DNA from: Patescibacteria group bacterium
GTDB taxonomy: Bacteria > Patescibacteriota > Patescibacteriia > UBA1558 > GWA2-36-10
Reading direction: 5' to 3'
Length of the DNA: 64,000 nt
Assembly (NCBI GenBank): GCA_041662585.1
Contig: JBAZSG010000002.1
Span: 13,588-77,587, forward strand
Shown: in pieces, positions 1 through 64,000 of the stretch
Numbering within the stretch: the first letter of the stretch is position 1
Layout: each line of letters opens with the position of its first letter
The notes under the pieces: model-generated
Told to the model about the DNA's origin: nothing
The model's input: only the letters and a program-made list of their open reading frames with translations
Databases searched by the model: none
Made by a program: the position numbers and the translations under genes

Positions 1-2
1 CT

Positions 3-1493
3 CGTCAGGCCGAACGAGAATTGAGTATTCCGGCACAGGTCAAGGCGTGTCAAAAATATGGAATGGATCACAATTGGACTCTTGCACCGGATGGCATCTA
101 CGAAGAAAAGGGCGAATCGGCAAGAACCACCGATCGTCCACAGCTTCAAAAAATGCTTCACAGGTCAAAATCCGACACAAAAATTGATGTTATTTTGATG
201 CACAAGCTTGATCGTATGTGTCGCAATGTCGCCGATTATGCGGCGATCAAAATGATGCTTAAAAAACATGATGTTAGGTTGATCTCAGTGGTTGAGCAAT
301 TCGACGAGTCCTTCTCTGGAGAGCTAGTCGAAAACATTATGTCGTCAATTGCTCAATGGACATCTCAAAACATCAGCTGGGAGGTCAGGAAGGGTCTTAA
401 AGAGGCCGTAGAGCGTGGTCGGTTCCCGGGATACGCACCAATTGGGTATACGAACGATAAAAAAACCAAGTCTCTCATTATCGATAACATTCGGGCCCCT
501 TATATAAAACTGGCTTTTGAACTATATGCCACCGGCAAGTATTCGTATGATTCTCTGTCTGCCGATCTTAATAAGCGAGGTCTAAAAAGCAAATCAGGCA
601 AACATGTTAATCGCAAATCAATTGAGCATTTTCTCTGTAATCCAATTTACTATGGTCTTATAAAAACTCGATCGGCCACCTGTCAGGCAAACTTTCCACC
701 CTTAATCTCTAAAAAGCTTTTTGATGATGTTCAGGAGGTAGTCCAACAGCACAATCATTATGCTGATCGTACTCGCAAGCACTCATATCCTATGGCAGGG
801 TTCATGAGATGTGCTGTGTGTGGGTCTACACTTTGCGGACAGATGCAAAAGGGTCATCTTTACTATTCTTGTACTCACTGGCAAGACAAAAACTGCACAG
901 AACGCAAATATATGCGATGGGAGGTTGTTGAGGAACAGGTCGCTAACCAGTTATCACGGGTTCATCTACCTGATAAGTTTAAGAAGGTACTTGATTCTTA
1001 CTTTCAATATTTTGCCAAAGAAAGGCTCGAACAAGAAGACAAAGAACGCAAGAGTCTCAAGCGTGAGCTTATAAGAGTTCAACAACAGATTCGCAACATT
1101 GTCGTGGATCGTTCTAAGCGTATCATTGACGCAGATGTCTTTATAAAGATTCAGGATGAGCTTTTAAAGGAGAAGGAAATGTATCAGGATCGCTTGGGGG
1201 TACTTGAGGGCAAGTCTGACAAATTCGTGCAGAAATTTAATGAGTTGCTGGACTTCACGGATCATGCCGACAAGGTGTTCAACACCAGCTCAATGCATCA
1301 AAAACGCACACTGATGAAGCTTTGTTTTGAGGGATTCACTGTCAGTAATCAAAAACTGACGCCGATATGGACGCCAGTCTTTGATGTTCTTATGGATTTG
1401 CAAGTTTCCAAACTCGAACCACCGAAACCGTCAAAGGACTTAAAAACCCTTGCAGTTTCTAAAGTTCAAAGTTGGAAATCTGGCGGAGAGTAA
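3..1493 (+). CDS. Large serine recombinase (resolvase/invertase N-terminal domain plus recombinase and zinc-ribbon region), 5'-partial at the window edge
   Basis: The reading frame is open from nt 3. The sequence SIPAQ...DRPQLQKMLH...IDVILMHKLDRMCRN matches the serine-recombinase catalytic domain (S..Q core and DR.P.L motif), and about 350 aa of recombinase/Cys-rich region follow (CAVCG...YYSC). The stop codon overlaps the 3' end of the minus-strand tRNA-Ser. Confidence 0.8.
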   Translation, partial: RQAERELSIPAQVKACQKYGMDHNWTLAPDGIYEEKGESARTTDRPQLQKMLHRSKSDTKIDVILMHKLDRMCRNVADYAAIKMMLKKHDVRLISVVEQFDESFSGELVENIMSSIAQWTSQNISWEVRKGLKEAVERGRFPGYAPIGYTNDKKTKSLIIDNIRAPYIKLAFELYATGKYSYDSLSADLNKRGLKSKSGKHVNRKSIEHFLCNPIYYGLIKTRSATCQANFPPLISKKLFDDVQEVVQQHNHYADRTRKHSYPMAGFMRCAVCGSTLCGQMQKGHLYYSCTHWQDKNCTERKYMRWEVVEEQVANQLSRVHLPDKFKKVLDSYFQYFAKERLEQEDKERKSLKRELIRVQQQIRNIVVDRSKRIIDADVFIKIQDELLKEKEMYQDRLGVLEGKSDKFVQKFNELLDFTDHADKVFNTSSMHQKRTLMKLCFEGFTVSNQKLTPIWTPVFDVLMDLQVSKLEPPKPSKDLKTLAVSKVQSWKSGGE

Positions 1494-1570
1494 GGGATTC
1501 GAACCCTTGAAAGCTTTTACACTTTACCCGCTTTCCAAGCGAGCGCACTCGACCACTATGCGAACTCTCC
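1481..1570 (-). tRNA. tRNA-Ser (anticodon GGA), long variable arm, encoded CCA
   Basis: The reverse complement reads GGAGAGTTCGCATAGTGGTCGAGTGCGCTCGCTTGGAAAGCGGG...AAGGGTTCGAATCCCTTACTCTCCGCCA. It has a 7-bp acceptor stem, a T-loop GGTTCGAATCC, an anticodon loop TTGGAAA (GGA) and a long variable arm; length is 90 nt. Confidence 0.85.
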
Positions 1571-1626
1571 ATGATTTAACTAATTTTCTAAATATTTCTC
1601 CTCATTTATAATATTCCCCTTATCTG

Positions 1627-1682
1627 TTTCTTAGCCACCCCCACGTAGCGGGGTCCCGCTTCGCGGGATATGCGAACTCTCC
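1627..1682. repeat. 56-bp direct repeat, copy 1: tttcttagccaccccc(a/g)cgtagcggggtcccgcttcgcgggatatgcgaactctcc
   Basis: Near-identical copy at 1941-1996 with 1 mismatch. It contains the hairpin TCCCGC-TTC-GCGGGA. The last 14 nt (tatgcgaactctcc) equal the 5' end of tRNA-Ser (GGAGAGTTCGCATA on the minus strand). Confidence 0.8.
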
Positions 1683-1931
1683 TTATTTAAATTCTCCAAT
1701 GAGCTTCTTAAATTTTATTCCTCCCTTATAAGACTTAATTTCTAACTCTCTTCTATATGCTTCTGATTTAGTATTATAAATCTCCGTGTAAATTAATTTC
1801 CATGGAGCAAACTTTTTAGAATAAACAGATCTTCCAGTATTATGCCTTAAAATTCTATCATTTAAATCCTTTGTATGCCCTGTATAATACTTACCAAACT
1901 TTAAACTTTTCAAAATATAAACTTTATACAT
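1683..1931 (-). CDS. Small GIY-YIG nuclease-domain protein (82 aa)
   Basis: MYKVYILKSLKFGKYYTGHTKDLNDRILRHN...YRRELEIK has the GIY-YIG signature (Y.Y...G..Y.G.T......R...H). The start is trimmed to the internal Met, because the longer ORF reads through repeat copy 2. Confidence 0.65.
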   Translation of the reverse strand: MYKVYILKSLKFGKYYTGHTKDLNDRILRHNTGRSVYSKKFAPWKLIYTEIYNTKSEAYRRELEIKSYKGGIKFKKLIGEFK

Positions 1932-1940
1932 ACCATCGCT

Positions 1941-1996
1941 TTTCTTAGCCACCCCCGCGTAGCGGGGTCCCGCTTCGCGGGATATGCGAACTCTCC
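1941..1996. repeat. 56-bp direct repeat, copy 2
   Basis: Matches 1627-1682 with one mismatch. It lies immediately upstream of the GIY-YIG start codon on the minus strand. Confidence 0.8.
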
Positions 1997-2089
1997 AAAA
2001 CACGGTTTCTAGTATAAATTTTATTGCCCATTTAGTCAATACAGCCTATCTATGATAAAATAAATACTAATAGATTAACTATATCACTT

Positions 2090-3043
2090 ATGTTAGAAAT
2101 ATTTATAGTAATAATACCTCTATTTTTAATAATCTTTGGCTCAGCTATTATTGCTCGTATCAAAAAGCTAGATGAAAATTGGGAAAAAGTGCTCAATTCT
2201 TTTGCTTTGAATGTCGGGCTACCAGCTTTGATATTTTCATCTTTAGCCAAAGTATCATTTAAGGGTCAAGTTGATATTATCATTGCCAATTCTTTGTTTT
2301 TATTGCTAAGCTTTGCTTTGATCTATATCTTAAGTAAAAATTTTAAGATAAGCCGTAAAACTATAAAAACTTTATTTATCTGTTTTGCTTTTGGTAATAT
2401 TGCTTATCTTGGCATTCCGGTGTTGACTCAAATATATGGTGCCAAAATATTACCTAATGCTAGCCTGATTGTTGGTGTACATTTATTTTGGTTGTTTACC
2501 ATTGGTCTAGGCTTTTTGGATTATGATTTGACTAGTCGTCAGAGCTGGATTGGTAAATTGTTTCACAAAAAAAATAAACAAGCTATTATCAAACACATTG
2601 GTTTTAATTTACTAAAAAATCCTCTATTAATTTCTATTTTTCTAGGCTTATTAGTCGCTATAGCTGATATTCGTCTACCAAGGCTCATAGCTACAACCAT
2701 AGATATGCTCGCTGCGTCAGTCAGCCCTGTAGTGCTGGTAGTTATAGGTTTATTTATTGGCAACTCTCAAATCGGCAAACTCAAAGAATGGATTCCAATT
2801 TTTATTTTTAGTATTATAACTTTATTGGTATTACCGGGAGCATTTTATTTGGGACTAAAAATATTTGCGACTGACTTGTCCAAATATATTCCCTCAATGA
2901 TTGAAATTGCTATGCCTCTAGCCATTACTCCTTTTGCCTTGGCTGATAAATTTGATTTAGATAAAAAATTTATTGCTCGGGCTATAGTACTGAGCACAAT
3001 ATTATCTATTATTACTATCCCTATTTGGGCTAGTATATTATAA
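2090..3043 (+). CDS. Auxin-efflux-carrier (AEC) family transporter / permease
   Basis: 317 aa with about 10 predicted transmembrane helices. The N-terminal pattern LNSFALNVGLPALIFSSL and C-terminal half are typical of AEC/malate-permease-like proteins. Confidence 0.55.
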   Translation: MLEIFIVIIPLFLIIFGSAIIARIKKLDENWEKVLNSFALNVGLPALIFSSLAKVSFKGQVDIIIANSLFLLLSFALIYILSKNFKISRKTIKTLFICFAFGNIAYLGIPVLTQIYGAKILPNASLIVGVHLFWLFTIGLGFLDYDLTSRQSWIGKLFHKKNKQAIIKHIGFNLLKNPLLISIFLGLLVAIADIRLPRLIATTIDMLAASVSPVVLVVIGLFIGNSQIGKLKEWIPIFIFSIITLLVLPGAFYLGLKIFATDLSKYIPSMIEIAMPLAITPFALADKFDLDKKFIARAIVLSTILSIITIPIWASIL

Positions 3044-3052
3044 AGACAAACT

Positions 3053-3095
3053 AAAACAACCTGCGAGGTTGACCCAAGCTCGCAGGTTGTTTTTT
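3053..3095. terminator. Bidirectional rho-independent terminator between convergent AEC gene and ppsA
   Basis: aaaa-aacctgcgag-(11-nt loop)-ctcgcaggtt-gtttttt: a 10-bp perfect stem flanked by an A-run and a T-run. Confidence 0.8.
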
Positions 3096-3099
3096 AAAT

Positions 3100-5505
<2,406 letters not shown>

Positions 5506-5556
5506 ATTTTCTTTATTTACCAGCGCCTTTGGCGTGGTCCCGCTTGGCGGGATAAA

Positions 5557-5865
5557 TTAAAATTTTAGTTTCTTGGCATATCTACCCAAAAATGGCATTT
5601 CCCAAAAACTACCATTAAGAGCATTGATTACTCCTAGTATTGCCAGTAGCATTACCAAAAGAGCCAAAGCCCAGCCAATAATTGGCACAGGAAAAAACCA
5701 ACCAAACAATAGCTCTACAGCAAACAAGAGCAAGCCTTGCTTGGCGTGGAATTGAGCTAATTTGGATTTTCTTTTAAATAGCAATGGTATTAGACATAGT
5801 GCCCAAACATAAGACAAGGCAGCCATGGTACCATTTGCTTCTAAATCTTTTTTATCTACTTCCAT
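5557..5865 (-). CDS. DUF4870-family small membrane protein
   Basis: 102 aa. ALSYVWALCLIPLLFKR...FHAKQGLLLF matches the DUF4870 pattern, with 2-3 transmembrane helices. Confidence 0.55.
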   Translation of the reverse strand: MEVDKKDLEANGTMAALSYVWALCLIPLLFKRKSKLAQFHAKQGLLLFAVELLFGWFFPVPIIGWALALLVMLLAILGVINALNGSFWEMPFLGRYAKKLKF

Positions 5866-5883
5866 ATATTATATTTTTATTAT

Positions 5884-6420
5884 TTATTTTAATTGTTTGG
5901 TATTTTTGGTTGCTTTGATAAACAAAATTCCTAAAAAAACAATAAGTAAAACTACCCAAATAGGCTCCACCAAAAAACTAAGCCAAGCCCAAACAGATTT
6001 TACATAAATGATTTTTATAATACCCAGTATTATTACTGCTGAAACAAAAGATACAATAGTAGTAATAAACATTTTGTCAGTAGCTAGTAGCCATTTGAGA
6101 CGAGCCAAAGCCAACCAAACTACTATAATTATAAATCGCCAAATCCAAGTAGCCCAAAATATAAACTGCTCTGACCAATATAGCTTGATTCCAATCTGTC
6201 TAAGAAATAGCTCGGTCAGCACAATAAAAACCAACAAAACAATAGATACTAGTGTCCAAGAAAAGCTTGGTTGGGCTTTTGGTTTTAGCTTTTGTACTTC
6301 TTTGACCAGCTCTTCTTCTATGTCATGAGAACCAAAATCAGCTACCCAAATCTCTGTTGATTCTTCAAACTCCAGACCACTATTTTGATCAATTGTATGT
6401 TTAGATTTTTTAAAAATCAT
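5884..6420 (-). CDS. Hypothetical membrane protein (soluble acidic N-terminus plus 4 transmembrane helices)
   Basis: ORF with hydrophobic helices. No recognisable motif. Confidence 0.4.
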   Translation of the reverse strand: MIFKKSKHTIDQNSGLEFEESTEIWVADFGSHDIEEELVKEVQKLKPKAQPSFSWTLVSIVLLVFIVLTELFLRQIGIKLYWSEQFIFWATWIWRFIIIVVWLALARLKWLLATDKMFITTIVSFVSAVIILGIIKIIYVKSVWAWLSFLVEPIWVVLLIVFLGILFIKATKNTKQLK

Positions 6421-6465
6421 AGACTTTTATTAATAACTATATTATACCAAAAAATAGCTCAAAAT

Positions 6466-6492
6466 AAAAACCCTAGCTTAAACTAGGGTTTT
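6466..6492. terminator. Rho-independent terminator (bidirectional)
   Basis: aaaaa-ccctag-cttaaa-ctaggg-tttt. Confidence 0.7.
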
Positions 6493-6510
6493 GATAAATA
6501 TACAATATCT

Positions 6511-8127
6511 TTAAATCACTTCGGCCAAAACAGTAACATTTTCTATACGAGTATTGTTGGTTTCGTTTGATTCAATGAGCTGATTAGATGCATCAGCTGT
6601 CATACTTAGTTCTTTGGTACTAGTAGCTGTAAAATAGCCGGTCCACATAAAAGAAAGTAGCTCATTGGGATCAAATGGCTCGGCGACTGACACAATAGGA
6701 GGTGTTGTGGTTGCAGTAGTTGTAAAATCTTCAAAAGAAGCTAAACCATTTAAAATCCCCGCGGTATTTGTCAGTGCCAGTGTCCCACTATTTTTAATAT
6801 ATACTGTAATGGTAGTTGTAGCATTTACAGTAGGACTAGCCAGATTTAGTACAATATCGCTTACTGTAATATCTGGTAATACTACTTCTTCGGCTATCAC
6901 TGTAAAATTTTCTGTGCGAGTATTATTTGTTTCGTTTGATTCAGCTAGAGTATTGACATAATCAGTGGTCACTGACAAAGCCTTGGTACTAGTAGCTGTA
7001 AAGTAACCTGTCCATACTATAGAAGCACTTTCGTTGGCTACTAAAGGATCAGTAGCAGAAACAGTAGAAGTGCTTACTGATGTGATATTAAAATCTTCTA
7101 AGGATTTTGAAACATCAAAAATTGGCTGATAATTTGTCAGTGAAGTGTTGCCAGAATTTTTGATATAAGCAGTAATAGTCGTTGTAGCATTGACGGTTGG
7201 AGTATTGGTGCCCAAAGCAATATCTGACAACATAATATCTATAGTGCTAGTAGTTGTATCATCATCGTCATCCTCGTCTTCGTCCTCATCATCATCACTA
7301 TCATCACCAGAACACCTGCCTCTGACATCACCATGTGCCAAATGAGCCTCTAAGGCACTGCGAGAAACCTTGATGGTTCTATTGGCCAATTCTGGTTTAT
7401 GACAAACAACTACTTTGTCATGACCTCTACCTATTTCAAAATCTTCCATATCATCATCTGATTCTACTAGTTCTCCGTTATCATATAAACTAGATAATCT
7501 GTGAAGTTTGATAATATTTTTTCTAATTAAATTTTGCAATCTTAAAACTTCAGCCACTATTTTTCTTCTTTGACCATTTTCTATCAAGAAATATTGTCCT
7601 GTCTCTTCCTCTTCCACTACACTTCCTTCTGGTAAATTGTCTGCTGACAATATACCATTTTTTATTTTGTAACTAACGGCAAATAAACCTGGATCAATAT
7701 CTAAAACAAGTTTGTGCCAAGTATCTCCATAAAAATTACGAGCTGTAGCTTCATCTGGTATGTAGGTCAATTCACCATCTTCGCCCACAGCGTAAACCTT
7801 GACTGTGTTACGATGAGTAATTAACCTTGTTCCAGCTTGGAAGGTCACTGTACCACCATCAGCAATATTATCTAAATCGCTCAAATCAACTTCTGCTACT
7901 TTTGAAAAATCATCATACCAAGTATTAAAAGTCTTTTGATCTGGGTAAATATATTTTTTACCGTCAACACCAATTTGATAGACAGCTGCTCCCTTTACTC
8001 CTTTTATCTTGAGTAAATCGCCAGCTTTATAGTTTGAACTGGCCTTTACACTAGAAGGTGTAAAAACCATACTCAAAGCAAAGATACTTAAAAAAAGTAT
8101 TTTGGTTATATTTTTTCTAATTTGCAT
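6511..8127 (-). CDS. Secreted protein with signal peptide, poly-Asp/Glu linker and two CARDB-like repeat domains
   Basis: The N-terminal signal peptide reads MQIRKNITKILFLSIFALSMVFTPSSVKA. A DDSDDDEDEDEDDDDD tract is present. There are two tandem repeats of about 110 aa carrying the SNETNNTR motif typical of CARDB domains, and the tandem repeat is also visible at nucleotide level (about 6540-6900 versus 6900-7260). Confidence 0.6.
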   Translation of the reverse strand: MQIRKNITKILFLSIFALSMVFTPSSVKASSNYKAGDLLKIKGVKGAAVYQIGVDGKKYIYPDQKTFNTWYDDFSKVAEVDLSDLDNIADGGTVTFQAGTRLITHRNTVKVYAVGEDGELTYIPDEATARNFYGDTWHKLVLDIDPGLFAVSYKIKNGILSADNLPEGSVVEEEETGQYFLIENGQRRKIVAEVLRLQNLIRKNIIKLHRLSSLYDNGELVESDDDMEDFEIGRGHDKVVVCHKPELANRTIKVSRSALEAHLAHGDVRGRCSGDDSDDDEDEDEDDDDDTTTSTIDIMLSDIALGTNTPTVNATTTITAYIKNSGNTSLTNYQPIFDVSKSLEDFNITSVSTSTVSATDPLVANESASIVWTGYFTATSTKALSVTTDYVNTLAESNETNNTRTENFTVIAEEVVLPDITVSDIVLNLASPTVNATTTITVYIKNSGTLALTNTAGILNGLASFEDFTTTATTTPPIVSVAEPFDPNELLSFMWTGYFTATSTKELSMTADASNQLIESNETNNTRIENVTVLAEVI

Positions 8128-8277
8128 AGTATTTTTGTTAATTATTTTAATTATTATATATATAATATAGCTTATTATTATTAAAAAGTTACAAAATATA
8201 ATTTATTACATATATTATAGTAACATTTTTAAGACAAAACAAAAACCCCGAGCAAGTCGGAGTTTTTAAATTTTATA

Positions 8278-10219
<1,942 letters not shown>

Positions 10220-10239
10220 ATCTTTGTATAGTTAATAAT

Positions 10240-10266
10240 TAGCACTCATTACTTATGAGTGCTAAT
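10240..10266 (-). promoter_or_regulatory. CIRCE operator (HrcA-binding inverted repeat) upstream of groES-groEL
   Basis: TTAGCACTCA-ttacttA-TGAGTGCTAA matches the CIRCE consensus TTAGCACTC-N9-GAGTGCTAA, 21 bp upstream of the groES start. A TTGACA -35 box (complement of 10291-10296) lies just upstream on the minus strand. Confidence 0.85.
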
Positions 10267-10295
10267 AGCTTACAAAATTTTAATTGTATTGTCAA

Positions 10296-11615
10296 CTACT
10301 CTTGATGATGTTTATACATATTTACTAGCCCCAAAGACATGAGTATCCACCCTGTCCAAGAAGTCCAAAGATAATGATCAAAGAAACCAATAATTATTAA
10401 GCCCATTATCAAACTAGTAGACATAATATCTATTTTATTAGCCGATTTTATAATACGCCTTACTGTATAAACTATAAAAAAAGCTCCAATAAGCCCTAGC
10501 TCAGCAAACATAAGTATAAATATGTCATGGATTGGTTGGACATTGTACACTTCTTGATGAGGATATTTTTCTAAAGTAGCCAAAGTATTCATCCCCAAGC
10601 CTTGCCCAAAAAATACATTTTTATAATTGTCCCAACCCAGTTGAGCAAAAGTATCTACTCTTTCAATGACTGATTTTTGTTCTAATCGTCCATTCATCTC
10701 AATGCGAGTAGACCAAGCTCCTGGAAACCAAGTATTAAAAGACCAAAAAACCAGAAAAAATATAAATAAATATTTAACTATAATATTTACACTAAGCCAG
10801 TTTCTTTTAAAAACATTTATCACGGTCAAAGAAAATAAACTAAGCAACAATGCCAATATAGCACTACGAGAAAAACTAGCTAATATGCCATAAGTACTAA
10901 TCACTAAGGCTATAATGATAAAAATTAAATTCCAAAAATTTATTTTCTTAAAAAATTTATTCCAAAAATTTGACTCATTATTTTTATAAGCTTCTATCCA
11001 AAGATAAATACCAAAAAATATTACTACAAACAAAAATCCGCCCAAGACATTGGGATGTGGCAGGGATCCATAGGCTCTCAGTATCCTATTGTCAGCAAAC
11101 TCTACTACCGAAGTACCAAGCGTAGATGGTAAGTGCTCTGATATACCTAGCCATTTACTAGCTACTACTTTTTGAGTAAATAATTGATAAATAGCCAAAA
11201 TACCTTGAAGGGTACCTGAAAATAAAAAAGCACGATAAACAAATATTTTTGGTATAAATCTTACTAAATAAGCAAAAATAACTGCACTATAGATCAAAAA
11301 TAAATAATAAAAAGATACCAGTGGTGCTGGTGAACGAAAACTAATAACTACCGAATAAATAAATAAAATATAAAAAAAATTGGAGTGTGAAAAATGAAGT
11401 TCTTTTTTCTTATATAAGGCAAAAAATATAGTAGCCAAAAGTAAAACAATAACACTAGCATAAAGACTAAGCCTACCATATTCCCACAGCTCTATGCCTA
11501 GTGGCCAATCATAAAAAAGCCATCTGGTTTGCCACGGAATAAGTAAAACGAACAAACTCAAGAAAAAATGAAATAAGTTTTGATAATTTAGCTTAAATTT
11601 ATTTTTTTTAAACAT
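10296..11615 (-). CDS. O-antigen ligase / Wzy-like polytopic membrane protein
   Basis: 439 aa with more than 10 transmembrane helices and a central periplasmic loop containing the SRSA motif common in O-antigen ligase-like proteins. Confidence 0.45.
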   Translation of the reverse strand: MFKKNKFKLNYQNLFHFFLSLFVLLIPWQTRWLFYDWPLGIELWEYGRLSLYASVIVLLLATIFFALYKKKELHFSHSNFFYILFIYSVVISFRSPAPLVSFYYLFLIYSAVIFAYLVRFIPKIFVYRAFLFSGTLQGILAIYQLFTQKVVASKWLGISEHLPSTLGTSVVEFADNRILRAYGSLPHPNVLGGFLFVVIFFGIYLWIEAYKNNESNFWNKFFKKINFWNLIFIIIALVISTYGILASFSRSAILALLLSLFSLTVINVFKRNWLSVNIIVKYLFIFFLVFWSFNTWFPGAWSTRIEMNGRLEQKSVIERVDTFAQLGWDNYKNVFFGQGLGMNTLATLEKYPHQEVYNVQPIHDIFILMFAELGLIGAFFIVYTVRRIIKSANKIDIMSTSLIMGLIIIGFFDHYLWTSWTGWILMSLGLVNMYKHHQE

Positions 11616-11638
11616 AAATATTAATTAATTCTATAGGT

Positions 11639-12583
11639 CTAATTTTTATTTATTAATACATGTACTCTTTCTCGCCACTGCTTAGCAAATAACTCACGAT
11701 TATCATTGGAATAAAATTTGAGCATTTGCTCATTGACAATGACCCGAGTATCAATATTTATCAAAGTCTTAAGATTTTTATCAATAATTTTTATTTGAAT
11801 CATACGATAAAAATTATAAACAAAACGCCTAATAAATGGCGGATTAAAAATAAACGCGATAATAATATTGGAAATTTTTGATAAAAGACTACTATACACT
11901 TCTTTGGCAAATTGATTTGGATAAGCGTTGGGCAAATAATTTTTATACCAATGATTTTCTTCTAAAAATTTTTCATACAAACCATCCGGATTATAAACTG
12001 GTATAAGATTGGTGAGCCAATAAGGATAATAAATATCATCTTTATTCATTTGGCTACTTTCAATATTTAAATATTTTTCATCTACAAAAAAACTAAGACA
12101 AAATGTATCTTTCTTACTATCCTCTCTAGGTCGCATATGCAAAAATTTTACAATCAAAATAGTAAAAAATCTAGCGAGCCAAATAGTACCACGACGAGAA
12201 ATAATAAATAAATCTATATCACTTTTTTCTCCAGCATTACTATAACCCAAGGAGTTACAGACAGCTACCATTCTTACAAAGGGAATAAAACGATACACTT
12301 TGGCCAAATATATAACTTTACGAAATTTTCTTTCAGCCAGATTGTTGCGTTGCTTACGCTTTAGGTATATAGAATCCCTACCTTTTATATGATAAAAACC
12401 TTCTTTGCTATCAAGTTTATCTTTCAAAATCTGGCTAGTAGCCAAAGTTTCTCTAAGGTCAGCTAAACTGTATTTTTGTTGTGGTTTATAAAGCCACTTC
12501 CACAGCTCACTAGCTGTCAGTGGGTAAGAAAAAACATCAAAAAAAGCAATAGTTTTAAGAATGGCTTTTTCTAAATCATTCAT
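11639..12583 (-). CDS. Hypothetical protein with minimal nucleotidyltransferase-like motif
   Basis: NSLGYSNAGEKSDIDLFIISR resembles the G[SG]...SDID signature of the polymerase-beta nucleotidyltransferase fold. The rest is unassigned. Confidence 0.3.
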   Translation of the reverse strand: MNDLEKAILKTIAFFDVFSYPLTASELWKWLYKPQQKYSLADLRETLATSQILKDKLDSKEGFYHIKGRDSIYLKRKQRNNLAERKFRKVIYLAKVYRFIPFVRMVAVCNSLGYSNAGEKSDIDLFIISRRGTIWLARFFTILIVKFLHMRPREDSKKDTFCLSFFVDEKYLNIESSQMNKDDIYYPYWLTNLIPVYNPDGLYEKFLEENHWYKNYLPNAYPNQFAKEVYSSLLSKISNIIIAFIFNPPFIRRFVYNFYRMIQIKIIDKNLKTLINIDTRVIVNEQMLKFYSNDNRELFAKQWRERVHVLINKN

Positions 12584-12621
12584 GCCTATATAATACTCAA
12601 AAATGACATTTATTACAAGAA

Positions 12622-12653
12622 ATAAAAATCCCCTGTTAAGGGGGATTTTATTT
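12622..12653 (-). terminator. Rho-independent terminator downstream of uvrA (hairpin family CCCCCTGTTAAGGGGG)
   Basis: aaaaatcccc-tgttaag-ggggatttta: a GC stem followed by a U-run on the minus strand. Confidence 0.7.
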
Positions 12654-15500
12654 ATTTTTATTAATCATTTTGGCTAAATAATTGCCCGTATGAGATTCTT
12701 TGACTTTAGCTACTTCAATAGGGGTGCCTTTGGCGACTATTTGTCCACCTTTGTCTCCTCCTTCTGGACCAAGATCTATTACCCAATCAGAGGATTTTAT
12801 AACATCTAAATTATGTTCAATTACTAACACTGTATTACCTTTGTCTACCAAACGATGTAAAACTTCCAAGAGTCTTTTCACATCATCAAAATGAAGTCCT
12901 GTAGTAGGCTCATCCAAAATATATAAAGTCCTGCCGGAAGAACGACGAGAAAGCTCGGTAGCCAGTTTGATACGCTGAGCTTCTCCACCAGATAAGGTAG
13001 TGGCTGGTTGCCCCAGTTTTATATAGCCCAGTCCTACATCAACTAGAGTTTTCAATTTATTATAAATATTTGGTACATCATCAAAAAAATCCATAGCCTC
13101 TTCAGCTGTCATAGACAAAATTTCTGAAATATCTTTACTCTTATAATGAATCTCCAAGGCTTCTTCATTATATCTTTTGCCATGACACTCTTTACACTCT
13201 ACATATACATTTGGCAAAAAATTCATTTCTATTTTTATAGAACCATCACCCTGACAATTTTCACAACGTCCACCTTTGACATTAAAAGAAAATCTACCAG
13301 CTTTGTATCCTCTGATTTGAGCCTCAGCCAATTCGGCAAACAAATCTCTAATATAAGTAAAGGCTCCCGTATAAGTAGCTGGGTTTGATCTTGGTGTACG
13401 GCCAATTGGAGACTGATCAATATCAATTACTTTATCAATATTTTCCAAACCTTTTATTTCTCGATGTTCGCCCGGATTGTCTTTTGATCTATAAAAATGT
13501 TTGGTCAAGGCTTTGGCCAAAATTTCAGTCATTAGAGTTGATTTGCCAGATCCAGAAACACCAGTAATTGATATAAATTTACCCAAAGGAAATTCTACAT
13601 CTATATCTTTCAAATTAAATGCTTTGGCTCCCAAAATAGACAAAGTTTTGCCATTGCCTTTTCTGTATTTTTTGGGCATTGGAATAAATTTTTTACCAGC
13701 CAAATACTGCCCCGTAAGAGATTTGGCGTTCTTCTTAACAGCCTCTGGAGTACCAGCTGCTACCACCTCACCACCATGTTTGCCAGCTCCCGGACCAATA
13801 TCTATCAAATAATCAGCTTCTAGCATTGTTTCTTCATCGTGCTCAACTACTATTACTGAATTACCCAAATCTCTTAACTCTTTGAGAGTTTTGATGAGTT
13901 TGGCATTGTCTATCTGATGAAGACCAATAGATGGCTCGTCCAAAATATACAAAACACCAGTAAGTGAAGAGCCAATCTGAGTAGCCAAGCGAATACGCTG
14001 AGCTTCTCCGCCTGACAAAGTAGAAGCTGTTCTATCCAAAGTAAGATAATTTAAGCCTACATTTTCCAAAAATACCAAACGATCTCTAATGGCCTTTATA
14101 ATTTGTTTGGCAATAATATTTTCATTTTCCGACAATTGTTTTGATAAGCCTTTAAATTCTTTTTGCAAATCATCAATGTTTTGAGCCACAATATCGGCAA
14201 TACTTTTTCCAGCTATCTTTATATTTAGTACCTCTGCTTTCAATCTTTTGCCCTGACAGTCTTTGCAAATTTCTATTCTCATATATCTCTCAATTTCACT
14301 CCGGATATATTCTGAATCTGTTTCTTTGTATCTTCTTTCTAGATTGGCTACGACTCCTTCAAAGGTATTATTGTTGTTATTAGAAAATTTTGAATTATCA
14401 ATGTCTAGTTTATAAATTTCATCTCCCGTACCATTAAAAATAATATCTAGTTGTTTGCTAGTTAGTTTATCTATTGGCACTCTGGTAGAAAATTTGTATT
14501 TTTGAGCCACTGCTTCAATGATAGCCGTATACCAATTTTGATTGGCCGCTGTCCTAGACCAAGGACGAATAGCTCCTTCAGCTAAAGATAATTTTTTGTT
14601 AGGAATTACCAAGTCTTGATCAACTGTCAATTTGGTACCTAGTCCTGTACAAGCAGGACAAGCTCCATGAGGGCTATTGAAAGAAAAGTTTCTAGCCTCA
14701 ATAGATGAAAAAACCACTTCGGGATGTTCTAAACAAGTAAAATGTTCGCTAAAAATATTATCTTCTTTTTCTCTGGATAAATAAGCTGTCAAAAATCCAT
14801 TGCCCATATCTAGGGCAATATCTACCACCTGAGTAAGTCTTTCTTTGGTTTTTTTGGTACCATCACATCTAAGATGATCAATAGCTACTTCTATACTGTG
14901 TCTTTTGTGTTTGTCTAGGTCTAGTTCTAAAGCTTCTTTTATATTATAAAATTCTCCATCAATTCTTAATTTTTTATAACCAGAAACCTTAAATCTTTCA
15001 ATAACCTGACGATGCTCGCCTTTTTTGTTTTTTATAATCGGAGCCAAAATTATAAATTCAGATTCTTTTGGTAATTGCCAAATTTTATTTACAATTTCTT
15101 TTTGAGTCAATTGAATCAAAACTTTGGAACATTTATGACAATGCGGTGTACCAGCTTTGGCAAATAAAAGCCTAAGATAATCATATATTTCAGTCACTGT
15201 GCCAACAGTAGAGCGAGGATTTCTAGAAGAAGATCTTTGATCAATAGATATAGCTGGAGAAAGCCCATCAATTTGCTCAACATCTGGTTTGTCCATCAAA
15301 TCCAAAAACTGTCTGGCATATGAAGAAAGTGATTCTACATAACGACGTTGCCCTTCGGCATAAATGGTATCAAACGCTAAAGAAGACTTTCCTGATCCAG
15401 AAAGTCCCGTAATTACCACAAATTTATTGCGTGGAATTTTTACATCTATATTTTTGAGATTGTGCACTTTGGCACCCTTGATGGTAATAAATTGAGGCAT
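12648..15500 (-). CDS. uvrA: Excinuclease ABC subunit A
   Basis: [66 protein letters not shown]. Two ABC ATPase modules, zinc-finger Cys clusters, and LSGGEAQR signature motifs present twice. Confidence 0.95.
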
Positions 15501-15608
15501 AAAATTATAAAATTTTAAAACAATAATCCTGACCATGGTAACATGGATTTATTACTAAGTCAATGACTAAAGAGTTTACAGCAAAATAAAAAGAACTTTA
15601 TAGCATGG

Positions 15609-15637
15609 TTGACAAAAAGACCTTTATTTGCTAGTAT
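15609..15637 (+). promoter_or_regulatory. Sigma70-like promoter for secG
   Basis: TTGACA - 17 nt - TAGTAT, 30 nt upstream of the secG ATG. Confidence 0.45.
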
Positions 15638-15667
15638 AAAGTAGTTATTTATTACTTCTTACAACCG

Positions 15668-15886
15668 ATGAAAAACTTAATCTATATTATCCAAATTGTG
15701 GTTTCCATTCTTTTGATGATCACTATTTTGCTACAACAAAAAGGATCTGGGCTAGGTGCTGGTTTTGGTGGCGAAAGTACTGTTTATCGTACCAAAAGAG
15801 GTGCAGAAAAATTTATTTTCAAACTTACAATTATTTTAGCTGTCTTATTTTTGGCCACCTCTTTGGCTAATATATTTATAGATTAG
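15668..15886 (+). CDS. secG: Preprotein translocase subunit SecG
   Basis: 72 aa. LLQQKGSGLGAGFGG is the SecG signature, flanked by two transmembrane helices. Confidence 0.75.
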   Translation: MKNLIYIIQIVVSILLMITILLQQKGSGLGAGFGGESTVYRTKRGAEKFIFKLTIILAVLFLATSLANIFID

Positions 15887-15943
15887 CTAATAGTTAATAA
15901 TTAAAATAAAAATATACTAGGCTTCTCCAAAATTAAAAGTTTT

Positions 15944-17788
15944 TTGATTTTTGTAAAAAATAAAAGTCAAAGTATCTTTGATAGTTTTTTTTCTTTATTA
16001 AAAAAAGGTAAAGACAAAATAGCCCCGGCTGAAAATGAAGATATCAATCAACAACTCATAATCCAACTCAACAAAAAAAAGATTCCTAGCCCCAGTCAAT
16101 TAAAGCACCTACCAAAATTCCTTAACAAACGAGAAAAACTCCAATTGTTACTAGCTCTGGCTATACTCATAGTATCCAGCGTTGGTATTACTTGGCGTTT
16201 CTATATAAAAAATTCAATCCCTGCTCCAAAATACGGTGGTGTTTACTCCGAAGGAATGATAGGCGTCCCTAGTTTGGTAAATCCAATACTAGCTACTTCT
16301 GATGTAGATAGAGATTTGACCAAGTTGATATTTTCTGGCCTGATGAAACAAGATGAAAATAATCAACTGATTCCTGATCTCGCTGGTGGCTATACTATAG
16401 ACGCAGAGCAGACTACCTATACTTTTGAATTGCGCGATGATATTCGTTGGCATGATGATACTCCAATCACAGCCAATGATGTAATATTTACTATAAACAA
16501 CATCAAAAATCCCGAGTATAAAAGTCCTTTTAAAAATAGTTTTAACGGTGTAACTGTCCAAGCTATAAATGACAAAACCATTCAGTTCAAATTGGAAAAA
16601 CCATTTACTCCTTTCTTATCAATTTTGACTCTTGGTATTATACCCGAACACCTTTGGTATTCTATCCCCGCCTTTGGAGCCAATCTAGCTGATTTAAATA
16701 TTAGACCAATAGGTAGTGGTCCTTATAAATTTAAATCATTGACCAGAGAAAGTAGTGGTAATATAAAATCCTATGTCTTAGAAGCTTATGAAGACTACTA
16801 TTTAGATAAAGCCTACATAAAAGAACTAAACTTCAAGTTTTATCCTGATTTTTCAACAGCTGTCACAGCCCTACAAAATAAAAATGTAGATGGACTCATA
16901 TATTTACCAAAAGAATATAAAGAGGTATTAAAAAATACAAATATTATTTTACATAATTTGCAATTTCCTCAATACACTGCTATTTTCTTTAATCCTAGCA
17001 AAAACGATCTATTGAATAACAACAGTTTTCGTGAAGCCTTGGCACTTTCAGTAGACAAAGAAAGAATATTAAATGAAGTATTGTATGGTGATGGACAAAT
17101 AATCAGCACTCCTATATTACCAGGACTTTTGGGTTATGATAGTACTATAAAAGCCCCCGAGTACAATCCAGAAAAATCCAAAGAAATCTTGGATAATCTA
17201 AAATTTACCATACCTGAAGACGGAAAATTTCGTACGCAAAGCAAAGATGACGAAAGTATAGAAATAAGTATAAAGCTTACCACTATAGATCAAACTGAAA
17301 ATGTAAAAATCGCGTCTATTATTCAAGAAAACTGGCAAAACATTGGTATCAAAACTGAGCTAAATATTATAGCTAAAGATAAAATAAAAAAAGATATTAT
17401 TGAAACCAGAGATTATGAAGCCCTAATTTTTGGTCAAGTCATAAATACCAATTCTGGGCCTTATCCTTTCTGGCACTCTAGTCAAAACAAAAACCCTGGC
17501 TTAAATCTCAGTGTCCTGGCCAACAAAGATATTGATGATTATCTAGATATAATACGTAGTGCAAAAAATGAAGAAAGTGAAATAGAACCATTGAAAAAAT
17601 TTCAAACCAAGCTATTGGAATTAAACTTTGCTATATTTTTATATAATCCTACTTATACTTACCCTACGGCTGACAAATTAAAAGGTATGGAAAACCTAAA
17701 ATTTATAAATTTGCCAGCTGATAGATTTAACAATATTACGTCTTGGTATATAAAAACCAAACGTATATTTTCTAGTGATAAAGATTAA
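15944..17788 (+). CDS. ABC transporter substrate-binding protein, family 5 (peptide/nickel type), membrane-anchored
   Basis: N-terminal transmembrane anchor, then YGGVYSEGMIGVPSLVNPILA...DDIRWHDDTPITANDV, typical of the SBP_bac_5 N-terminal region. Confidence 0.6.
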   Translation: MIFVKNKSQSIFDSFFSLLKKGKDKIAPAENEDINQQLIIQLNKKKIPSPSQLKHLPKFLNKREKLQLLLALAILIVSSVGITWRFYIKNSIPAPKYGGVYSEGMIGVPSLVNPILATSDVDRDLTKLIFSGLMKQDENNQLIPDLAGGYTIDAEQTTYTFELRDDIRWHDDTPITANDVIFTINNIKNPEYKSPFKNSFNGVTVQAINDKTIQFKLEKPFTPFLSILTLGIIPEHLWYSIPAFGANLADLNIRPIGSGPYKFKSLTRESSGNIKSYVLEAYEDYYLDKAYIKELNFKFYPDFSTAVTALQNKNVDGLIYLPKEYKEVLKNTNIILHNLQFPQYTAIFFNPSKNDLLNNNSFREALALSVDKERILNEVLYGDGQIISTPILPGLLGYDSTIKAPEYNPEKSKEILDNLKFTIPEDGKFRTQSKDDESIEISIKLTTIDQTENVKIASIIQENWQNIGIKTELNIIAKDKIKKDIIETRDYEALIFGQVINTNSGPYPFWHSSQNKNPGLNLSVLANKDIDDYLDIIRSAKNEESEIEPLKKFQTKLLELNFAIFLYNPTYTYPTADKLKGMENLKFINLPADRFNNITSWYIKTKRIFSSDKD

Positions 17789-17828
17789 ATTATTACTAAC
17801 TAACAATTAAACATAAAAAACAACCGCT

Positions 17829-19811
17829 ATGAATGCAATGAAAGATTCAACCGATAATTTATTATCCGGTACTAATAGTACTAACCAACGTAAAGCAAAC
17901 ACTCCTCCACAAGGGAAAAAAACATATCCTCCAAAAAGAGGTGGTGTTAATAATGCTAATATTAAACAGACTACTAGACCTCAAAAAACAAAAAAAAGAT
18001 GGGGCAAAAAAACAACTATAAACCCTATTCAAAATGAGACAAAACAAACAACCAACACTCTCCATAAAAAACAAAATCAAAAACTTCATAAATATAGCAA
18101 AAGACCAGACACTGCAAAAACCAAAACTACTACTCGCCCACTAGCCGCCAACAAATTAAGAGTTATCCCTATTGGTGGTTGTGAAGAAGTTGGTCGTAAT
18201 ATGACTGTCTTTGAATATGGCAACGATATCATAATTGTTGACATGGGCTTACAATGGCCAGAAGAAGACATGCCAGGCATTGATTATATTATTCCGAATA
18301 TTGAATATCTGAAAGGTAAAGAAAAAAATATCCGTGGTGTAATCATCACCCATGGTCACTATGACCATATTGGAGCCATACCTCATCTAATACCAAAGCT
18401 TGGCCACCCTGATATTTATGGTACTCCTTTGACTCTAGGTATTATAGCCAAACGCCAAGAAGACTTTAGAGGAGAAAAATCTTTAAATCTAAAATCTATT
18501 ACCCCTAGTACCAAACTAGCTCTAGGAAAATTTAGACTTAGTTTTTTTGGTGTTAGTCACAATATCCCAGGATCTGTAGGTGTGATAATTGATACTCCGA
18601 TTGGAAAAATAGTGCACACTGGTGACTTTAAACTAGACATCAAAGCTTCAGGGGATGCTCCAACTGAAATAGCCAAAATAAAAGCTCTAGGAAATCAAAA
18701 TGTCGTAGCTCTGATGGCTGACTCTACCAATGCTCCTCAAACTGGACATCAATTGACTGAAGGCGATATCCAAACCAATATAGATGATATATTGACACAG
18801 GCCACTGGTAGAACAATAGTTGGTACCTTTGCTTCCCTTTTGGGTAGAATCCAGCAAATCATTTGGGCAGCTGAAAAAATAAATAAAAAAGTAGTTATTG
18901 AAGGATTTTCAATGAAAAGAAATGTTGAATTGGCCCAACAACTTGGCTATATGAAAGTCAAAAAAGGGACTATTATACAACTCAAAGACATGAAAAGCTA
19001 CCCTGATAATAAGATTATTATCATGTGTACTGGCGCTCAAGGTGAAGACAATGCTGTACTTATGCGTATCGCGACCAATGAACATCGAGTGCTCAAAGTA
19101 GAACGCGGTGACACAATAGTCTTTTCTTCTTCCGTGATTCCTGGTAATGAAAGATCTGTGCAAAGATTAAAAGATTATCTCTATAGAAAAGGTGCTGAAG
19201 TAATCAACTATCAAATGATGGATGTCCATGCTGGTGGTCATGCTAAACAAGAAGATTTATTTGATATGATCCAAATGGTCAAACCAAAATATCATATCCC
19301 AGTCTATGGAAATCACTCTTTCTTAAAAATGCATGGCAAAGTAGCTCAGAGAGCTGGCATACCAGAAAATAGAATTTTTATACCAGACAATGGACAATTT
19401 ATAGAATTTGGACCAAATGGTGTGGGCTTACTCACCAATGATAAAACCAACTCTGAATATGTATTTGTGGATGGTTTGGGAGTAGGTGATGTATCTCATG
19501 TCGTGTTACGCGATCGTAAAATGATGGCCGAAGATGGTATGATAGTAGTCATCACTACTATTGGTAAAAATGGTAAATTGATTCATTCTCCAGATATAAT
19601 CTCACGTGGATTTATATATATGAGAGAAAACAAAGAAATTGTAGAAACCATCAGAACCAAAATAAAAAATATTGTAAATGAACACAATAAAACAAGTGGT
19701 AAAATAAATGATACTTACATAAAAGAAGCTATCAGAAACGATCTAGGACAATTTATATTCCAAAAAACCAAAAGAAGACCAATGGTCTTACCAGTGGTTA
19801 TCGAAGTTTAA
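17829..19811 (+). CDS. rnj: Ribonuclease J (metallo-beta-lactamase/beta-CASP) with a basic low-complexity N-terminal extension of about 105 aa
   Basis: IPIGGCEEVGRNMTVFEYGNDIIIVDMG and HGHYDHIGAIP (the metallo-beta-lactamase HxHxDH motif), followed by beta-CASP and C-terminal domains. No alternative ATG lies between the annotated start and the catalytic core. Confidence 0.85.
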   Translation: MNAMKDSTDNLLSGTNSTNQRKANTPPQGKKTYPPKRGGVNNANIKQTTRPQKTKKRWGKKTTINPIQNETKQTTNTLHKKQNQKLHKYSKRPDTAKTKTTTRPLAANKLRVIPIGGCEEVGRNMTVFEYGNDIIIVDMGLQWPEEDMPGIDYIIPNIEYLKGKEKNIRGVIITHGHYDHIGAIPHLIPKLGHPDIYGTPLTLGIIAKRQEDFRGEKSLNLKSITPSTKLALGKFRLSFFGVSHNIPGSVGVIIDTPIGKIVHTGDFKLDIKASGDAPTEIAKIKALGNQNVVALMADSTNAPQTGHQLTEGDIQTNIDDILTQATGRTIVGTFASLLGRIQQIIWAAEKINKKVVIEGFSMKRNVELAQQLGYMKVKKGTIIQLKDMKSYPDNKIIIMCTGAQGEDNAVLMRIATNEHRVLKVERGDTIVFSSSVIPGNERSVQRLKDYLYRKGAEVINYQMMDVHAGGHAKQEDLFDMIQMVKPKYHIPVYGNHSFLKMHGKVAQRAGIPENRIFIPDNGQFIEFGPNGVGLLTNDKTNSEYVFVDGLGVGDVSHVVLRDRKMMAEDGMIVVITTIGKNGKLIHSPDIISRGFIYMRENKEIVETIRTKIKNIVNEHNKTSGKINDTYIKEAIRNDLGQFIFQKTKRRPMVLPVVIEV

Positions 19812-19843
19812 CCCTTGCCTGTATTTATCCCCTAACACCCTAA

Positions 19844-19869
19844 ATCCCCCTTAACAGGGGGATTTTTTC
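19844..19869 (+). terminator. Rho-independent terminator after rnj
   Basis: atccccc-ttaaca-gggggat-ttttt. Confidence 0.8.
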
Positions 19870-19996
19870 ATTATCTATTATTTATCTCCTCCCCTGTTAA
19901 GGGGAGGTCGGGAGGGGTTAAGACGGAGGGGTGTTTTTATTTGACCCAAAGCGTTTATTTAGATAAAATATGATTATAGATTATTATAAAAAATAA

Positions 19997-20950
19997 ATGA
20001 AAAAATTATTTTCCGGTATCAAGCCAACAGGCAAAATTCATCTAGGCAACTATCTAGGAGCTTTAAAAAATTGGATAGATTTACAAGATAAATATACCTG
20101 CCTTTACTCTGTTGTAGATATGCACGCTTTGACTATAAACATTGGCCCTGATGAACTACGTGCCAATAGTATGCAAGTCGCTATAGACCTTTTGGCCTTG
20201 GGCATTGATCCCAAAAAATCTATCTTTTTCCGTCAATCTGATGTCATTGGACATACTGAACTAGCTTGGATATTTAATTGTCTTACCCCTATTTCTGAGC
20301 TAGAAAGAATGACTCAGTTTAAAGATGAATCAAAAAGTCACTCTGACAATGTCAATGCTGGTCTACTTACTTATCCTACTCTGATGGCGGCTGATATTTT
20401 ACTCTATCAAGCTGAAAATGTACCAGTGGGAGAAGACCAATTACAACATTTGGAACTAGCACGTATTATTGCTAGAAAATTTAACAATCGTTATCAAAGA
20501 TACTTTCCTGAAACCAAAGCCATCATATCTCCAGCTAGACGAGTAATGTCTCTCAAATATCCTAATAAAAAAATGAGCAAATCTCATGGTGAGGCAAGTT
20601 ACATTGCTATCCGAGATGATGAAGGCACTGTAAATAAAAAAATAAAAAAAGCAGTCACTGACAATCAAGGTATTTTAAATTTACTAGAGCTATATTCATA
20701 TTTTGGTGATCAAGATAAATATGAAAAAATGATGACCTTACACAAAACTAATAAACTAATGAGTCTACAACTAAAAGAAGAGTTGACCAAAGTTATATTA
20801 GAATTTCTAAGGCCTGTTCAGGAAAAAATAGCCTATTATGAAAATAATAAATCTAAAGTAGAGCTTATACTCCATGAAGGTGCCAAAAAAGCTCAAAGAA
20901 TAGCTGATCAAACCATGACTCAAGTCAAACAACTAATTGGTTTAAAATAG
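19997..20950 (+). CDS. trpS: Tryptophan--tRNA ligase
   Basis: MKKLFSGIKPTGKIHLGNYLGAL is the class I HIGH-type motif. KMSKS is present. 317 aa, typical TrpS length. Confidence 0.85.
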   Translation: MKKLFSGIKPTGKIHLGNYLGALKNWIDLQDKYTCLYSVVDMHALTINIGPDELRANSMQVAIDLLALGIDPKKSIFFRQSDVIGHTELAWIFNCLTPISELERMTQFKDESKSHSDNVNAGLLTYPTLMAADILLYQAENVPVGEDQLQHLELARIIARKFNNRYQRYFPETKAIISPARRVMSLKYPNKKMSKSHGEASYIAIRDDEGTVNKKIKKAVTDNQGILNLLELYSYFGDQDKYEKMMTLHKTNKLMSLQLKEELTKVILEFLRPVQEKIAYYENNKSKVELILHEGAKKAQRIADQTMTQVKQLIGLK

Positions 20951-20960
20951 TTAAATAAAA

Positions 20961-20986
20961 ATCCAGCCCCTCGCGAGGGGCTGGAT
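20961..20986 (-). terminator. GC hairpin terminator (U-tail on minus strand) for the dehydrogenase gene; also closes trpS
   Basis: atccagcccctcg-cgaggggctggat, with the T-run on the minus strand. Confidence 0.7.
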
Positions 20987-20995
20987 AAAAAAATA

Positions 20996-22048
20996 TTATT
21001 TTGTCTTGACCTCGTTGATTATTGTTTTTTTCTGACAACAAGCCATTACATTTTCTATCGTCGTATCCAAAATTCTCTCTAGCGCTTCTTGACTATTAAA
21101 AGCATTGTGCGGAGTGACAATCACTTTATCAGAAATAAGCAGCATATGACCCTCAACAATGGTTTGTAAATAATTATTAATATTTTCTTTGCTCTTGCTA
21201 GCAAAATGGGGTGATAAAAGCTCAGCTTCTTCTTTTAAAATATATTTTTCCTCTTCCAAAACATCCAGACCAATGCCAGCCAATTTACCACTACGCAAGC
21301 CATCTACTAAGGCTGTAGTATCTATCAAGCCACCTCTAGCTGTATTGATAATCATAGCTTCTGACTTGATGAGTTTGATATTTTTTCTATTTATCAAATG
21401 GTGAGTCGCTTTATTATATGGCGCATGCAAAGATATAATATCAGATTTTTTTAACAAAACATCTAAAGTAGCATATTTAAAACCCAATCTCTTGGCTAGC
21501 TTGGCGTCTCTTTTTACATCATAGGCCAAAACATGCATACCAAACCCTTTAGCAATGCGGATAACATGCTGACCAATATGACCAGTACCCACGATACCAA
21601 TCGTCTTATCACGAAGATCAAAACCACGCAGACCATCTAAAGAAAAATTACCCCTAGATGTCCGCTCGTATGATTGATGAATTTTACGAGACAAAGATAA
21701 TATCAAGGCAAAGGTATGTTCAGCAACTGTGTTGGCGCCATAGCTAGGTACATTGGCTACTTTGACACCAGCTTGTTTGGCCGCTTTGAGATCAATATGA
21801 TCAAAACCTGTAGATCTGGTACTAATCAATTTTAAGTTTGGTAATTCCTCCATCACGGCCTTGCTTACTTTGGAATATATAAAAGGAGATAGCACATCAA
21901 CATCTTCAATATACTTCAAGTTTTTTTTATCAATTACATTATCAAAAAAATAAAGCTTAAAACCTTTTAAAGCTTTTTGTAAATATTCTTTCTCCCACTG
22001 CTCTACTTCAAAAAAGGCGACTTTTGTTTTTTGCTTTATTTTTGTCAT
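20996..22048 (-). CDS. D-isomer-specific 2-hydroxyacid dehydrogenase family (D-lactate/phosphoglycerate dehydrogenase-like)
   Basis: GIVGTGHIGQHVIRIAKGFGMHVLAYD is the NAD-binding Rossmann motif. Catalytic R/E/H region: NTARGGLID...TPHNA. Confidence 0.8.
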   Translation of the reverse strand: MTKIKQKTKVAFFEVEQWEKEYLQKALKGFKLYFFDNVIDKKNLKYIEDVDVLSPFIYSKVSKAVMEELPNLKLISTRSTGFDHIDLKAAKQAGVKVANVPSYGANTVAEHTFALILSLSRKIHQSYERTSRGNFSLDGLRGFDLRDKTIGIVGTGHIGQHVIRIAKGFGMHVLAYDVKRDAKLAKRLGFKYATLDVLLKKSDIISLHAPYNKATHHLINRKNIKLIKSEAMIINTARGGLIDTTALVDGLRSGKLAGIGLDVLEEEKYILKEEAELLSPHFASKSKENINNYLQTIVEGHMLLISDKVIVTPHNAFNSQEALERILDTTIENVMACCQKKTIINEVKTK

Positions 22049-22060
22049 ATATATTATATA

Positions 22061-22864
22061 TTATTTTAATTTAATATTTTGTGATTTAATTTTTTTACCC
22101 AAAAATTTTTGAGCAGCTTTATCAAATTTTGCGCTATTACCAGTTGTTAAAAATAGCTTACTTGGTTTTTTGGATGGCTGATTATATTCTGGATGCCTAC
22201 TTATATAATCTACCAATTTATCAGCTATAATCTGTCCACTGGTTAATACTACCACTTCTTTACCAAAACTTTTGGCTATCATTTCTTGAAGCCAACCATA
22301 GTGAGTACAACCCAAAACCACTGCATCCAAATTGGCTCTCTTAAGTGTTTTGATATACTCTGTCAAAATTATTTGAGTCTCTGGCATATTTTCACGCGAC
22401 TCTTCAATCAAAGGAACAAGTAGTGGGCAAGCCTGTTGAATAACGTGAATATTTCTATTTATACTTGAAAACTCATTGATATAAGCCTGAGAATCAACGG
22501 TGCTAGTTGTAGCCATTACTCCTATTTTGGCATTTTTATCCAAGTCTGCATAGGCTTCTACCAAAGGTCTGATGACTCCCAAAACATTTCTACCTGGATA
22601 TTTATTTGGCAAATATTCTTGTTGCAATTTTCGAAGAGCCATAGCCGAGGCCGTATTACAGGCAAATATTATCAATTTACAATTTCGGGAAAACAAATAA
22701 TCCACTGCTTCCTGACTATATTTGTATATCAATTTTTGGCTCTTGTCTCCATAGGGAGATCTGGCATTGTCTCCTAAATAAATATAATCGTATTGCGGTA
22801 ATGTTTTCTCAATATCCTTAAAAATACTAAGTCCTCCATAACCAGAATCAAATATTCCAATCAT
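22061..22864 (-). CDS. murI: Glutamate racemase
   Basis: MIGIFDSGYGGLSI...IFACNTASA...VLGCTHY. Confidence 0.85.
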   Translation of the reverse strand: MIGIFDSGYGGLSIFKDIEKTLPQYDYIYLGDNARSPYGDKSQKLIYKYSQEAVDYLFSRNCKLIIFACNTASAMALRKLQQEYLPNKYPGRNVLGVIRPLVEAYADLDKNAKIGVMATTSTVDSQAYINEFSSINRNIHVIQQACPLLVPLIEESRENMPETQIILTEYIKTLKRANLDAVVLGCTHYGWLQEMIAKSFGKEVVVLTSGQIIADKLVDYISRHPEYNQPSKKPSKLFLTTGNSAKFDKAAQKFLGKKIKSQNIKLK

Positions 22865-24267
22865 TATTGTTTTCTTTCTTTGAAATCTATTAAACTTTCT
22901 AATTCTTTTATTTTATCATCTAAAGTTTTTTTGGACTTGGCTTCAACTGTCAGTCTAAGTAATGGTTCGGTACCAGATGGACGAACATTAAACCACCAAT
23001 CTGAAAATTCTACAGTAATACCATCTATCTCATCTAAAATATTTTCCCCGTATTCATTTCTAAATTTTGCCATTTCCAAATCTCTGTCTTCTACTACAAA
23101 ATTTAATTCCTCACTCTTGTGATAAAGAGTATATTCTTTAATAATTTCTGAAACTGGACGACCATCTTGAGAAATAGCCTCTAGACTCAAAACCATAGCA
23201 ATAAAAGCACTGTCAGCATAGTAATTGTCTTTGAAAGCAAAATGAGCTGAAACTTCACCACTCATGATACCACCTTCTTCTCTCATATGACGAGCCAAAT
23301 TCATATAGCCAACTTCACTGCGTATAGCTTTGCCTCCCCATTTGTTTATAAGATCTTTTACTGAATGACTAGCAATCAAATTGTAGACAATGCCAGCGCC
23401 GGGATTTTTATCAAGTATAGCTTTGACCATTGGCAACATGGTCATATCTCCTTTGTAAAAAGTCCCTTGCTCATCTAGCAAATTTATCCTGTCGCCATCT
23501 ACATCACAAATAAAGCCCAAATCAGCACCTAGTTCTTTTATTTTGATAGCTAGTTTATCTGATGCTCCTTTGGTCAAAGGATTTGGAGGTCGATTTGGAA
23601 AATTGCCATCTGGATCAGTAAATATAAAAGTGGCCTGACAAGAAAGTTTGTTTAAAATTTCCTTCATCATTTTACCATTCATACCATTGCCAATATCAAT
23701 GACCACTTTGAGTGGTTTTACTTTTTTTGTATCTACAAAACTCAACACATGTGCTACATGATCTTCTATAATATCTTTTTTGATTATTTTGCCGTCTGTC
23801 TGCTCATCACTAATAGGAAAATCCAAATCTTTCATATATTGCAAAAGCTCCTTGCCTGACACAAAATCAATACTGTCAGCATATTGCAAGTTGCTATAAG
23901 CTAGCTTGCAACCACCATATTCTGGTGGATTGTGAGAAGCAGTAGCCATAAAACCACCATTATACTTGTACTTACCAACCGCAAAATAATAATCGTTTAT
24001 TGATAGCAAGCCTAGATCATAAATAGTAACTCCATATCTTAAAAAAATTTTAATTGCCTCATCAAGCAATGGTTTAGAAGAAATTCTTGCATCACTACAA
24101 ATCGCGATGCTCAATTCTTTGATGGGCTTGCCAATTTTCTCAGATAAAAATTTGAGATAAGCTTGGGCTATCAAATTCATAGCTTGCTCATTGATCTGAG
24201 TAGGGTAAATACCCCTAAAATCATAGGACTTAAAAATACTAAGATCCAAATCTTTAGAATATTCCAT
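22864..24267 (-). CDS. Phosphoglucomutase/phosphomannomutase family (alpha-D-phosphohexomutase)
   Basis: ATASHNPPEYGG (active-site Ser loop), DVDGDR metal-binding loop, 467 aa. Confidence 0.8.
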   Translation of the reverse strand: MEYSKDLDLSIFKSYDFRGIYPTQINEQAMNLIAQAYLKFLSEKIGKPIKELSIAICSDARISSKPLLDEAIKIFLRYGVTIYDLGLLSINDYYFAVGKYKYNGGFMATASHNPPEYGGCKLAYSNLQYADSIDFVSGKELLQYMKDLDFPISDEQTDGKIIKKDIIEDHVAHVLSFVDTKKVKPLKVVIDIGNGMNGKMMKEILNKLSCQATFIFTDPDGNFPNRPPNPLTKGASDKLAIKIKELGADLGFICDVDGDRINLLDEQGTFYKGDMTMLPMVKAILDKNPGAGIVYNLIASHSVKDLINKWGGKAIRSEVGYMNLARHMREEGGIMSGEVSAHFAFKDNYYADSAFIAMVLSLEAISQDGRPVSEIIKEYTLYHKSEELNFVVEDRDLEMAKFRNEYGENILDEIDGITVEFSDWWFNVRPSGTEPLLRLTVEAKSKKTLDDKIKELESLIDFKERKQ

Positions 24268-25400
24268 TATTTTATTTCTTTACTGTTTTTAAATAAACTA
24301 TAAATACTACCCCAAGCCATCAAATATAAAATAGCTATGACCAAAGGTCCCAAATAAGGCAACTTGGCTATCAAAATATAAAGTAAAATACCAAAAGCCA
24401 AAACAAATAAATTGGACCATTTGTATTTAGCCAAAAATTTATGCTTGACAAAGCTACCCAAAATCCAAGCTGCAAAAATACAAGCAAAATACATAGCTAG
24501 TCCCCACAAAACCATGAGTACGATAGCTATTGGTATACCAATAAAAGTAATGGCCAATAAAATACAAAATATAGGTGTAAGTAGTAAAAGTCCAAAACCT
24601 TGAAAAAAACTAGCTAGTGGTTTTTTATAAACCCTCTGATAAGCCGTGGCAAAAACACTAGGCCACATATATAAAATCACCATACCTAATGTCAACATAC
24701 CAAAAAACTTTATCAGCAATCCAAATGCCCGAGCACTACTTTTATCTTCTTTGGTTTTTTTAATTATTTCATTAAAAGAAACATTGCCAATAGCCGCCTT
24801 AGAATTTATTTCTACTTTTTTGAGCGCCTGATAATACAAAGTACCATTGATGACAGCATCATCTGAAATATTGATAGCGTCTTTTACTGGCTGGGTTAAA
24901 TAAATATCAGCATCGTTGTTTACTGTGCCACTAAGTCGCAAACTAGAAAAGGCTCCTTCCAAACTACCTACTTGACCAGCGACATTTAAAGCTTGCCCCC
25001 AAAAAGTTAAGTGTCCAGCCAATTTGGAATCAGCATCTACCCTAAAATTTTGACCAGCCACCATAGCATTTTTAGTGACTTCTCCTATAAAATCAATGTT
25101 TGTACCAGCTAGTCGCAAAGAACCATTTATTTTGCCCTTGATAGTAATATTGCTACCAGCGGCAAAAATGTCTCCATTGATATTTTCTGAATCAATTACT
25201 ATGGTATTGCCAGCCACAAAAACATCACCATTGACTGTACCATTTATTTCGACTGTATTACCAGCCGCATAATAATTACGATTTATTACTTGGTCTTTTT
25301 CCAAAACAACAAAATTATCATTGTGAGCTGTAAGAGCCAAAGCAGAGCTTGGTAAAACTACAAAAATAGCCAATAAAACCCATTTAAATTTTTTGAACAT
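24267..25400 (-). CDS. Exported beta-helical (bactofilin/DUF583-like repeat) protein anchored by C-terminal transmembrane helices
   Basis: Signal peptide, then repeated ..G.V.I.G.VNGDVFVAGNTIVID.. units, followed by 4 C-terminal transmembrane helices. Confidence 0.4.
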   Translation of the reverse strand: MFKKFKWVLLAIFVVLPSSALALTAHNDNFVVLEKDQVINRNYYAAGNTVEINGTVNGDVFVAGNTIVIDSENINGDIFAAGSNITIKGKINGSLRLAGTNIDFIGEVTKNAMVAGQNFRVDADSKLAGHLTFWGQALNVAGQVGSLEGAFSSLRLSGTVNNDADIYLTQPVKDAINISDDAVINGTLYYQALKKVEINSKAAIGNVSFNEIIKKTKEDKSSARAFGLLIKFFGMLTLGMVILYMWPSVFATAYQRVYKKPLASFFQGFGLLLLTPIFCILLAITFIGIPIAIVLMVLWGLAMYFACIFAAWILGSFVKHKFLAKYKWSNLFVLAFGILLYILIAKLPYLGPLVIAILYLMAWGSIYSLFKNSKEIK

Positions 25401-25477
25401 AAACTTAAACTTAATAATTATGTGTACATTTTAACATAATAATTAGTAAAAATACAATAATTTGTTATAATATAAGC

Positions 25478-26089
25478 ATGAAGAAATTACTACAAATAAT
25501 CAGCTATTATCTAATACCTTTGGTATTACTATTACTTACTTTTGGCATCCCTAGTAGATCTTTATTTGGGCTATTTGGTAATACAGCTCTATATCTCCTA
25601 ATTTTTACTTTGTTCTTAAAACCCATTGCCAAAATATCAGATATCAAGTTTTTGAAACATCTATTGATATATAGAAGACAATTTGGGATTGCTAGTTTTT
25701 GGTTTTTTGCTTTTCATGCGATAGGCATGTGGCAAATATATCAACTAATCAATATAGAGTTTTATCTAGACCCAAAAACAAATTTATTCTATGGAGCTCT
25801 AGCAGCGATTTGTATGATTGTTTTGGGGATGACTTCCAATACATTGGCTGTCAAAAAACTGAAAAAAAATTGGAAACGTATTCAATATATTGCTTACCCA
25901 ACTTTATTTTTGGCTCTTTATCATAGAGCATTGTTTGAGGGTGACACTACTAATTTTTATATCCTATCTGGACTTTTTATATTACTAAAAATACTAGAAT
26001 GGAATAAAATAAATATTAATGCTTTTAAAAAAAATAAAATGCCAGATTTAAACGAAGAAGAAAAAAGAGTAATTATAGATAAAAAATAA
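25478..26089 (+). CDS. Ferric-reductase-like transmembrane heme-b protein (MsrQ/YedZ-like)
   Basis: RRQFGIASFWFFAFHAIGMW...YIAYPTLFLALYHRAL: conserved His pairs in transmembrane helices, as in the YedZ/MsrQ family. Confidence 0.5.
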   Translation: MKKLLQIISYYLIPLVLLLLTFGIPSRSLFGLFGNTALYLLIFTLFLKPIAKISDIKFLKHLLIYRRQFGIASFWFFAFHAIGMWQIYQLINIEFYLDPKTNLFYGALAAICMIVLGMTSNTLAVKKLKKNWKRIQYIAYPTLFLALYHRALFEGDTTNFYILSGLFILLKILEWNKININAFKKNKMPDLNEEEKRVIIDKK

Positions 26090-26091
26090 AC

Positions 26092-26766
26092 TTATTTTGA
26101 TTTTCTGACAAAAGCATTGATGTTCCACTCTGTGTGATATACTCCCTCTGGTTCTAAATCAAAATGAGTTTTTTTAAGTAGCGCTACTAGCTCTCCCGTA
26201 CTAAAACTATGATAATATCTCCAAACTGTATGTCCATTGTCAGTTGTCCAAGGAATAAAAAAATCATTCCAAGATTTCTTTGACCAAAATTTTTCTATAG
26301 CATAACGCCAGTATTTTTTTTGCCACAAATTCCAATTGGTCATAAAAAGCAGACCACCTGGCTTGAGCCAACGATTGGCCTTAAACAGTAAATCCAATCT
26401 TTCTTCTTTACTTGGTAAATGATGAAATGAAGCAACCATAAATATCATATCAAAAGTATTGGCTGCAAAAGATAAATCAGACATATCAGCTACTACAAAT
26501 TTTGACCGAGGATGATCTTGTCTAGCTTGAGCTATGAGCTTTTCAGAAAAATCTACTCCCAAATAATTGAGCTTTTTGTCAGCTTGTTCTAAAGATTTAA
26601 GAAGTCTACCATTGCCACAACCAAGGTCCAGTATCTTGAAATTATCCTTTATGTGTGGTATAAAGACTTGTAACTCTTTCCAAGGATAAGCGCGCGTTGC
26701 TGAAAACTCAAGCGCTATATCATTGTAGAGTAAACGTAAATCATTTTTTATTTTTTCACCTTTCAT
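26092..26766 (-). CDS. Trm9-like class I SAM-dependent methyltransferase (tRNA cm5U34 carboxyl methyltransferase-like)
   Basis: YNDIALEFSATRAYPWKELQVFI resembles the Trm9 N-terminal motif (Y.EIA.HFS.TR..PW). Motif I is ILDLGCGNGRLL; FMVASFHHLPSKEERL resembles Trm9 VVHHWSTRERR; GGLLFMTNWNLWQ resembles Trm9 GGQALIYCWALEQ. Confidence 0.65.
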   Translation of the reverse strand: MKGEKIKNDLRLLYNDIALEFSATRAYPWKELQVFIPHIKDNFKILDLGCGNGRLLKSLEQADKKLNYLGVDFSEKLIAQARQDHPRSKFVVADMSDLSFAANTFDMIFMVASFHHLPSKEERLDLLFKANRWLKPGGLLFMTNWNLWQKKYWRYAIEKFWSKKSWNDFFIPWTTDNGHTVWRYYHSFSTGELVALLKKTHFDLEPEGVYHTEWNINAFVRKSK

Positions 26767-28378
26767 GAATACAAAAGAAACTAATATTTTAGATAAAATT
26801 GTACTAGAATTATATACCTATAAAAATTCTAGCGAACTTGAATTTGTCAAAGCTCTACGTCAAGTATTTTCTCGTCATAAGATGACTCCCTCTAGTAAAG
26901 CTAAACTTATTGTAGCATATAAAAATTTGATTAAAAAGGGTAAATTAAAGAAAGATCAAAACTTTGAAAAACTACTGGTCAAAAGAGCAGTACGTACTAT
27001 GAGTGGTGTATCAGTGATTACTGTGCTGTCCAAACCCTTTGTTTGTCCAGGAAAATGTGTCTATTGTCCTACTGAGCCAGATATGCCAAAAAGCTACTTG
27101 TCCAATGAGCCAGCTGCAGCTCGTGCCAAAATGAATCTTTTTGATCCAATACGACAAGTCAATATGCGTATCAAAGCTCTAGAAAACAATGGTCACCAAG
27201 TAGATAAACTGGAGCTACTTATACTAGGTGGAACTTGGTCCGTTTATCCTGAAAAATATCAGAGAGATTTTGTTCGTGATCTTTTTTATGCGGCCAATGT
27301 ATTTGGCAAAAGAGGTCGAAAAAGAAAACCTCTATCTCTGGCCGAAGAGCAACTTATAAATGAAGCTACAAAATATAAGATAATTGGTCTGACTCCTGAA
27401 ACTAGACCTGACTATATAAACGAGCATGAAATAAAAAGAATGAGAGAGCTGGGTGCTACTCGTGTCCAAATTGGCGTACAGCATACAGACAATAAAATAT
27501 TAGATTTGATAGTCCGGGGGCATAGTATTGAACAATCTATCAAAGCTACCAAAATGCTAAAAGAAGTGGGTCTTAAAGTAGATCATCACTATATGCCTGA
27601 TTTACCAGGCTCAACACCTAAAAAAGACTTAGAAATGATGAAATATGTCTATAGCTCTCCTGACTTGCAACCAGATCAAATAAAAATCTATCCTTGTATC
27701 GTCAATGAATATGCCGAATTAAACAAATGGTATCAAGAGGGTAAGTACAAACCCTATTCAGCCAAACAATTATTGAATCTATTATTAAAAATAAAGGCCC
27801 TTACTCCTCCTTGGATTAGAATAAATAGATTGATAAGAGACATACCAGAAGAAAGTATTATTGCTGGAAATAGTATTACCAACTTGCGTCAATATTTACA
27901 AAGTGAATTAAAAAAACAAGGCAAGTCCTGTCAGTGCCTACGCTGTCGTGAAGTCCGAGATGATAATATAGAAGGAGAAGAAGTGATATTAGTAAAAAGA
28001 GAATACCGTGCTTCTGATGGTGATGAAATATTTATTTCTTTTGAAGCAAAAGATAATTCTAAACTTTATGCTTTTTTAAGATTGCGTTTCAATGATAACC
28101 CAACAACCAATATATTTGCTGAGCTCAAAAAGGCATCATTGGTCAGAGAATTGCATGTCTATGGTAAAATGATTCCTACTTATAGTGAAGAGCAAGATGA
28201 TGAAATATCCCAAACCCAACATATGGGTTTTGGAAAAAAATTAATGGCTGAAGCAGAAAAAATCACTCAAGAGCGAGGTCTCAATAAAATAGCTGTTATC
28301 TCTGGTATTGGCGTTAGAAACTACTATAAAAAACTTGGCTATAAACTAGAAGGTACATATATGACCAAAAAGTTATAA
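26765..28378 (+). CDS. elp3: Elongator protein 3 homolog (radical-SAM plus GNAT), tRNA wobble U34 carboxymethylation
   Basis: SGVSVITVLSKPFVCPGKCVYCPTEPDMPKSYLSNEPAAARAKMNLFDPIRQV...LILGGTWS...ETRPDY align closely with eukaryotic/archaeal Elp3 (radical-SAM CX4CX2C cluster). A C-terminal GNAT domain is present. Confidence 0.85.
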   Translation: MNTKETNILDKIVLELYTYKNSSELEFVKALRQVFSRHKMTPSSKAKLIVAYKNLIKKGKLKKDQNFEKLLVKRAVRTMSGVSVITVLSKPFVCPGKCVYCPTEPDMPKSYLSNEPAAARAKMNLFDPIRQVNMRIKALENNGHQVDKLELLILGGTWSVYPEKYQRDFVRDLFYAANVFGKRGRKRKPLSLAEEQLINEATKYKIIGLTPETRPDYINEHEIKRMRELGATRVQIGVQHTDNKILDLIVRGHSIEQSIKATKMLKEVGLKVDHHYMPDLPGSTPKKDLEMMKYVYSSPDLQPDQIKIYPCIVNEYAELNKWYQEGKYKPYSAKQLLNLLLKIKALTPPWIRINRLIRDIPEESIIAGNSITNLRQYLQSELKKQGKSCQCLRCREVRDDNIEGEEVILVKREYRASDGDEIFISFEAKDNSKLYAFLRLRFNDNPTTNIFAELKKASLVRELHVYGKMIPTYSEEQDDEISQTQHMGFGKKLMAEAEKITQERGLNKIAVISGIGVRNYYKKLGYKLEGTYMTKKL

Positions 28379-28462
28379 ACTTTGACAAAAACTATAAAAT
28401 ATAATTAAATAGCCTAGCTATATAAGTACAATACAATAATTTAAAACTCATGGAGGAGAATT

Positions 28463-28900
28463 TTGCTAATATTTTATCGCTGGTCTCAACTGAGCTTTGA
28501 TCACAAACAGGACTTTCTCAACTACCTGAGAATCCTGTGTGAGCGAAAGCTCATAGCTGGAAAAAGAATAAGGCTTTTTGAAGCCATCTGTATTCCAGCC
28601 TTGGCCAATGCTGATGGCGAAATCAGCGACACCATGGACACCTACAACCAGGTAGCTCAATACGGCGTTCGGCTGTACCAGCTAAACGACCTACTGGCCA
28701 TGTACTATCAAGAACTCCACTGGCCGGTCAGCGTCAAAAAGGCTGCCCAGTACTTGGGCCTCTCGGACAGATATGTCCGAGAACTGGCCAAACGAGGCAT
28801 CCCCCATTTGGATGCCACTCTCAAAAAAGGTCGCTGGTGCATCAACCTGGTTTCAGCCAGTGATTGGCTGATTCGCCACCATAAGGTGCATATAGCCTAA
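28463..28900 (+). CDS. Helix-turn-helix (excisionase/AlpA-like) DNA-binding protein, encoded in a GC-rich islet
   Basis: The C-terminal VSVKKAAQYLGLSDRYVRELAKRGIPHL...GRWCI is an excisionase-family HTH. Local GC is about 45-55% against about 33% in flanking DNA. Confidence 0.55.
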   Translation: MLIFYRWSQLSFDHKQDFLNYLRILCERKLIAGKRIRLFEAICIPALANADGEISDTMDTYNQVAQYGVRLYQLNDLLAMYYQELHWPVSVKKAAQYLGLSDRYVRELAKRGIPHLDATLKKGRWCINLVSASDWLIRHHKVHIA

Positions 28901-28920
28901 ATTAAATGGCTACCCAACCA

Positions 28921-28957
28921 AAAACCCGTCCCGAGCATAGTCGAGGGACGGGTTTTA
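28921..28957 (+). terminator. Rho-independent terminator after the HTH gene
   Basis: cccgtccc-gagcatagtcga-gggacggg-tttt. Confidence 0.8.
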
Positions 28958-29018
28958 TATTAATTTGTAAAAAAAATACAGTATGCTAAACTAATAGCAT
29001 TATTAATGCCTTAAAAAA

Positions 29019-30281
29019 ATGTCTAAATTAAATAATCAAGACCCTCAAATTTATAAAATATTGACTCAAGAATTAGAACGCCAAAGACAAGGCGCTGAAA
29101 TGATAGCTTCAGAAAATTTTGTATCTTTGGCAGTACTAGAAGCAACTGGGTCAGTCTTGACCAATAAATACGCCGAAGGCTACCCAGCTAAAAGATATTA
29201 TGGTGGCAATGAATTTATTGACCAGTCTGAACAACTAGCTATAGATCGTGCCAAAAAACTTTTTAAAGCAGAGCATGTCAATGTCCAACCTCATGCTGGT
29301 TCTCAGGCCAATATGGAAGCCTATTTTGCCTTGGCCAATTTGGGTGATACTATATTGGGATTTTCTCTGGCTCATGGTGGTCACCTGACACATGGTCATC
29401 CGGTCAATTTTTCTGGCAAATTTTATAACTTTGTTAGCTATGGTGTTGATAAAAAAACTGAGCGTATAGATATGGACGAAGTACGAGCACAAGCTATCAA
29501 GCACAAGCCAAAAATAATCTTAGCTGGAGCTTCTGCCTATTCAAGAAAAATAGATTTCAAAGCTTTCCGAGCTATAGCCGATGAAATTAATGCTTATTTT
29601 ATGGTGGACATGGCCCATATTGCAGGACTGGTAGCTGTTGGACTTCACCCTGATCCAATACCCTATGCTGATGTAGTGACTACTACTACTCACAAAACAC
29701 TGCGTGGTCCTCGTGGTGCAATGATTCTTTCTAAAATTAAAGACCGATTAGATCCTGCTGGCAAAAAAAATCTAGCGCAAAAAATAGACAGCGCTATTTT
29801 TCCTGGTATGCAAGGTGGCCCACTAGAACACATCATAGCTGCTAAAGCGGTCGCTTTTGGAGAAGCCTTAAAACCAGAATTTAAAAACTATCAACAACAA
29901 GTTATAGCTAATTGCAAAACTCTAGAAAATAAATTTAGAGCAGCTGGCATACGTATGATTTCAGATGGTACAGACAATCATTTACTCATGATCGATGTAA
30001 CTACGCTGGGTTTGTCGGGTAAAGAGGCTGAAAATTTACTAGATAATGTACATATTTTTACCAATAAAAATATGATTCCCTATGACCAGCGTTCTCCTAT
30101 GGATCCATCTGGTATCAGACTAGGGACTGCTGCTCTCACTACTAGAGGATTAAAAGAAGAAGCTATTAATACTGTAGCTGATATATTGATTGACACTTTA
30201 AAAACTAAAAAAGCAACCGATAAAAATAAACAGCAGATAGTAAATTTAATGAAACAATTTAAACTATACCCTGAACTATAA
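29019..30281 (+). CDS. glyA: Serine hydroxymethyltransferase
   Basis: IASENFVS...[15 protein letters not shown]...[13 protein letters not shown]: PLP-lysine region. Confidence 0.95.
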
Positions 30282-31114
30282 TGGACAAAATATTAGACGG
30301 TAAGGCTCTGGCTCTACAAATACAACAAAAAATTAAAGAAGAAATTGCCAAAAAACATATTAAACCAAGCTTGGCTATTATTTTGGTAGGCGAAGATCCA
30401 GCTAGCCAGCTTTATGTATCAAAAAAGAAAATAGCTTGCCAAGAAGTGGGTATTGATTTTCATGAATATTTTATGTCTGCTGATACAACCGAAAAAACTC
30501 TTTTAGAAACTATAGACTTTTTAAATAAAGACCAAGATACTGATGCCATACTTGTCCAGCTTCCCTTACCAAAAAAATTTGATACTAATAAAATAATAAA
30601 AGCTATTGATCCAAAAAAAGATGTAGATGGTTTTCATCCACAAAATATCCAATATTTTTTAAAAAACAAAGCTTATATTACACCGGGATTGCCTTTGGGA
30701 ATACTAAAACTACTAGAAGAAAGCCAAGAAGACTTGGCCAATAAATATGCTGTCATAGTATCTCGCTCAAAAGTCTTTTCCCAACCAATGATAAAAATAC
30801 TAGAGGATAGAAAAATGAAAGTATCTTTGATAAACCCTCAAGCTGACAATCTAAAAGAAGCCACTTTAAAAGCTGATGTTTTGATAGTGTCTTGTGGTCA
30901 ACCATTTTTAATAAAAGAAGACATGATAAAAGCTGATTCCATCATCATAGATGTTGGTACAAATAAAATAGACAACAATTATGTTGTCGGCGATGTTGAT
31001 TATTCAACTGTTTTTCCTAAGGTTAAATTCATCACGCCTGTGCCAGGCGGAGTAGGACCCATGACCGTAGCGATGTTGCTTTATAACACCGTTAAACTAG
31101 CTAAGCTAAAATAA
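30281..31114 (+). CDS. folD: Bifunctional methylenetetrahydrofolate dehydrogenase/cyclohydrolase
   Basis: ILDGKALA...PSLAIILVGEDPASQLYV.KK...VQLPLP...DVDGFHP...PVPGGVGPMTVAML. Confidence 0.9.
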   Translation: MDKILDGKALALQIQQKIKEEIAKKHIKPSLAIILVGEDPASQLYVSKKKIACQEVGIDFHEYFMSADTTEKTLLETIDFLNKDQDTDAILVQLPLPKKFDTNKIIKAIDPKKDVDGFHPQNIQYFLKNKAYITPGLPLGILKLLEESQEDLANKYAVIVSRSKVFSQPMIKILEDRKMKVSLINPQADNLKEATLKADVLIVSCGQPFLIKEDMIKADSIIIDVGTNKIDNNYVVGDVDYSTVFPKVKFITPVPGGVGPMTVAMLLYNTVKLAKLK

Positions 31115-31168
31115 TAATAATTTTAAAAGCCGGTCATCACTGATGTGACGACCGGCCTCTTTGTCGCA

Positions 31169-31513
31169 TTAGAGAGAAGACGCGACGAATTTTTCGAAAG
31201 CTTCACAGCGTTCAGGATGACTTTTGTCATATATCCTTATCACCCTCTCGGAGAGTGCTTCGTGGCTCACTCTACTACGATTCGTCCCCATATATTCCAG
31301 CATCAGCCCAGTATTAATGTTGTCAGACACCAGAGCGATACTGCCGTCCGACATTTCCAAGAGATCACCTCGTTCTGCCTGACGCAATTCCTTACACATC
31401 TGAGCAATTCTCTCTTTTTCTACTTTTGTCCGACCACTGCCGCAGCCAGACAAAATTACCAATACCAAGCAGCAAAATAATGCCGCAACTGTAAAAACGA
31501 CTAGCTTCTTCAA
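31169..31513 (-). CDS. Small lipoprotein (114 aa), encoded in a second GC-rich islet
   Basis: MKKLVVFTVAALFCCLVLVILSGCGS: signal peptide plus lipobox L-S-G-C. GC is about 47%. The plus-strand overlapping ORF 31145-31480 has no signal or motif and is probably spurious. Confidence 0.5.
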   Translation of the reverse strand: MKKLVVFTVAALFCCLVLVILSGCGSGRTKVEKERIAQMCKELRQAERGDLLEMSDGSIALVSDNINTGLMLEYMGTNRSRVSHEALSERVIRIYDKSHPERCEAFEKFVASSL

Positions 31514-31641
31514 AGTCCTCCACTAGAGCCTCTGGGCTCTCTGTTAAATTGTGTAATTGTACTAAGTTATAATCAATTATTATACAATAAATAAGCTTTT
31601 TGTCAATCCTATCCCCAACTTTCAACAATAAAGCAATCAAT

Positions 31642-31668
31642 AAAAAAACATCCCGTTCAAGACGGGAT
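31642..31668 (-). terminator. Rho-independent terminator of the exonuclease gene (hairpin family ATCCCG..CGGGAT)
   Basis: The minus strand reads atcccgt-cttga-acgggat-gttttttt. Confidence 0.8.
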
Positions 31669-31679
31669 ATTGATTATTT

Positions 31680-32474
31680 TTATAACAAAGTATTTTGCCA
31701 AGAATTCATCTTGCCCACTACTCGCATAGCTTTGATCCTGTCCAAATCAAACATTCGTAAAGCATCTCGCAAATGACAAAAGGCTTTAATCTTTTGACCA
31801 TTTATATTTTGAATATCAATCTTCCTGGTGGTTACTTCACCTTTTTCATCAATATAGTCTATCTCTATTTGATCACCATTTTTTAAAGCATTTTTTATTT
31901 TTTCTTCAATGGTAATATTGCCATTTTGTCTGCCCCAACGAGCTACAATATTTTCTTTGCGTCCAGCATTGTGATACCAAATATTTCCATGAACCAAACC
32001 ATAGTCATAAACCTCTTTGGTAACTTTGACATCATCTAAACAATATTTGATAAGGCTATCCCAATTATTACTTCTATAATAAGCAATAGCATCTAGTCCT
32101 GAGCCAGACTTTCCATAGCCCAGTGTAGACTGAGCTACACTTTCCAATTTTAATCGATGACCCAAAGCATGAACTACTTCTTCTAAAATATCTAAATGGG
32201 GTATAGAAAATAAATCAAAATCTTTGTAGTAAGGTTGAAGTACTGTGAGGTCAAAACTTTTACTATTGAAACCAATGAGTAATTTAGTGTTTTTTAAGAG
32301 CTCTAGCAGCTCGCCAAATTCCTCTTCTCTAAAGCCACGATATTTATCTTTGTTGTATGAATATACTCCAACCAAAGACACTCCCAATTTATGTAAATTG
32401 TGATGTCCACCCACCTCATCAAAGGTTTTTTTGGTTTCTAAATCCAAAACTATTATGTCTTTTTCTTCTTCCAT
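31680..32474 (-). CDS. DEDD-type 3'-5' exonuclease domain protein with C-terminal WYL-like extension
   Basis: IVLDLETKKTF...LIGFNSKSFDLTVLQ (exo motifs I/II), then HALGHRLKLES...YDYGL. The C-terminal 90 aa are unassigned. Confidence 0.5.
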   Translation of the reverse strand: MEEEKDIIVLDLETKKTFDEVGGHHNLHKLGVSLVGVYSYNKDKYRGFREEEFGELLELLKNTKLLIGFNSKSFDLTVLQPYYKDFDLFSIPHLDILEEVVHALGHRLKLESVAQSTLGYGKSGSGLDAIAYYRSNNWDSLIKYCLDDVKVTKEVYDYGLVHGNIWYHNAGRKENIVARWGRQNGNITIEEKIKNALKNGDQIEIDYIDEKGEVTTRKIDIQNINGQKIKAFCHLRDALRMFDLDRIKAMRVVGKMNSWQNTLL

Positions 32475-32530
32475 TTATATTATTATATCAAAACTTATTT
32501 ATGCTTACCAATCACTTTGTAAATAGTCAT

Positions 32531-32553
32531 TACTCATATTTTGTCCCACGGCT
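32531..32553. repeat. 23-bp sequence gctccgttgctgcgcaaagtcgc, left copy of an inverted-repeat pair
   Basis: An exact reverse-complement copy lies at 35828-35850. This copy sits between the exonuclease gene start and the helicase gene end. Confidence 0.75.
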
Positions 32554-32613
32554 CCGTTGCTGCGCAAAGTCGCCGCTGTTACAAAATATTCGTAATTATA
32601 TAATTTTAAAATA

Positions 32614-34611
32614 TTACCAATCACTTACATCGGGTAAAAATCCATCCGGATCAGCCACATATTCTAAACCATCTTCTTGACTATAGCTAGCACTACGCGC
32701 CATATTATTGTGATTGAATAAATTACTATCAATATCAGCCAAAAATGGAGAAGGCTTGAGTGAGTGGAAACCATCATATCTAACCATAGACATTGGATAA
32801 GTCAAATATAGATAACGCGCTGCACGAGTGGCCGCTACATAAAACAAACGTCTTTCTTCTTCTCTTTCTTCCTCTTTAACACATAGCGGATGAGGAAAAG
32901 ATTGATCAGTCATATTTATAACAAAAACAGCTTCCCACTCTAGGCCTTTGGCTTGATGAACAGTAGATAGTATTATATTATCTTGTTTTTTGTCTGACTC
33001 TCTGCCAGAAAAACTTTCTTGTAAGCTTATTTCCGATAAAAATAAATCCAGAGAGTCGTAGCCAGTCGCAAAGATAGCTAGCTGCTCAAGATCATCTTGA
33101 CGCTGACGATAATCTGTAAATTTTTCTTTAAGATATGAATGATAAAATTCAATAATTATATTTATAAGTTTGCTAACATTGGCAGTTTTGTTTTTGAGTA
33201 AATCATCTATAACCATCAGTATCTGAGACCAAGATTCTCCTGCTTTATCAGTCATGTTGAATCCAGATTCTCTGAGCTTGGACAAATCGCTTGTCTCTAC
33301 TATCTGCTGATATATTCTAAAAGCAGTCACTGGACCAATGCCTTCTTCCATTTGCAATATTCTACGCCAAGCTACTTCATCTCTATAATTACCCAATACT
33401 TTTATATAAGCTAATACATCTTTAATATGAGCTCTTTCAAAAAATCTCAGTCCCCCACGCATTTCATAATTGATGCCTCGACGATTGAGCTCCATTTCCA
33501 AGTTTTGACTATATGAGGCTGCTCGAAAAAGTATAGCAATTTGATCTGCTCTAAGCCCTTTGTCAAAATATTGTTCTATCCTATCAACTATAAAAGTCGC
33601 TTCCTGAGTGGGAGTCATGAGAGCTGCCAGCTCTGGCCTGACATGAGATTCTCTGACTGCTTTTAAATTTTTGGGAAATTGATGAATATTGGCGGCGATG
33701 ATTTGATTGGCTACATCTAGTATCTCTGGAGTAGAGCGATAATTTGTTTCCAGCTTATGAACTTTTGTTTTCTTAAACTTATCTGGAAATTCCAAAATAT
33801 TTCGTATATCAGCTGCCCTGAAAGAATAAATACTTTGTGCATCATCGCCAACAGCTAAAATATTGTTGTGCAATTTGCAAATATTAAAAATAATCTCCGC
33901 TTGAATATTATTGGTATCTTGATATTCATCAACCAAAACATATTCCCATTTGTTTTGTAATATTTTTCCGGCCTCGGGATGCTCACTAAGAACTTTCCAA
34001 AAAACCAATAAGTCATCAAAATCCAAAACATTTGATTCTTTTTTTCGTCTTTTATATTCACTAGCTATTTTCTCAATATTTTCTAGCAAGATTATCCATT
34101 CGGGAAATTTTGTTTCCAAACTACTTGCAATGTTAATACCAGAATTGGTAGCAAAACTAATAGTCTCTCTAATAATTGCTGGCGAAGGACGATGTTTGGC
34201 TGGTAAAGAAGATAAATAATCTTTGGAAATCAATTTTAGTAAATTGTCACTATCATCACTATCAATAATAGTAAAGTCAGATTTGATATCAATGTACTTG
34301 CCATAAAATCTAAGCAATCTATTGGCCAGAGAATGAAAAGTTCCTCCCCATAGTGGCAACTTGGCTTCCAATTTAAAACCCAATAAAGATTTTACTCGCC
34401 CCAACATCTCGCTAGCTGCTTTGTTGGTAAAAGTTAAGAGCAGTATCTTCTCTGGTTTTACTCCTTGATTTAAGAGCCATGCAGCCCGATAAACCAAAGT
34501 GCGAGTTTTGCCACTGCCAGCTCCAGCCAAAACCAAATGAGGTCCTTTACCAGCGGTTACGACCTCATATTGCTCCTGATTTAGTTCATTTTTAAAATCA
34601 ATACTCTTCAT
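32614..34611 (-). CDS. UvrD/PcrA/Rep-family ATP-dependent DNA helicase
   Basis: Walker A in VLAGAGSGKTRTLVYR. VDEYQDTN motif. Helicase motifs IV-VI: TNYRS...LSTVHQAKGLEW. Confidence 0.85.
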   Translation of the reverse strand: MKSIDFKNELNQEQYEVVTAGKGPHLVLAGAGSGKTRTLVYRAAWLLNQGVKPEKILLLTFTNKAASEMLGRVKSLLGFKLEAKLPLWGGTFHSLANRLLRFYGKYIDIKSDFTIIDSDDSDNLLKLISKDYLSSLPAKHRPSPAIIRETISFATNSGINIASSLETKFPEWIILLENIEKIASEYKRRKKESNVLDFDDLLVFWKVLSEHPEAGKILQNKWEYVLVDEYQDTNNIQAEIIFNICKLHNNILAVGDDAQSIYSFRAADIRNILEFPDKFKKTKVHKLETNYRSTPEILDVANQIIAANIHQFPKNLKAVRESHVRPELAALMTPTQEATFIVDRIEQYFDKGLRADQIAILFRAASYSQNLEMELNRRGINYEMRGGLRFFERAHIKDVLAYIKVLGNYRDEVAWRRILQMEEGIGPVTAFRIYQQIVETSDLSKLRESGFNMTDKAGESWSQILMVIDDLLKNKTANVSKLINIIIEFYHSYLKEKFTDYRQRQDDLEQLAIFATGYDSLDLFLSEISLQESFSGRESDKKQDNIILSTVHQAKGLEWEAVFVINMTDQSFPHPLCVKEEEREEERRLFYVAATRAARYLYLTYPMSMVRYDGFHSLKPSPFLADIDSNLFNHNNMARSASYSQEDGLEYVADPDGFLPDVSDW

Positions 34612-34728
34612 AAGTAAAAGTATTATAGCCCAAATAAAAAAATAAATCCAATGCTAAAATATTGCCTTTTTATTGGCTTTATGATTTAATTTGTCTTGTA
34701 TTTATCAATTTAAAAAGCTAAAAAATTT

Positions 34729-35790
34729 ATGTCATTTTCTCTGGGAATTGTCGGTCTACCAAATGTTGGTAAATCAACTCTATTTCAAGCATTAACCAAA
34801 AATAAGGTAGAAGCATCCAACTACCCTTTTTGTACTATTTCCCCAAATGTTGGTGTAGTAGCCGTACCAGATAATAGACTAGACCAGCTGGCTCTGATAT
34901 CAAAATCTGCCAAAATAATTCCCACTACTATAGAATTTGTAGATATTGCCGGACTGGTCAAAGGTGCTTCAGAAGGAGAAGGTTTGGGTAACAAATTTTT
35001 ATCAAACATCAGAGAAGTAGATGCTATAGTCCAAGTCATTAGAAAATTTACTGACAAAAATGTCACGCATGTTCATGGTAATATTGATCCTGAATATGAT
35101 AAAGAGATTATAAATCTAGAACTCATCATGGCAGACCTTGATGTGGTCTCCAAATATTTGACCAAAATAATTTCTAAAATGAAAGGTCCTTATGATAAAA
35201 TTTTGGACCAAGAAAAAGCTATAATGACTAAAGCCAAAGCCCAGCTAGAAGAAAATAAACTGCTCAATACTTTGGAATTAAATGAAGAAGAAGCAAAATT
35301 AATAAAACAACTCAATTTACTGAGCATCAAGCCAATAATATATTTATACAATATTGATGAGGCTGATCTTGGAAAAAATTTGTCTTTACCAGAGGGTTCC
35401 ATTGCTATTTGTGCCAAGACCGAGTCTGAATTAGCTGAATTGTCTGAAGCTGAAGCCAAAGAATATATGCAAGAGCTGGGTATTTCTGTTAGTGGCTTAG
35501 ATAATTTAATTACTACTAGTTACAAATTATTAAAACTAATTACTTTTATTACTACTGGCCCAGAAGAAACTAAGGCTTGGACTGTAACAGAAGGTACCAA
35601 AGCTCCTCAGGCTGCCGGAGTTATTCATACTGACTTTGAGCAAGGTTTTATTCGAGCTGAAGTTATAAATTGGCAACAACTTTTAGATGATGGCGGTTGG
35701 AATGCTGGAAAAGAAGCTGGTCATATGCGCATGGAGGGCAAAGAATACACTATGCAAGACGGTGATACAGTGCACTTTCATTTTAATTAA
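34729..35790 (+). CDS. ychF: Ribosome-binding ATPase YchF (Obg-family GTPase)
   Basis: [23 protein letters not shown]...[11 protein letters not shown]-terminal TGS domain ([11 protein letters not shown]...). Confidence 0.9.
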
Positions 35791-35827
35791 AGCATTTTTT
35801 AATTTCAGATTATTGTGAATGTTTTAT

Positions 35828-35850
35828 GCTAGATGCGACTTTGCGCAGCA
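35828..35850. repeat. Right copy (reverse complement) of the 23-bp inverted repeat
   Basis: gcgactttgcgcagcaacggagc. It is embedded in a local hairpin: atgttttatgc...gcataaaacat. Confidence 0.75.
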
Positions 35851-36175
35851 ACGGAGCAGTCTGCATAAAACATAAACAAAAAAATATCTTTAAAAAACTA
35901 ATTATATAAATTTGCTCTTAGTCTAAGCTATCGTTAACGGCCTTCGCCTAATCACTCTTAGCTTAGACTATTCGCAAAAAATATACTTTTTGTAATAAAA
36001 ATATGCTATAATATACTTATCGTAGTTCTTTGTTATAAATTCTTTGTAACAAATACTAACACAAGTAAAACGTGCTCAATGAAAAAGCACCTAAAAATAA
36101 ATATAAAATACTTGGCTAATATTTAAAACAAAGATAACAATTAATACAATTGAATATGGACATGGAAGTCTTCTA

Positions 36176-36214
36176 GAATTCCACCTACATTGGGGCAGGT
36201 GGAATTCTTTTTTT
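36176..36214 (+). terminator. Strong rho-independent terminator (11-bp stem plus T7) inside a long intergenic region
   Basis: gaattccacct-acattggggc-aggtggaattc-ttttttt. No annotated plus-strand ORF precedes it for about 380 bp after ychF. Confidence 0.85.
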
Positions 36215-36215
36215 A

Positions 36216-36244
36216 TTGACAAAAATACTTCTTATGAAATAATA
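36216..36244 (+). promoter_or_regulatory. Candidate sigma70 promoter for the 36259-38798 operon
   Basis: TTGACA (36216-36221) - 17 nt - ATAATA. Confidence 0.4.
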
Positions 36245-36258
36245 TACATATATAATAT

Positions 36259-37719
36259 ATGAACAAAGAAGAAGTTAGAAAACAACGAGATCATATAATT
36301 TCTCAACTTAAACAATATTCTCCACTGTTTAAGCCTTTTTTTGAAATGGATAAAAGTTTGGAAGAATACTCAAAAAATATCTATGATTTTGATAGAAATT
36401 ATAGATATATAGAAAGGCAGAAACAAATCAAAAAACTAATTGAGAATAAATTTAAAAAATTATTTCCTAAAGAATATGATAGCTTAAACATAGATTATAA
36501 TGATCAGTGGGCTTGTAATATAGTAGACCATCACCAAATTCTAAACAATCCTCTTATAATATCTAGCAATATTATAACTAGCATTGATAAATTTCTAAAA
36601 GATGAAAAACAAAAAGCAATAATAACCATATCTAGTGGTGATGTACCACCTAATAATTACTTTAGTCGTAACGGTTTTGAAGTAGCTGGTAAAAGAGTGC
36701 CTATATTTACTAATAAAGAAAAAGAATACAATTCTAATCTACTACCTAAGCGTGATTTTGATTTCCTAAAAAATCTGAAACTAGCTAAACGCCTAAATGA
36801 ATTTAACAAAGAAGAATTAAAATTCTTAGAAGAAGAAGTGAAGTGGATCCAAGGCCTAGACTATTCTGGTTGTGATAACTACAACGATCAAATATCAGTA
36901 CTTGTAAAAAATCAATGGCCAAGAATGTACGAAGAGAAAATAAGATCTACTTTACCTGATTTACTATACATAACCCAAGAAAATATAACTACCCTATCAC
37001 TTCTAGAAATATTAGATCAAGATAATCTAGTAACTTATACCTTATTTAACAAAGCTTTCAGAGAAAAAGTTATTAAAACATTTAGAGGTATTGTCGTTAC
37101 TTGGGATGAAAGCTTACCTAAAGGGACACACTTCTTCTGGAGGAAACATCCAGATGGCTTTAAATCTTTAAGGCTTTATTTAGAAGGTGATAAATTAGTA
37201 CCAGAAGATAGTCGTTACAAGAATTTAACCTTTACACTAGATCAAAAAACTGTAAGGGAACTCTTGGAAAAAGGAGAAATATACCCAAGTCTATTTACAA
37301 TATTTATGGTAGTTAATTTCTATTATGGTATCAAACCTTTAGTTGGACAAGGATCACTTACTTATTTAAATTTAATAAGACAAAAATGGCTCAACGTCTT
37401 AGAAGAGTCTGATTACGCTAGTGAATTAGATAATATAAAATCATATAAGATAGATAAACTAATAACTGGTATTATAATATTTTTTGAAAAGCATAACAGT
37501 GGTGTAAAAACACTCTGGGCTTATGATATTATAAAACAAGGTGGGATAAAAGAAGAATACCTAAAAAAATTATTTGATATGCCTTTTAAAAATTTGCTAA
37601 CAACAGCTGTAGTTGGTATCTATGATTATATTGGCCCTAAATACGTACCAGAGAAAGAAAGAATTATACCTACTGTTACATCGGATGAATTAGCTAATTT
37701 AATATTTAACTGGTTATGA
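36259..37719 (+). CDS. Hypothetical protein (486 aa), first gene of a two-gene module
   Basis: Long ORF, K/N/I-rich, with no recognisable catalytic motif. Its stop overlaps the next start (ATGA). Confidence 0.5.
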   Translation: MNKEEVRKQRDHIISQLKQYSPLFKPFFEMDKSLEEYSKNIYDFDRNYRYIERQKQIKKLIENKFKKLFPKEYDSLNIDYNDQWACNIVDHHQILNNPLIISSNIITSIDKFLKDEKQKAIITISSGDVPPNNYFSRNGFEVAGKRVPIFTNKEKEYNSNLLPKRDFDFLKNLKLAKRLNEFNKEELKFLEEEVKWIQGLDYSGCDNYNDQISVLVKNQWPRMYEEKIRSTLPDLLYITQENITTLSLLEILDQDNLVTYTLFNKAFREKVIKTFRGIVVTWDESLPKGTHFFWRKHPDGFKSLRLYLEGDKLVPEDSRYKNLTFTLDQKTVRELLEKGEIYPSLFTIFMVVNFYYGIKPLVGQGSLTYLNLIRQKWLNVLEESDYASELDNIKSYKIDKLITGIIIFFEKHNSGVKTLWAYDIIKQGGIKEEYLKKLFDMPFKNLLTTAVVGIYDYIGPKYVPEKERIIPTVTSDELANLIFNWL

Positions 37720-38798
37720 TAAATAAAATAAAAAAAATAACTTGGCTAGCTGTTTTTTCCAGAGCAGGCTTTCCTTATTTTATAGTAGACTTAGCTATCA
37801 ATGCTTACGTTTTAGATATGAAAAAACGTCTATCTTGGGGATATAGAGACCAATTAATGCTTATACGAAAAAATTTAATTACTTCCTACTATTCTAAAAG
37901 AGATGAGGATAGTTTTAAAGAGTGGTTAAAGAAACAGAATGAAAAAAAGCTAGAAAAAATAAATAATATAATCTTAAAACAATTAAAAGAATCTAAAAAT
38001 TATATTGCTAAGACCAATAAATTATTAAAAAATGAGAATAGTTTAATAACATCTTTAGATTATATATACAAAGCCTACTATAATCTTTATGCAATCTATC
38101 GTTTCCCTACTATCTTAGATACAAATAATAAAAATCTAGTATCAAATGAACTAATAAAAAAATTTGCTTCTACTAAAGATAAGTGTGGATTCTTTTTTGG
38201 AGAAAGTGATTCTAGTACCCTAAAAGAATTTAATAAGCTAGCTTCAAAAAAACTAAAATTAGCCTCCTACTCTGCTTTGGATATGAGCTATAAAGAATTA
38301 CGTGAATCTTTATTAAAAAACAAAGTAAGCGTTTCCAAAAAAATATTAGAGCAGAGACTAAATAAATTTATTTTTGCTGTTAGCGATAAAAAAAGTAAGG
38401 TATATTACGGTAAACAGGTAGATAGTTTAATTAAAACTTTAGAGAAGCAAGACAATATTAAAAGTACTTCCTTAAAAGGTCAAATAGCCTACCCAGGAAA
38501 AATAAAAGCTAAGGTATTAATTGCTAAATCAGTAGATGATTTAAAAAATTATAAATTTAAAACAAAAATAATCTTAGTAGCTCCTATGACTACTACTTAT
38601 TTTATACCTTATATAAAAAATGTATCTGCTATTATAACCGATGAAGGGGGAATTACTTGTCATGCTGCTATACTAGCCAGAGAATTTAAAAAACCATGCC
38701 TAATAGGTACAAGATATGCTACTAAAATATTTAAAAACGGCGATCTGGTAGAAGTAGATACCGACAAAGGAATAGTAAAAATATTAGAAAAATTATAA
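37716..38798 (+). CDS. Hypothetical protein with C-terminal PEP-utilizing-enzyme mobile (phosphohistidine swivel) domain
   Basis: The C-terminal ILVAPMTTTYFIPYIKNVSAIITDEGGITCHAAILAREFKKPCLIGT...GDLVEVDTDKGIV parallels ppsA [22 protein letters not shown]. The N-terminal 270 aa are unassigned. Confidence 0.6.
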   Translation: MINKIKKITWLAVFSRAGFPYFIVDLAINAYVLDMKKRLSWGYRDQLMLIRKNLITSYYSKRDEDSFKEWLKKQNEKKLEKINNIILKQLKESKNYIAKTNKLLKNENSLITSLDYIYKAYYNLYAIYRFPTILDTNNKNLVSNELIKKFASTKDKCGFFFGESDSSTLKEFNKLASKKLKLASYSALDMSYKELRESLLKNKVSVSKKILEQRLNKFIFAVSDKKSKVYYGKQVDSLIKTLEKQDNIKSTSLKGQIAYPGKIKAKVLIAKSVDDLKNYKFKTKIILVAPMTTTYFIPYIKNVSAIITDEGGITCHAAILAREFKKPCLIGTRYATKIFKNGDLVEVDTDKGIVKILEKL

Positions 38799-38828
38799 TC
38801 TATCTTTGCGCCACATATTAATGTAACG

Positions 38829-38898
38829 CATCCCGCCTTTGGCGGGATCAAGAATTCGTAACTACTTAGACTTCGTCTTCGTAGACGAATTCTTGATA
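38829..38898. terminator. Two adjacent hairpins between convergent genes (atcccgcc-ttt-ggcgggat; tcaagaattcgt-N25-acgaattcttga)
   Basis: 8-bp and 12-bp perfect stems. Convergent 3' ends of the module and queA. Confidence 0.6.
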
Positions 38899-39914
38899 AA
38901 CATGGCGTCACCAAAAGAAAAAAATCTATATTTTAACTTGATAGCTTTTTTATAAGCCTTTAAAATAAATTCTCTGCCAGCCAGAGCTGAGACCATAAAG
39001 AGCAGGGAGCTTTTTGGTAAGTGAAAATTGGTAATCAAATCATCGACAAACTTGTATTTATAACCTGGATAAATATAAATATCCACCCATTTAGAACCTG
39101 CCTTTAATTTACCAGATTTATCACTAAAAGCTTCTAGTGTTCTAGCACTGGTAGTGCCAATTGCTATTATATTTTTACCCTGCTTTTTTAGTTTATTTAA
39201 ATTATTAGCCGTACGCTTACTGATACTAGCCCACTCATGATGAATCTGATGTTTTGAAATGTCTTCTACTTCTACTGGCGCAAAAGTGCCCAGTCCAACA
39301 TGAAGTGTCACTTTAAATACTTTGATTTTTTTCTTTGCTAATTTATCTAAAATAGTTTTTGTAAAATGAAGGCCGGCTGTTGGCGCCGCTGCAGATCCAG
39401 ATGACTTGGCATAAACTGTTTGGTAATCTTTCTTAATACTTTTACTATCTTTAGTTTTAATATATGGAGGCAGTGGCGTATGACCAATGGCTTCTATAAT
39501 ATTTTCTAATTTCTTATTAGCTAAATTAAATTTTATTTGCTTGATTTTACCATCTATATTATCAATTATTTTGGCCTCTAATTTTTTACCAAAATATATT
39601 GTATCGCCTATTTTAATATTTCTTCCTCCGATCATAGCCAAGTAATATCCTCTGGCTTGCTGCTCAATTAATAATAGCTCTACTTTGCCTCCAGTTTTTT
39701 TGTGTCCATAGAGCCTAGCTGGAAAAACTTTGCTTTCATTGACTACCAAAACATCATTGGCCGTAAGATAGTCTGGTAAATCATAAAAATGTTTATGAGT
39801 TATTTTTTGTTTACTGCTATCCAATAGCAAAAGCCGCGAATGGTCTCGCGGTTTTATTTGCTTTTGAGCTATCAGCTCATGAGGTAAATGATAATCAAAA
39901 AGATTAATTTTCAT
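38862..39914 (-). CDS. queA: S-adenosylmethionine:tRNA ribosyltransferase-isomerase
   Basis: MKINLFDYHLPHELIAQKQIKPRDHSRLLLLD... Confidence 0.85.
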   Translation of the reverse strand: MKINLFDYHLPHELIAQKQIKPRDHSRLLLLDSSKQKITHKHFYDLPDYLTANDVLVVNESKVFPARLYGHKKTGGKVELLLIEQQARGYYLAMIGGRNIKIGDTIYFGKKLEAKIIDNIDGKIKQIKFNLANKKLENIIEAIGHTPLPPYIKTKDSKSIKKDYQTVYAKSSGSAAAPTAGLHFTKTILDKLAKKKIKVFKVTLHVGLGTFAPVEVEDISKHQIHHEWASISKRTANNLNKLKKQGKNIIAIGTTSARTLEAFSDKSGKLKAGSKWVDIYIYPGYKYKFVDDLITNFHLPKSSLLFMVSALAGREFILKAYKKAIKLKYRFFSFGDAMFIKNSSTKTKSK

Positions 39915-40473
39915 GTTGTCTAATTTTTTTTCTATCGCTAGCTATTTTAGAATAAATACAACCACAATAATCTTGTCTATAAAACCCTTCATCTTTGCTC
40001 ATCTGAGCCGCTATCTTAAAACCATCATTTTTCTTCCAATCAGCTTCTAAAAATTTGCTATCGTGCAATCTAGCTAGCTTGTTGGCTACCATATTAATTT
40101 GACTAGCATCTTTGTGTGGAGATATACTCATGACAGTTGTCCAAAAGTCATAACCTTCTGCTTTGGCCTTTTTAGCTGTTTCGTTTAAACGAATATCAAA
40201 ACAGACTTCACACCTCTTGCCTTTTTCTAGTTCATTTTCTAGACCTCGGGTTTTGTCTATCCAATTGACACTATCATATTCGCCTTCCATAAAATCAACA
40301 CCAATTTTTTTAGCATAAGCCTTCATTTCATCACGACGCTTTATATATTCAAGACGAGGATGAATATTTGGATCATAAAAAAATATACTTAGCTCATAAT
40401 CTTTGGCTAATTTTCTCAATACATATATTGAGCAAGGTGCACAACATGAATGTAAAAGTAATCTAGGTTGCAT
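39904..40473 (-). CDS. queH: Epoxyqueuosine reductase QueH (DUF208)
   Basis: LLLHSCCAPCS signature and downstream Cys residues. 189 aa. Confidence 0.8.
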   Translation of the reverse strand: MQPRLLLHSCCAPCSIYVLRKLAKDYELSIFFYDPNIHPRLEYIKRRDEMKAYAKKIGVDFMEGEYDSVNWIDKTRGLENELEKGKRCEVCFDIRLNETAKKAKAEGYDFWTTVMSISPHKDASQINMVANKLARLHDSKFLEADWKKNDGFKIAAQMSKDEGFYRQDYCGCIYSKIASDRKKIRQHEN

Positions 40474-40476
40474 AGA

Positions 40477-41496
40477 TTAAAATAATTTATTTTTATTATT
40501 TTTATTTTCTATGCCTAAGTATTCATAAGTTTTATCCGTGGCAATCCTGCCAGAAGAGGTGCGAGAAAGCAAGCCTAGTTGCATAAGGTAGGGTTCAAAT
40601 ATCTCTTCAATAGTACCAGCTTCTTCTTGGACAGATGCGGCCATAGTACTAAGACCTACTGGACCACCACCAAAATTGGCTATCAAAACAGTCAAAAGTT
40701 TTCTATCAAGATCATCTAGCCCATATTTATCAATAGCCATCATATCCAGAGCCAGTTTCGTCAAATCATAAGAAATATTGCCATCGCCTTTAACCTGAGA
40801 ATAATCTCTAACCCTCTTTAGTATACGATTGGCAATACGCGGAGTAGCTCGACTTCGACTAGCTATTTCAAGAGTCGCTTGATCATCAATCTTGATAGCC
40901 AGTATCGCTGCTGCTCGTTTTACAATTTGAGCTAGCTCTTCGTTATTATAAAAATTCAATCTAAAAGTAACACCAAATCTATCTCGAAGTGGAGAGGATA
41001 TAAGATTGTACCTGGTAGTAGCTCCAATCAAAGTAAATTTTGGCAAATCCAAACGGAGTATTTGAGCTGATGGTCCTTTGCCAAGTATTATATCCAAGGC
41101 AAAATCTTCCATAGCTGGATACAGTATCTCTTCTATAGTTTTATTGAGTCTATGGATTTCATCAATAAACAAAATGTCTCCGTCTTGCAAATTGGTAATA
41201 ATAGCCGCCAAATCTCCAGCTTTGGAAATAGCTGGACCAGAAGTGACTTTTACTCCCACGCCCATTTCTTTGGCTATGATATGAGCCAAAGTGGTTTTGC
41301 CCAAACCCGGTGGACCATAAAGTAGTGTATGGTCAATTGGCTCTTGTCTACTTTTGGCAGCTTGTATCACAATATTCAGATTGGCCTTTACTTGTTCTTG
41401 ACCTACATAGTCTTCTAATTTTTGTGGACGCAAAGTAAGATCCCAAGTGCGATCTGTATTTTGCTCTTTGGCTGAAGTCAGTCTATCACTATCCAT
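40477..41496 (-). CDS. ruvB: Holliday junction branch-migration ATPase RuvB
   Basis: [16 protein letters not shown]...[22 protein letters not shown]...DEIHRL. The start is placed at the internal Met to avoid overlap with gyrA; the exact start is uncertain. Confidence 0.85.
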
Positions 41497-41521
41497 ATTG
41501 TTTATATGTAATCCCCAAAAT

Positions 41522-44014
41522 TTATACAAGGGTCACTGAAGAGACCTTGTCACCACTATCTCTAAATTTCATAAGTCGTACTCCTTGAGTAGCTCGACCC
41601 AAAACATTTACGGACTTTATCGGCATCCTAATGACCTGCCCTTTTTTGGAGATAATAATCATGTCTTCTTCTTCAGCTTTCCCAGATACTATATTGGCTG
41701 AAGCAATATTACCAGTTTTTTCAGTAACCTGAGCAGTCTTAATACCACTACCACCTCTACCTTGTACTTTATAAGATGCTACAGCTGTTCGCTTACCAAA
41801 ACCATTGGCCATCACCACCATAAGTTGCTCATCAGAAGATGCTTGGCCATCTAGGATCAAATCCACACCCACTATGACATCATCTTTCTTGAGACGGATA
41901 GCTCTGACTCCAGAAGCACCACGGCCCATGGCTCTGACTGTTTTTTCTTTAAAGCGGATAGCCTGTCCTTTGGCTGTGACCAAAATAATATCATCTTTAC
42001 CAGAAGATGTTCTGACCCAATTGAGTACATCATTTCCTTTGAGCTTCATCGCTATCAGACCACTGCGACGTACATGGAAAAATTGAGATACTTCTACTCT
42101 CTTGATTACTCCATATTTGGTCAACATAACCAAATACTTGAATACTTTAAAATCTTCACTCTGAATAATAGAAGATATCTGTTCTTCTGGAGAAAGTTGT
42201 AAAAAGTTTACAATATTTTGTCCTTTGGCCGTACGAGATTGTTGAGGAACCTCATGAGCCTTGAGCTGAAATACTCTGCCTTTGGTGGTAAAAAACATCA
42301 GGTCAGCATGAGTACTGGTAGACATAAATATTTGTACTTCATCTTGCTCTTTGGTAGTGAGTCCCATCACTCCTTTGCCTCCTCTACCTTGACTACGGAA
42401 ATTTTCTGGAGAAAGTCGCTTGATATAGCCATCATGAGTCATAGTGATGACAGTGGCCTCATTGGGAATAAGATCTTTGGTTTCCATTTTACCAATAGCA
42501 GATTTGACTACCTTGGTTTTTCTTTCGTCGTTAAATTTATCTTTCAATTCTTTGAGCTCGTCTTTGATTATCTTGAGTACTTTTGTTTTACTATTTAAAA
42601 TAGCTTCCAATTCTTTGATCAACTTCAATTTTTCTTTGAGCTCATCTTCTAGTTTCATTCTCTCCAAATTGGCCAAAGATTGTAATTTCATTTCTAAAAT
42701 AGCTACAGCTTGTCTTTCACTGAGCCTAAACTTTTTCATCAAATTTATTTTGGCTACATCTTTATCTTTAGAGGCGCGAATTGTTTTGATGACCGCATCA
42801 ATTTTATCAAGGGCTTTTTTCAAACCCTCCAAAATATGAGCTCTGTCCTTGGCTTTGTCCAAATCAAATTGAGTACGACGAGTTACTACTACCTGACGGT
42901 GCTTGATATATTCTTCCAAAATACCTTGCAAATTAAGAACTCGTGGCTGAATACCATCCACTAGAGCTAGCATATTAACATGAAATTTCTCTTGCAGCTG
43001 AGTATGCTTGTAAATATTGTTTAAAACCTTATTTGGGTAAGAATCTTTTTTGAGCTCAATAACTACTCTGACACCATCTTTATCTGATTCATCGCGAAGA
43101 TCTTTGATGCCTTCTAGTTTTTTATCTTTTACTAGCTGGGCAATCTTTTCTAGCATATTGGCTTTATTGACTTGAAAAGGCACAGAAGAAATAATGATTT
43201 GATACTGTCCAGATTTTTGTTCTACAATCTCAGCTTCACCACGCATCACTATACCACCACGACCAGTGGCATAGGCAGCTCTGATATCCTCAGTATTATA
43301 AATCACGCCACCAGTTGGAAAATCTGGACCTTTGACTATATTCATCAAATCTTCAAAACTAGCTTTTGGATTTTCAATAAGTAATGTAATAGCATCTACC
43401 AATTCTCCTAAATTATGTGGTGGAATATTGGTAGCCATACCAACAGCAATGCCAGTGGTTCCATTTAAAAGTAAATTTGGCAATTTGGCTGGCAAGACTC
43501 TTGGCTCTTTGTGTGAACCATCGTAGTTTGGTATAAAATCAACTGTATTTTTTTCTATATCAAACATCAATTCTTCGGCTATGGCTCTGAGTTTGGCTTC
43601 GGTATAACGCATAGCAGCCGCACCATCACCGTCCATAGAACCAAAGTTTCCTTGTCCGTTTATCAACTGATAACGCATAGAAAAATCTTGAGCCATCCTG
43701 ACCATAGAATCATAAACAGCACTATCACCATGTGGATGATATTTACCCAGCACTTCACCAACTACTGTAGCTGATTTTCTAAATTTGGCACTATGTCTTA
43801 GACCAATGCTCCACATAGCATAAAGTATCCTACGATGGACTGGTTTTAGACCATCTCTCACATCAGGAAGAGCACGAGAAACAATAACACTCATAGCATA
43901 ATCAATGTATGAGTTTTCCATTTCTTCAACAATAGATAGTGGCTCTACTGTACCTCTATTATCGATCAAAATGTCTTGATTTGATTTCTTTTCTTTGTCT
44001 TTCTTGGTTGGCAT
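41522..44014 (-). CDS. gyrA: DNA gyrase subunit A
   Basis: [29 protein letters not shown]..., active-site Tyr region, C-terminal beta-pinwheel repeats. Confidence 0.95.
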
Positions 44015-44039
44015 ATTATTTAACTTTGTCTAATATATA

Positions 44040-44636
44040 TTAATCAATACAAACTATTTGATTTACAAAACCATCTTCAACGATAGCCAAGCAACCATAG
44101 GCAAAAATATTTTCTGAACAAGTACCATTCATGGCAATGGCTTGGCCATTTAAAATAATCTGCTCCGAAGCCTCAGCTAAATCAGCTGTGCAATATCCTT
44201 GGCACTCGTTGCTATTTTTACATTCTAGACCAGCGTCAGTAGTAGCTAACAAACATTGTAAATTTTCTGTATTCCATTGACCCAGCTGAGATTCACAGTC
44301 TATTTGCGTGCTCGGAGATTTTATATTAGTATTTTCTTTTTCTTCTAAATACTTTTTGGCCTCTTCAACTAGCTGAGCTTGTTTGGCTTGTTTAGCTACT
44401 TCTTCGCCAATATTTTTAAAAACTTCTTGTTGTTCGCTTACTGATTCTTTTATTTCAGCAAAAGCATCCATTGAATCACCTGTTTCGTTTTTTAATTGAG
44501 TTAAAAAAATATCGTTGGTTTTTACCTTAGCAAAAGGCTCACTAGCTACCCATTGCCAAATTATCACACCGGCAAACAAAGTAACTAGTATGACCAAAAT
44601 CAAATTTTTTGTCCCCCCTGATTCAAATATAATCAT
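44040..44636 (-). CDS. Hypothetical membrane-anchored secreted protein with Cys-rich C-terminal domain
   Basis: N-terminal transmembrane helix. C-terminal 8-Cys region: QIDCESQ...QCLL...ECKNSNECQGYCT...GTCSE...GCL...VCID. Confidence 0.4.
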   Translation of the reverse strand: MIIFESGGTKNLILVILVTLFAGVIIWQWVASEPFAKVKTNDIFLTQLKNETGDSMDAFAEIKESVSEQQEVFKNIGEEVAKQAKQAQLVEEAKKYLEEKENTNIKSPSTQIDCESQLGQWNTENLQCLLATTDAGLECKNSNECQGYCTADLAEASEQIILNGQAIAMNGTCSENIFAYGCLAIVEDGFVNQIVCID

Positions 44637-45238
44637 TTTTGTAATTTAAGAACAATCAACTTAATATCTTCTTGAGGAAGATCTTTTTTCTTTATTTTAT
44701 ATTTATCTTCTTCTTCAGCCTTCACACCAAATTCTTTTACAAAAACGTCTATATTATCTACTTTGAGCTTACCGGAACCAGGATTATAACAACTTGGTAT
44801 CACTATGCGTGGTTCTACTTGCTGAATAATTTTGGAGGCCTCTTTGGCAGTAGTTAAGTCTCCACCACCAACTGGCAAAATCAAAATATCGGCACCCTCT
44901 ATCAATTCTAAATCTCCATTGGATAAATCTTCATGAGCAAACTCTCCCAAAAAAGCAATTTTGATGCCTTCAAAAACAACAAAATAAATAATATTTCCTT
45001 TGACTTCTCGCCCATAAACAAAAACATCCGATATCTCATACTCACCTGCTGAATCAACTACAAATGCTTCTTTATTAAATTTGGCTTGATCTATCTGACT
45101 AGGGTCAGAAAACAAAATAATATCGGCGCTTGTTTTGGGAAATTTTGTTACCTTATCTAATCCATAAGGATTAACTATTAGTGAATGTGTGTTGTTTTTT
45201 AATTTAAAATAATTAAATCCATGCCATGAAATTATCAT
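44633..45238 (-). CDS. Metal-dependent hydrolase, beta-lactamase fold (UPF0173-like)
   Basis: MIISWHGFNYFKLKNNTHSLIVNP...ADIILFSDP...ILILPVGGG pattern of UPF0173 MBL-fold proteins. Confidence 0.55.
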   Translation of the reverse strand: MIISWHGFNYFKLKNNTHSLIVNPYGLDKVTKFPKTSADIILFSDPSQIDQAKFNKEAFVVDSAGEYEISDVFVYGREVKGNIIYFVVFEGIKIAFLGEFAHEDLSNGDLELIEGADILILPVGGGDLTTAKEASKIIQQVEPRIVIPSCYNPGSGKLKVDNIDVFVKEFGVKAEEEDKYKIKKKDLPQEDIKLIVLKLQK

Positions 45239-45493
45239 ATTTTTGAAGTATTTTTATATCTTTTAATACTAAGAATTTTAACATAAACAAGGTCAAAAGT
45301 AAAGATAAAAATAAGCTATTTTAGACCATTTTTTATGGCTTTTAAGACAAGAAATACTAGTAAGTATAAGGGCTTGATTTTTTTTATCATTTATGGTAAT
45401 GTAAGGCAGCTTATAAATAATAAACATCTCCAAATTCGACAAGTTTGGAGGCTCGGTCCCAAGATGGGAAAGGGATAATTCATAATAATTAAT

Positions 45494-46726
45494 ATGTCAG
45501 AAGAAAAAACAACCACTCCGCATCCAATGGACCTGCTACTTCAAGATGAAAAAGCAGTGATAGTTCCAAAAGAAGGAGACTTGGTCACTGGTACAATTAT
45601 CAGTCTCTCTAAAAATGAAATTTATCTAGACATTGATGGTATCACTACAGGTATTATCCTAGGTAGAGAAATCTATGATGAATCAGATGAAACATCAGCT
45701 TTAAAAATAGGCGATAAAGCAACAGCTACTGTAGTCGGCCTAGACAATGAAAATGGCTATATGGAGCTATCATTACGTGAGGCTGGCCATAAAAAAGCTT
45801 GGGACACTCTAGAAGAGCTCTATCGAGAGGGCACTATTGTTGATTCCAAAGTCATTGATGCCAACAAAGGAGGTCTGATGATAAAAATTGGTAATGTCGT
45901 AGGCTTTTTACCAGTATCTCAACTAACCATTGAACATTATCCTCGTATTGAAGGTGGTGATAAAAGTAAAATCCTTACTCACTTAAAAAGTTTTGTAAAT
46001 CAAGCTTTGAAAACCAAAGTCATTGATATAAACGAAAAAGAAGAAAAACTTATTGTTTCTGAAAAAGCTGCTTGGAATGATAAACAGAAAAAAGTTATTT
46101 CAAAATTCAATGTTGGTGATAAAGTAGAAGGTAAAGTTACTGGTGTGGTAGATTTTGGTGCTTTTGTAGAGTTTGGTGATGGACTAGAAGGTCTAGTACA
46201 TATTTCCGAATTGGCTTGGCAAAGAATTGACAATCCAAGAGATGTCATCAAAGTCGGTGACCATGTAAAAGCAGAAATTATCGACATTGAAAATACCAAA
46301 ATTTCTCTTTCTATCAAAAAACTACAAAAAGATCCTTGGGTTGAGGTAGCTGCCAAATATCAAATCGGCCAAAAAGTAAAAGGCAAAGTTCTCAAAGTAA
46401 ATCCATTTGGTGCTTTTGTAGAATTGGATACTGATATTCATGGTCTAGTGCATATTTCTGAACTTAGTAGCAAAAAAGTTGCTAATCCAGAAGATCTAGT
46501 AACTGTGGGCAAAGAATACGAATTTACAATTTTAACTATCGAGCCAAAGCATCATCGTCTAGGCCTTTCTCTAAAAGGAATAGATACAAAGAAAGATGCT
46601 AAAAACAAAGAAGAAAAACAAGACGAAAAGAAAGATAAAGCCGAAAAATCAAGCAAAGAAAAAGTAGTCAAAGAAAAAAAGAAAGAAGAGAAAACAGAAG
46701 AAAAGAAAGATAAAGAAACAAAATAA
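45494..46726 (+). CDS. rpsA: 30S ribosomal protein S1 (four S1 domains plus K/E-rich tail)
   Basis: Repeated S1 motifs (GDLVTGTIISL.., GDKVEGKVTGVVDFGAFVEF.., GQKVKGKVLKVNPFGAFVEL..). Confidence 0.75.
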   Translation: MSEEKTTTPHPMDLLLQDEKAVIVPKEGDLVTGTIISLSKNEIYLDIDGITTGIILGREIYDESDETSALKIGDKATATVVGLDNENGYMELSLREAGHKKAWDTLEELYREGTIVDSKVIDANKGGLMIKIGNVVGFLPVSQLTIEHYPRIEGGDKSKILTHLKSFVNQALKTKVIDINEKEEKLIVSEKAAWNDKQKKVISKFNVGDKVEGKVTGVVDFGAFVEFGDGLEGLVHISELAWQRIDNPRDVIKVGDHVKAEIIDIENTKISLSIKKLQKDPWVEVAAKYQIGQKVKGKVLKVNPFGAFVELDTDIHGLVHISELSSKKVANPEDLVTVGKEYEFTILTIEPKHHRLGLSLKGIDTKKDAKNKEEKQDEKKDKAEKSSKEKVVKEKKKEEKTEEKKDKETK

Positions 46727-46826
46727 ATTTAGAAATTTTGCCCCGTTAGAAATATCCCCTAATATTTGATATACTAAAGTATCAAGACTAGGCCTCTAAC
46801 GGGGTTAAAATAATAAAGAAAATTAT

Positions 46827-48629
46827 ATGAAAAATATTGCCAAAAATTTCCTGATATTTTTTCTGATATTTGCAGCTATTATGACTGTTTTCAGTCTGTT
46901 TGATAATAGCAATAAAAATATTGAAGAAATATCCATAGCTAAATTGGTTCAAGAAATCAATAATGAAGAAGTAAAAAGCATTACTGTCAAAGGTAATGAT
47001 CTTGATATAATACTAAAAGACGAAAGTGAACAGTCTAGTAAAAAAGAAGTCACTGAATCTCTTAGTGAGGTCCTCAAAAACTACGATGTCTCTACTGAAA
47101 AAATAGCTAGTGTAGATATCAATATTGGTGATGAAACTAGCTCGAGTTTTTTACTTACTATCTTGCCATTTATTATTCCGGCTCTATTTATTATCGGACT
47201 TATTTGGTTTATGATGCGCCAAGTCCAAGGTGTCAACTCCAAAGCTATGACCTTTGGTCAGTCTGGAGCCAAAATTGCTGATCAAAAACAAAAAGTCACC
47301 TTCAAAGATGTGGCTGGTGCCAAAGAAGCCAAAGAAGATTTGGTAGAGATAGTAGACTTTCTAAAATACCCACAAAAATATGTATCTATGGGAGCCAAGA
47401 TTCCCAAAGGAGTACTACTGCTCGGCTCTCCTGGCACTGGTAAGACACTTTTAGCTAGAGCTACCTCTGGTGAAGCCAAGGTACCATTTTTTCATATATC
47501 AGGATCTGAATTTGTAGAAATGTTTGTCGGTGTCGGCGCTAGTCGCGTCCGAGATTTGTTTAAAAAAGCCAAAAAAGCTGCACCTTGTATTATCTTTATT
47601 GATGAAATAGATGCTGTTGGTCGCCAACGTGGTGCAGGACTAGGAGGATCTCATGACGAAAGAGAACAAACTCTAAACCAAATCTTGGTAGAAATGGATG
47701 GTTTTGACAATCAAACCAATATTATCATCCTAGCCGCCACCAATAGACCAGATGTCTTGGATCCTGCACTGCTTCGACCAGGACGTTTTGATAGACAAGT
47801 AGTCATAGACTTGCCAGATATAAAAGATCGCGAAGCGATACTCAAAATTCATGCCAACAAAAAACCACTAGAAAAAGAAGTAGATCTAAAACTAGTAGCT
47901 CAACGTACACCAGGCTTTTCTGGAGCTGACTTGGCCAATCTATTAAATGAAGCAGCTATAGTAGCTGCCAGAGCCAACAAAAAAACTATTAGTAGTCAAA
48001 CTGTACTTGATTCTATAGAAAGAGTCTTGCTAGGACGAGAGCGCAAAAGTCATATCTTGTCTGAAAAAGAAAAGAAAATCACCGCTTATCATGAAGCCGG
48101 ACACGCCTTGATAGCCCACATATTACCAAATGCTGATCCAGTGCACAAAGTGTCCATCATCTCTCGTGGACGAGCTGCAGGCTACACTATCAATCTACCA
48201 ACTGAAGACAAAAAAATGCAAAGCTATTCTGATTTTATAGATTCTATGGCTGTGCTACTTGGTGGTTTTGCTGCTGAAAAAATATTTTTTGGTGAAGTGA
48301 CTACTGGTGCTTCCAATGATTTACAAAGAGCTACGGCTACAGCTAGAAAAATAGTAACTCAATTTGGTATGGACGAAAAACTAGGACCTCGTACTTTTGG
48401 TCAAAAAGATGAGATGATTTTCCTAGGCAAAGAAATACACGAGCGTCGTGACTATAGTGAAAAAACTGCTCAGACTATTGATGAAGAAATATCAAATTAT
48501 ATACATGCCGCTTTGGCTACGGCTACTAAAACCATCAATGATAATAAAGCCAAGATGGAAAAAATAGTAGCGGTATTGGTAGAAAGAGAAACTATAGAAA
48601 AAGAAGAATTTGATAAATTATTGGCTTAA
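46827..48629 (+). CDS. ftsH: ATP-dependent zinc metalloprotease FtsH
   Basis: [18 protein letters not shown] (Walker A), [18 protein letters not shown] zinc site. N-terminal transmembrane helices. Confidence 0.95.
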
Positions 48630-48642
48630 AAATCTTTTAAAA

Positions 48643-48668
48643 ATCTCCCTTATCGGGAGGTTTTTTTA
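48643..48668 (+). terminator. Rho-independent terminator after ftsH
   Basis: tctccc-ttatc-gggagg-ttttttt. Confidence 0.7.
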
Positions 48669-48810
48669 TTTATTTACATATTGACTGACTTAAGCTAAAC
48701 TTTCAATAAGTGCGTAAGCATACTGTTATCCGCAATTTTACTCAGTTTTCATTTTTTCTTTTACTAAATGGTAGGTGGGAAAAATAATTTACTAATTAAT
48801 CAAAAAAATT

Positions 48811-49521
48811 ATGTCCATCGAAAAACCAAATTTTAATAAACCAGAATCTCCAGACGCAAAAAATGAATCTGAAGAAAAATATGAAAATGGCAACATTACA
48901 TTTTTTGCAGAGGGCGCTAAAAATAATGGTCAAATTGAAATAGCTAAAAATATTACCGAAACCATCGCACCATATATGGACAACAAAGTTCATGTTCAAT
49001 ACAAAAAAATAAAAGCAGAAAATCCTGGTTTTAATTCTAGATTAAATCCAAAATTTCGAGATGAAAATTATCACGATTCAATTACAATCAATTCTGATTA
49101 TCAATATCAAGATGAATTACCATTTATTTTAGCACACGAGCTGGGCCATTCCTTTGAAGAAAAATTAGAGCAAATTGTAAAAAATGATGAGGTAGAAACA
49201 CTACCAGTCGGAATGGACGATGAGTATGCAGATTTTTATGCTGATTTGATTGCGGTTTATATTCTTAGACCGGAATTATTAAAAAAACTTGAAGACATTC
49301 CAGCTGGTCAAAACACTTTATTGGCTATTCAAAAAATGTTTAGTGGCAATGATTTTACTGAATTAAGAACAAAATTAAATTTATTGCCCCACCCAAAGAC
49401 CACTATAGAGCCAGATAGCGAAGAAGAAATGGAAAGAAAAGCAAGACTTGATAAACTTTTTGAAAGGGTTTTTGACAAAATCAATGAGTATATTAATCAA
49501 AAATATACACGCGAAAATTAG
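48811..49521 (+). CDS. ImmA/IrrE-like HExxH metallopeptidase-domain protein
   Basis: LPFILAHELGHSFEE is followed about 35 aa later by DDEYADFYADLIAVYILRP, the E..A(N/D).FA..LL.P pattern characteristic of the COG2856 ImmA/IrrE family. Confidence 0.45.
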   Translation: MSIEKPNFNKPESPDAKNESEEKYENGNITFFAEGAKNNGQIEIAKNITETIAPYMDNKVHVQYKKIKAENPGFNSRLNPKFRDENYHDSITINSDYQYQDELPFILAHELGHSFEEKLEQIVKNDEVETLPVGMDDEYADFYADLIAVYILRPELLKKLEDIPAGQNTLLAIQKMFSGNDFTELRTKLNLLPHPKTTIEPDSEEEMERKARLDKLFERVFDKINEYINQKYTREN

Positions 49522-49595
49522 TTGGACCTATTCCTTTTCTTTCTTAATATTTAATAGCAACTATTTTATAAACTTTAATTACTAAGTTTACTACT

Positions 49596-50129
49596 ATGCA
49601 TAAAACAAAAAGATTCATTGTTTGGACAATTATTTTGACTCTTGCGCTAGCTGTTCTATTAGCAACACCCTTTACCAGCGAAGTGCAATGGAATGAAACT
49701 ATTGCTTACATAGTCATATTACTGGCAGTTGGTGGAGCTTATGAATTGTGGCAATGGTTAAAAACTCGTGACAAAATATATCATATCGCTTTTGGCCTTG
49801 GATTTATGGGAATATTACTCCTCGGCTGGATCAGTGGAGCCATTGGTATTATTGGCAGTGAAAACAACTCTGTAAACTTGCTGTATTGGCTAGTGCCATC
49901 TGTCGGACTTATCGGCTCTATACTTTCTCGCTTTAAACCACGTGGTATGGACCTTACGTTGTTTGCAATGGCTATTGTTCAATTTTTGGTTCCAGTAGTT
50001 GCATTGATTGTATCGCCAGAAGTCAGCTGGGGCAACGCCGGAGTTATTGGTGTGTTTGTTGTCAACTTCATTTTCGCAGCAATATTTACTGTATCGGCAT
50101 TACTGTTTCGCCATGCAAACACCAACTAA
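49596..50129 (+). CDS. Hypothetical membrane protein (4-5 transmembrane helices)
   Basis: ORF with hydrophobic helices only. Confidence 0.4.
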   Translation: MHKTKRFIVWTIILTLALAVLLATPFTSEVQWNETIAYIVILLAVGGAYELWQWLKTRDKIYHIAFGLGFMGILLLGWISGAIGIIGSENNSVNLLYWLVPSVGLIGSILSRFKPRGMDLTLFAMAIVQFLVPVVALIVSPEVSWGNAGVIGVFVVNFIFAAIFTVSALLFRHANTN

Positions 50130-50169
50130 AATAACAAAAATACGCTAAATTATATAAAAAAATAATTTT

Positions 50170-50637
50170 ATGAACTACAAACACACTCAAATTGGATATC
50201 TGATGATAATTATTACCTTGGCTATGCTGATATTTTTTGCTTGGCTTTATGCTACTAGTGCCGCTGAGCCTGAGTCAGTCGACTCTGGTACAAACTTGGC
50301 CGTTACTAGCGTTATGATATTAATTCTGTGTATTCTTGTTTCTTTTTGTTCACTAAAAGTAACTATTGATGAAAAATATTTGTATATCAAATTTGGCTAT
50401 GGTATTTATAAAAAAAAGTTTTTGCTCAGTGACATACTATCTACCAAAAACGTAAAAAATCATTGGTATTATGGCTGGGGTATACGGTTGTGGTTTTGGC
50501 CCAAGATGTGGATTTATAATATTTCTGGTTTTGACGCGATTGAAATTCAGATGAAGAACGGTAAAATCTACCGAATCGGAACAGATGAGCCAGAAAAGCT
50601 TGAAACTGCAATCAAAAAGAAAAAGAGCAGTTTATAG
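50170..50637 (+). CDS. Bacterial PH-domain (bPH_2/YdbS-like) membrane protein
   Basis: Two N-terminal transmembrane helices followed by a domain of about 90 aa: LKVTIDEKYLYIKFGYGIYKKKFLLSDI...IEIQMKNGKIYRIGTDEPEKL. The 3' end (KKKKSSL*) runs into repeat R1. Confidence 0.45.
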   Translation: MNYKHTQIGYLMIIITLAMLIFFAWLYATSAAEPESVDSGTNLAVTSVMILILCILVSFCSLKVTIDEKYLYIKFGYGIYKKKFLLSDILSTKNVKNHWYYGWGIRLWFWPKMWIYNISGFDAIEIQMKNGKIYRIGTDEPEKLETAIKKKKSSL

Positions 50638-50729
50638 ACATGCTCTTAGGGTCTGGGTTGCGTTTCAACGCAGGAACAATGACACCAACATTGGGATGGC
50701 AATCAATATGAACATAACTGTGTAAGACA
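50614..50729. repeat. Boundary repeat R1, copy 1 (terminator plus 3' coding end of the minus-strand membrane gene)
   Basis: About 90% identical to 52273-52388 (aaaaagaaaaagagcagtttatagacRtgctcttagggtctgggttgcgt.t.a.cgcaggaacaatgacaccaa...aacataactgtgtaagaca). Confidence 0.8.
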
Positions 50730-51243
50730 GGCGTAGGAGATTTTTATTAACCTCCCTCAAAATAATTCCGTAGCCAGTTTCCTTGTTGATGCCAAGTTCA
50801 TCATCAATACCAAGAAATAAACAAACGAAAAAAATGCCAAAGACAAAGACAACGACTACAGGGACATCCATGTGGCTAACAATAATGAAATATATGAAGG
50901 AAAAAACCATGACACTGTAAAAGGCAGCGGCAAAGGCAGATAAAAAACCAGAAGTAACCTCTTCTACCAGGCGATTCTTCAAAGCCAACCGACACATCTT
51001 CAAAGCCAAGAAAAAACAGCAAGGATACAGAGCTAAAAACGCTATCGCTACAGTAATGGCAATGGCATCATCCCAATTATCTGTCAAAGACAGGGCGATA
51101 AAATACACTGATAGCGTGACCACCGTGGCAATCAGTTGCCACTTCCCCAGTTTATCCCACCACAGAGGCAATTGGGGTCTAGCTGTTTTCTCCCACCACA
51201 AGAATAATGGGGACAATTGAAACGTCATCGTCAACCTCCTCAC
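50665..51243 (-). CDS. Polytopic membrane protein, paralog A1 (192 aa) with Trp-rich N-terminus
   Basis: MRRLTMTFQLSPLFLWWEKTARPQLPLWW... The N-terminal 60 aa and C-terminal 20 aa are near-identical to 52324-52854; the middle differs. A strong RBS (GGAGG) is present. Confidence 0.6.
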   Translation of the reverse strand: MRRLTMTFQLSPLFLWWEKTARPQLPLWWDKLGKWQLIATVVTLSVYFIALSLTDNWDDAIAITVAIAFLALYPCCFFLALKMCRLALKNRLVEEVTSGFLSAFAAAFYSVMVFSFIYFIIVSHMDVPVVVVFVFGIFFVCLFLGIDDELGINKETGYGIILREVNKNLLRLSYTVMFILIAIPMLVSLFLR

Positions 51244-51313
51244 ACAATATAATTAAAGTACAATTAATTTAATAAAACATATTAACACGCTGCTACACTA
51301 CTGTCAATATAAT
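51048..51313. repeat. Boundary repeat R2, copy 1 (5' coding end of the membrane gene plus promoter/5'UTR)
   Basis: Near-identical to about 52659-52920. The minus strand carries TTGACA (51307-51302) - 17 nt - TAATAT (51284-51279) and RBS GGAGG. Confidence 0.8.
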
Positions 51314-51353
51314 ACCTATAAAAAAACATTACCCCTAGTACTAATAATAAATT

Positions 51354-51905
51354 ATGAATAACGAAAATAATTTTTCTCAAAATATTGAACAGCCAGAACA
51401 ATGGCCCAAAAAAATTTCTGTCCAGTTTGATCAAAACCATTTTGACGGCCAAGAAATTGATAAAAAAGCCGTAGATTATCAAAAAGACTCTGGAAACAGC
51501 TGGTTACCAGGATCACTAAATAACTGGTGGAAAAAAATTTGTTTAGAGAACGAGCCAGAAGTTTCTGCTGAAGAACTAGGAGAAATTATTTATTATTTGA
51601 TAGAAGTAGCCAGAAATGCTATAGAAAAAGTCGGCAGTGGTGAAATCGAGGTTATTTTTGATAAAAATAAAATTACCTTTGTGGTAACTGATCAAGGAGT
51701 GGGATTTGAAAATCCACTCCAACAAATCAAACCCAAACACGGCTTATATGAAGTGCGTGGTTATGCTGATGAGTTTACAATTGAAACCAATGGAAAAAAA
51801 TACACCAAAATACCCAATAGCTTAAATCTTGATCAATCGGAAGAAACCGATGTCATACAAGGTTCTCGTATAACTTTTACAAAAAATTATGATGAGAAAA
51901 AATAG
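51354..51905 (+). CDS. GHKL/HATPase_c-like ATP-binding protein (RsbW/SpoIIAB-type serine-kinase-like)
   Basis: EIIYYLIEVARNAIEKVGSGEIEVIF...ITFVVTDQGVGF: N-box and G1-box-like pattern of the histidine-kinase-like ATPase fold. 183 aa. Confidence 0.45.
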   Translation: MNNENNFSQNIEQPEQWPKKISVQFDQNHFDGQEIDKKAVDYQKDSGNSWLPGSLNNWWKKICLENEPEVSAEELGEIIYYLIEVARNAIEKVGSGEIEVIFDKNKITFVVTDQGVGFENPLQQIKPKHGLYEVRGYADEFTIETNGKKYTKIPNSLNLDQSEETDVIQGSRITFTKNYDEKK

Positions 51906-51925
51906 CTAAATATTATTTTATCATT

Positions 51926-52210
51926 ATGAAACATCAAAATATAGTCCGTATTGCTATCATTGTAGGGTTGATTTTACTCGTACCTCTGATAGCTATGCAA
52001 TTTACAGAAGAAGTAAACTGGAGTTTAACAGACTTTGTTGTTATGGGTGCACTCCTATTTGGTACTGGTCTTGGCATTAACTTTGCCTTAAACAAACTTT
52101 CCAATCCAGAATATCGAGTTATCGTTGTTACTATTATCGTGCTAATTTTTTTGTTGATTTGGGTGGAACTGGCAGTTGGAATATTTAATACACCATTTGC
52201 CGGAAGCTAA
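51926..52210 (+). CDS. Small membrane protein (94 aa, 3 transmembrane helices)
   Basis: ORF with hydrophobic helices. It is followed by repeat R3. Confidence 0.4.
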   Translation: MKHQNIVRIAIIVGLILLVPLIAMQFTEEVNWSLTDFVVMGALLFGTGLGINFALNKLSNPEYRVIVVTIIVLIFLLIWVELAVGIFNTPFAGS

Positions 52211-52211
52211 T

Positions 52212-52250
52212 ATAATTAAATAAATTTTTTAATTTAAAATATAAACACCG
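52212..52250. repeat. Boundary repeat R3, copy 1 (taaataaattttttaatttaaaatataaacacc)
   Basis: About 90% identical to 53863-53900, in each case immediately after the last plus-strand gene of a unit. Confidence 0.7.
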
Positions 52251-52272
52251 TAGGCGATATTCCATTTTAGAT

Positions 52273-52388
52273 AAAAAGAAAAAGAGCAGTTTATAGACGT
52301 GCTCTTAGGGTCTGGGTTGCGTCTCAGCGCAGGAACAATGACACCAATATTGGTATTGAGATTGACATGAACATAACTGTGTAAGACA
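52273..52388. repeat. Boundary repeat R1, copy 2
   Basis: See R1 copy 1. It retains about 25 nt matching the 3' end of the 50170-50637 gene, although that gene is absent from this unit. Confidence 0.8.
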
Positions 52389-52854
52389 ATCTCAGAAGGT
52401 TTCTATCAATCTCACTCGCAATCATTCCATAGCTAGTGGCGTCTCCGCTAAGACCCGTAAAAATGCCCTCGCTGTAAATAACCACAATAAGAAAAATGGA
52501 TAGAATGACCAAAATGACATCAATACCTTTATAAATGGCTCGCCCAATATACAAAACAATCGCGACATTGCAAAAGACAACAAAAAAGACAGAGAAAGAA
52601 CTCAAAACATTGCCCCTCCAGAAGGCAAAACAAATATCCATAGAAAAACCCACTATCGCTGCCGTAATGCCAATGGCATACCACCAATTGTCTGTCAAAG
52701 ACAGACTTATAAAAAATCCGAGTAGCGTGACCACTATGGCAATCAGTTGCCACTTACCCAACTTAGCCCACCACAGAGGCAATTGAGGCCTAGCTGTTTT
52801 CTCCCACCACAAGAATAATGGGGACAATTGAAATGTCATCGTCAACCTCCTCAT
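52324..52854 (-). CDS. Polytopic membrane protein, paralog A2 (176 aa)
   Basis: Same N-terminus (MRRLTMTFQLSPLFLWWEKTARPQLPLWWAKLGKWQLIA) and C-terminus (NLLRLSYTVMF...VSLFLR) as A1, with a divergent core. Confidence 0.6.
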   Translation of the reverse strand: MRRLTMTFQLSPLFLWWEKTARPQLPLWWAKLGKWQLIAIVVTLLGFFISLSLTDNWWYAIGITAAIVGFSMDICFAFWRGNVLSSFSVFFVVFCNVAIVLYIGRAIYKGIDVILVILSIFLIVVIYSEGIFTGLSGDATSYGMIASEIDRNLLRLSYTVMFMSISIPILVSLFLR

Positions 52855-52920
52855 ACAATATAATTAAAGTACTATTAATTTAATAAAACATATTAACACG
52901 CTGCTACACTACTGTCAATG
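52659..52920. repeat. Boundary repeat R2, copy 2 (includes minus-strand promoter TTGACA-17-TAATAT at 52918-52890)
   Basis: See R2 copy 1. Confidence 0.8.
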
Positions 52921-52942
52921 AGACACAAACTTAAACACCTTT

Positions 52943-53506
52943 ATGAAACAATTGTTTATAATGCTAATCGGTTTTTCTAGATCAGGTAAAACTACTTTAG
53001 CTAAAAAAATAATAGAAAATATAAAAGATTTGGTATTAATAGATTCTGACTCTATTCATTTGTTTTTAAATAATACTTATCCTTTATTTCAAGATAATGA
53101 TACTATAGAAGGCCAGTCTTACGAAATTAGACAAAAAACTACCAAAGCAATACAAGAGGCTTTGATTTCTACTCTACTTAAAGATGGACACTCTATTTTA
53201 CTAGATGCAAACAATGGTAAAAAAGAAGTGCGAGAAACAATATTAAAAACTGTTAAAAATATTAATCCCGAAATACAAACTATTTTACTAAGACATAAAA
53301 TTGATGAAAAAATATTATATAAAAATATTAAAAAAGCTGACCAAATAAAAGGTGGCTATACTTGGAAAGATTTATATGAAAAAATACAAAAACCCAACTT
53401 TGATGAAGCAACTAAAGATGAAACCAATTACCTTTTGATTCATACAAATAATACTGCCGATATAATTAACGAAATAAAAAATATAAGTACAAAGCATCGC
53501 GTATAA
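52943..53506 (+). CDS. Small P-loop NTPase/kinase (AAA_33 / zeta-toxin-like fold)
   Basis: MLIGFSRSGKTTLAKKII (Walker A), LIDSDSIH, LLDANN. 187 aa. It occupies the position held by the HATPase gene in the preceding unit. Confidence 0.5.
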   Translation: MKQLFIMLIGFSRSGKTTLAKKIIENIKDLVLIDSDSIHLFLNNTYPLFQDNDTIEGQSYEIRQKTTKAIQEALISTLLKDGHSILLDANNGKKEVRETILKTVKNINPEIQTILLRHKIDEKILYKNIKKADQIKGGYTWKDLYEKIQKPNFDEATKDETNYLLIHTNNTADIINEIKNISTKHRV

Positions 53507-53532
53507 GTAAAAATAACCTAATTCTAAAACCA

Positions 53533-53835
53533 ATGAAAAAAAATATTTTTTTAACAACCATTATAATTTTTATAGCCGTGCTATGTGTATATTATTTTTG
53601 GTTTATGCAAAAAAACGAACTAGTGACAAAAGAAGGCATCCTGCTGGGCTCTAAAGGAAACACATTAATAGTCGATGATGTTTTTGTAGAAATTAGCAAT
53701 GAAGATTATAAACAATATCTAAACAAGAGGGTTAAGGTTGAAGGTTATTTGTCTGAACCAAAACCCTGTCCACCCAATTTACAATGTCAAATATCTCCAA
53801 TTATGACTGTCAAATCAATTGAAATAATTGAATAG
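53533..53835 (+). CDS. Small exported/membrane-anchored protein (100 aa)
   Basis: N-terminal transmembrane helix or signal anchor, then a soluble domain with 3 Cys. Confidence 0.4.
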   Translation: MKKNIFLTTIIIFIAVLCVYYFWFMQKNELVTKEGILLGSKGNTLIVDDVFVEISNEDYKQYLNKRVKVEGYLSEPKPCPPNLQCQISPIMTVKSIEIIE

Positions 53836-53862
53836 CCTATGGAAGATAACAAAAAAATCTAT

Positions 53863-53900
53863 ATAACTAAATAAATTTTTTAATTTAAATTATAAAAACC
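53863..53900. repeat. Boundary repeat R3, copy 2
   Basis: See R3 copy 1. Confidence 0.7.
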
Positions 53901-53930
53901 ACCCCTCGACTTACACTCAGGGTGGTTTTT
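53895..53930. terminator. Bidirectional rho-independent terminator
   Basis: aaaaaccaccc-tcgacttacactc-agggtggtttttt. Confidence 0.8.
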
Positions 53931-53949
53931 TAAAAACTTTCTTTGCTGT

Positions 53950-54267
53950 CTATACAAATCGACTAGCAAAAAATATAGCTGTAGCCAGACCGATAAACCA
54001 AAGCAGTGCCGACGCTACTGATTGGCCAAATTTTTTGCGCCGACTAGACACTTCGCTTCTACCAAGAACTCTTTTGTTCTTTGAGGCAAAACTAGTGCCT
54101 TCACCACTGTTTAGTGTGAATATATGAAGTGGTGGTTTTTTGAGTCTTTCTTGTTGGCCATTATACTTTAATGGTCTTTTGGTTTTTATGGCTACCAACA
54201 CAAACAAAGCCAAAAGGCCAAAAATAATGGCTATAGCTTGAAAGTCCATACCTGCAAAAAACTTCAT
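53950..54267 (-). CDS. Small 2-transmembrane-helix membrane protein (105 aa)
   Basis: ORF with two hydrophobic helices and a basic central loop. About 330 bp of unusually GC-rich noncoding DNA lies upstream. Confidence 0.4.
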   Translation of the reverse strand: MKFFAGMDFQAIAIIFGLLALFVLVAIKTKRPLKYNGQQERLKKPPLHIFTLNSGEGTSFASKNKRVLGRSEVSSRRKKFGQSVASALLWFIGLATAIFFASRFV

Positions 54268-54606
54268 AAACGTTCCTTTCTTTTTTGCTGGTTAGTGGTA
54301 TGAAAAAGAACTTAAGTTACAAAAAAATACCTCTCCAGGCATTTTTGTAAATCAAGCTCATAATATGAGTTTTATCTACACAACGCCGGTTACGCTACTA
54401 GCTCCAAACTGTCCAAGCGTCCAAATACAGACAGTCCTTCATCGCCTCATTGAATGATATTTAATGTAATCAATAATAACTTAACATAAATATTTTATTT
54501 TGTAAATATTATAAATTTAATGCCCAAAACCAATACTTTTGTTTTTTTATTCATTTTGTTGTATAATATACTTATCTAAAAAATAAAAATCAATTAAAAT
54601 AAAATT

Positions 54607-55566
54607 ATGTTTTATAGAAAAGTTTATCCTAAAGCTTGGCAATTGGTCAAAAAAAATCCAGCTATTTGGTTTTTTGGACTATTTGCATCACTTCTAGGAT
54701 TTTATGAAATAAAAATCCTATTCAATTTCTCCGATAAATTTCCAGATTTTATCTCGGCCAACATTATATCTTGGATAGATATATTCGTGGCTTTTTCAAC
54801 TATTAATTTTGGTTGGAGCAATCTACCAGATGTTTTGGCTCTGTTTGGATTATTTATTCTATTTTCTGCTCTTACTATTTTGACTGTTTCTTCACAAGCC
54901 GCTCTGACTCGTGCTGCTTATTTCAAAGATAAAAAAACTATCAATGAATCATTGGGTCTACAACTAAACAAAGGTATTGATAAATTCTGGCCTGTATTTG
55001 GTCTAAATATTATCAATTCATTAATTGGCTATTTCTTTGTTACTTTGGTGCTAGTACCAATAATATATTTTCTGTCCAGTACTAGTGATTGGCCAATTTA
55101 TATAATATTGGGCTTGTTTACTTTTTTTGTACTTATGCCTTTGGTGGTGGTTATTTCTTTTGTTACTAGATATGGCATAGCTTATATAGTTATAAAAAAT
55201 CAAAAATTTACCGAAGCTTTTGTCAATTCTTGGCTATTATTCAAATTAAATTGGATAATCACCATAGAAAACGCTGTTACTTTGTTGGCCATGACTTTTA
55301 TAGCTTTGGTGCTTATGGTTAGCTCTATGATCTTCATATTTGTACCCTTTATTATTATTGCCAAAATTATACCAGTATTAAGTTTTATGTTTATGCTTAT
55401 TGGCTTCTTCTTAATAGCTGTAATATTAATATTTGGCACATCTATATATGCTTCTTTCTACAATGTAGTTTGGGGCACTGTTTTCTTGGAATTGATAGCT
55501 CCGGGCAAAAGTCATAGCAAGATACACCGAATAGTTCATAAACATTTACCAGGTCTTCTCAAATAA
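54607..55566 (+). CDS. Hypothetical polytopic membrane protein (319 aa)
   Basis: Seven or more transmembrane helices. No motif assigned. Confidence 0.45.
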   Translation: MFYRKVYPKAWQLVKKNPAIWFFGLFASLLGFYEIKILFNFSDKFPDFISANIISWIDIFVAFSTINFGWSNLPDVLALFGLFILFSALTILTVSSQAALTRAAYFKDKKTINESLGLQLNKGIDKFWPVFGLNIINSLIGYFFVTLVLVPIIYFLSSTSDWPIYIILGLFTFFVLMPLVVVISFVTRYGIAYIVIKNQKFTEAFVNSWLLFKLNWIITIENAVTLLAMTFIALVLMVSSMIFIFVPFIIIAKIIPVLSFMFMLIGFFLIAVILIFGTSIYASFYNVVWGTVFLELIAPGKSHSKIHRIVHKHLPGLLK

Positions 55567-55700
55567 AAATTAATTTATTCCAAAAAACCATTCTATTTAG
55601 AATGGTTTTTTATTTATACTATAAAATTGACTTAAAGAGTATCAATAAAGTATAATTATCATAGTTATTAATCCACTATAAGTGGAATAAATAAAAAAAT

Positions 55701-57416
55701 ATGGTTGATATATCAAAGGACAGTAAAAGTCAAAAATTGACTGATAAGTTATCTGAAATTGAACTAAAAGAAAAAGAACAACGTGTACAGGCCCAAGCTG
55801 ATGCTCTTGGTATTTCTTATATCAATTTGAAAAAATTTCCAATTTCTCAAGAAGCTCTAAAAATTATTGATGCTGAACAAGCTGAAGCTTTACAAACTAT
55901 TTGTTTTTTATATACTGGTGAAGAAATGCGCTTTGCATCTCTCAATCCCAATAACCCTCAAGTAGTCAACTTGGCCAAAGAGCTAGCTGAAAAATACCAT
56001 GCTAGCACCAAAACCTATCTTGTTTCGGAAGAGAGCTTTGATACTGCTTTTGCGATCTATAAAAAAATACCTCAAATTATTACCGTAGAAGGTGTGTCTA
56101 TTTCTATTGAAGATATAAATAAATTTGATAAAAAACTTACTACTTTCAATGATCTCAATAAGCTTATTCAAGAAACTGAGCTTACAGAAACTTTGAATAT
56201 AGTCATAGCTGCTGGACTCAAATTTGCTGCTTCCGATATTCATATTGAAACTGAAGAAAGTATAGTAAAAATACGCCTACGAGTCGATGGAATATTACAT
56301 GAAGTAGCTACTCTCAAAAAAGACACTTGGCCAAAAATCAGCTCTCGCATAAAACTATTGTCTGGATTAAAATTAAATATTGGCAACAAACCACAAGATG
56401 GTCGATTTACTATCCATCTTAATAAAGAAACAGTTGACGTCAGGGTTTCTTCTATCCCCTCTGTCTATGGCGAAAGTATTGTCATGAGACTTTTGGTAGC
56501 TTCAGCAGTGGGACTAGAATTTGAACATCTAGGTTTTAAGGGAAAGTCTTTTAATGTATTGGCTGAGGAAATGAAAAAACCAAATGGCATGATTATCACC
56601 ACTGGTCCAACTGGTTCTGGTAAAACTACTACTCTCTATGCCATATTAAACAAGCTCAATAATGCTGACACAAAAATCATTACCCTAGAAGACCCTATAG
56701 AATATAAACTACCTGGTATAGTGCAGAGCCAAGTAGATAATACTGATTCTATAGAGCAAGAAGATGTACAAACTGGAGAAATAAAAAGAAAAGCCACCTA
56801 TACCTTTGCTAGGGGTTTACGGGCTATACTACGCCAAGATCCAGACATAGTAATGGTTGGTGAAATTCGTGACCTAGAAACAGCTGAAACTGCTATAAAC
56901 GCTGCTTTGACTGGTCATTTGATGCTATCTACTATCCATACCAACTCCGCTGCTGGTACAATCCCTAGACTTTTATCTATGGGTGTACAGCCTTTTTTAT
57001 TGGCTCCAGCTCTCAATGCTGTGATTGGACAAAGACTGGCTAGAAAATTGTGCTCCCATTGTAAAATTGAAGACACTCAAGTCGACAATGCTACTATGAC
57101 TATCATTTTAAATGCCTTAAATGAAATAAGCCCCCAATCTGGCTTTAAACCAGACTTGAATAATTTAAAATTTTATACAGCTAAAGGTTGTGATAAGTGC
57201 CAAGGTATAGGTTATAAGGGAAGAGTCGGTATTTATGAAGTCATGACCATGAGTCCGGAAATAGAAAAAGTAATACTATCAGGCCAAGCCTCTGAATATG
57301 AGTTGGAAAAAATAGCTGTAGCTGATGGTATGATGACTATGTTTCAAGATGGACTTATCAAAGCTCTAGAGGGTATCACTTCTGTAGCTGAAATATTTGA
57401 TAGAGTAAAAGATTAA
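55701..57416 (+). CDS. pilB: Type IV pilus / type II secretion assembly ATPase (GspE/PilB family)
   Basis: N-terminal GSPII_E_N-like domain, Walker A ITTGPTGSGKTTTLYA, Asp box, His box, tetra-Cys motif CSHC...CDKC. Confidence 0.85.
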   Translation: MVDISKDSKSQKLTDKLSEIELKEKEQRVQAQADALGISYINLKKFPISQEALKIIDAEQAEALQTICFLYTGEEMRFASLNPNNPQVVNLAKELAEKYHASTKTYLVSEESFDTAFAIYKKIPQIITVEGVSISIEDINKFDKKLTTFNDLNKLIQETELTETLNIVIAAGLKFAASDIHIETEESIVKIRLRVDGILHEVATLKKDTWPKISSRIKLLSGLKLNIGNKPQDGRFTIHLNKETVDVRVSSIPSVYGESIVMRLLVASAVGLEFEHLGFKGKSFNVLAEEMKKPNGMIITTGPTGSGKTTTLYAILNKLNNADTKIITLEDPIEYKLPGIVQSQVDNTDSIEQEDVQTGEIKRKATYTFARGLRAILRQDPDIVMVGEIRDLETAETAINAALTGHLMLSTIHTNSAAGTIPRLLSMGVQPFLLAPALNAVIGQRLARKLCSHCKIEDTQVDNATMTIILNALNEISPQSGFKPDLNNLKFYTAKGCDKCQGIGYKGRVGIYEVMTMSPEIEKVILSGQASEYELEKIAVADGMMTMFQDGLIKALEGITSVAEIFDRVKD

Positions 57417-57456
57417 AATAACTAAAAACAACTCTTTTAAAGAGTTGTTTTTAGTT

Positions 57457-59994
57457 TTACTGCAATTTATCTTTGGCTTCTTGTAAACGTTTTTTAGTAT
57501 CGGCTATTACTTTGGCCGGCGCATTGTCTACAAATTTTTTATTAGCCAATTTAATTTCTGTATTTTTTATATATTGTTCCAAATCAGATCTTTCTTTAAT
57601 GGATAGTTTTTTACTAAGATTGATATATACCTGGCTACTGTTTATAGCAATCATCTCTGTGTCCAGCTTTTTATCTACCAAATTTACTCTAGCCATTTTG
57701 GCTGCCAAAAGCAAATGATCTTTAGTCAAAATTTTACTGAGTATATAACAATCTGGAAATTCACTAGGTGAAATTTTGTTGCTGGCTTTTAAATTTCTTA
57801 AACTAACTACCAGTTCTTTTAACTCCGAAAAATCAATTATAGTTTTTTCAGCAAATTTATTTGCTTTTGGCCATTTGGATACCATGAGCAAATGGTCACT
57901 TTTGAATTGTTGCCAAATAACTTCGCTAATATAAGGCGTAAAAGGATGGGTCAAAATCAACAGTCTTTCTAAAATGTAAAGTAATATTTGATCCTTATCT
58001 TTTTCTATTTTGGCAATTTCCAAATACCAATCAGCCAATTTAGCCCAAGCAAATTCATAAATTTTTTCACCAGCTGATGAAAATTTATATTCATCCAAAT
58101 CTTTGGAGACTTGTACTATCAACTGATTAAATTCTGCCAAAATCCAACGATCAGCCAATGTCTTGGCTTTTGGTTCTTTGTCTATGCTTTTTATTTCACT
58201 GACAGTATTAAATATAAAACGAGAAATGTTCCAAAGCTTGTTTACAAAATTTCTATAACCAGCAATTTTTTCTTCATAGAGTCGCAAATCTGCCCCTGGA
58301 GCTGAACCAATGATAAGCGACAAGCGCAGAGCATCAGTACCAAACTTATCTATCATTTCTAGTGGATCAATACCATTGCCCAAAGATTTAGATAGTTTTC
58401 TGCCCTCTTTATCTCTAACCATGCCGTGTAAATAAACCGTTTCAAACGGTTTTTCTCCTAGTATATATTCGGTCATCAGTATCATCCGAGCTACCCAAAA
58501 AAATAAAATATCATAACCAGTCTCTAAAACAGAAGTAGGATGAAATGTTTTTAGATCTTTGGTTTTGGCTGGCCAGCCCAAAGTGGAAAAAGTCCACAAA
58601 GATGAAGAAAACCACGTGTCCAAAGTATCTTCGTCCTGCTTTATCTTTTTACCTCTAGCTTTATTTTTAGCTTCAGCTTCATCATGAGCTACTATAATCT
58701 CATCGTCAGTAGTATACCAAACTGGGATTTGATGCCCCCACCAAATTTGTCTTGAGATACACCAATCATGGAGATTGTTCATCCAGTGATAATAAATTTT
58801 ATTAAATTTATCAGGCAATATTTTAATTTCTCCACTTTTAACAGCTCTGACTGCCAATTCTTTAAGACTTTTTCCTCTGCCTGGAATTTTTTTATCTACA
58901 GCCACAAACCATTGTTCGGAAGTCAAAGGCTCAATTGGGGTACCACAGCGATAACAAACTGATAAATTATGTACATAATCATTGTCAATACTGTCTATCA
59001 ACCCTTTTTCTTTTAAAATTTCCACAACTTTTTGACGAGCATCTTTAACTGACATACCAACTAATTTACCAGCTGCTTTAGTTAATCGTCCATCTTTATC
59101 AATAATTGGTTCTACTTTTAAATTATATTTCTGAGCTAATTCAAAATCTGTAAAACTATGAGCTGGCGTAATAGTCATGGCACCACTACCCATTTCCATA
59201 TCAGCCACTTCGTCAGCAATGACTCTAGCCTTAATTTTCCCATCAATCCATTCAAGCTCAAATTCCTTACCAATAATATCCTTATAACGTTTATCTTTAG
59301 GATGGACAATAATCACTTTATCGGAAAATTTTGTTTCTGGCCGAGCTGTGCCAATGGTCACTGGACCATATTTAAAATAATAAAAAGGTGTTTTTTTCTC
59401 TACATACTCTACTTCGTCATCTGCTAATGTAGAGCCACAGCGTGTACACCAATTAACAATTCTATTACCACGATAAATCAAACCATCATTATACATTCTG
59501 ACAAAAGCAGTGCTGACTGCCTTTGACAATCCTTCATCAAGCGTATATCTTTCTCTAGACCAATCACAACTAGCTCCCATTTTCTTAGTTTGATTGCGTA
59601 TAGTGTCTTGCGAATTGGCTACATATTTTTTTACTCTAGCCAAAAATTTGGCTCTGCCCAACTTTTCTCTACTACTGCCTTCTTCGGCCAAAATCTTTTC
59701 TACTTTGGTTTGAGTAGCAATGGCAGCATGATCTGTACCAGGCAACCAAAGAGTCTTTTCGCCTTTGAGTCTATGATATCTGATCATCAAATCCTCATAA
59801 GATAAATAGGAAGCATGACCAAGATGTAAAATACCAGTAGCATTTGGCGGTGGCATAGAAATAGTAAAAGCCTTTCCTTTGACATCCAGATTGTCTGGAT
59901 TAAAAAATCCAGACTCTTCCCAAGCCTTATAGATATTATTTTCATATTTACTAGGCTCATAAGCCTTGGCCATTTCTTCTATTTTCTTGGACAT
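57457..59994 (-). CDS. valS: Valine--tRNA ligase
   Basis: MPPPNATGILHLGHA (ValS-type PPPN.TG.LH.GHA), KLSKSLGN, C-terminal coiled coil. 845 aa. Confidence 0.85.
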   Translation of the reverse strand: MSKKIEEMAKAYEPSKYENNIYKAWEESGFFNPDNLDVKGKAFTISMPPPNATGILHLGHASYLSYEDLMIRYHRLKGEKTLWLPGTDHAAIATQTKVEKILAEEGSSREKLGRAKFLARVKKYVANSQDTIRNQTKKMGASCDWSRERYTLDEGLSKAVSTAFVRMYNDGLIYRGNRIVNWCTRCGSTLADDEVEYVEKKTPFYYFKYGPVTIGTARPETKFSDKVIIVHPKDKRYKDIIGKEFELEWIDGKIKARVIADEVADMEMGSGAMTITPAHSFTDFELAQKYNLKVEPIIDKDGRLTKAAGKLVGMSVKDARQKVVEILKEKGLIDSIDNDYVHNLSVCYRCGTPIEPLTSEQWFVAVDKKIPGRGKSLKELAVRAVKSGEIKILPDKFNKIYYHWMNNLHDWCISRQIWWGHQIPVWYTTDDEIIVAHDEAEAKNKARGKKIKQDEDTLDTWFSSSLWTFSTLGWPAKTKDLKTFHPTSVLETGYDILFFWVARMILMTEYILGEKPFETVYLHGMVRDKEGRKLSKSLGNGIDPLEMIDKFGTDALRLSLIIGSAPGADLRLYEEKIAGYRNFVNKLWNISRFIFNTVSEIKSIDKEPKAKTLADRWILAEFNQLIVQVSKDLDEYKFSSAGEKIYEFAWAKLADWYLEIAKIEKDKDQILLYILERLLILTHPFTPYISEVIWQQFKSDHLLMVSKWPKANKFAEKTIIDFSELKELVVSLRNLKASNKISPSEFPDCYILSKILTKDHLLLAAKMARVNLVDKKLDTEMIAINSSQVYINLSKKLSIKERSDLEQYIKNTEIKLANKKFVDNAPAKVIADTKKRLQEAKDKLQ

Positions 59995-60020
59995 ATTTCA
60001 ATTACCTTCAATATTTATAA

Positions 60021-60443
60021 TTAATTTATTGTTATTTTTCGTTTATTATCTTTTAATAATTCTATATTTATCTTGATAGCTCTATCTGGCAAACTTCTCA
60101 ATTTATCAGCCCATTCTATGGCTACTATTATATTATCATGAATTAGATAATCCTCTAAACCAATTTCCAACAAATCTTCCCGTCTGTATAAACGATAACA
60201 ATCAACATGCACAAATTTATTTATTTTTGCTTTTTTCAAATCATAGACTTTCATTAATACAAAAGTCGGACTAGTAATATTTTCCTTAATCCCCAAAGCC
60301 TTGGCTAGAGCTTGGACAAAAACTGTTTTGCCAGCTCCTAGATTTCCACTCAGAGCCAAAAGCTCACCACCTTTTAGATTTTTGGCTAATTTGGTGGCTA
60401 TAGCTTCTGTTTCTCTTTGATTATTAACTAAATATTCTGGCAT
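60021..60443 (-). CDS. tsaE: tRNA threonylcarbamoyladenosine biosynthesis protein TsaE
   Basis: LALSGNLGAGKTVFVQALAKALGI...TSPTFVLMKVY. Confidence 0.8.
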   Translation of the reverse strand: MPEYLVNNQRETEAIATKLAKNLKGGELLALSGNLGAGKTVFVQALAKALGIKENITSPTFVLMKVYDLKKAKINKFVHVDCYRLYRREDLLEIGLEDYLIHDNIIVAIEWADKLRSLPDRAIKINIELLKDNKRKITIN

Positions 60444-60450
60444 TATTTAA

Positions 60451-61503
60451 TTATATTTTATTTTTGCTTAATTGCCAATTAGAACGAGGTTGTAAATCAA
60501 ATACTTTATCACCTTTTAAAATATCTCCTGTTTTGCTAAATATATTATAATAAGCAGCTGTAGCTATCATAGCTGCATTATCTCCAGTATATTTTAAGTC
60601 TGGATAGAAAAAAGGTAGCTTAATTTTTTTACTTTCTTTAATTAAAGCTTTTTTTAATTCTGTATTAGCTGCTACCCCTCCGGCAATCATAATAGATTTT
60701 ACATTATGTTCTCTAGCCGCTTTAATAGTCTTTTTAAGTAAGACTTCTATCACGGCGTTCTGAAATGAAGCGCATAGATCATTGATATCTTGCTTGGTGA
60801 TATTTTTCTTTTTTTCTAGTGTATAGAGGACTGCGGTCTTCAGCCCTGAAAAAGAAAAATTATAATTTTGTTTATCAATCATTGGACGAGGAAAATCATA
60901 AGCTTGTTTGTCACCTTGCTCGGCTAGACGACTGACAATTGGCCCACCTGGATATCCCAATCCAAGTAACTTGGCTACTTTATCATAGGCCTCTCCCACA
61001 GCATCGTCTAAGGTTTGCCCAATTAATTTATATTGTCCATAACCTTTCATTAATACTAGCTCCGTATGACCACCAGATACTACCAGCACCAAAGCTGGTA
61101 AATATTTTTTAGTATTTTTTGCTAATTTGCTATTGGACAGCCAATTAGAATAAATATGTCCTTCTATATGATTTACTGCGACCAAAGGTAAATTGTTGGT
61201 AAAGGCTAAAGTTTTGGCTGTAGCCATACCCAATATCAGAGAAGTGATGAGCCCTGGTCCACTAGTCACAGCTATATAATCCATATTTTTTAGTTTATTT
61301 TTGCCTAAAACATTATCCACAAGTGGAATAATGGTTTCGACGTGCTTGCGAGCTGCTAGCTCTGGTACTACCCCGCCATATTTTTTATGAATATCAATCT
61401 GAGAATATACTAGGTTTTTCTGCAATTTTAAAGAATGTCCACTGGCTTCTAAAATAGCAATGGCTGTCTCGTCACATGATGATTCTATGGCTAGTATTTT
61501 CAT
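60451..61503 (-). CDS. tsaD: tRNA N6-adenosine threonylcarbamoyltransferase TsaD (Kae1/YgjD)
   Basis: MKILAIESSCDETAIAIL...NHIEGHI...SGGHTEL. Confidence 0.9.
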   Translation of the reverse strand: MKILAIESSCDETAIAILEASGHSLKLQKNLVYSQIDIHKKYGGVVPELAARKHVETIIPLVDNVLGKNKLKNMDYIAVTSGPGLITSLILGMATAKTLAFTNNLPLVAVNHIEGHIYSNWLSNSKLAKNTKKYLPALVLVVSGGHTELVLMKGYGQYKLIGQTLDDAVGEAYDKVAKLLGLGYPGGPIVSRLAEQGDKQAYDFPRPMIDKQNYNFSFSGLKTAVLYTLEKKKNITKQDINDLCASFQNAVIEVLLKKTIKAAREHNVKSIMIAGGVAANTELKKALIKESKKIKLPFFYPDLKYTGDNAAMIATAAYYNIFSKTGDILKGDKVFDLQPRSNWQLSKNKI

Positions 61504-61611
61504 ATCTTATATTATAACAGATTTGCTCATTTTATGGTTATAAAGCATTATTGTCAAACAGCTTAATTATATTAACTAGTTTTTTATTTGTTTTTATAGT
61601 AAGCTCAAAGT

Positions 61612-62253
61612 ATGTCCAGACAAAAATTAAAAAAATTTGCTGAGCTTGATAAATTTGCTAATGTCGCTCAATTTAATCGGCCTGATATAAAAAATAAACT
61701 AAATGATTTTTTACTTGGAAAGCACCAAATTATTTTGGAATTGGGCTGTGGCAGAGGTGAATATTCATTGGCTTTGGCCAAAAAAGAAAAAACAGCAAAA
61801 ATTGTCAGCATAGATATTCAAGGCGAAAGACTGTGGGCCGGAGCTAGACAAGCTCAAATAGAAAAACTAGACAATATATTATTTCTAAGAATTCAAATTG
61901 AAGATTTGCTAGAATACTTCTTCCCAAAATCTATTACTGAAATTTGGATTACTTTTCCTGATCCATATCCACGCGACAAACAAATAAAAAAAAGACTTAC
62001 CTCGCCTAGATTTTTAGATGTTTATAAAAAGATATTAATAAACAATGCTGTCCTTCATCTTAAAACCGATGACTTGAATTTGTTTGATTATTCTATAGAA
62101 AGCATAATAAATCATAAAGGCAAAATAATAAAAAAAATAAAAAATATATATAAAGCTAAAAATATTCCCAAAATACTAAAAATTAAAACCGAGTTTGAAA
62201 AAAAACATTTAAAAGCTGGAAAAACTATTAACTACCTAAAATTTAGTCTGTAA
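61612..62253 (+). CDS. trmB: tRNA (guanine-N7)-methyltransferase
   Basis: ILELGCGRGEYSLALAKKEKTAKIVSIDIQGERL...ITFPDPYP. Confidence 0.8.
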   Translation: MSRQKLKKFAELDKFANVAQFNRPDIKNKLNDFLLGKHQIILELGCGRGEYSLALAKKEKTAKIVSIDIQGERLWAGARQAQIEKLDNILFLRIQIEDLLEYFFPKSITEIWITFPDPYPRDKQIKKRLTSPRFLDVYKKILINNAVLHLKTDDLNLFDYSIESIINHKGKIIKKIKNIYKAKNIPKILKIKTEFEKKHLKAGKTINYLKFSL

Positions 62254-62263
62254 TACCAATATA

Positions 62264-62292
62264 TTGACATTTTGTATAAAATATAGTATAAT
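62264..62292 (+). promoter_or_regulatory. Consensus sigma70 promoter (TTGACA-17-TATAAT) for the 62324 gene
   Basis: Exact -35 and -10 hexamers with a 17-nt spacer, about 30 nt before the ATG. Confidence 0.6.
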
Positions 62293-62323
62293 ACTATATT
62301 AAGTTAATATATAAGCTTAATTT

Positions 62324-63742
62324 ATGAAAAATTGGCTAAAAACAATACTAATTACCATTTTATTATTAAATTCATTTGCTTATGGATTTGAGGCCTCTGC
62401 CCAAATCTCTATTTATAATATCCAAATAGAAAATATTAAAGATTCTAATGCCATTTTAAAATGGCGTACCAATGAAGATGTTAAGAGTGAAATTCGCTAT
62501 GGCTTGGATGCTAAAAATCTAGATACAAAATGGTCAAATAATGTATATAAAAAAAGCCATGAAGCAAGTCTTTATGGTTTAGAAGAGGATAAGGATTATT
62601 TTTATCAAATAACTCTATATTCTAGAAGTGGGGAAAAATTAGAACTGTATCCCCGATCTTTTTCAACGGATAATATGGAAGACACTAGAGCTCCTAATTT
62701 TATAGATACTAAAGTTGTCCAAACAGTGGGTAATACTGTTGCTATTGCTTGGGAAGCAAACGAAAAAGTATATTCTGAAATTCAGTATTATAAAGAAGGT
62801 TACGGTGATAATAGAAGTACCAAAAAAGTCAGTGGCTACAAAACTTATAATCAGTATTTTATATATGATCTAAGTCCAAATTCTCAATACTATATAAAAA
62901 TAACCATAAGAGATAAAGCTGGAAATAAAAAAAGTGATACTGTCAGTGTAAATACTGCTAATAAATTTGATAAAAATATTGCACTTGAACTAAGAAATAT
63001 AGAGCCATTGGCTTTTAATACTAGTCTTGTCTCTAATAATCAAGCCATTATTAAATTTCAATCCAACCTAGCAGCTAAAGCTTATATAAAATATGGTCTA
63101 GCTCCCAATAAATTAAATAAAAAAATTTATATCAATGATCAAAAATTAAGTACCAATTATCAAGTGACGATTGATGGTCTAGAAGCAAATACTATTTATT
63201 ATTATAATATTTATGTAGATGGCGCTGTCTATAATAAAAAAACCAGTGTCGAAGGATTGAGTTTTGTGACCAAAGCCTCTGTCTTGGGTGTCAAAGAATC
63301 AGCCGAAAACTTGGATAGTGATTATGATCAACTTAGCAATGCTTTGGAAATGACCTTGGGTACAAATCCATATAATGCTGACAGTGACAACGATGGTTAC
63401 CGTGATGGTATTGAGGTGATGAATGGTTATAATCCACTAGGTTTTGGTAAGTGGTATAAGAAAATAGATTTTTTCTATGGCAAACCTCGTCTAGATTTAG
63501 AATACGAACAAAACAAAGCCACTGAATTGAAAAAAGCTATTAGCAAAAAATTGCCTTATGTTTATATAAACGCCAATACTTGGAACATGCTAGTAAACGC
63601 CTATGTTTATGGCAATTACCCCATAGATGCTATTATAATGTATGTCAAATTAGATGGAAAAACAGTACATCCTGACATAGCTTGGAATACTTGGAAAGAT
63701 AATCCTGATTATACAAAATATGCCAAATATATAAAAAATTAA
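62324..63742 (+). CDS. Secreted protein with fibronectin-III-like repeats and a thrombospondin-type-3/dockerin-like Ca-binding motif
   Basis: Signal peptide. Three repeats of about 100 aa each (..W.T.E...S.I.YG....L...), then DSDYDQ...NADSDNDGYRDGIEV. Confidence 0.5.
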   Translation: MKNWLKTILITILLLNSFAYGFEASAQISIYNIQIENIKDSNAILKWRTNEDVKSEIRYGLDAKNLDTKWSNNVYKKSHEASLYGLEEDKDYFYQITLYSRSGEKLELYPRSFSTDNMEDTRAPNFIDTKVVQTVGNTVAIAWEANEKVYSEIQYYKEGYGDNRSTKKVSGYKTYNQYFIYDLSPNSQYYIKITIRDKAGNKKSDTVSVNTANKFDKNIALELRNIEPLAFNTSLVSNNQAIIKFQSNLAAKAYIKYGLAPNKLNKKIYINDQKLSTNYQVTIDGLEANTIYYYNIYVDGAVYNKKTSVEGLSFVTKASVLGVKESAENLDSDYDQLSNALEMTLGTNPYNADSDNDGYRDGIEVMNGYNPLGFGKWYKKIDFFYGKPRLDLEYEQNKATELKKAISKKLPYVYINANTWNMLVNAYVYGNYPIDAIIMYVKLDGKTVHPDIAWNTWKDNPDYTKYAKYIKN

Positions 63743-63775
63743 AAACACCCTGAGCGAAGTCGAAGGGTGTTTTTT
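63741..63775. terminator. Bidirectional rho-independent terminator
   Basis: aaaa-acaccc-tgagcgaagtcgaa-gggtgt-ttttt. The stem and loop are similar to the terminator at 53895. Confidence 0.8.
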
Positions 63776-63777
63776 GG

Positions 63778-64000
63778 TTTAGACAAAAGTAAGCCATTCA
63801 TATTTAAATAAAAGCAAAAGCCCTATAATAAACATCAAAATTCCACCAACCAGAGAAGAATAACGACTATATTTTGTACCAAAACCAGTCAATTGTAGAG
63901 TAATCATAGCTGTAAAAAACACCAATAAATCATCCAACATAAAAAAGAAAATATATAATAAAATATAACTATAATATTGCCAAGTGTTTAAATCATTTAA
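63778..64000 (-). CDS. 3' end of a minus-strand membrane-protein gene (partial; continues beyond the window)
   Basis: The minus-strand frame is open to the window edge and ends in the hydrophobic sequence ...MLDDLLVFFTAMITLQLTGFGTKYSRYSSLVGGILMFIIGLLLLFKYEWLTFV*. Confidence 0.3.

Follow-up and report, generated by a model that had tools for sequence, protein, structure and literature searches.

Tandem double-hairpin and GIY-YIG units beside a bacterial tRNA-Ser gene: a probable homing-like cassette of tRNA genes

Introduction

To our knowledge, every characterised GIY-YIG homing endonuclease has a DNA-binding domain, and the Seg proteins of T-even phages possess a separate DNA-binding region. 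The genes for SegA to SegG, and that for SegB above all, resemble the locus described here in that they are free-standing GIY-YIG genes adjoining tRNA genes (PMC2330249). SegB of phage T4 is reported to be a GIY-YIG homing endonuclease that is encoded among tRNA genes and recognises a site with the conserved TψC-coding motif of these genes (PMC2330249), and the seg genes spread by break repair with co-conversion of the flanks, so that a conserved essential gene can serve as the target; duplicated parts of tRNA genes and hairpin elements do not figure in the abstract of that account. Stand-alone SLX1-like GIY-YIG proteins have been described as a ‘minimal variant’ (PMC1564403). BH0048 (1zg2) and EF2693 (1ywl), stand-alone UPF0213 proteins of unknown function, consist of the catalytic domain alone, and we found no report of a characterised SLX1-like or UPF0213 member being linked to tRNA genes or hairpins.

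Elements of three other kinds invite comparison. Fungal mitochondrial DNA contains double-hairpin elements, mobile G+C clusters and the atp6-ORF mobile element of Allomyces; such elements are short G+C-rich pairs of adjacent stem-loops that occur, with nested insertions, in AT-rich genomes, and the mitochondrial endonuclease ORF brings a replacement piece of its target gene and leaves a displaced pseudo-copy behind. REP/RAYT and IS200/IS605 elements have conserved hairpins by a small nuclease gene, make no target duplication and leave solo intergenic copies, and their HUH/Y1 enzymes work through covalent DNA intermediates. Finally, tRNA genes are common targets of integrative elements, which in most cases encode an integrase and leave a second copy of the 3′ portion of the target gene.

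Here we describe a 440-bp feature that probably represents two tandem units of a selfish, homing-like cassette associated with tRNA genes. Many uncultured bacteria have the order hairpin, GIY-YIG gene, tRNA gene at their tRNA genes as well. Our literature search, which was incomplete and does not prove absence, returned no published description of such a module.

Results

The feature lies in the window, by which we mean the whole 64,000-nt stretch of DNA analysed (G+C 0.34). All of its parts are read on the minus strand, 5′ of an intact tRNA-Ser(GGA) gene (1570–1481; ARAGORN; Rfam RF00005, 54.6 bits). Two direct repeats of 56 nt (1627–1682 and 1941–1996), 98% identical with a single C/T difference, bracket an ORF (1931–1683) for an 82-residue GIY-YIG protein. 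The 14-mer TATGCGAACTCTCC, which is the 5′-most 14 nt of the tRNA-Ser(GGA) gene, occurs three times without mismatch (at 1557, 1669 and 1983), whereas shuffled sequences gave an expectation of zero; the occurrence at 1570–1557 is the start of the tRNA gene itself. On the minus strand, each repeat consists of a copy of tRNA nt 1–14 (distal, 1996–1983; proximal, 1682–1669, adjoining the stop codon of the ORF), a double hairpin of 30 nt (1982–1953 and 1668–1639) and a short, weak match that may be a D-loop remnant, GTGGCTAAGAAA (1952–1941 and 1638–1627). Each repeat can thus be read as a partial tRNA copy, split exactly between A14 and G15. The initial annotation had recorded the repeats with their one mismatch, the three 14-mers, the GIY-YIG gene between the repeats and the position of one repeat between the start codon and the promoter region, and all of these were reproduced; the hairpin that it had noted in each repeat is also present, but there are two adjacent ones, at 1982–1968 and 1967–1953 and at 1668–1654 and 1653–1639.

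We refer to this conserved G+C-rich pair of adjacent stem-loops, 30–31 nt in length, as the double-hairpin element (DHE). Its letters on the minus strand are TCCCGC-GAA-GCGGGA followed by CCCCGC-TAC-GYGGGG, so that the distal copy is TCCCGCGAAGCGGGA plus CCCCGCTACGCGGGG (53.3 bits, E = 6e-12 with our covariance model R1) and the proximal copy TCCCGCGAAGCGGGA plus CCCCGCTACGTGGGG (48.7 bits, E = 9e-11, and supported by folding). The single mismatch between the repeats changes a G-C stem pair to G-T, and pairing is therefore kept. An Rfam search of the hairpin region gave no match: only the tRNA passed, and nothing credible appeared within 1400–2100 at E up to 10. We discarded a tRNA-like cloverleaf for the repeat, which has no 3′ acceptor strand and is predicted to fold into the two hairpins or one long hairpin.

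The remnant begins with GTGG, as the continuation of the D-loop does, while the real tRNA-Ser goes on with GTGGTCGAGTGC. When the hairpins of the window were deleted, colinearity with the tRNA reached GTGG only, and 6 of the 12 remnant nucleotides equal those of the tRNA, a weak match that counts against the homing-like reading discussed below. The distal remnant is joined to the ATG of the ORF by a 9-nt linker. On the other side, 14 nt upstream of the distal repeat, lies a promoter-like site (2039–2011, TTGACT-17-TATACT), which by its consensus match alone (10 of 12 positions) could drive a single transcript of tRNA copy, hairpins, ORF and tRNA. In the arrangement that we propose, the promoter-like site would precede a full unit of tRNA nt 1–14, DHE, remnant and ORF, and the solo unit would comprise tRNA nt 1–14, DHE and remnant, followed by an AT-rich spacer of 56 nt (1626–1571) and then the tRNA-Ser(GGA) gene. 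The ideas that this spacer is a relic of an ORF tail and the solo unit a deleted full unit were left as unproven, 121 of 1000 shuffles scoring equally. The notion that a partial copy keeps the tRNA promoter was also set aside: a −10-like box within 40 nt upstream was found for 17 partial copies and 14 intact tRNAs (n = 43), a count that does not discriminate in such AT-rich DNA.

The ORF (ATG at 1931–1929, stop codon at 1685–1683) matched PF01541 with 54.2 bits (curated cut-off, 22.6; E = 1.8e-14). The corresponding product of the gene caller, P0001, has 118 residues and is over-extended through the repeat; a look-up of the exact 82-residue protein returned no match because the collection holds this longer call. 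Profile matches to PDB entries (1zg2, E = 1.1e-12; 1ywl, 1.3e-9; SLX1, 8e-6; I-TevI, 1.4e-3) place the protein, as judged from sequence, in the stand-alone SLX1/UPF0213 branch without an auxiliary domain, the branch to which BH0048 and EF2693 also belong by sequence. Alignment A1 (46 sequences, that of the window included) has 16 invariant columns, and the protein agrees with every one of them, among them Y5, Y16, G18, R26, H30, E50 and E62, for which catalytic roles may be assigned by analogy. The 82 residues form an intact GIY-YIG domain, the catalytic part alone. Unlike the Seg proteins, this one has no DNA-binding module beside its catalytic domain; sequence-specific recognition of a tRNA gene is therefore unexplained, which argues against homing. 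The subfamily differs from the characterised UPF0213 proteins in a conserved C-terminal sequence of its own, R-E-x-E/Q-I-K-S-Y-K-G-G-I-K-F-K, and in a genomic setting that is fixed. The family comprises 5,593 clusters at 50% identity (matches at E of 1e-10 or better), existing annotation of which reads only ‘GIY-YIG nuclease family protein’. In contrast to the phage Seg proteins, it is all but missing from collections of phage and viral sequences: a search for carriage by phages or plasmids gave just distant phage matches (14 records, at most 50% identity), one plasmid record and one distant IMG/VR record, and such carriage was rejected.

A large serine recombinase (ORF 21–1493, plus strand) overlaps the 3′ end of the tRNA gene by 13 nt, and the region adjoining it, with HTH_3, AAA, Vsr and Z1 genes, resembles an integrated island. 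The initial annotation had entertained iterated att-site duplications next to the recombinase, and the repeats could be traces of att type from several rounds in which the recombinase integrated and excised that island. The duplicated part, however, is the 5′ portion of the tRNA, and the tRNA lies between the repeats and the island. Serine recombinases exchange strands at a 2-bp core, which would leave no long duplications. In the 10 kb beyond the recombinase the 3′ end of the tRNA is not found again, and the recombinase lies outside the repeats rather than in an insert with a repeat at either end. Furthermore, none was called within 3 kb of the GIY-YIG gene in the annotated contexts of two further families, and at L050, the locus of the closest relative, the nearest is 7 kb away. 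The att explanation is thus already contradicted and we regard it as extremely improbable; the recombinase lies 3′ of the tRNA and is the outermost gene of an island distinct from the cassette. The locus does share with integrase-type elements a partial tRNA copy flanking the insert and a preserved intact tRNA. It differs from them in that usually the 5′ part is duplicated, the insert is about 300 nt without a recombinase, and the copy is split by hairpins.

Recurrence was assessed in two samples. For the first, the hairpin core was scanned over 185,579 species genomes, which yielded 49 loci. Both hairpins were present in roughly 30 of these, all of low G+C; about 18 pattern matches of high G+C (0.56–0.73) had no second hairpin and were treated as chance. 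Of the roughly 30 double-hairpin loci, about 21 are within or next to a tRNA gene or a fragment of one, and in about 10 the hairpin is followed by GIY-YIG and then tRNA, all on the same strand. Removal of the hairpins restored colinearity with the tRNA over 41 of 41 nt at L018, 44 of 44 at L002, 44 of 46 at L007 and 31 of 34 at L004. The hairpin stems are conserved and the loops vary freely; 4 of the 12 pairs show compensatory changes, a count taken from loci preselected for hairpin formation.

The second sample was drawn by GIY-YIG similarity alone, independently of the hairpin, and comprised 80 metagenome loci, 66 of them non-redundant. In 53 of the 66, an intact tRNA gene (Ser, Tyr, Thr, Pro or Gly) follows the ORF on the same strand, counting tRNAs that start between −40 and +300 nt from the ORF stop; most are within 25 nt of the stop or overlap it. 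Five loci show the mirror form, with the tRNA upstream of the ORF, and four of these have a clear partial 3′ tRNA copy downstream. Of the 61 loci with at least 160 nt of upstream sequence, 48 have a TCCCGC-type hairpin within 160 nt 5′ of the ATG, as compared with 8 of 808 control windows. The inserts cluster after tRNA positions 14, 21 and 35/36, or after position 12 in the Thr type. The ORF is wedged between the partial and the full tRNA, almost always 15–35 nt from the DHE. Thus, hairpin, GIY-YIG gene and tRNA gene occur together at dozens of independent loci and with several tRNA species, which bears out the earlier suggestion that a small mobile or homing unit is associated with the tRNA.

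Units of all three kinds (full, solo and tandem) were found; the tRNA genes that carry them are for Ser, Tyr, Thr, Pro, Gly and Glu. The repeat-bracketed architecture of the window is seen again in L082 and L118. Tandem ORFs or C-terminal relics are present at 13 loci, and L114 consists of repeated units of ORF plus hairpin-riddled pseudo-tRNA. The protein clusters follow tRNA class (45 of 55 have their nearest neighbour in their own class; 3 of 2000 permutations), a correlation that fits long vertical residence too. Identical proteins never occurred in differing contexts (P0012 on 12 contigs and P0013 on 15, each always in one same context), and no orthologous empty site was recovered among these contigs; the mobility of the cassette is therefore something that we infer from its distribution.

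With model R1, we detected three DHE copies in the 64-kb window. The third, a diverged one (5552–5521, minus strand; 22.5 bits, E = 5e-4), is at a non-tRNA site, in a 51-nt spacer 5′ of the PEP synthase start, 15 nt upstream of the start codon and flanked by TTAATTTA and TAAATAAA. Despite this copy, the hairpin is strongly tied to tRNA and GIY-YIG genes, so that the repeats are not mere instances of a common intergenic element. Four further DHEs (L012, L016, L026 and L033) likewise occur at non-tRNA sites with no nearby ORF, and all five lie inside short inverted repeats. Such copies are better explained by an independently moving hairpin than by pure co-conversion. The DHE itself might then be the mobile entity, like a REP or MITE sequence, that enters DNA hairpin loops without target duplication while the GIY-YIG protein acts in trans (cf. 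RAYT/REP); the partial tRNA copies would be the only tRNA-like places that tolerate insertion, and the ORF would be carried beside one of them. Consistent with this, the inserts are clean, without duplicated flanks, in either orientation and at D-, anticodon- and T-loop positions, and several may be nested or multiplied within one partial copy (L028, L049, L054, L079 and L082). The stem sequence is conserved across records labelled as different phyla, which suggests recognition by a protein, and the nearest solved relatives of the window protein include SLX1, a structure-specific nuclease. Strand transfer, however, would be impossible for a hydrolytic GIY-YIG nuclease alone; GIY-YIG is the sole domain found in the protein, as opposed to the HUH/Y1 domain of the REP/RAYT and IS200/IS605 enzymes. 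Three copies in 64 kb fall far below REP-like abundance, and the low copy number and the tie to tRNA genes also set the cassette apart from those elements. It shares with them the conserved hairpins by a nuclease gene and insertion free of target duplication. Pure mobilisation in trans does not predict an ORF 15–35 nt from the DHE, between a partial and a full tRNA. We consider a mobile hairpin of this kind unlikely as the whole explanation, although it overlaps the homing-like cassette and does not exclude it.

Alternatively, the module could serve the host or act at the RNA level, the hairpins being a 5′-UTR or leader (a stabiliser, processing site or operator) of a tRNA-linked nuclease of tRNA or nucleic-acid metabolism, and the partial tRNA copy a regulatory decoy such as an autorepression site. 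The hairpins sit between the promoter-like site and the start codon, as the third DHE also sits 15 nt 5′ of one, and the sole difference between the repeats of the window retains a G-U pair. The ORF and the tRNA are on one strand, 0–25 nt apart or overlapping, which makes co-transcription likely. In addition, a prokaryotic SLX1-like GIY-YIG domain has been noted as a fusion to the tRNA Gm18 methyltransferase TrmH (PMC1564403). On the other hand, the occurrence of units in tandem, alone or in mirror form, of decayed ORFs and of hairpins nested in one another resembles parasitic turnover and not a regulatory design that is conserved. With respect to the ORF, hairpins of either orientation are seen, many tRNA species are involved, and the ORF is found at just one of several tRNA-Ser genes per locus. 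On balance, a host function seems quite improbable.

Discussion

The anatomy of the 440-bp feature, the fact that it recurs and its link with tRNA genes are matters of observation; the mechanism is our reading of them, and we think it probable that the two tandem units belong to a homing-like cassette that parasitises tRNA genes. The cassette consists of a DHE, a tRNA-like remnant only some nucleotides long and a gene for a minimal, 82-residue GIY-YIG nuclease of the SLX1/UPF0213 type, seated between a displaced partial copy of the tRNA 5′ part and the intact tRNA gene, with the DHE splitting the partial copy exactly within a loop-coding position, here that of the D-loop. The displaced tRNA promoter would transcribe cassette and tRNA together, and normal tRNA processing would free the tRNA. 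The nuclease may break DHE-free tRNA or tRNA-like DNA at loop-coding positions, and repair would then copy a DHE-bearing template, with the tRNA sequence on either side of the DHE providing homology, so that the DHE and the adjacent ORF enter the site by a homing-like gene conversion. One tRNA copy would stay intact through the partial duplication, while the DHE would destroy the target in the displaced copy. Repeated rounds, together with deletions between direct repeats, could yield tandem units, ORF relics and solo units. Against homing, the presumed target would still be present in the intact tRNA beside the cassette.

By having short G+C-rich stem-loop pairs, nesting and AT-rich DNA, the DHE resembles the mitochondrial double-hairpin elements, a resemblance rather than homology. 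It differs from them in residing on a bacterial chromosome instead of an organelle genome and in occupying tRNA loops instead of protein-coding or intergenic targets. If our reading is true, the cassette is a bacterial-chromosome counterpart to the fungal mitochondrial combination of double hairpin and endonuclease. We suggest tentatively, and with more doubt than conviction, that SLX1-type GIY-YIG genes with DHEs constitute a previously unrecognised class of bacterial mobile elements, which invade loop-coding positions of tRNA genes and survive by partial tRNA duplication. A bolder variant, in which the local tRNA fragment and the hairpins form a guide-plus-scaffold RNA for the nuclease, would explain how an 82-residue protein finds its target; it is much less likely, and we give it very little credence.

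Few sequences in biology are as conserved as tRNA genes, and an element that parasitises them can therefore cross wide taxonomic distances. Should the cassette be what we propose, a large set of orphan stand-alone GIY-YIG genes would gain a role, and a conserved DNA (or RNA) partner of stand-alone GIY-YIG proteins would be identified. Partial copies of tRNA genes in the genomes of uncultured bacteria, and gene calls there that are over-extended, would also be accounted for, and a very small nuclease with a 30-nt cis element would offer a tractable system for site finding that dispenses with a binding domain.

The closest relative of the window protein (81% amino acid identity), encoded at L050, lies at a tRNA-Ser(GCT) gene in a non-syntenic gene context. 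Its ORF matches that of the window, as do 28 of 30 nt of the DHE and 10 of 12 nt of the remnant, whereas its 14-mer is that of its own tRNA and differs from the window 14-mer at 3 of 14 positions. There, the duplication found on either side covers the 14-mer and 20 nt of local leader, and the same locus carries a solo unit at a tRNA-Ser(TGA) gene.

Partial tRNA copies carrying a double hairpin flank the GIY-YIG gene

We read both strands of the region around the tRNA-Ser(GGA) gene (1481–1570, minus strand; ARAGORN and Rfam); the minus strand is the sense strand for this tRNA and for the GIY-YIG ORF alike. A repeat search recovered the two 56-nt direct repeats reported in the initial annotation (1627–1682 and 1941–1996, one mismatch), and the 82-aa ORF between them (ATG at 1931, stop codon at 1685–1683, minus strand) matched the Pfam GIY-YIG family with an E-value of 1.8e-14. 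As had been described, the 14-mer TATGCGAACTCTCC occurs three times (1557, 1669 and 1983), against a chance expectation of none, and is identical to the first 14 nt of the tRNA, ending at A14; its proximal copy directly adjoins the stop codon of the ORF. The distal repeat indeed lies between the ORF start and a promoter-like TTGACT-17-TATACT (2039–2011, minus strand), which is located 14 nt upstream of it. The TCCCGC-type hairpin was present in each repeat, but what had been taken for one hairpin proved to be two adjacent ones, hereafter referred to as the double-hairpin element (DHE).

On the minus strand, each repeat reads GGAGAGTTCGCATA / TCCCGC-GAA-GCGGGA / CCCCGC-TAC-G(C/T)GGGG / GTGGCTAAGAAA, the sole difference between the copies being a change of a G-C stem pair to G-T. 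The repeat tail, GTGG..., starts like the continuation of the tRNA past A14 (GTGGTCGAGTGC). Because the 14-mer corresponds to nucleotides 1–14 of the tRNA and the tail resembles this continuation, each repeat is, as read from the sequence, an incomplete duplicate of the tRNA 5′ end, interrupted precisely at the A14/G15 boundary by a 30-nt DHE. The order of elements is promoter-like site, 14-mer/DHE/remnant, ORF, 14-mer/DHE/remnant, 56-nt spacer and tRNA.

The ORF encodes a minimal GIY-YIG protein

In a structure-profile search, the protein matched UPF0213 (1zg2, E 1.1e-12; 1ywl, 1.3e-9), SLX1 (8e-6) and I-TevI (1.4e-3). By these profile matches, the predicted protein belongs not with I-TevI but with UPF0213 and SLX1, in the ‘minimal stand-alone’ branch of PMC1564403. 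It has many relatives of 80–88 aa, and all 16 invariant columns of a 46-sequence alignment, in which the window protein itself is included, are present in it. The family comprises 5,593 clusters at 50% identity (E 1e-10 or better) and is nearly absent from the phage, plasmid and IMG/VR collections. Many family products predicted in a 1.84-billion-protein library are 100–130 aa long with the match beginning at residue 20–55, suggesting that gene calls routinely run on through the DHE. Gene callers lengthened the ORF upstream across the hairpins and the tRNA fragment, to 118 and 107 aa as compared with ~82 aa; such calls include 1683–2039 (minus strand) in the window (P0001), the protein P0012 and positions 3001–3324 of locus L140.

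Loci chosen by protein alone mostly lie next to tRNA genes

Scanning metagenome contigs with this alignment gave 599 candidates, of which 493 were confirmed and 80 loci kept, with selection by the protein alone and hence independent of the hairpins; 66 were non-redundant. In 53 of the 66, an intact tRNA on the same strand starts between −40 and +300 nt from the ORF stop; counting distinct-protein loci only, the tRNAs were Ser (30), Tyr (17), Thr (2), Pro (1) and Gly (1). Five loci had the mirror form, intact tRNA followed by ORF, with a clear partial 3′ tRNA copy downstream in four; among the remaining eight, four stop at a contig edge. Of the 61 loci with enough upstream sequence, 48 had a TCCCGC-type hairpin in the 160 nt preceding the ATG, as opposed to 8 of 808 control windows. 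Within the partial copies, DHE insertions concentrate behind tRNA positions 14, 21 and 35/36, with position 12 used in the Thr type; the inserts are 30–80 nt long, some with nested hairpins.

The ORF overruns into the tRNA in several loci. In cassettes of Ignavibacteria/Bacteroidota type (L059, L070, L116 and L010), it enters tRNA-Ser by 21–22 nt and ends at the D-loop TGA, giving a C-terminus, ...ERWQSG*, that is translated from the 5′ end of the tRNA. In other cassettes, the anticodon-loop TAA serves as the stop.

Of the 55 classified loci among L052–L131, 47 were of the Ser or Tyr class. Bacterial tRNA-Ser and tRNA-Tyr are class II tRNAs, with a long variable arm, and their predominance may hint at how the target is recognised.

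A hairpin-first scan recovers the same arrangement

A search for TCCCGCNAAGCGGGACCNCGC across 185,579 species, each represented by a single genome, gave 49 loci. About 18, from high-G+C genomes, lacked the second hairpin and were regarded as chance matches. The ~30 low-G+C matches came from records whose own labels are Patescibacteria/CPR, Gammaproteobacteria, Ignavibacteria, Bacteroidota, Omnitrophota and others. In ~21 of them, the DHE lies within a partial copy of the neighbouring tRNA: after A14 in a 5′ fragment of tRNA-Ser or tRNA-Cys, in the anticodon loop of a 5′ fragment of tRNA-Glu, or in the T-loop of a 3′ fragment directly behind the intact tRNA. When the DHE was deleted in silico at four loci, the partial copy became colinear with the neighbouring tRNA over 41/41, 44/44, 44/46 and 31/34 nt. 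About 10 loci had the DHE-bearing partial copy, GIY-YIG ORF and intact tRNA on one strand; others had no ORF. One locus (L027) carries hairpin-split 3′ copies behind a tRNA-Leu. A DHE-split partial tRNA copy, a minimal GIY-YIG ORF and an intact tRNA form a conserved three-part module, seen repeatedly beside different tRNA species and in records assigned to several phyla.

In a set selected for hairpins, the DHE stems are conserved while the loops are free to vary: 97% of cells pair, with compensatory changes in 4 of 12 pairs. No Rfam family matched the hairpin region.

The module is duplicated, decayed and found at different tRNAs

The closest relative, P0002 (81% amino acid identity), lies at a tRNA-Ser(GCT) among unrelated neighbour genes. 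The 14-mer there matches the local tRNA and has 3 mismatches in 14 nt to the 14-mer of the window, whereas the DHE (28/30), the remnant (10/12) and the ORF match those of the window; a 20-nt local leader plus the 14-mer is repeated on either side of the DHE-remnant-ORF unit. Judged by this comparison, the part that travels would begin, on the left, at the 14-mer/DHE junction and end, on the right, at the stop codon. The same locus has a solo unit, a partial tRNA copy and DHE without an ORF, ahead of a tRNA-Ser(TGA) 400 nt away.

The module exists in tandem, solo and decayed forms. The bracketed layout of the window was also seen in L082 and L118, and 13 loci had tandem ORFs or C-terminal relics. 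An array in L114 (98–900) reads intact tRNA-Ser(GCT), ORF, pseudo-tRNA, ORF, pseudo-tRNA; the first pseudo-tRNA is near-full, with single hairpins and one double hairpin inserted, and both ORFs begin 2 nt past a tRNA-like 3′ end. Protein clusters track the tRNA class (same-class nearest neighbour, 45/55; permutation, 3/2000). No orthologous empty site was recovered; identical proteins on many contigs had the same context every time.

The recombinase is a neighbour

The initial annotation had linked the repeats to the adjacent recombinase. This serine recombinase (510 aa, 21–1493, plus strand; the end of the gene shares 13 nt with the tRNA-Ser 3′ end) is instead the edge gene, on the tRNA 3′ side, of an island (10547–20357 of the source contig, L051) that also holds an HTH_3 repressor-like gene, small ORFs, and AAA, Vsr and Z1-domain genes, possibly an integrated element carrying defence genes. 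A second copy of the tRNA 3′ end is absent from the 10 kb that follow. In two sets of annotated contexts of P0012- and P0013-type genes, no recombinase call fell within 3 kb of the gene, and the nearest one at the P0002 locus is 7 kb off. For these reasons, we place the recombinase outside the feature. That the repeats are att-site duplications is one of the weaker explanations.

A proposed breakage-and-repair scheme

We consider a breakage-and-repair scheme the most likely one for the cassette. The nuclease would cut DHE-free tRNA-like DNA at loop-coding positions, and the DHE-bearing copy would be the repair template, the DHE and adjacent ORF being copied in with tRNA homology on both sides. 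Duplication would keep one functional tRNA, the DHE would inactivate the displaced target, and the displaced promoter would drive module and tRNA together. The nearest precedent is T4 SegB, a GIY-YIG enzyme encoded amid tRNA genes and reported to recognise the TψC-coding motif (PMC2330249). The scheme faces three difficulties: the protein lacks a DNA-binding domain, the intact tRNA is still a potential target, and DHEs without an ORF occur at non-tRNA sites. These ORF-less DHEs keep alive the alternative that the DHE is itself a hairpin element, moved by a structure-specific nuclease. That the module serves the host or acts at the RNA level is a weaker explanation.

Full-text literature searches returned no description of the module. 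It unites known themes, namely free-standing homing endonucleases, partial target duplication and double-hairpin elements, the last known from fungal mitochondria. Its novelty appears to lie in the setting and in the minimal nuclease, and there is a real chance that the module is a distinct class of element.

Other hairpins and an unrelated riboswitch

A covariance model run over the window found only three DHEs, namely both copies beside the tRNA and a diverged one at 5521–5552 (minus strand). The latter has no tRNA there; it lies in the 51-nt spacer that separates an ORF (5557–5865) from the PEP synthase start (5505), with a short inverted repeat on its flanks (TTAATTTA / TAAATAAA). A single hairpin at 38831–38853, TCCCGCC-AAA-GGCGGGA, is like the first hairpin of the DHE and matches the model weakly (12 bits). 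In three Omnitrophota genomes (L016, 3431–3482; L026, 3655–3702; L033, 1563–1613), the double hairpin sits within an 8–10-bp outer stem (GGAGGTTT ... AAACCTCC), giving a three-way junction; tRNA and GIY-YIG gene are both absent across these 8-kb loci. Elsewhere in the window, whose genome is Patescibacteria-type in appearance, a c-di-GMP-II riboswitch was detected at 54375–54458 (minus strand; 68.4 bits, above the Rfam gathering score).

Follow-up and report, generated by a model that had tools for sequence, protein, structure and literature searches.

Modification of the wobble uridine by Elp3 and then by the methyltransferase Trm9 belongs to eukaryotes and some archaea, and we know of no report of mcm5U from bacteria. 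In the specialist literature, bacteria are taken to lack the Elp3-Trm9 pathway: a 2017 review of Trm112 found no bacterial gene resembling the Trm112-dependent methyltransferases and placed Trm9 orthologues in the Sulfolobales and Halobacteriales only, with none in bacteria (PMC5372719), and a 2020 review of Elongator gave bacterial Elp3 for Dehalococcoides only and described xcm5U derivatives in bacteria as being without evidence (PMC7663514). Among the archaea, mcm5U is documented in Haloferax volcanii (PMC7663514), and clustering of the Elp3 and Trm9 genes has been reported in Sulfolobus solfataricus (PMC2584109). No mention of the Patescibacteria was found in those Elongator papers that were searched, and a search for work on Elp3 or Trm9 in Patescibacteria, the candidate phyla radiation (CPR) or Chloroflexota, and on MnmE/MnmG in the CPR, returned nothing relevant. 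The patescibacterial gene pair described here runs counter to the view that bacteria do not possess this pathway.

The pair lies in a window of 64,000 nucleotides, by which we mean the whole stretch of DNA that was analysed, and its features are collected in Table 1. The initial annotation had described an Elp3 gene and a methyltransferase gene that diverge from start codons 2 bp apart; the divergent open reading frames are as it described them, but the two start codons in fact overlap by 2 nucleotides in the tetranucleotide CATG, whose first three letters (CAT) are the methyltransferase start codon as seen from the opposite strand and whose last three (ATG) open Elp3. The same CATG junction is also present at 12 other loci with diverged flanking sequence, and for this reason, and because the N-terminus is conserved as protein, a downstream Elp3 start at M40 was rejected. 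When the surroundings of the pair were scanned for sigma-70 promoters and terminators, the sites found did not rise above the level of shuffled sequence. The head-to-head layout with its overlapping starts holds the two genes together and probably favours their co-expression. The window had also been described as dense in tRNA-modification genes, which holds for queA, tsaD, tsaE and trmB and not for the proposed queH (39904-40473), for which there was no NCBIfam match.

Table 1. Features of the Elp3/methyltransferase pair and of other tRNA-modification genes in the window (Sc, yeast Trm9 numbering).
Feature	Position	Strand	Basis or remark
Trm9-like SAM-dependent methyltransferase, 224 aa	26092..26766	-	ORF; predicted tRNA (carboxymethyluridine34-5-O)-methyltransferase
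C-terminal WNIN	26116..26127	-	N215 = likely ScN271 equivalent
IPW to RYYH	26209..26256	-	W173 = ScW168, R183 = ScR241, Y185 = ScY243
GGLLFMTNWNLWQ, aa 137-149	26320..26358	-	W145 = ScW145, Q149 = ScQ149
HHLPSKEER, aa 115-123	26398..26424	-	H115 = ScH115, H116 = ScH116 (catalytic)
SAM-binding motif I LDLGCGNG, aa 46-53	26608..26631	-	D47 = ScD72
N-terminal Trm9 motif YNDIALEFSATRAYPW, aa 14-29	26680..26727	-	Y14 = ScY18, R25 = ScR29; alignment
CATG, 2-nt overlap of both divergent ATG codons	26764..26767		sequence
Elp3, 537 aa, radical-SAM + KAT/GNAT, predicted cm5U34-forming	26765..28378	+	TIGR01211, Pfam and PDB matches
Elp3 basic N-terminal extension, aa 1-75	26765..26989	+	18 K+R vs 7 D+E; archaeal type
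Elp3 radical-SAM cysteine triad C94-x3-C98-x2-C101 (CPGKCVYC)	27044..27067	+	ORF translation; aligns with M. infernus Elp3 CPHGKCIFC
Elp3 CQCLRC, aa 389-394, three-cysteine Zn motif	27929..27946	+	aligns to MinElp3 CRCIRC
Elp3 QHMGFG, aa 485-490, acetyl-CoA-binding motif, KAT domain	28217..28234	+	Pfam, PDB alignment, motif search
QueA	38862-39914		above NCBIfam cutoff
TsaE	60021-60443		above NCBIfam cutoff
TsaD	60451-61503		above NCBIfam cutoff
TrmB	61612-62253		above NCBIfam cutoff

The identification of the plus-strand gene as Elp3, with a radical-SAM and a GNAT domain, is well founded. Its product reaches 536.8 bits against the NCBIfam model TIGR01211 (cutoff 350; E 4.7e-161), covering profile positions 26-522 of 522, and contains the Pfam domains Radical_SAM (60.7 bits), Radical_SAM_C and Acetyltransf_1 (23.3 bits, cutoff 20.7). 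It matches archaeal, bacterial and yeast Elp3 structures with E-values from 1e-117 to 1e-92, the entries including those of Methanocaldococcus infernus Elp3 (E 1.5e-117) and Dehalococcoides mccartyi Elp3 (E 2e-110). The cysteine triad of the radical-SAM domain, which in such enzymes is the ligand of a [4Fe-4S] cluster, is present, as are the acetyl-CoA-binding motif of the KAT domain and the three-cysteine Zn motif, the last being typical of bacterial and archaeal Elp3 (PMC6367351). The PDB alignments start only at residues 68-73, and the basic extension occupies the region before them; the N-terminal region of Elp3 has a part in tRNA binding (PMC6367351). Judged by its sequence, the window protein is clearly a full-length member of the Elp3 family.

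The methyltransferase is less readily named. NCBI calls it a "class I SAM-dependent methyltransferase", some of its JGI relatives bear the name UbiE, and the automatic annotation of IMG gives TRM9 for some. Pfam returns the generic families Methyltransf_25, 11, 31, 12 and 23 along with a weak match to Ubie_methyltran, and no NCBIfam equivalog cutoff (BioC, Tam, UbiE and others) is reached, the scores standing at 59, 57, 56 and 47 bits against cutoffs of 155, 185, 297 and 216, respectively. The protein looks generic in these two databases because neither returned a model specific for Trm9. It has 1158 homologues at E<=1e-5, and like its Elp3 neighbour it is a gene product far outside what chance would yield.

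The comparison changes once Trm9 itself is brought in. A phmmer search of the PDB placed the Trm9 of Yarrowia lipolytica (YlTrm9, 5cm2_Z) at the top (E 1.3e-16, residues 23-198), and a profile of the bacterial family likewise placed it first (105.6 bits, positions 23-220), by a modest margin of 15 bits over the class I methyltransferase 3sm3 (90.5 bits). An AlphaFold2 (AF2) model of the window protein (mean pLDDT 91.6) gave the same top match in Foldseek, with a target-normalised TM-score of 0.83, where Foldseek on its own barely separates Trm9 from 3sm3, the E-values being similar. The reciprocal profile check that had been proposed for this protein favours Trm9 in both directions: a fungal Trm9 HMM gives the window methyltransferase 104 bits and its relatives 50-114 bits, as against only 5-10 bits for the Escherichia coli enzymes UbiE, UbiG, BioC, CmoM (SmtA) and Tam, and the profile of the bacterial family gives fungal Trm9 101-134 bits and the same five enzymes 26-47 bits, a separation that, according to direction, ranges from 55 to over 90 bits. 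The two families align over 208 columns in hhalign (99.95% probability, E 1.8e-38), and identity between the window methyltransferase and fungal Trm9 is 27-31%. In a neighbor-joining tree (Poisson and p-distances) built with fungal Trm9, the five E. coli methyltransferases, 3sm3 and no archaeal reference, the bacterial family joins fungal Trm9 and stands apart from the others with a weak bootstrap of only 56-59 of 100. The grouping with UbiE/SmtA that had been named as a refutation of the Trm9 assignment is thus not what this simple tree shows.

The kinship with Trm9 can also be followed at the level of individual residues. Alanine replacement of R29, D72, H116, W145, W168, R241, Y243 or N271 inactivates yeast Trm9, in which R29 is proposed to position the carboxylate, W145 to stack on U34 and N271 to read the uracil (PMC4678810). 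All eight have counterparts in the window protein (R25, D47, H116, W145, W173, R183, Y185 and N215), and these are conserved across the bacterial family: R25 is kept in all aligned relatives (263/263 in one alignment, 264/264 in another), W145 is invariant (272/272), and among the same 272 sequences D47 is found in 269, H116 in 268, R183 in 268 and Y185 in 235, with an aromatic residue at the position of W173 in 268. N215 is kept in 231/246 relatives, its equivalence to YlN222 being given by profile search and hhalign, with hmmalign offset by 2 residues. The motifs that the initial annotation had quoted in favour of Trm9 needed some correction, in that HHLPSKEER reads as it was given, the first motif runs Y-N-D-I-A with D in place of E, and the third has six residues between GG and W in place of four (GG-x6-W-x-L-x-Q). 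Its assignment of this class I enzyme to the Trm9 type is nevertheless upheld by the structure match, the hhalign result and the eight residues, and together these observations support the methyltransferase being a clear homologue of Trm9.

It might still be argued that the protein is a generic small-molecule or lipid enzyme of the UbiE/SmtA/BioC type that merely happens to adjoin Elp3, and the exclusively generic Pfam and NCBIfam matches, all of the latter far under their cutoffs, could be read in this way, as could the UbiE label borne by some JGI relatives. Such a reading has to contend with a best equivalog score of 59 bits where 155 are required and with the 104 bits obtained from the fungal Trm9 HMM, which gives the generic enzymes 5-10, and also with the conservation of residues that are specific to Trm9 and lie beyond the Rossmann core (R25, W145, W173, R183-x-Y185 and N215) and with a head-to-head synteny with Elp3 that spans two phyla. 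We regard it as already largely refuted and hardly credible. CmoM-type and UbiE-type identities were both rejected on profile scores.

The synteny can be traced well beyond the window. In the GTDB genomes, the methyltransferase gene lies upstream of Elp3 and on the other strand at every one of the 28 loci of the closer Elp3 clade that could be assessed; look-ups begun from the methyltransferase found a divergent Elp3 neighbour in 5/6; and pairing was found in 53/63 assessable metagenome loci, divergent every time. The co-occurrence of the two genes in other genomes, which had been put forward as a check on their association, is thus borne out by the closer-clade and metagenome loci alike. Head-to-head pairing extends to methyltransferases of about 30% identity and into the Anaerolineales, and overall a Trm9 homologue lies head to head with Elp3 in well over 100 loci from uncultivated Patescibacteria and Anaerolineales. 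A further 17 Elp3 loci, at 36-46% identity and for the most part with code 25, have no such methyltransferase within 10 kb, and therefore Elp3 is not always in need of it nearby; the Elp3 clade without an adjacent methyltransferase mostly uses genetic code 25 and is labelled Gracilibacteria or Peribacteria. Four metagenome relatives of the methyltransferase, haloarchaeal-looking by sequence alone, do not adjoin Elp3. The initial annotation had considered Elp3 to be sporadic in bacteria, a description that does not fit the Patescibacteria, within which it is common.

Eukaryotic and archaeal Trm9 depend on Trm112, and here the bacterial family appears to differ. No Trm112/YcaR-like open reading frame was found in the window or in the 47 GTDB loci (L001-L047) by phmmer with E. 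coli YcaR (E>1) or by regular-expression search. Two of the six Trm112-contact positions, both of them central, have become polar or charged in the bacterial family: those corresponding to YlV59 and YlF78, hydrophobic in fungi, are occupied by K/R and D/E/N. Given the lack of a Trm112 partner near the pair and the change at these two positions, the bacterial methyltransferase probably works alone.

We consider it likely that Elp3 and the Trm9-like methyltransferase constitute a two-step wobble-uridine pathway of the kind known from eukaryotes and some archaea. In the first step, for which the argument is family membership, Elp3 would draw on acetyl-CoA and on a 5'-deoxyadenosyl radical derived from SAM to install a carboxymethyl group on C5 of U34, giving cm5U34; in the second, to which orthology and the conserved active-site residues point, the methyltransferase would transfer a methyl group from SAM to the carboxylate of cm5U34, which would yield mcm5U34. 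If yeast Trm9 is taken as the guide, R25 and H116 would position the carboxylate, W145 would stack on the base, H115 and N215 would read the uracil and D47 would bind SAM. Later 2-thiolation to mcm5s2U is possible.

One could instead suppose that what Elp3 and its partner modify is not U34 of tRNA but, for example, a protein or another RNA, in which case there would be no wobble pathway at all, and Elp3 has historically been proposed to be a protein acetyltransferase. There are, moreover, no tRNA data from any Elp3-carrying bacterium (PMC7663514). What speaks for tRNA is that acetyl-CoA hydrolysis by bacterial, archaeal and eukaryotic Elp3 is specifically triggered by tRNA (PMC6367351), that the window Elp3 is full-length and possesses the basic N-terminal region implicated in tRNA binding, and that the methyltransferase retains the residues proposed in yeast Trm9 to read the uracil and the cm5 carboxylate. 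A substrate outside tRNA is, in our estimation, very improbable.

A different possibility accepts the tie between the methyltransferase and Elp3 and disputes the end product, which would not be simply mcm5U: the side chain may undergo a longer or different hypermodification, for example with a TagA/WecG-like glycosyltransferase, or the ester may be an intermediate on the way to an amide or other derivative. In all seven loci labelled Peregrinibacteria, Peribacteria or Gracilibacteria (L017-L021, L023 and L046) a gene of the WecG/TagA/CpsF family lies directly 3' of the methyltransferase gene, and in another locus (L060) such a gene also follows directly, the open reading frames overlapping by 4 nt. 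Among the best 150 cluster representatives, five carry a WecG/TagA-type domain as a C-terminal fusion to the methyltransferase; in these fusions the Trm9 signature residues are kept entirely or for the most part, and one of them (P0208) is divergent to Elp3. On the other side, the CPR WecG-like proteins score as ordinary members of their family (TIGR00696, 144 bits; TagA structure 7mpk, E 2e-43), the substrates of GT26 enzymes are lipid-linked sugars, and streamlined genomes do contain fusions of neighbouring genes that have nothing to do with each other. No WecG-like gene is present in the window or in its close relatives, and the glycosyltransferase route is therefore not a general mechanism here. 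A study of yeast trm9 mutants had already suggested extra steps around mcm5U and ncm5U (PMC3110198). An end product beyond mcm5U is, on balance, unlikely.

The link to a TagA/WecG-type glycosyltransferase in one clade is an observation that the two-step mcm5U model does not explain. At its most far-reaching, the material could be taken to mean that many Patescibacteria and some Anaerolineales have a Trm112-free Elp3-Trm9 wobble pathway of archaeal/eukaryotic type, which may replace MnmE/MnmG, and that a lineage labelled Peregrinibacteria/Peribacteria adds to it a GT26 (TagA/WecG-like) glycosyltransferase, coupled translationally or fused to Trm9. We hold this combined proposal to be quite unlikely; if it were true, its third component would point to some additional, so far undescribed change to the wobble side chain, or to a tRNA modification coupled directly to cell-envelope synthesis.

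The two-step reading that we prefer would make the pair a bacterial member of a pathway whose chemistry is known, and its novelty is to that extent limited. It nevertheless predicts an mcm5U-type wobble modification in bacteria, bears on how CPR bacteria, with their reduced genomes, maintain decoding, and makes the role of bacterial Elp3 a question that can be approached by expressing just two genes. A small Trm9 that probably needs no Trm112 also becomes available for biochemical and structural study.

The locus can be set beside several systems already described. E. coli CmoM (SmtA) converts cmo5U34 to mcmo5U34 by methyl esterification, and as a class I enzyme that makes a SAM-dependent methyl ester on the carboxylate of a wobble uridine it is analogous to the window methyltransferase; it belongs, however, to a different family, scoring 36.5 and 25.8 bits on two bacterial-family profiles and 5.5 bits on the fungal Trm9 HMM, on which Trm9 and the window protein both score about 104. 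With the Elp3 of D. mccartyi (PDB 5L7J) and M. infernus (6IAZ) the window Elp3 has in common the radical-SAM and KAT architecture, the Zn cysteines and the acetyl-CoA motif; its long basic N-terminus is that of archaeal Elp3, whereas the N-terminus of the D. mccartyi protein is much shorter and has no such extension. Yeast Trm9 and the methyltransferase domain of human ALKBH8, for which the Y. lipolytica Trm9-Trm112 complex (PDB 5CM2) served as the reference structure, share with the window protein full-length homology, the class I fold, the N-terminal Y..IA..FS.TR..PW motif and an association with Elp3. The window protein differs from them in being bacterial and compact, as it lacks both the insertions present in ScTrm9 and the additional domains of ALKBH8, and in lying head to head with Elp3; its activity on cm5U34 is a prediction. 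Archaeal Trm9 binds Trm112 (PMC6144793), a partner not found near the window methyltransferase. The archaeal systems of Haloferax volcanii (HVO_1032) and Sulfolobus solfataricus resemble the one described here in that each is a prokaryotic system in which a stand-alone Elp3 occurs together with a homologue of Trm9.

The two divergent open reading frames of the initial annotation lie precisely where it had placed them (see table), and its reading of the plus-strand product as Elp3 is borne out by a family profile, domains, solved structures and motifs, which identify the protein clearly. It scores 536.8 bits against NCBIfam TIGR01211 (cutoff 350), covering almost the entire profile, and carries the Pfam domains Radical_SAM, Radical_SAM_C and Acetyltransf_1; among solved structures it matches Elp3 of Methanocaldococcus infernus (E 1.5e-117) and of Dehalococcoides mccartyi (E 2e-110), and the yeast, mouse or human Elongator structures (E about 1e-93). 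Its sequence contains C94-x3-C98-x2-C101 as the radical-SAM triad, CQCLRC with three cysteines for Zn and QHMGFG for acetyl-CoA, and a basic N-terminal extension of ~75 residues is shared with archaeal Elp3, whereas the N-terminus of the D. mccartyi protein is far shorter.

Coordinates of the gene pair, its neighbours and related features in the window and in loci (L) from other genomes or metagenome contigs
Feature	Sequence	Position	Strand
Trm9-like methyltransferase ORF, 224 aa	window	26092..26766	minus
Elp3 ORF, 537 aa	window	26765..28378	plus
CATG start-codon overlap	window	26764-26767	
MsrQ-like ferric-reductase membrane gene	window	25478-26089	
Putative ORF, 145 aa	window	28463-28900	plus
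Synteny block common with L057	window	19997-30281	
c-di-GMP-II riboswitch aptamer (Rfam RF01786)	window	54375-54458	minus
ORF, 105 aa	window	53950-54267	
Split Trm9-like gene	L024	9152-9870	
RVT_1 and bAvd genes	L058	929-2339	
GT26 gene	L017	8274-9173	
GT26 gene	L019	2984-3766	
GT26 gene	L060	4654-5445	

General libraries are undecided on the methyltransferase: Pfam returns Methyltransf_25/11/31/12/23 only, every one of many NCBIfam matches falls far under its cutoff, and neither library returns a Trm9-specific model, a picture that would also suit a generic methyltransferase placed beside Elp3 by chance. Targeted tests were therefore run. Of all PDB sequences, the methyltransferase is closest to 5cm2_Z (E 1.3e-16), which is Trm9 of Yarrowia lipolytica (YlTrm9) in a Trm9-Trm112 complex, with an alignment spanning aa 23-198 and thus reaching beyond the Rossmann core; a family profile built from 28 sequences scores 105.6 bits against the same chain (positions 23-220), followed by another class I methyltransferase structure, 3sm3 (90.5 bits), and phosphoethanolamine methyltransferases (83 bits). 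With the AlphaFold model (mean pLDDT 91.6), Foldseek again ranks 5cm2_Z first (E 2e-15, TM 0.83 on target), 3sm3 being a close second. Reciprocal profiles were compared using a fungal Trm9 set of named proteins gathered with the Yarrowia sequence, and CmoM, UbiE, UbiG, BioC and Tam from the E. coli K-12 genome. With the fungal Trm9 HMM, the window methyltransferase reaches 104 bits, with 50-114 bits for its bacterial relatives, against 26.5 bits for 3sm3 and 5-10 bits for the five E. coli enzymes; with the bacterial-family HMM, fungal Trm9 reaches 101-134 bits, compared with 26-47 bits for the E. coli enzymes, such that both directions favour the Trm9 assignment over a generic one. Profile-profile comparison of the two families yields 99.95% probability (E 1.8e-38, 208 aligned columns), and some bacterial-family proteins are already named TRM9 or ALKBH8 by automatic IMG annotation. 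A neighbour-joining tree, which groups the bacterial family with fungal Trm9 and away from the outgroups at just 56-59% bootstrap, is consistent with this affinity, not decisive. Together with the conserved pairing described below, these results make chance adjacency of a generic enzyme hardly credible. Among the motifs first used to argue for Trm9, HHLPSKEER stands; the others had been slightly mis-transcribed, the N-terminal one being YNDIALEFSATRAYPW, with D in place of E, and the last GG-x6-W-x-L-x-Q instead of GG-x4-W.

In yeast Trm9 (ScTrm9), alanine mutants of R29, D72, H116, W145, W168, R241, Y243 and N271 have lost activity or retain strongly lowered activity, and the roles proposed for these residues are positioning of the cm5U carboxylate, U34 stacking and uracil reading (Létoquart et al., PMC4678810). 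The aligned residues of the window methyltransferase are R25, D47, H116, W145, W173, R183, Y185 and N215, and across 272 sequences of the bacterial family these eight positions are almost invariant. R25 (264/264 aligned) and W145 (272/272) are conserved throughout, D47 in 269, H116 and R183 in 268 each and Y185 in 235 of the 272, with position 173 aromatic in 268; N215 is conserved in 231/246 aligned sequences, its equivalence to ScN271 coming from profile alignment and hhalign, while another aligner shifts it by two residues. Given residues with such proposed roles, a function of the pair outside tRNA appears very improbable.

The expected co-occurrence with Elp3 was found from either gene. 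A GTDB scan with the window Elp3, one genome per species, returned 47 loci, nearly all Patescibacteria (labels include Komeili-, Nomura-, Buchanan-, Falkow-, Peregrini- and Gracilibacteria, and Parcubacteria). Within the Elp3 clade of at least 46% identity, the methyltransferase lies upstream on the opposite strand in 28/28 loci with enough upstream DNA, at no more than 240 bp in 24 and at 1.4-2.8 kb in 4; one such gene beside Elp3, in L024, is split into two ORFs by a frameshift or assembly error. Exact-protein look-ups from the methyltransferase found an adjoining divergent Elp3 in 5/6 cases, and a metagenome scan of 80 loci found Elp3 in 53 of the 63 assessable, divergent every time, the remaining 10 having at least 700 bp upstream without it and another 17 being too short to judge. 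The most distant paired methyltransferase subfamily (~30% identical, often named TRM9 by JGI) belongs to Anaerolineales (Chloroflexota). This distinct Trm9-like subfamily (motifs W-Q-F, LDW, RYVHH) is carried by metagenome contigs L128, L131-L136, L138 and L140 and is divergent to Elp3 except in L135 (no Elp3 in 4 kb upstream), and since its close homologues are from Anaerolineales, the gene pair extends beyond Patescibacteria. In the same scan, four relatives, haloarchaeal to judge by sequence alone, had no Elp3 beside them.

No Trm9-like gene was found within 10 kb in 17 loci with Elp3 36-46% identical, comprising L027-L029, L031, L032, L034-L043 and L045 (36-41%) and L030 from Chloroflexota (46%). 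Genetic code 25 gives the better reading for most of them (exceptions L027 and L030), and most are labelled Gracilibacteria or Peribacteria; a small, very basic ORF of ~112 aa, 0.6-2.6 kb upstream of Elp3, is common to 11/17.

Several neighbouring features were also noted. In Peregrinibacteria-, Peribacteria- or Gracilibacteria-labelled loci, a TagA/WecG/CpsF-family (GT26) glycosyltransferase gene lies directly 3′ of the Trm9-like gene (L017-L021, L023, L046), as it does in L060 with a 4-nt ORF overlap. Among the top 150 cluster representatives, five (P0208, P0211, P0228, P0253, P0255) carry GT26 fused onto the Trm9-like C-terminus, with Trm9 signature residues mostly or all kept; no gene of this family is present in the window. 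On this pairing of a tRNA methyltransferase with a cell-wall-type glycosyltransferase builds the most novel, though unlikely, reading, in which the lineages concerned have added a third component to the pathway. The window and L057, whose methyltransferase is just 41% identical, share a block of TrpS, glutamate racemase, phosphoglucomutase/phosphomannomutase, bactofilin-like membrane protein (DUF8173), methyltransferase, Elp3 and SHMT, and in the window an extra MsrQ-like gene separates the bactofilin-like gene from that of the methyltransferase. The 145-aa putative ORF, between Elp3 and glyA, has weak, sub-threshold HTH_17/excisionase similarity only, and the DNA there is locally richer in G+C (0.39; the window spans 28-42%). 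The riboswitch (68.4 bits, gathering score 53.5) sits upstream of the 105-aa ORF. In L058, a reverse transcriptase (RVT_1) and bAvd accessory gene directly adjoin Elp3, which is the signature of a putative diversity-generating retroelement.

The two start codons, initially annotated as 2 bp apart, in fact overlap by two bases. The identical CATG overlap recurs in 12 other loci (L001-L003, L005-L013) with diverged flanks; the junction is CATATG (gap 0 nt) in L015 and CAT-A-ATG (gap 1 nt) in L004. With overlapping ATGs, the mRNAs must be leaderless unless each promoter is located within the coding region of the partner gene. A Shine-Dalgarno-like motif precedes only 2/51 genes of the window (51 start sites examined), and in many a TATAAT-like box stands 5-10 nt ahead of the start codon (e.g., 25478, 31680, 32614, 60451), suggesting that leaderless or very-short-leader mRNAs may be widespread in this genome, which would account for a start site common to two genes.

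Eukaryotic and archaeal Trm9 require Trm112. A Trm112-like partner did not turn up: neither phmmer with E. coli YcaR (best E>1) nor motif patterns picked out a Trm112/YcaR-like ORF among those of the window and L001-L047. Six hydrophobic residues of YlTrm9 are buried by Trm112, two of which, V59 and F78, are hydrophobic in every fungal sequence; the bacterial family has K/R at the former position in 195/271 and D/E/N/K at the latter, and these polar positions would fit a soluble, stand-alone enzyme.

For archaeal Elp3, formation of cm5U34 from acetyl-CoA by radical chemistry has been shown in the literature, and the window Elp3 would carry out the same first step. The Trm9-like enzyme would then methyl-esterify the cm5U34 carboxylate to mcm5U34, a step suggested by orthology and by the conservation of both the catalytic residues and the synteny. 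We regard this two-step route, in line with the mcm5U34-type pathway originally proposed, as probable, and a longer or different pathway as unlikely. A bacterial Elp3-Trm9 pair runs opposite to the literature searched. Our search met no publication that connects either Elp3 or Trm9 with Patescibacteria or Chloroflexota; the presence of Elp3 in “numerous bacteria” is mentioned in a paper of 2026. The novelty is thus the bacterial occurrence, the system itself being of a known kind: mcm5U is documented in H. volcanii (PMC7663514), whose Trm9 orthologue has been validated as a partner of Trm112 (PMC6144793), and in Sulfolobus solfataricus the Elp3 and Trm9 genes are reported to cluster (PMC2584109), as they do in the window.

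Follow-up and report, generated by a model that had tools for sequence, protein, structure and literature searches.

Split dikinases and related enzymes

The nearest precedent for the locus described here is the two-component dikinase, represented by HpeHI in Rhodococcus, CreHI in Corynebacterium and the phenylphosphate synthase PpsAB in Thauera; in HpeHI the enzyme is split into HpeH, with a RIF-binding domain plus the swivel, and HpeI, an ATP-grasp protein (PMC12167813). All three share one layout, in which the H or A protein carries the substrate domain and a C-terminal swivel histidine, and the I or B component is an ATP-grasp protein in its own right, about 35-40 kDa in size. Rifampin phosphotransferase, RPH (5FBS, 5FBT and 5FBU; PMC4844700), combines an N-terminal ATP-grasp, a complete RIF-binding domain (about 430 aa) and the C-terminal swivel histidine in a single chain, and its residues Arg666 and Glu667 are essential for the second phosphotransfer (PMC4844700). 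PpsA and PPDK place the swivel centrally and possess both a PPDK_N domain and a PEP-utilizers_C TIM barrel.

A further point of reference is BshC, which putatively adds cysteine in the synthesis of bacillithiol, whose reaction has never been reconstituted and which is thought to require an activated substrate or a partner protein as yet unidentified (PMC5790435).

Organization of the P1-P2 locus

The window, meaning the whole 64-kb stretch of Patescibacteria (CPR) DNA analysed, contains a compact module of two genes, here called P1 and P2, and a separate PEP synthase gene.

3100..5505, reverse strand: full-length PEP synthase PpsA with the Pfam domains PPDK_N, PEP-utilizers and PEP-utilizers_C, outside the operon
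36175..36215, forward strand: intrinsic-terminator-like hairpin, a 12-bp stem at 36175-36208 followed by U7
36216..36243, forward strand: candidate sigma-70-type promoter of the P1-P2 operon, TTGACA, 16-nt spacer and extended -10 (TG)AATAAT
36259..37719, forward strand: P1, 486 aa, uncharacterised family, predicted alpha/beta Rossmann-type enzyme
37716..38798, forward strand: P2, 360 aa, substrate-domain-like N-terminus followed by a C-terminal swivel
37716..38465, forward strand: N-terminal domain of P2 (aa 1-250), composed of a small alpha/beta unit and a long bundle of helices
38466..38798, forward strand: P2 phosphohistidine swivel, aa 251-360, motif T308xxGGxxxH316
38830..38848, no strand assigned: GC-rich hairpin between convergent P2 and queA (38862..39914, reverse strand)
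38872..38889: second downstream hairpin, inside the 3' end of queA

The first-pass annotation described two coupled genes of biased composition, insulated by a terminator upstream and a double hairpin downstream, and each of these features is borne out. The two reading frames share four bases (ATGA), an overlap that indicates translational coupling of P1 and P2. Their GC contents of 28.5% (P1) and 26.2% (P2), compared with 34.1% for the window, rank fifth and second lowest among its 48 genes, and lysine makes up 16.7% of P2, compared with 9.7% of the window's proteins.

RNA folding gives the upstream stem at 36175-36208 a dG of -17.6 kcal/mol (z -3.6), and none of 200 shuffled sequences is equally stable. 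This terminator-like structure is the predicted end for transcripts from the 468-nt intergenic region and would insulate P1-P2; an Rfam search for known RNA elements in that upstream spacer returned only sub-threshold noise. Directly 3' of the hairpin lies the promoter candidate, a consensus match only (11 of 12 positions plus the TG) that is nevertheless the top-scoring site within 35600-39100. Downstream, the region 38799-38862 folds with a dG of -19.6 (z -3.9), and its hairpin could serve as a bidirectional terminator. The description as an operon of two genes with its own predicted promoter and flanking hairpin terminators thus holds.

For the two proteins jointly, the preferred reading, to which we give about an even chance, is that P2 is a short H-type half of a split dikinase and P1 an independent enzyme that works on its partner's intermediate.

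P2 joins a swivel to what is probably a truncated RPH-like domain

The C-terminal PEP-utilizers domain with its conserved histidine, proposed at the outset, is confirmed. PF00391 is the only Pfam match in P2 (aa 283-352, E 1.3e-21), and the TDEGGITCHAAILAR motif is present, with the codon of the predicted phosphocarrier His316 at 38661-38663. The local motif reads T308-DE-GG-ITC-H316; the T/SxxGGxxxH pattern is invariant across the P2 family, and the histidine is retained in 32 of 32 members. Over 81 aa the swivel is 43% identical to that of the window's PpsA, and its GGxTCHAAIxAR motif is PEP-synthase-like. The position of the domain differs from that in PpsA and PPDK, being C-terminal rather than central, and neither P1 nor P2 has a PEP-utilizers_C barrel.

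The recognizable part of P2 does not end at the swivel, as had been supposed when only the last 100 or so residues were considered assignable. A P2 family profile searched against the PDB matches PEP synthase (8a8e, E 1.4e-42), and PEP synthase, PPDK and Enzyme I align to it in the swivel domain only; positions 129-354, by comparison, align to residues 642-866 of RPH-Lm (5fbs, E 7.6e-28). The AlphaFold2 model of P2 (pLDDT 93.7) agrees, its best Foldseek matches being RPH structures (5fbu, 5fbt and 5hv1; E 1e-8; 267-368 aligned columns), so that outside the swivel RPH is the best match in both structure and profile. On this alignment, the distal N-terminal part of P2 (about aa 129-250) and the end of the RPH RIF-binding domain are homologous, and the protein is recognizable by itself as a probable substrate-domain plus swivel component of the RPH/HpeH type.

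P2 is nevertheless short. At about 360 aa, compared with about 600-640 aa for H/A components, it retains only the distal substrate domain: the region upstream of the swivel is about 250 aa long, compared with about 430-470 aa in RPH and HpeH, the profile alignment there covers RPH 642-766, and at the sequence-profile level the first 128 or so residues match nothing in the PDB. The protein resembles the H/A component in its swivel motif, catalytic histidine and RPH-type upstream homology, and differs from RPH in having neither the ATP-grasp nor the proximal two-thirds of the RIF-binding domain. Because only the last 120 or so residues of this reduced domain can be aligned, it may serve for docking instead of forming a binding pocket.

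Within the aligned region, K154-D155 (38175-38180) corresponds to the catalytic dyad Arg666-Glu667 of RPH. The substitution of Lys-Asp for Arg-Glu is conservative, not identical, and sets P2 apart from the description of H/A-type systems; in the family, the first column is Arg in 20 of 32 members and Lys in 8, and the next is Asp in 11 and Glu in 6. RPH and P2 have in common the C-terminal swivel histidine, an Arg666/Glu667-type dyad and the expected toggling mechanism, while P1-P2 gives no sign that rifamycin is its substrate. E194 and R214 are also invariant in the P2 family; beyond a small number of charged residues, conservation of the helical domain is poor.

That poor conservation, together with a match of the P2 model to the N-terminal domain of Enzyme I (277-291 columns, E ~3e-5) and an invariant histidine in a D-H-H motif of P1, would suit a PTS-like phosphorelay, in which P2 plays the part of Enzyme I: P1 would dock on its helical domain and be phosphorylated by His316, for example at His91, for regulation or activation. 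Such a relay is quite improbable. P2 keeps the basic-acidic dyad in a domain of its own, a point in favour of a small molecule being phosphorylated at that site; moreover, no HPr-like fold is involved, and the other partner of P1, a Ddl-like carboxylate-amine ligase, performs no protein phosphorylation.

A probable ATP-grasp partner is encoded separately in relatives

Neither protein contains an ATP-grasp. The absence of a PPDK_N or RSSATAED signature from P1 and P2, pointed out in the first-pass annotation, is upheld: PF01326 does not match either at E<=1, and within the window the RSSATAED motif occurs only in PpsA. A cryptic ATP-grasp, proposed for protein 1 or for the N-terminus of protein 2, was rejected in both cases. 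For P2, the Pfam, NCBIfam and Foldseek searches gave no such signal, and hhalign against PPDK_N returned a probability of 0.3%. For P1, Pfam, NCBIfam, hhalign (0.3% for its family against stand-alone PPDK_N) and Foldseek were all without an ATP-grasp signal, and the top 50 Foldseek matches listed include no dikinase or ATP-grasp structure. The suggestion of a novel phosphotransfer enzyme survives insofar as the pair does not amount to a PEP synthase, PPDK or RPH, whether standard or frameshifted; its other element, a nucleotide-binding part hidden in the roughly 750 preceding residues, does not.

The kinase half that seemed to be missing from a single enzyme is found in relatives as a gene of its own. 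Stand-alone PPDK_N genes (PF01326, E ~1e-95, 314-374 aa) adjoin swivel genes there, are widespread in Patescibacteria at 70-80% identity and stand beside the swivel in at least ten P1 loci (L010, L016, L017, L026, L027, L038, L042, L045, L070 and L071). By analogy, the ATP-grasp partner of P2 is probably a separate gene of about 314 aa. The P1-P2 window has no adjacent ATP-grasp gene, which distinguishes it from HpeHI, CreHI and PpsAB. Besides PpsA, jackhmmer detected no PPDK_N in the 64-kb window, extension of the contig by 8 kb on the left brought no PPDK_N-only gene, a jackhmmer search with the PpsA C-terminus matched PpsA alone in the window, and the best 120 PPDK_N homologues include none from this MAG. 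As the sole PPDK_N in the window, PpsA is the sole visible candidate to charge P2 in trans, although its identity with the stand-alone PPDK_N proteins of relatives is only 36% (BLASTP); charging in trans may be the arrangement in this genome.

The lack of a PPDK_N-only gene in the window could also mean that P1 itself is the charger, a Rossmann/HUP-type ATP-binding protein that replaces the ATP-grasp and forms with P2 a complete novel two-component phosphotransfer enzyme. The translational coupling would fit, as would the ATP binding of the most similar fold class (class I aminoacyl-tRNA synthetases and BshC) and three loci (L001, L068 and L069) that pair P1 with 5-8 swivel genes and have no PPDK_N within 6 kb on either side. 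This reading is unlikely. Stand-alone PPDK_N genes accompany the P1-swivel pairs in the ten or more loci given above, and in L026 the operon, syntenic with L001, has such a gene at its far end. P1 orthologues 43-49% identical, of equal length and with the same motifs, occur in operons without any swivel gene. HUP enzymes cut ATP at the alpha-beta bond and yield adenylates, unlike the beta-phosphoryl transfer that a swivel histidine requires, and inspection of the P1 sequence found no canonical HIGH or KMSKS motif.

P1 belongs to a widespread uncharacterised family

P1 lacks a recognizable family, as first reported: it has no Pfam match at E<=1 and no NCBIfam, PADLOC or PDB sequence match. It has 88 close homologues in Patescibacteria, each about 487 aa long, and its family comprises 898 or more 50%-identity clusters (E<=1e-3) distributed over Patescibacteria, actinomycetes and others. 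The family-invariant residues include D90-H91 (36526-36531), placed straight after the first beta-strand, Q211, G289-T-H291-F-F-W294, G357 and G363.

The AlphaFold2 model of P1 is confident (pLDDT 93.5, pTM 0.92), and a Foldseek search of the PDB places it nearest, though weakly, to BshC (4wbd, E 1.1e-5) and to the catalytic domains of class I aminoacyl-tRNA synthetases (1irx, a class I LysRS, E 0.05). BshC is the only significant structural match, a single Foldseek hit with a low TM-score of 0.34 whose alignment spans both proteins. The two are of comparable size (540 aa for BshC and 486 aa for P1) and both lack canonical aminoacyl-tRNA synthetase signatures. Unlike BshC, however, P1 shows no sequence or profile similarity to that family, has no bshA/bshB context and comes from a CPR host that is not a bacillithiol producer. 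Neither P1 nor any of 67 superfamily members matches PF10079 or the NCBIfam model, P1 family profiles built from 37 and 67 sequences have no match in the PDB, and hhalign of the P1 family against MetRS gives a probability of 0.6%.

A role of P1-P2 in anti-phage defence was also considered and dropped, as PADLOC gave no match and the BFVD fold search was empty.

The combined length of 846 aa had been likened to an RPH-type enzyme (865 aa), and with the 4-nt overlap it could suggest a pseudogene or split gene, with a frameshift dividing what had been an ordinary RPH or PEP synthase. The length match is coincidental, and the frameshift is extremely improbable, being refuted by two intact frames that are kept separate at these lengths in dozens of genomes and by a P1 that bears no sequence, profile or fold likeness to PPDK_N or the RIF-binding domain. 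Comparison of P1 with P2 by hhalign gives a probability of at most 0.6%.

P1 neighbourhoods across genomes

The conservation of the neighbourhood, for which the first-pass annotation had proposed a check, was assessed over 62 distinct P1 loci. Directly downstream of P1 lies a Ddl-like ATP-grasp gene in 22 of these, a swivel gene in 16 and the contig end in 8; the remaining 16 are mostly distant non-CPR members. In the 16 swivel loci, the gene is on the same strand as P1 and directly after it, with an overlap or a gap of fewer than 200 nt. In Patescibacteria the gene directly 3' of P1 is almost always a phosphoryl-transfer enzyme, either a swivel protein or a Ddl-like ATP-grasp, and the linkage persists over P1 clades that are 32-64% identical.

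The Ddl-like ATP-grasp is usually accompanied by an M19 dipeptidase. This order recalls the logic of vanA and vanX and is absent from the window; the P1-linked ligase scores 111 bits, far below the Ddl cut-off of 243, its dipeptidase is M19 where VanX is of the M15 type, and van clusters have no P1 counterpart. Swivel and ATP-grasp plus M19 were taken for mutually exclusive partners until mixed metagenome operons (L045, L050, L054, L038 and L042) overturned this reading, which was given up; the tight operons include P1-grasp-M19-PPDK_N (L045) and P1-grasp-M19-swivel (L050). One protein, P0296, is a fusion of P1 with an LdmS-like ATP-grasp. Swivel-free P1 orthologues stand with the Ddl-like ATP-grasp and M19 dipeptidase or, in actinomycetes, with HypF/HypE, which makes P1 an independent family and not the N-terminal half of a dikinase.

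Genes like P2 are likewise common without a nearby P1 (L029-L031). Their contexts include dnaK/dnaJ with a HAD hydrolase, glycogen-metabolism genes and archaeal swivel arrays; in Patescibacteria and DPANN the swivel components form arrays of up to eight paralogues, unlike HpeHI, CreHI and PpsAB. The coupling could therefore be loose. Carried further, the many unrelated contexts of P2-like genes and the occurrence of P1 alone or with other partners would make P1 and P2 unrelated neighbours, with P2 a PPDK_N-charged component of a small-molecule kinase, for example an RPH-like xenobiotic or antibiotic kinase. We consider this improbable: the translational coupling at the overlap and the swivel that directly follows P1 in 16 loci across divergent clades both speak against it, and the nearest orthologues of the window's P2 themselves adjoin P1 (L001, L006, L026 and L027).

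Several neighbours of P1 are concerned with sulfur amino acids (a Glu-Cys ligase, an LdmS-like ligase, SAH hydrolase/MetK, a PALP enzyme and MetRS). When 116 neighbours were counted in an unbiased census, only housekeeping synteny emerged (CvpA, MetRS, RsmI and S41 peptidase), and the sulfur-amino-acid theme is a lead, not a finding. The P1-P2 context is not aromatic catabolism, and the P1 family, linked to swivel genes here, is absent from HpeHI, CreHI and PpsAB.

Proposed division of labour

If P2 is the H-type half of a split dikinase and P1 acts on its partner's intermediate, a separate PPDK_N-type ATP-grasp protein would present ATP to P2; in this genome it would be encoded outside the window, or PpsA would take its role. 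His316 would attack the beta-phosphate, giving AMP and pyrophosphoryl-His and then phospho-His, and the swivel would swing back to P2's own helical domain, where K154 and D155 would place the phosphoryl group for passage to a small acceptor. Because P1 is found nearly always before a phosphoryl-transfer enzyme in Patescibacteria, we infer that it makes or consumes the phosphorylated, activated intermediate of its partner and that P1 and P2 are functionally coupled. The chemistry of P1 would most plausibly be a ligation or transfer on an amino-acid-like or dipeptide-like metabolite, a substrate class suggested by a handful of neighbour contexts.

A broader proposal, possible but fairly unlikely, is that P1 represents a new and widespread family of BshC-like fold that does not activate its own substrate and needs a phosphorylated or adenylated intermediate made by a partner. 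Candidates for that partner are split dikinases, Ddl/LdmS-type ATP-grasp ligases and HypF/HypE, and in Patescibacteria the swivel paralogue arrays with one conserved PPDK_N would form a modular activation system that feeds P1.

Implications

To our knowledge, the recognition of two-component dikinases as a subfamily is recent and has been confined to aromatic catabolism. The same split layout seems to be frequent among Patescibacteria and DPANN, where a highly conserved stand-alone PPDK_N is combined with many short, fast-evolving swivel proteins that are genetically tied to the P1 family. The pairing of a split RPH-type dikinase half with this strongly conserved, unannotated family has not yet been described. 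Current annotations call genes of the P2 type "pyruvate, water dikinase" or "PEP-utilizing enzyme", which is misleading because their products lack the ATP and PEP/pyruvate domains.

P1-P2 offers a concrete and testable way to approach a group of conserved CPR genes now labelled "hypothetical". In addition, the structural echo of BshC in P1 may bear on the step of bacillithiol biosynthesis that is still unresolved. If BshC depends on a partner in the way proposed for P1, this would explain why it has never been reconstituted in vitro and would point to the kind of partner involved.

Organisation of the module

The module consists of two genes that overlap by the sequence ATGA and are enclosed by flanking signals:

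36175-36215, stable hairpin followed by a U-run, upstream of P1
36216-36243, best sigma-70-like site of the region, directly after that hairpin and U-run
36259..37719, + strand, P1, 486 aa
37716..38798, + strand, P2, 360 aa
38830-38848, GC-rich hairpin between P2 and the convergent queA

The first-pass annotation had described exactly this pair, its overlap, its insulation by hairpins on either side and a swivel motif in P2. All of this agrees with the sequence, and the motif reads TDEGGITCHAAILAR, with His316 encoded at 38661-38663. Both genes are AT-rich (28.5% GC for P1 and 26.2% for P2 versus 34.1% for the window), and P2 is rich in lysine. Their neighbours in this Patescibacteria metagenome-assembled genome are housekeeping genes: ychF, a UvrD-like helicase gene, queA, ruvB, gyrA and a DUF208/QueH-like ORF, the last named by eye from its sequence.

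The spacer 5' of P1 (35791-36258) is unusually long at 468 nt. Within it are two other hairpins of very high stability, at 35819-35872 (dG -26.9, z -5.1) and 35919-35970 (dG -20.3, z -4.9), and the stretch 35990-36017 resembles a promoter. These elements and the terminator at 36175-36215 might delimit a small RNA of about 190 nt. The spacer has no Rfam match and is not kept in the closest relative, L006, where only about 100 nt are present. Part of the first hairpin (35835-35857) has an exact 23-nt inverted copy at 32551-32573, between genes 31680..32474 and 32614..34611, and this repeat may be a short dispersed palindromic element. Elsewhere in the window, a cyclic-di-GMP-II riboswitch aptamer (RF01786; 54375-54458, - strand) scores 68.4 bits, above the gathering cut-off of 53.5, and has a 105-aa ORF downstream of it (53950..54267, - strand).

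P2 resembles the distal part of rifampin phosphotransferase

The earlier view that only the last 100 or so residues of P2 are recognisable holds for Pfam, which finds PF00391 alone (aa 283-352), and fails at the level of the family profile. That profile aligns positions 129-354 with residues 642-866 of the rifampin phosphotransferase RPH-Lm (E 7.6e-28), whereas its alignments to PEP synthase, PPDK, pyruvate kinase and Enzyme I are confined to the swivel domain. A confident AlphaFold2 model built from 32 relatives (pLDDT 93.7) comprises a small alpha/beta unit, a long helical bundle and the swivel domain; RPH structures are its best PDB matches, with 267-368 aligned columns, and the swivel alone accounts for about 100 aa. 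Around 600 relatives of 330-510 aa are detectable in Patescibacteria and DPANN archaea, all with PF00391 as sole domain and "PEP-utilizing enzyme" as best annotation.

In the profile alignment, P2 K154-D155 match RPH Arg666-Glu667, whose mutation abolishes the second phosphotransfer and spares the first (PMC4844700). Of 32 family sequences, 28 carry Arg or Lys at the first position and 17 carry Asp or Glu at the next, and the T/SxxGGxxxH motif with its His is invariant. Given the alignment to RPH beyond the swivel, the placement of K154-D155 on the dyad and the invariant His motif, P2 is very probably an RPH-type unit of distal substrate domain plus phosphohistidine swivel. Its counterpart in the two-component dikinases HpeHI, CreHI and PpsAB is the H component, and in those enzymes the ATP-grasp is carried on a separate protein (PMC12167813). 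P2 is much shorter than HpeH, so the acceptor site is expected to be either small or completed by another protein.

The ATP-grasp is a separate protein in related loci

An ATP-grasp hidden in P1 or the P2 N-terminus, as first considered, is rejected: Pfam and NCBIfam find no ATP-grasp, hhalign gives 0.3% probability for P1 against stand-alone PPDK_N and likewise 0.3% for P2 against PPDK_N, and the top 50 listed fold matches of P1 include no ATP-grasp or dikinase. Direct charging of P2 by P1 is viewed as unlikely, and an Enzyme-I-like relay in which P1 itself is phosphorylated as less likely still. A broken RPH or PpsA gene is effectively refuted.

In related loci, stand-alone PPDK_N genes (314-374 aa; PF01326, E ~1e-95) directly adjoin swivel genes, for example in L016 and L017 (P1-swivel-PPDK_N), L010 and L071 (PPDK_N-swivel), L070, L026 and L027. 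These proteins are very common and unusually conserved, at 70-80% identity across named Patescibacteria lineages, consistent with a single ATP-presenting subunit shared by many diverged swivel paralogues. They share only 36% identity with the N-terminus of the window's PpsA, a full-length enzyme (3100..5505, - strand) bearing the sole PPDK_N domain of the window; no stand-alone PPDK_N occurs in the 64 kb or in the 8 kb past the left edge. A PPDK_N fragment at L008:8847-9098 is a sign of decay.

Swivel-only arrays (L068:7376-13368, L069:102-11780, L001:1711-9983, L030:938-6062) hold 3-8 tandem, often overlapping paralogues of 340-510 aa, plus one of 893 aa, in Patescibacteria and one Woesearchaeote. 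Swivel proteins near 480 aa in length each give two P2 HMM matches, which suggests that the helical domain has been duplicated within the chain. In the Buchananbacteria-type operon (L001:10099-13183, L026:8568-10814, L009:3247-4074), the stretch that separates the swivel genes from the PPDK_N gene encodes an M29/NicX-like protein and four conserved proteins that have no Pfam domain (213, 257, 275 and 278 aa; those of 275 and 278 aa are paralogues).

P1 represents an uncharacterised family

P1 had been described as lacking a recognisable family, and the searches concur: Pfam and NCBIfam return nothing, Pfam likewise has no match to 67 diverse family members, and profiles built from 37 or from 67 sequences find no PDB match by sequence. 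Nearly all of its 88 close homologues are "hypothetical" patescibacterial proteins of 485-490 aa without a Pfam domain. Against 1.84 billion representative proteins, the P1 profile recovers 898 clusters (227 at E<=1e-30), typically of 450-560 aa and including members from Streptomyces, Kitasatospora and Dactylosporangium. Close relatives strongly conserve N-I-x-D-H-H, SSGDVPPNN and KGTHFFWRK, and H91, Q211, G289 and G357 are invariant across the superfamily. At L015:6001-7464, P1 is split by a frameshift, a sign of decay.

The AlphaFold2 model of P1 is very confident (pLDDT 93.5, pTM 0.92). Among PDB folds it significantly matches only BshC (4wbd; E 1.1e-5), in an alignment that covers the whole of both proteins but has a TM of 0.34; class I LysRS (E 0.05) and ArgRS come next. 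HUP-class enzymes bear a HIGH or HxGH motif after the first beta-strand, and the invariant His91 occupies this site; P1 has no canonical HIGH or KMSKS.

Genomic linkage of P1

Genes directly downstream of P1 (same strand, overlapping or <200 nt away) were classified at 62 distinct loci, condensed from 75 in genomes and metagenomes.

Genes downstream of P1 at 62 loci
D-Ala-D-Ala-ligase-like ATP-grasp, usually followed by an M19 dipeptidase: 22
P2-like swivel gene: 16
Neither partner type, mostly distant, non-CPR P1 members: 16
Contig end: 8

At 28 of the 62 loci, P1 has a swivel or PPDK_N gene no more than about 6 kb away. Linkage to swivel genes spans P1 clades only 32-64% identical, and one clade is embedded in tandem arrays of 5-8 swivel paralogues (L068, L069). 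A functional link between P1 and P2 is probably real, and it is improbable that they are unrelated neighbours. The two partner types are not exclusive, as mixed loci read P1-grasp-M19-PPDK_N (L045), P1-grasp-M19-swivel (L050) and swivel-swivel-PALP-M19-P1-grasp (L054). P0296 is a Rosetta-stone fusion of the P1 domain to an LdmS-like ATP-grasp; a second fusion, to a CntK-like histidine racemase, adjoins a Glu-Cys ligase and an L-amino-acid-ligase-type ATP-grasp. In actinomycetes, true homologues of HypF and HypE precede P1 in a cluster outside any hydrogenase context. What these contexts share is an enzyme next to P1 that generates a phosphorylated or adenylated intermediate.

A 60-aa ATP-grasp remnant after P1 (L005:7451-7633) is another sign of decay. 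The actinomycete cluster, conserved in Streptomyces angustmyceticus, Kitasatospora and Dactylosporangium (L028:3070-9461, L023:970-7500, L025), also encodes an isochorismatase, a DUF3865/HDO-like protein, an agmatinase-like enzyme, a nitroreductase and an MFS transporter; it may direct small-molecule biosynthesis, possibly of a cyano or carbamoyl compound.

Proposed mechanism and implications

A PPDK_N-type protein would present ATP, and P2 His316 would take its beta-phosphate and, as happens in RPH and HpeHI, release AMP and Pi. The swivel would then return to the P2 helical domain, where K154/D155 would orient the phosphoryl group so that a small acceptor can receive it. Conserved catalytic residues, and homology to enzymes already characterised, suggest these steps; genomic context suggests the last, in which P1 would make the acceptor or consume the phosphorylated product. 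The fold relatives of P1, and the ligases, dipeptidase, racemase and decarboxylase around family members, make a ligation or a transfer the most plausible reaction, acting on a compound that resembles an amino acid or a dipeptide, although this class of chemistry is a tentative assignment. The overall explanation, a split-dikinase component P2 with a linked P1, has roughly an even chance of being correct.

The literature searched yielded no description of the stand-alone PPDK_N and multi-swivel arrangement in CPR/DPANN or of its linkage to the unannotated P1 family. Nothing in the module is categorically beyond known biochemistry, and its key functions are those we infer; within the two-component dikinases, a class of enzymes recognised only recently, P2 is a new and truncated form.

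Follow-up and report, generated by a model that had tools for sequence, protein, structure and literature searches.

Local duplication of a small membrane-protein gene as the probable source of paired repeats at a Patescibacteria locus

Two short groups of unrelated plus-strand genes in a 64-kb stretch of Patescibacteria DNA (the window, to which all coordinates refer) are accompanied by three pairs of near-identical blocks, R1, R2 and R3, and the question raised by this locus is whether these blocks are modules framing exchangeable genes. The original prediction took this view, describing R1 and R2 as boundary modules around a variable "cargo", in an array that resembled toxin/immunity or defence cassettes. 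We find instead that a single transcription unit, present in duplicate, has R1 at one end and R2 at the other and, given that the genes between the copies are unrelated, the locus looks like a local duplication rather than a cassette or defence system. We assign a probability of roughly 60% to this reading, under which two paralogous units of a membrane-protein gene, here termed memA and memB, arose by local duplication, with unrelated neighbours between them.

The repeats themselves lie where they had been placed, and each was found just twice within the window, far above the chance expectation from shuffled sequences (0.00). The R1 copies (50614-50778 and 52273-52437) are 84% identical, with 48 of 50 nt shared in the non-coding part past the stop codon, while the R2 copies (51009-51308 and 52620-52919) are 86% identical, rising to approximately 97% across 51170-51307. 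The R3 copies (52210-52249 and 53861-53900) share 37 of 40 nt. All three are direct repeats with a period of approximately 1.65 kb, their start-to-start distances being 1659, 1611 and 1651 nt, respectively.

The memA coding sequence (50665-51228, minus strand) begins at an ATG after GGAGG, in an open frame that reaches 51243, and encodes a small multi-helix membrane protein of 187 aa with the motif LWWDKLGKWQ (the AF2 model is all-helical, at low confidence). Its RBS, 5' leader and promoter (51229-51307, minus strand) form the non-coding part of the first R2 copy, where a promoter scan places the -35 hexamer TTGACA at 51307-51302 and the -10 hexamer TAATAT, with a TG extension, at 51284-51279. 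Its 3' UTR and intrinsic terminator (50614-50664, minus strand) form the non-coding part of the first R1 copy, and consist of a 7-bp stem and 11-nt loop, then TTTTTCTTTTT. By sequence comparison memB is a paralogue of memA, with a minus-strand coding sequence at 52324-52839 (171 aa, as called in the NCBI MAG; P0002), an RBS, leader and promoter at 52840-52918 (minus strand, the non-coding part of R2 copy 2; -35 at 52918-52913 and -10 at 52895-52890), and a 3' UTR and terminator at 52273-52323 (minus strand, the non-coding part of R1 copy 2). The TTGACA-17-TAATAT promoter proposed earlier is present in both copies, TG extension included, and the proposed GGAGG RBS can be read directly in the sequence, 6 nt ahead of the ATG. 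R1, however, is not the bidirectional terminator it was thought to be, since its hairpin carries a T-run on the minus strand alone and so terminates the mem gene. R1 is the terminator end, and R2 the promoter end, of one self-contained monocistronic mem gene running from -35 to U-tract, and the repeat boundaries match these functional boundaries: the -35 hexamer and the end of the U-tract. A similar correction applies to the supposed tail of a bPH gene retained in the second R1 copy. The 24 nt concerned are the U-tract and stem of the terminator, into which a plus-strand 155-aa ORF merely reads in unit 1 (its final 8 codons overlap 50614-50637), and the argument for modular recombination drawn from that tail consequently dissolves. 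The "bPH_2" label given to this ORF finds a sub-threshold match only (bPH_4, E 0.016), and the "ImmA-like" label likewise corresponds to sub-threshold matches (Peptidase_M48, E 0.034; PHROGs metallo-protease, E 4.5e-6).

The memA and memB proteins are 50% identical overall (BLASTP, E 3e-53), with similarity concentrated at both ends, which are approximately 95% identical, while the cores, dissimilar as originally claimed (approximately 20% identity), differ by indels and are unalignable. Over the 64 nt from ORF start to -35 there is a single mismatch between copies, and similarity is absent past the -35; from the stop codon through the U-tract (50 nt) there are 2 mismatches, and identity collapses directly afterwards. 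Codons 21-40 differ by 5 synonymous and 2 non-synonymous changes, and the final 26 codons by 8 synonymous and 4 non-synonymous changes; the coding ends are under purifying selection and older than the flanks. The repeat flanks diverge by about 2-7%, and the divergence of the non-coding flanks, at 2-4%, is far below that of synonymous sites a few codons away, so that conversion or recent recombination is probably involved. If constraint alone were responsible for flank identity, nearly every base would need to be under selection, and our judgement on constraint versus conversion draws on two sequences, which cannot separate them.

A comparable distribution of conservation is found outside the window. 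The mem genes belong to a tiny Patescibacteria family without a name, characterised by the motif WWxKLGKWQ. No close relatives of memA or memB were found in 5.8 billion protein clusters, 1.84 billion representatives, or genome and metagenome scans, and a full HMM search recovered only 6 distant relatives, which have in common WWxKLGKWQ with helix 1 and a C-terminal "S..aEF..I.lP" helix, and vary in core length. For loci L007, L009, L010 and L012, identity is 33-38% between the proteins, 57-61% between the coding sequences and 70-85% in the 3' 50 nt; a 22-nt leader block is kept, and conservation likewise ends at the -35 and past the terminator. The terminator hairpin has a common geometry in the window and in the relatives (7-bp stem, 11-nt loop), with 3 compensatory pairs. 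Termini, promoter, leader and terminator are better conserved than the coding core, and this pattern of conserved ends and variable core is seen across the family, including in other genera where the gene is single-copy. R1 and R2 stay alike because the same parts are conserved across the whole mem family. At the promoter end these are the strong promoter with its extended -10, the leader and the N-terminal WWxKLGKWQ with helix 1, and at the terminator end the C-terminal helix and the hairpin, with the central hydrophobic core free to change in sequence and length. The near-identity of the flanks probably also owes something to gene conversion between these closely spaced direct repeats.

The neighbours of mem genes elsewhere differ, and several are housekeeping genes (murI, glyA and ribosomal genes, mraZ/rsmH, a glycosyltransferase), while the mem genes of L005, L009 and L012 lie near an integrase, a methyltransferase-like gene or a HicB-like gene. 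L009 is collinear with 40.9-48.6 kb of the window (its FtsH is 83% identical), and this related genome, syntenic up to FtsH, possesses a single mem gene, convergent with FtsH, and no such cargo; this syntenic comparison is with one relative, whose contig stops approximately 8 kb past the mem gene.

The first of the two plus-strand operons comprises a 183-aa GHKL-fold protein (51354-51905, plus strand) and a 94-aa three-helix membrane protein (51926-52210, plus strand), the latter weakly similar to both halves of a 177-aa membrane protein at 49596-50129. The 183-aa protein resembles SpoIIAB/RsbW anti-sigma kinases (N-box ARNAIE, G1 box DQGVGF); its HATPase_c_2 score of 18.7 bits is under the cut-off, and the best PDB matches of its AF2 model (pLDDT 76) are to SpoIIAB (E 6.5e-5). 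The second operon comprises a 187-aa AAA_33/KTI12-like P-loop kinase (52943-53506, plus strand; Walker A GFSRSGKT), which scores 35.4 bits for AAA_33 against a cut-off of 27 bits and matches a PHROGs polynucleotide kinase (E 1.7e-9), and a 100-aa protein (53533-53835, plus strand) with a single N-terminal hydrophobic helix, for which no relatives were detectable in the loci examined. Both earlier fold calls therefore hold, as does the claim that the cargo is unrelated, given that the proteins show no mutual similarity. The cargo lengths are near-equal (901 and 941 nt), each encoding approximately 185 aa plus approximately 95-100 aa. Homologues of the kinase (50-81% identity) occur in housekeeping contexts, with neighbours including an APH kinase, a HAD phosphatase, MscL, tRNA synthetases and an HD hydrolase, and those of the GHKL protein occur in unrelated contexts, with neighbours including NUDIX and GT2 genes. 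At the loci examined, which exclude the closest kinase homologues (81% identity, on contigs of 1.1-1.6 kb), mem genes, R2 and R3 are absent beside the cargo homologues. We infer that the two operons are probably unrelated neighbours of the mem units, rather than the payloads of cassettes.

R3 (copy 1, 52210-52249, no strand) is a 40-nt AT-rich intergenic repeat with 5-bp palindromic ends (TAAAT-N10-ATTTA), located 23 nt from the memB terminator, and a fold test shows no stable structure (z +0.97). The second copy (53861-53900, no strand) runs into a strong G+C hairpin (53894-53936, no strand; DNA fold -12.1 kcal/mol, z -3.4) that has a T-run on either side, terminates both the plus-strand operon and a convergent 105-aa gene, and marks where the repeat structure ends on the right. 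R3 and the constant 1.65-kb period probably go back to a single old segmental event, in which a tandem duplication was followed by gene turnover or a diverged homologous unit integrated at R3, and the direct repeats could still permit RecA-dependent gain or loss of a unit. The earlier argument for modular recombination was right in that the mosaic must have arisen by more than uniform duplication and drift, but recombination at the repeats, while possible, is neither shown nor needed to account for the conserved blocks.

An alternative hypothesis is that homologous recombination at R1, R2 and R3 lets strains exchange, acquire or lose units consisting of a mem gene, a divergent small operon and R3; a 1.65-kb circle could, for instance, integrate at R3 and produce a heterologous tandem. 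This would suit the alternation of young and old segments along the unit (flanks similar, core and cargo unalignable), the exact bracketing of segment 52250-53900 by R3 direct repeats, the lower G+C of cargo 2 (27% vs approximately 35%) and the different contexts of mem transcription units in different genomes, and the unitig graph also fits a circle. However, the young segments fall on regulatory elements, which is what constraint would predict, cargo homologues exist elsewhere without a mem gene or R blocks, and searches of protein collections and genome and metagenome scans yielded no third unit or other cargo, the sole syntenic relative having one mem gene after FtsH. Moreover, no integrase, reverse transcriptase or recombinase is present in the 64-kb window, and there are no phage, plasmid or viral matches, such that we consider exchange of this kind unlikely. 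A chimeric or mis-joined repeat in the assembly has a near-negligible likelihood: short-read unitigs do break inside R2, and the order of the units consequently rests on scaffolding across a repeat of approximately 300 nt, yet the two copies differ at many positions, and an independent Logan assembly covers 47502-55665 in three unitigs at 100% identity, with breaks only inside R2 and with the junction from cargo 1 through R3 and R1 to memB included. Genes of the locus are also found on long contigs (160-188 kb) from several sources.

The absence of a recombinase, together with the housekeeping contexts of homologues, also weighs against the suggested likeness to a toxin/immunity or anti-phage array, in which kinase-like effectors would be partnered by variable membrane proteins acting in immunity or as sensors. 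PADLOC gave no significant match among 10 proteins, its weak matches being to mad8 (E 3.9e-4) and, for a 236-aa protein, capP (E 5e-3); the Zeta_toxin match is also weak (22.2 bits vs a 22.3-bit cut-off). While one truncated GHKL homologue adjoins a restriction-modification pair, kinase and GHKL homologues lie in housekeeping contexts, and several mem homologues adjoin housekeeping genes, making a defensive role very improbable. It is similarly hard to credit a recent tandem duplication in which a DGR-type targeted mutator diversified the mem core. The core is hypervariable across the family, and in L009 a DGR is found at a distance of 2 kb from the mem gene, yet the variable region of that DGR sits in another gene, a reverse transcriptase is lacking from the window, and the core differences are unalignable indels, not the A-specific substitutions of a DGR. 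Unrelated cargo would also be left unexplained.

Several known systems share features with the locus. The 183-aa protein has the N-box and G1-box of SpoIIAB/RsbW and a predicted fold that best matches SpoIIAB, but it carries approximately 65 extra N-terminal residues and scores under the Pfam cut-off, and neither a STAS antagonist nor a sigma factor is apparent in the vicinity. The 187-aa protein, which exceeds the AAA_33 cut-off and carries a Walker A motif as in AAA_33/KTI12/zeta-toxin-like kinases, is shorter than zeta toxins, has no epsilon-type partner, and has homologues in metabolic or housekeeping neighbourhoods. As in integron cassette arrays, a short sequence (R3) recurs between genes that are unrelated, but there is no integrase in the window, R3 lacks an attC-like fold, the genes are not co-oriented and promoterless, and the large repeats are a gene's own ends. 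The Mycoplasma variable surface lipoprotein families vsp, vpma and vlp (see PMC2268961, PMC5634654) have one active promoter, and a dedicated Xer-type recombinase acting at a specific site switches their lipoproteins. Unlike these, the mem copies each have their own promoter and terminator, lack a lipobox, are conserved at the 3' end too, and have no recombinase in the window; the likeness lies in a near-identical 5' non-coding and N-terminal coding part with divergence in the rest. In the lpl cluster of Staphylococcus aureus, tandem paralogues are mosaics of conserved and variable segments (Tsuru and Kobayashi 2008, PMC2568036). There the conserved block is central and the ends are variable, whereas in mem it is the core that varies, between conserved ends and regulatory flanks; the mem locus also has two copies only, with unrelated operons interleaved. 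Nevertheless, in both cases neighbouring paralogues have sharply conserved blocks beside highly variable ones, what is conserved as a unit differs from the ORF, and homologous recombination could potentially act on the conserved blocks.

The locus contains two copies each of three direct repeats with unrelated genes between them, as the original prediction had described. R1 (50614-50778 and 52273-52437) is 84% identical between copies, R2 (51009-51308 and 52620-52919) is 86% identical, and R3 (52210-52249 and 53861-53900), which is intergenic in both units, is identical at 37 of 40 positions. For each repeat, the long sub-blocks have exactly two occurrences in the 64-kb window, where shuffled sequences are expected to yield zero. 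Order and orientation are kept and the period is constant (start-to-start distances of 1659, 1611 and 1651 nt for R1, R2 and R3, respectively), and R3 together with this period points to one segmental event of about 1.65 kb. Although these regularities are those of a tandem duplication, homology does not extend across the whole repeated unit: outside the repeats, unit 1 and unit 2 do not align and their proteins are mutually dissimilar, with approximately 900 nt of cargo and 300 nt of the core of a membrane-protein gene unalike in each at the DNA or protein level. Consequently, later replacement or a heterologous origin has to be assumed for these parts. An assembly artefact, the concern raised alongside the original prediction, is unlikely, given that Logan unitigs from run SRR6484324 cover 47502-51208, 51279-52819 and 52890-55665 at 100% identity (with breaks confined to the inside of R2), that a unitig from a second run spans 52890-53839, and that the locus genes are also found on long contigs (160-188 kb) from several sources.

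R1 and R2 lie at the ends of memA (50665..51243, minus strand) and memB (52324..52854, minus strand), two paralogous genes for small membrane proteins (the mem family). The proteins are 50% identical (E 3e-53), yet nearly all of this identity falls in the N-terminal ~60 and C-terminal ~30 residues, whereas the core is gapped and ~20% identical. Read along the mem strand, the repeat opens precisely with the -35 hexamer of a TG-extended promoter, TTGACA-17-TAATAT, takes in a leader, a GGAGG site, the start codon (ATG) and the coding sequence, and ends exactly past the T-run of a hairpin terminator, with similarity at background directly beyond both limits. The copies differ by one mismatch over the 64 non-coding nt that precede the ORF and by two in the 50 nt 3' of the stop codon, and memA and memB alike carry a complete promoter. 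These limits show that R1 and R2 are the ends of a single transcription unit that is present twice and has diverged in its middle, rather than the independent boundary modules first proposed. Two further readings of R1 also need revision: the terminator thought to be bidirectional is not, since its T-run is present on the minus strand only, and the 25 nt of a bPH gene supposedly retained in the second copy are the U-tract and stem of the mem terminator, inside which the 155-aa ORF of unit 1 ends.

Between memA and memB, codons 21-40 differ by 5 synonymous and 2 non-synonymous changes, and the last 26 codons by 8 and 4, respectively; the adjoining non-coding flanks are only 2-4% diverged. Given these frequent synonymous changes, the coding ends are old and have been kept by purifying selection. 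For the regulatory flanks, compared here in two sequences, the cause may be either very strong constraint or homogenisation through gene conversion.

Much of the unexplained gene content of Patescibacteria episymbionts consists of small hypothetical membrane proteins, and the mem proteins add to these a family that we define here and leave unnamed, the WWxKLGKWQ small membrane proteins. A word-indexed search of 5.8 billion clusters for close relatives returned memA and memB alone, which carry a hypothetical-protein annotation in a Patescibacteria MAG, and an exhaustive search by profile, run on 1.84 billion representatives, contributed 6 relatives, weak but genuine, of 97-178 aa. All members have the motif [WYF]WxK[LM]G[KR]WQ, then a hydrophobic helix, a core that is rich in Ala and Val and varies in length, and a C-terminal helix "S..aEF..I.lP", and the profile search and alignment identify W29, K31, G33, W35, Q36, S173, F178 and I181 as invariant. 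The window copies show the N-terminal motif and helix, the variable hydrophobic core and the C-terminal helix, with Met where other members have the conserved Glu of "EF" in the C-terminal helix. The mem proteins match no model in Pfam or NCBIfam, literature searches on the family returned nothing relevant, and the AF2 model is too weak to support a fold search (pLDDT 64.6, pTM 0.46). Genome and metagenome scans found mem in Patescibacteria only, at 4 genome loci and 3 metagenome loci (2 of which duplicate genome loci), all distant and single-copy, and no viral locus with a mem relative was present in the scan. The neighbouring genes include murI (L006), glyA and ribosomal genes (L008), mraZ, rsmH and a PBP gene (L010), a glycosyltransferase gene and RNase P RNA (L007), and a methyltransferase-like gene and an integrase (L012).

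Conservation of the flanks extends beyond the window. Across L007, L009, L010 and L012, mem proteins are 33-38% identical and their coding sequences 57-61%, whereas the 50 nt past the stop codon are 70-85% identical. All four share a near-invariant terminator hairpin, GAGACCCGGGTTAGAATAGGGTCTC, loop included, in the 3' element directly after each mem stop codon, and a leader block, AGGCCAATTTCAGGCCATTGGT, preceded by a promoter that has TTGACA and an extended -10 (leader elements at L007 1040-1091, L009 7925-7979, L010 7945-7997 and L012 5940-5991). The limits of conservation are again the -35 and the terminator end, and the window terminator aligns with those of its relatives, with the same 7-bp stem and 11-nt loop and with three compensatory pairs. 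Rfam searches of the window locus and related loci place the mem flanks in no family. This conservation throughout the family shows that the pattern first noticed at the locus is the normal profile of the gene, with edges kept and centre variable; indeed, an appearance of conserved boundaries around variable cargo can come simply from a duplicated gene with constrained ends and flanks. The mem ends and regulatory flanks are unusually conserved, and the leader and hairpin may serve in RNA-level regulation or be bound by a protein. The analysis yields, as a by-product, a Patescibacteria family of membrane proteins that had not been described, in which promoter, leader and terminator are kept better than the protein and whose location differs per genome; if its flank conservation does reflect RNA-level regulation or module mobility, targeted study would be worthwhile.

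The genes between the mem copies show no similarity between units in BLASTP and tblastn comparisons. Unit 1 carries a 183-aa protein (51354..51905, plus strand) and a 94-aa membrane protein (51926..52210, plus strand), and unit 2 a 187-aa protein (52943..53506, plus strand) and a 100-aa protein (53533..53835, plus strand). The 187-aa protein belongs to the AAA_33 P-loop kinases (Pfam PF13671, 35.4 bits against a gathering score of 27), with homologues of 50-81% identity in other Patescibacteria (81% for P0014 and P0015). On three inspected homologue contigs it adjoins genes for an APH-type kinase, HAD phosphatase, MscL, tRNA synthetases or an HD hydrolase, and all three lack both mem and any relative of the 100-aa protein. 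For HATPase_c_2, the 183-aa protein does not reach the Pfam cut-off, yet an N-box and G1 box are visible in its sequence, and the top PDB matches of its AF2 model (pLDDT 76) are to SpoIIAB (E 6.5e-5, target TM 0.61-0.65); it is accordingly predicted to adopt the Bergerat fold of GHKL proteins of SpoIIAB/RsbW type. PDB sequence searches with the kinase and the GHKL profile gave nothing useful, and the 10 locus proteins scanned include no STAS anti-anti-sigma partner or cognate sigma factor. The few homologues of the 183-aa protein, of which P0004 is 62% identical, adjoin NUDIX, GT2 or restriction-modification genes, with homology confined to the gene itself and none in its flanks. The 94-aa protein is weakly like both halves of a 177-aa membrane protein to its left, and so may be a local paralogue rather than imported cargo. 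The 177-aa protein (49596-50129) itself seems to have arisen by internal duplication of a unit similar to the 94-aa protein (51926-52210), and a motif L.P..A....EV.W after the first helix is common to the latter and to both halves (weak, E ~0.05).

A syntenic relative is L009 (JBAZKN010000004), which is collinear with 40.9-48.6 kb of the window (gyrA, S1 and FtsH, the FtsH proteins being 83% identical) until collinearity stops exactly at the FtsH terminator. For ~6 kb past this point (48630-54600) the window holds lineage-specific genes for small membrane or hypothetical proteins. L009 has a single mem gene directly after FtsH, convergent as in the window and followed by an integrase and a diversity-generating retroelement (DGR), with neither a second mem copy nor kinase cargo. 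A mem gene is the only element common to both genomes beyond FtsH, and their difference indicates that this region varies between genera. The lineage-specific genes of the window hint at a variable island behind FtsH. In L009, the retroelement lies next to the mem gene, within 4278-7862: a reverse transcriptase is encoded at 5737-6726 and an Avd-like four-helix protein at 5394-5831 on the minus strand, while a 227-aa gene (4278-4961) has a variable region at its 3' end and a template repeat sits near 5214-5405. A tyrosine recombinase occupies 6963-7862. A very similar recombinase is found in L012 (7741-8607), 1.3 kb from the mem gene.

As it stands, the locus holds an ordinary local duplication in a small-genome bacterium: the lineage-specific and uncharacterised mem gene is present in two copies, with unrelated small-kinase operons interleaved. 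This arrangement may have arisen by tandem duplication, after which cargo would have been lost or replaced and the mem core would have diverged, or by recombination at R3, which would integrate a diverged homologous unit. The latter route would fit the segment 52250-53900, which is bracketed exactly by the R3 copies and whose cargo (52943-53900) is markedly AT-rich, with 27% G+C in 53001-54000 against ~33-37% around it, a composition compatible with later acquisition. The direct repeats have sufficient length for RecA-mediated loss or gain of a unit, but no variants of this kind were seen. The folding of R3 and its flanking sequence is no stronger than that of shuffled sequences (z +0.97 and +0.08). 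A bolder possibility is that the mem unit is a portable module, its conserved ends and R3 serving as recombinase-free homology arms, so that whole units of hypervariable membrane protein and small-kinase operon could be gained, lost or exchanged after DNA uptake. This idea draws on the better preservation of the mem promoter, leader and terminator than of the coding sequence across genera, and on the differing context in each genome, and it would, if true, give an episymbiotic bacterium a simple way to vary its envelope by means of cassettes. We nevertheless consider it improbable, and searches of all collections for further R1, R2 or R3 units with other cargo, a check that the original prediction had proposed, found none beyond the two window copies. 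Among known systems, the locus most resembles tandem paralogue clusters in which conserved and variable segments form a mosaic, such as the Staphylococcus aureus lpl cluster (PMC2568036).

Known systems of cassette exchange or sequence variation fit the locus poorly. An integron cassette array would involve IntI and attC sites, yet a tblastn search of the window with a Patescibacteria tyrosine recombinase gave no match (best E 4.1), the Pfam scan of locus proteins found no integrase, and R3 lacks an attC-like imperfect hairpin. A phase-variable surface family of Mycoplasma type is rejected on the absence of a recombinase from the window and the complete promoter of each mem copy, and a DGR target on the absence of a reverse transcriptase from the 64 kb and the unalignable mem cores. 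The kinase is no better read as the toxin of a zeta/epsilon pair: its Zeta_toxin score (22.2 bits against a 22.3 cut-off) is weaker than that for AAA_33, and its neighbours are a divergent mem gene upstream and the membrane-anchored 100-aa protein downstream. More generally, a defence or toxin/immunity role is unsupported, as PADLOC gave no significant match (component proteins mad8, E 3.9e-4, 18 bits, and capP, E 5.3e-3, at best, and no hit for the other proteins). PHROGs returned generic kinase and metalloprotease matches with no system-level hit, and blastn against phage and plasmid collections found no DNA match. The 236-aa protein at the left edge (48811-49521) does have a HELGH zinc-peptidase motif, but its family matches are weak or sub-threshold (PHROGs metallo-protease E 4.5e-6, Peptidase_M48 E 0.034, PADLOC capP E 5.3e-3), and the label of ImmA-like peptidase is thus weakly supported. 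Overall, the original prediction described the locus accurately, but the cassette mechanism that it invoked is unproven and mostly unnecessary.

Just right of the mem locus, a full-length c-di-GMP-II riboswitch aptamer (54375-54458, minus strand; RF01786, 68.4 bits against a gathering score of 53.5, E 3e-13) lies upstream of a minus-strand gene for a 105-aa two-helix membrane protein (53950..54267). Full-text literature searches found no paper tying this riboswitch class to Patescibacteria/CPR. Near the aptamer is a gene for a type IV pilus-type ATPase (55701..57416, T2SSE).
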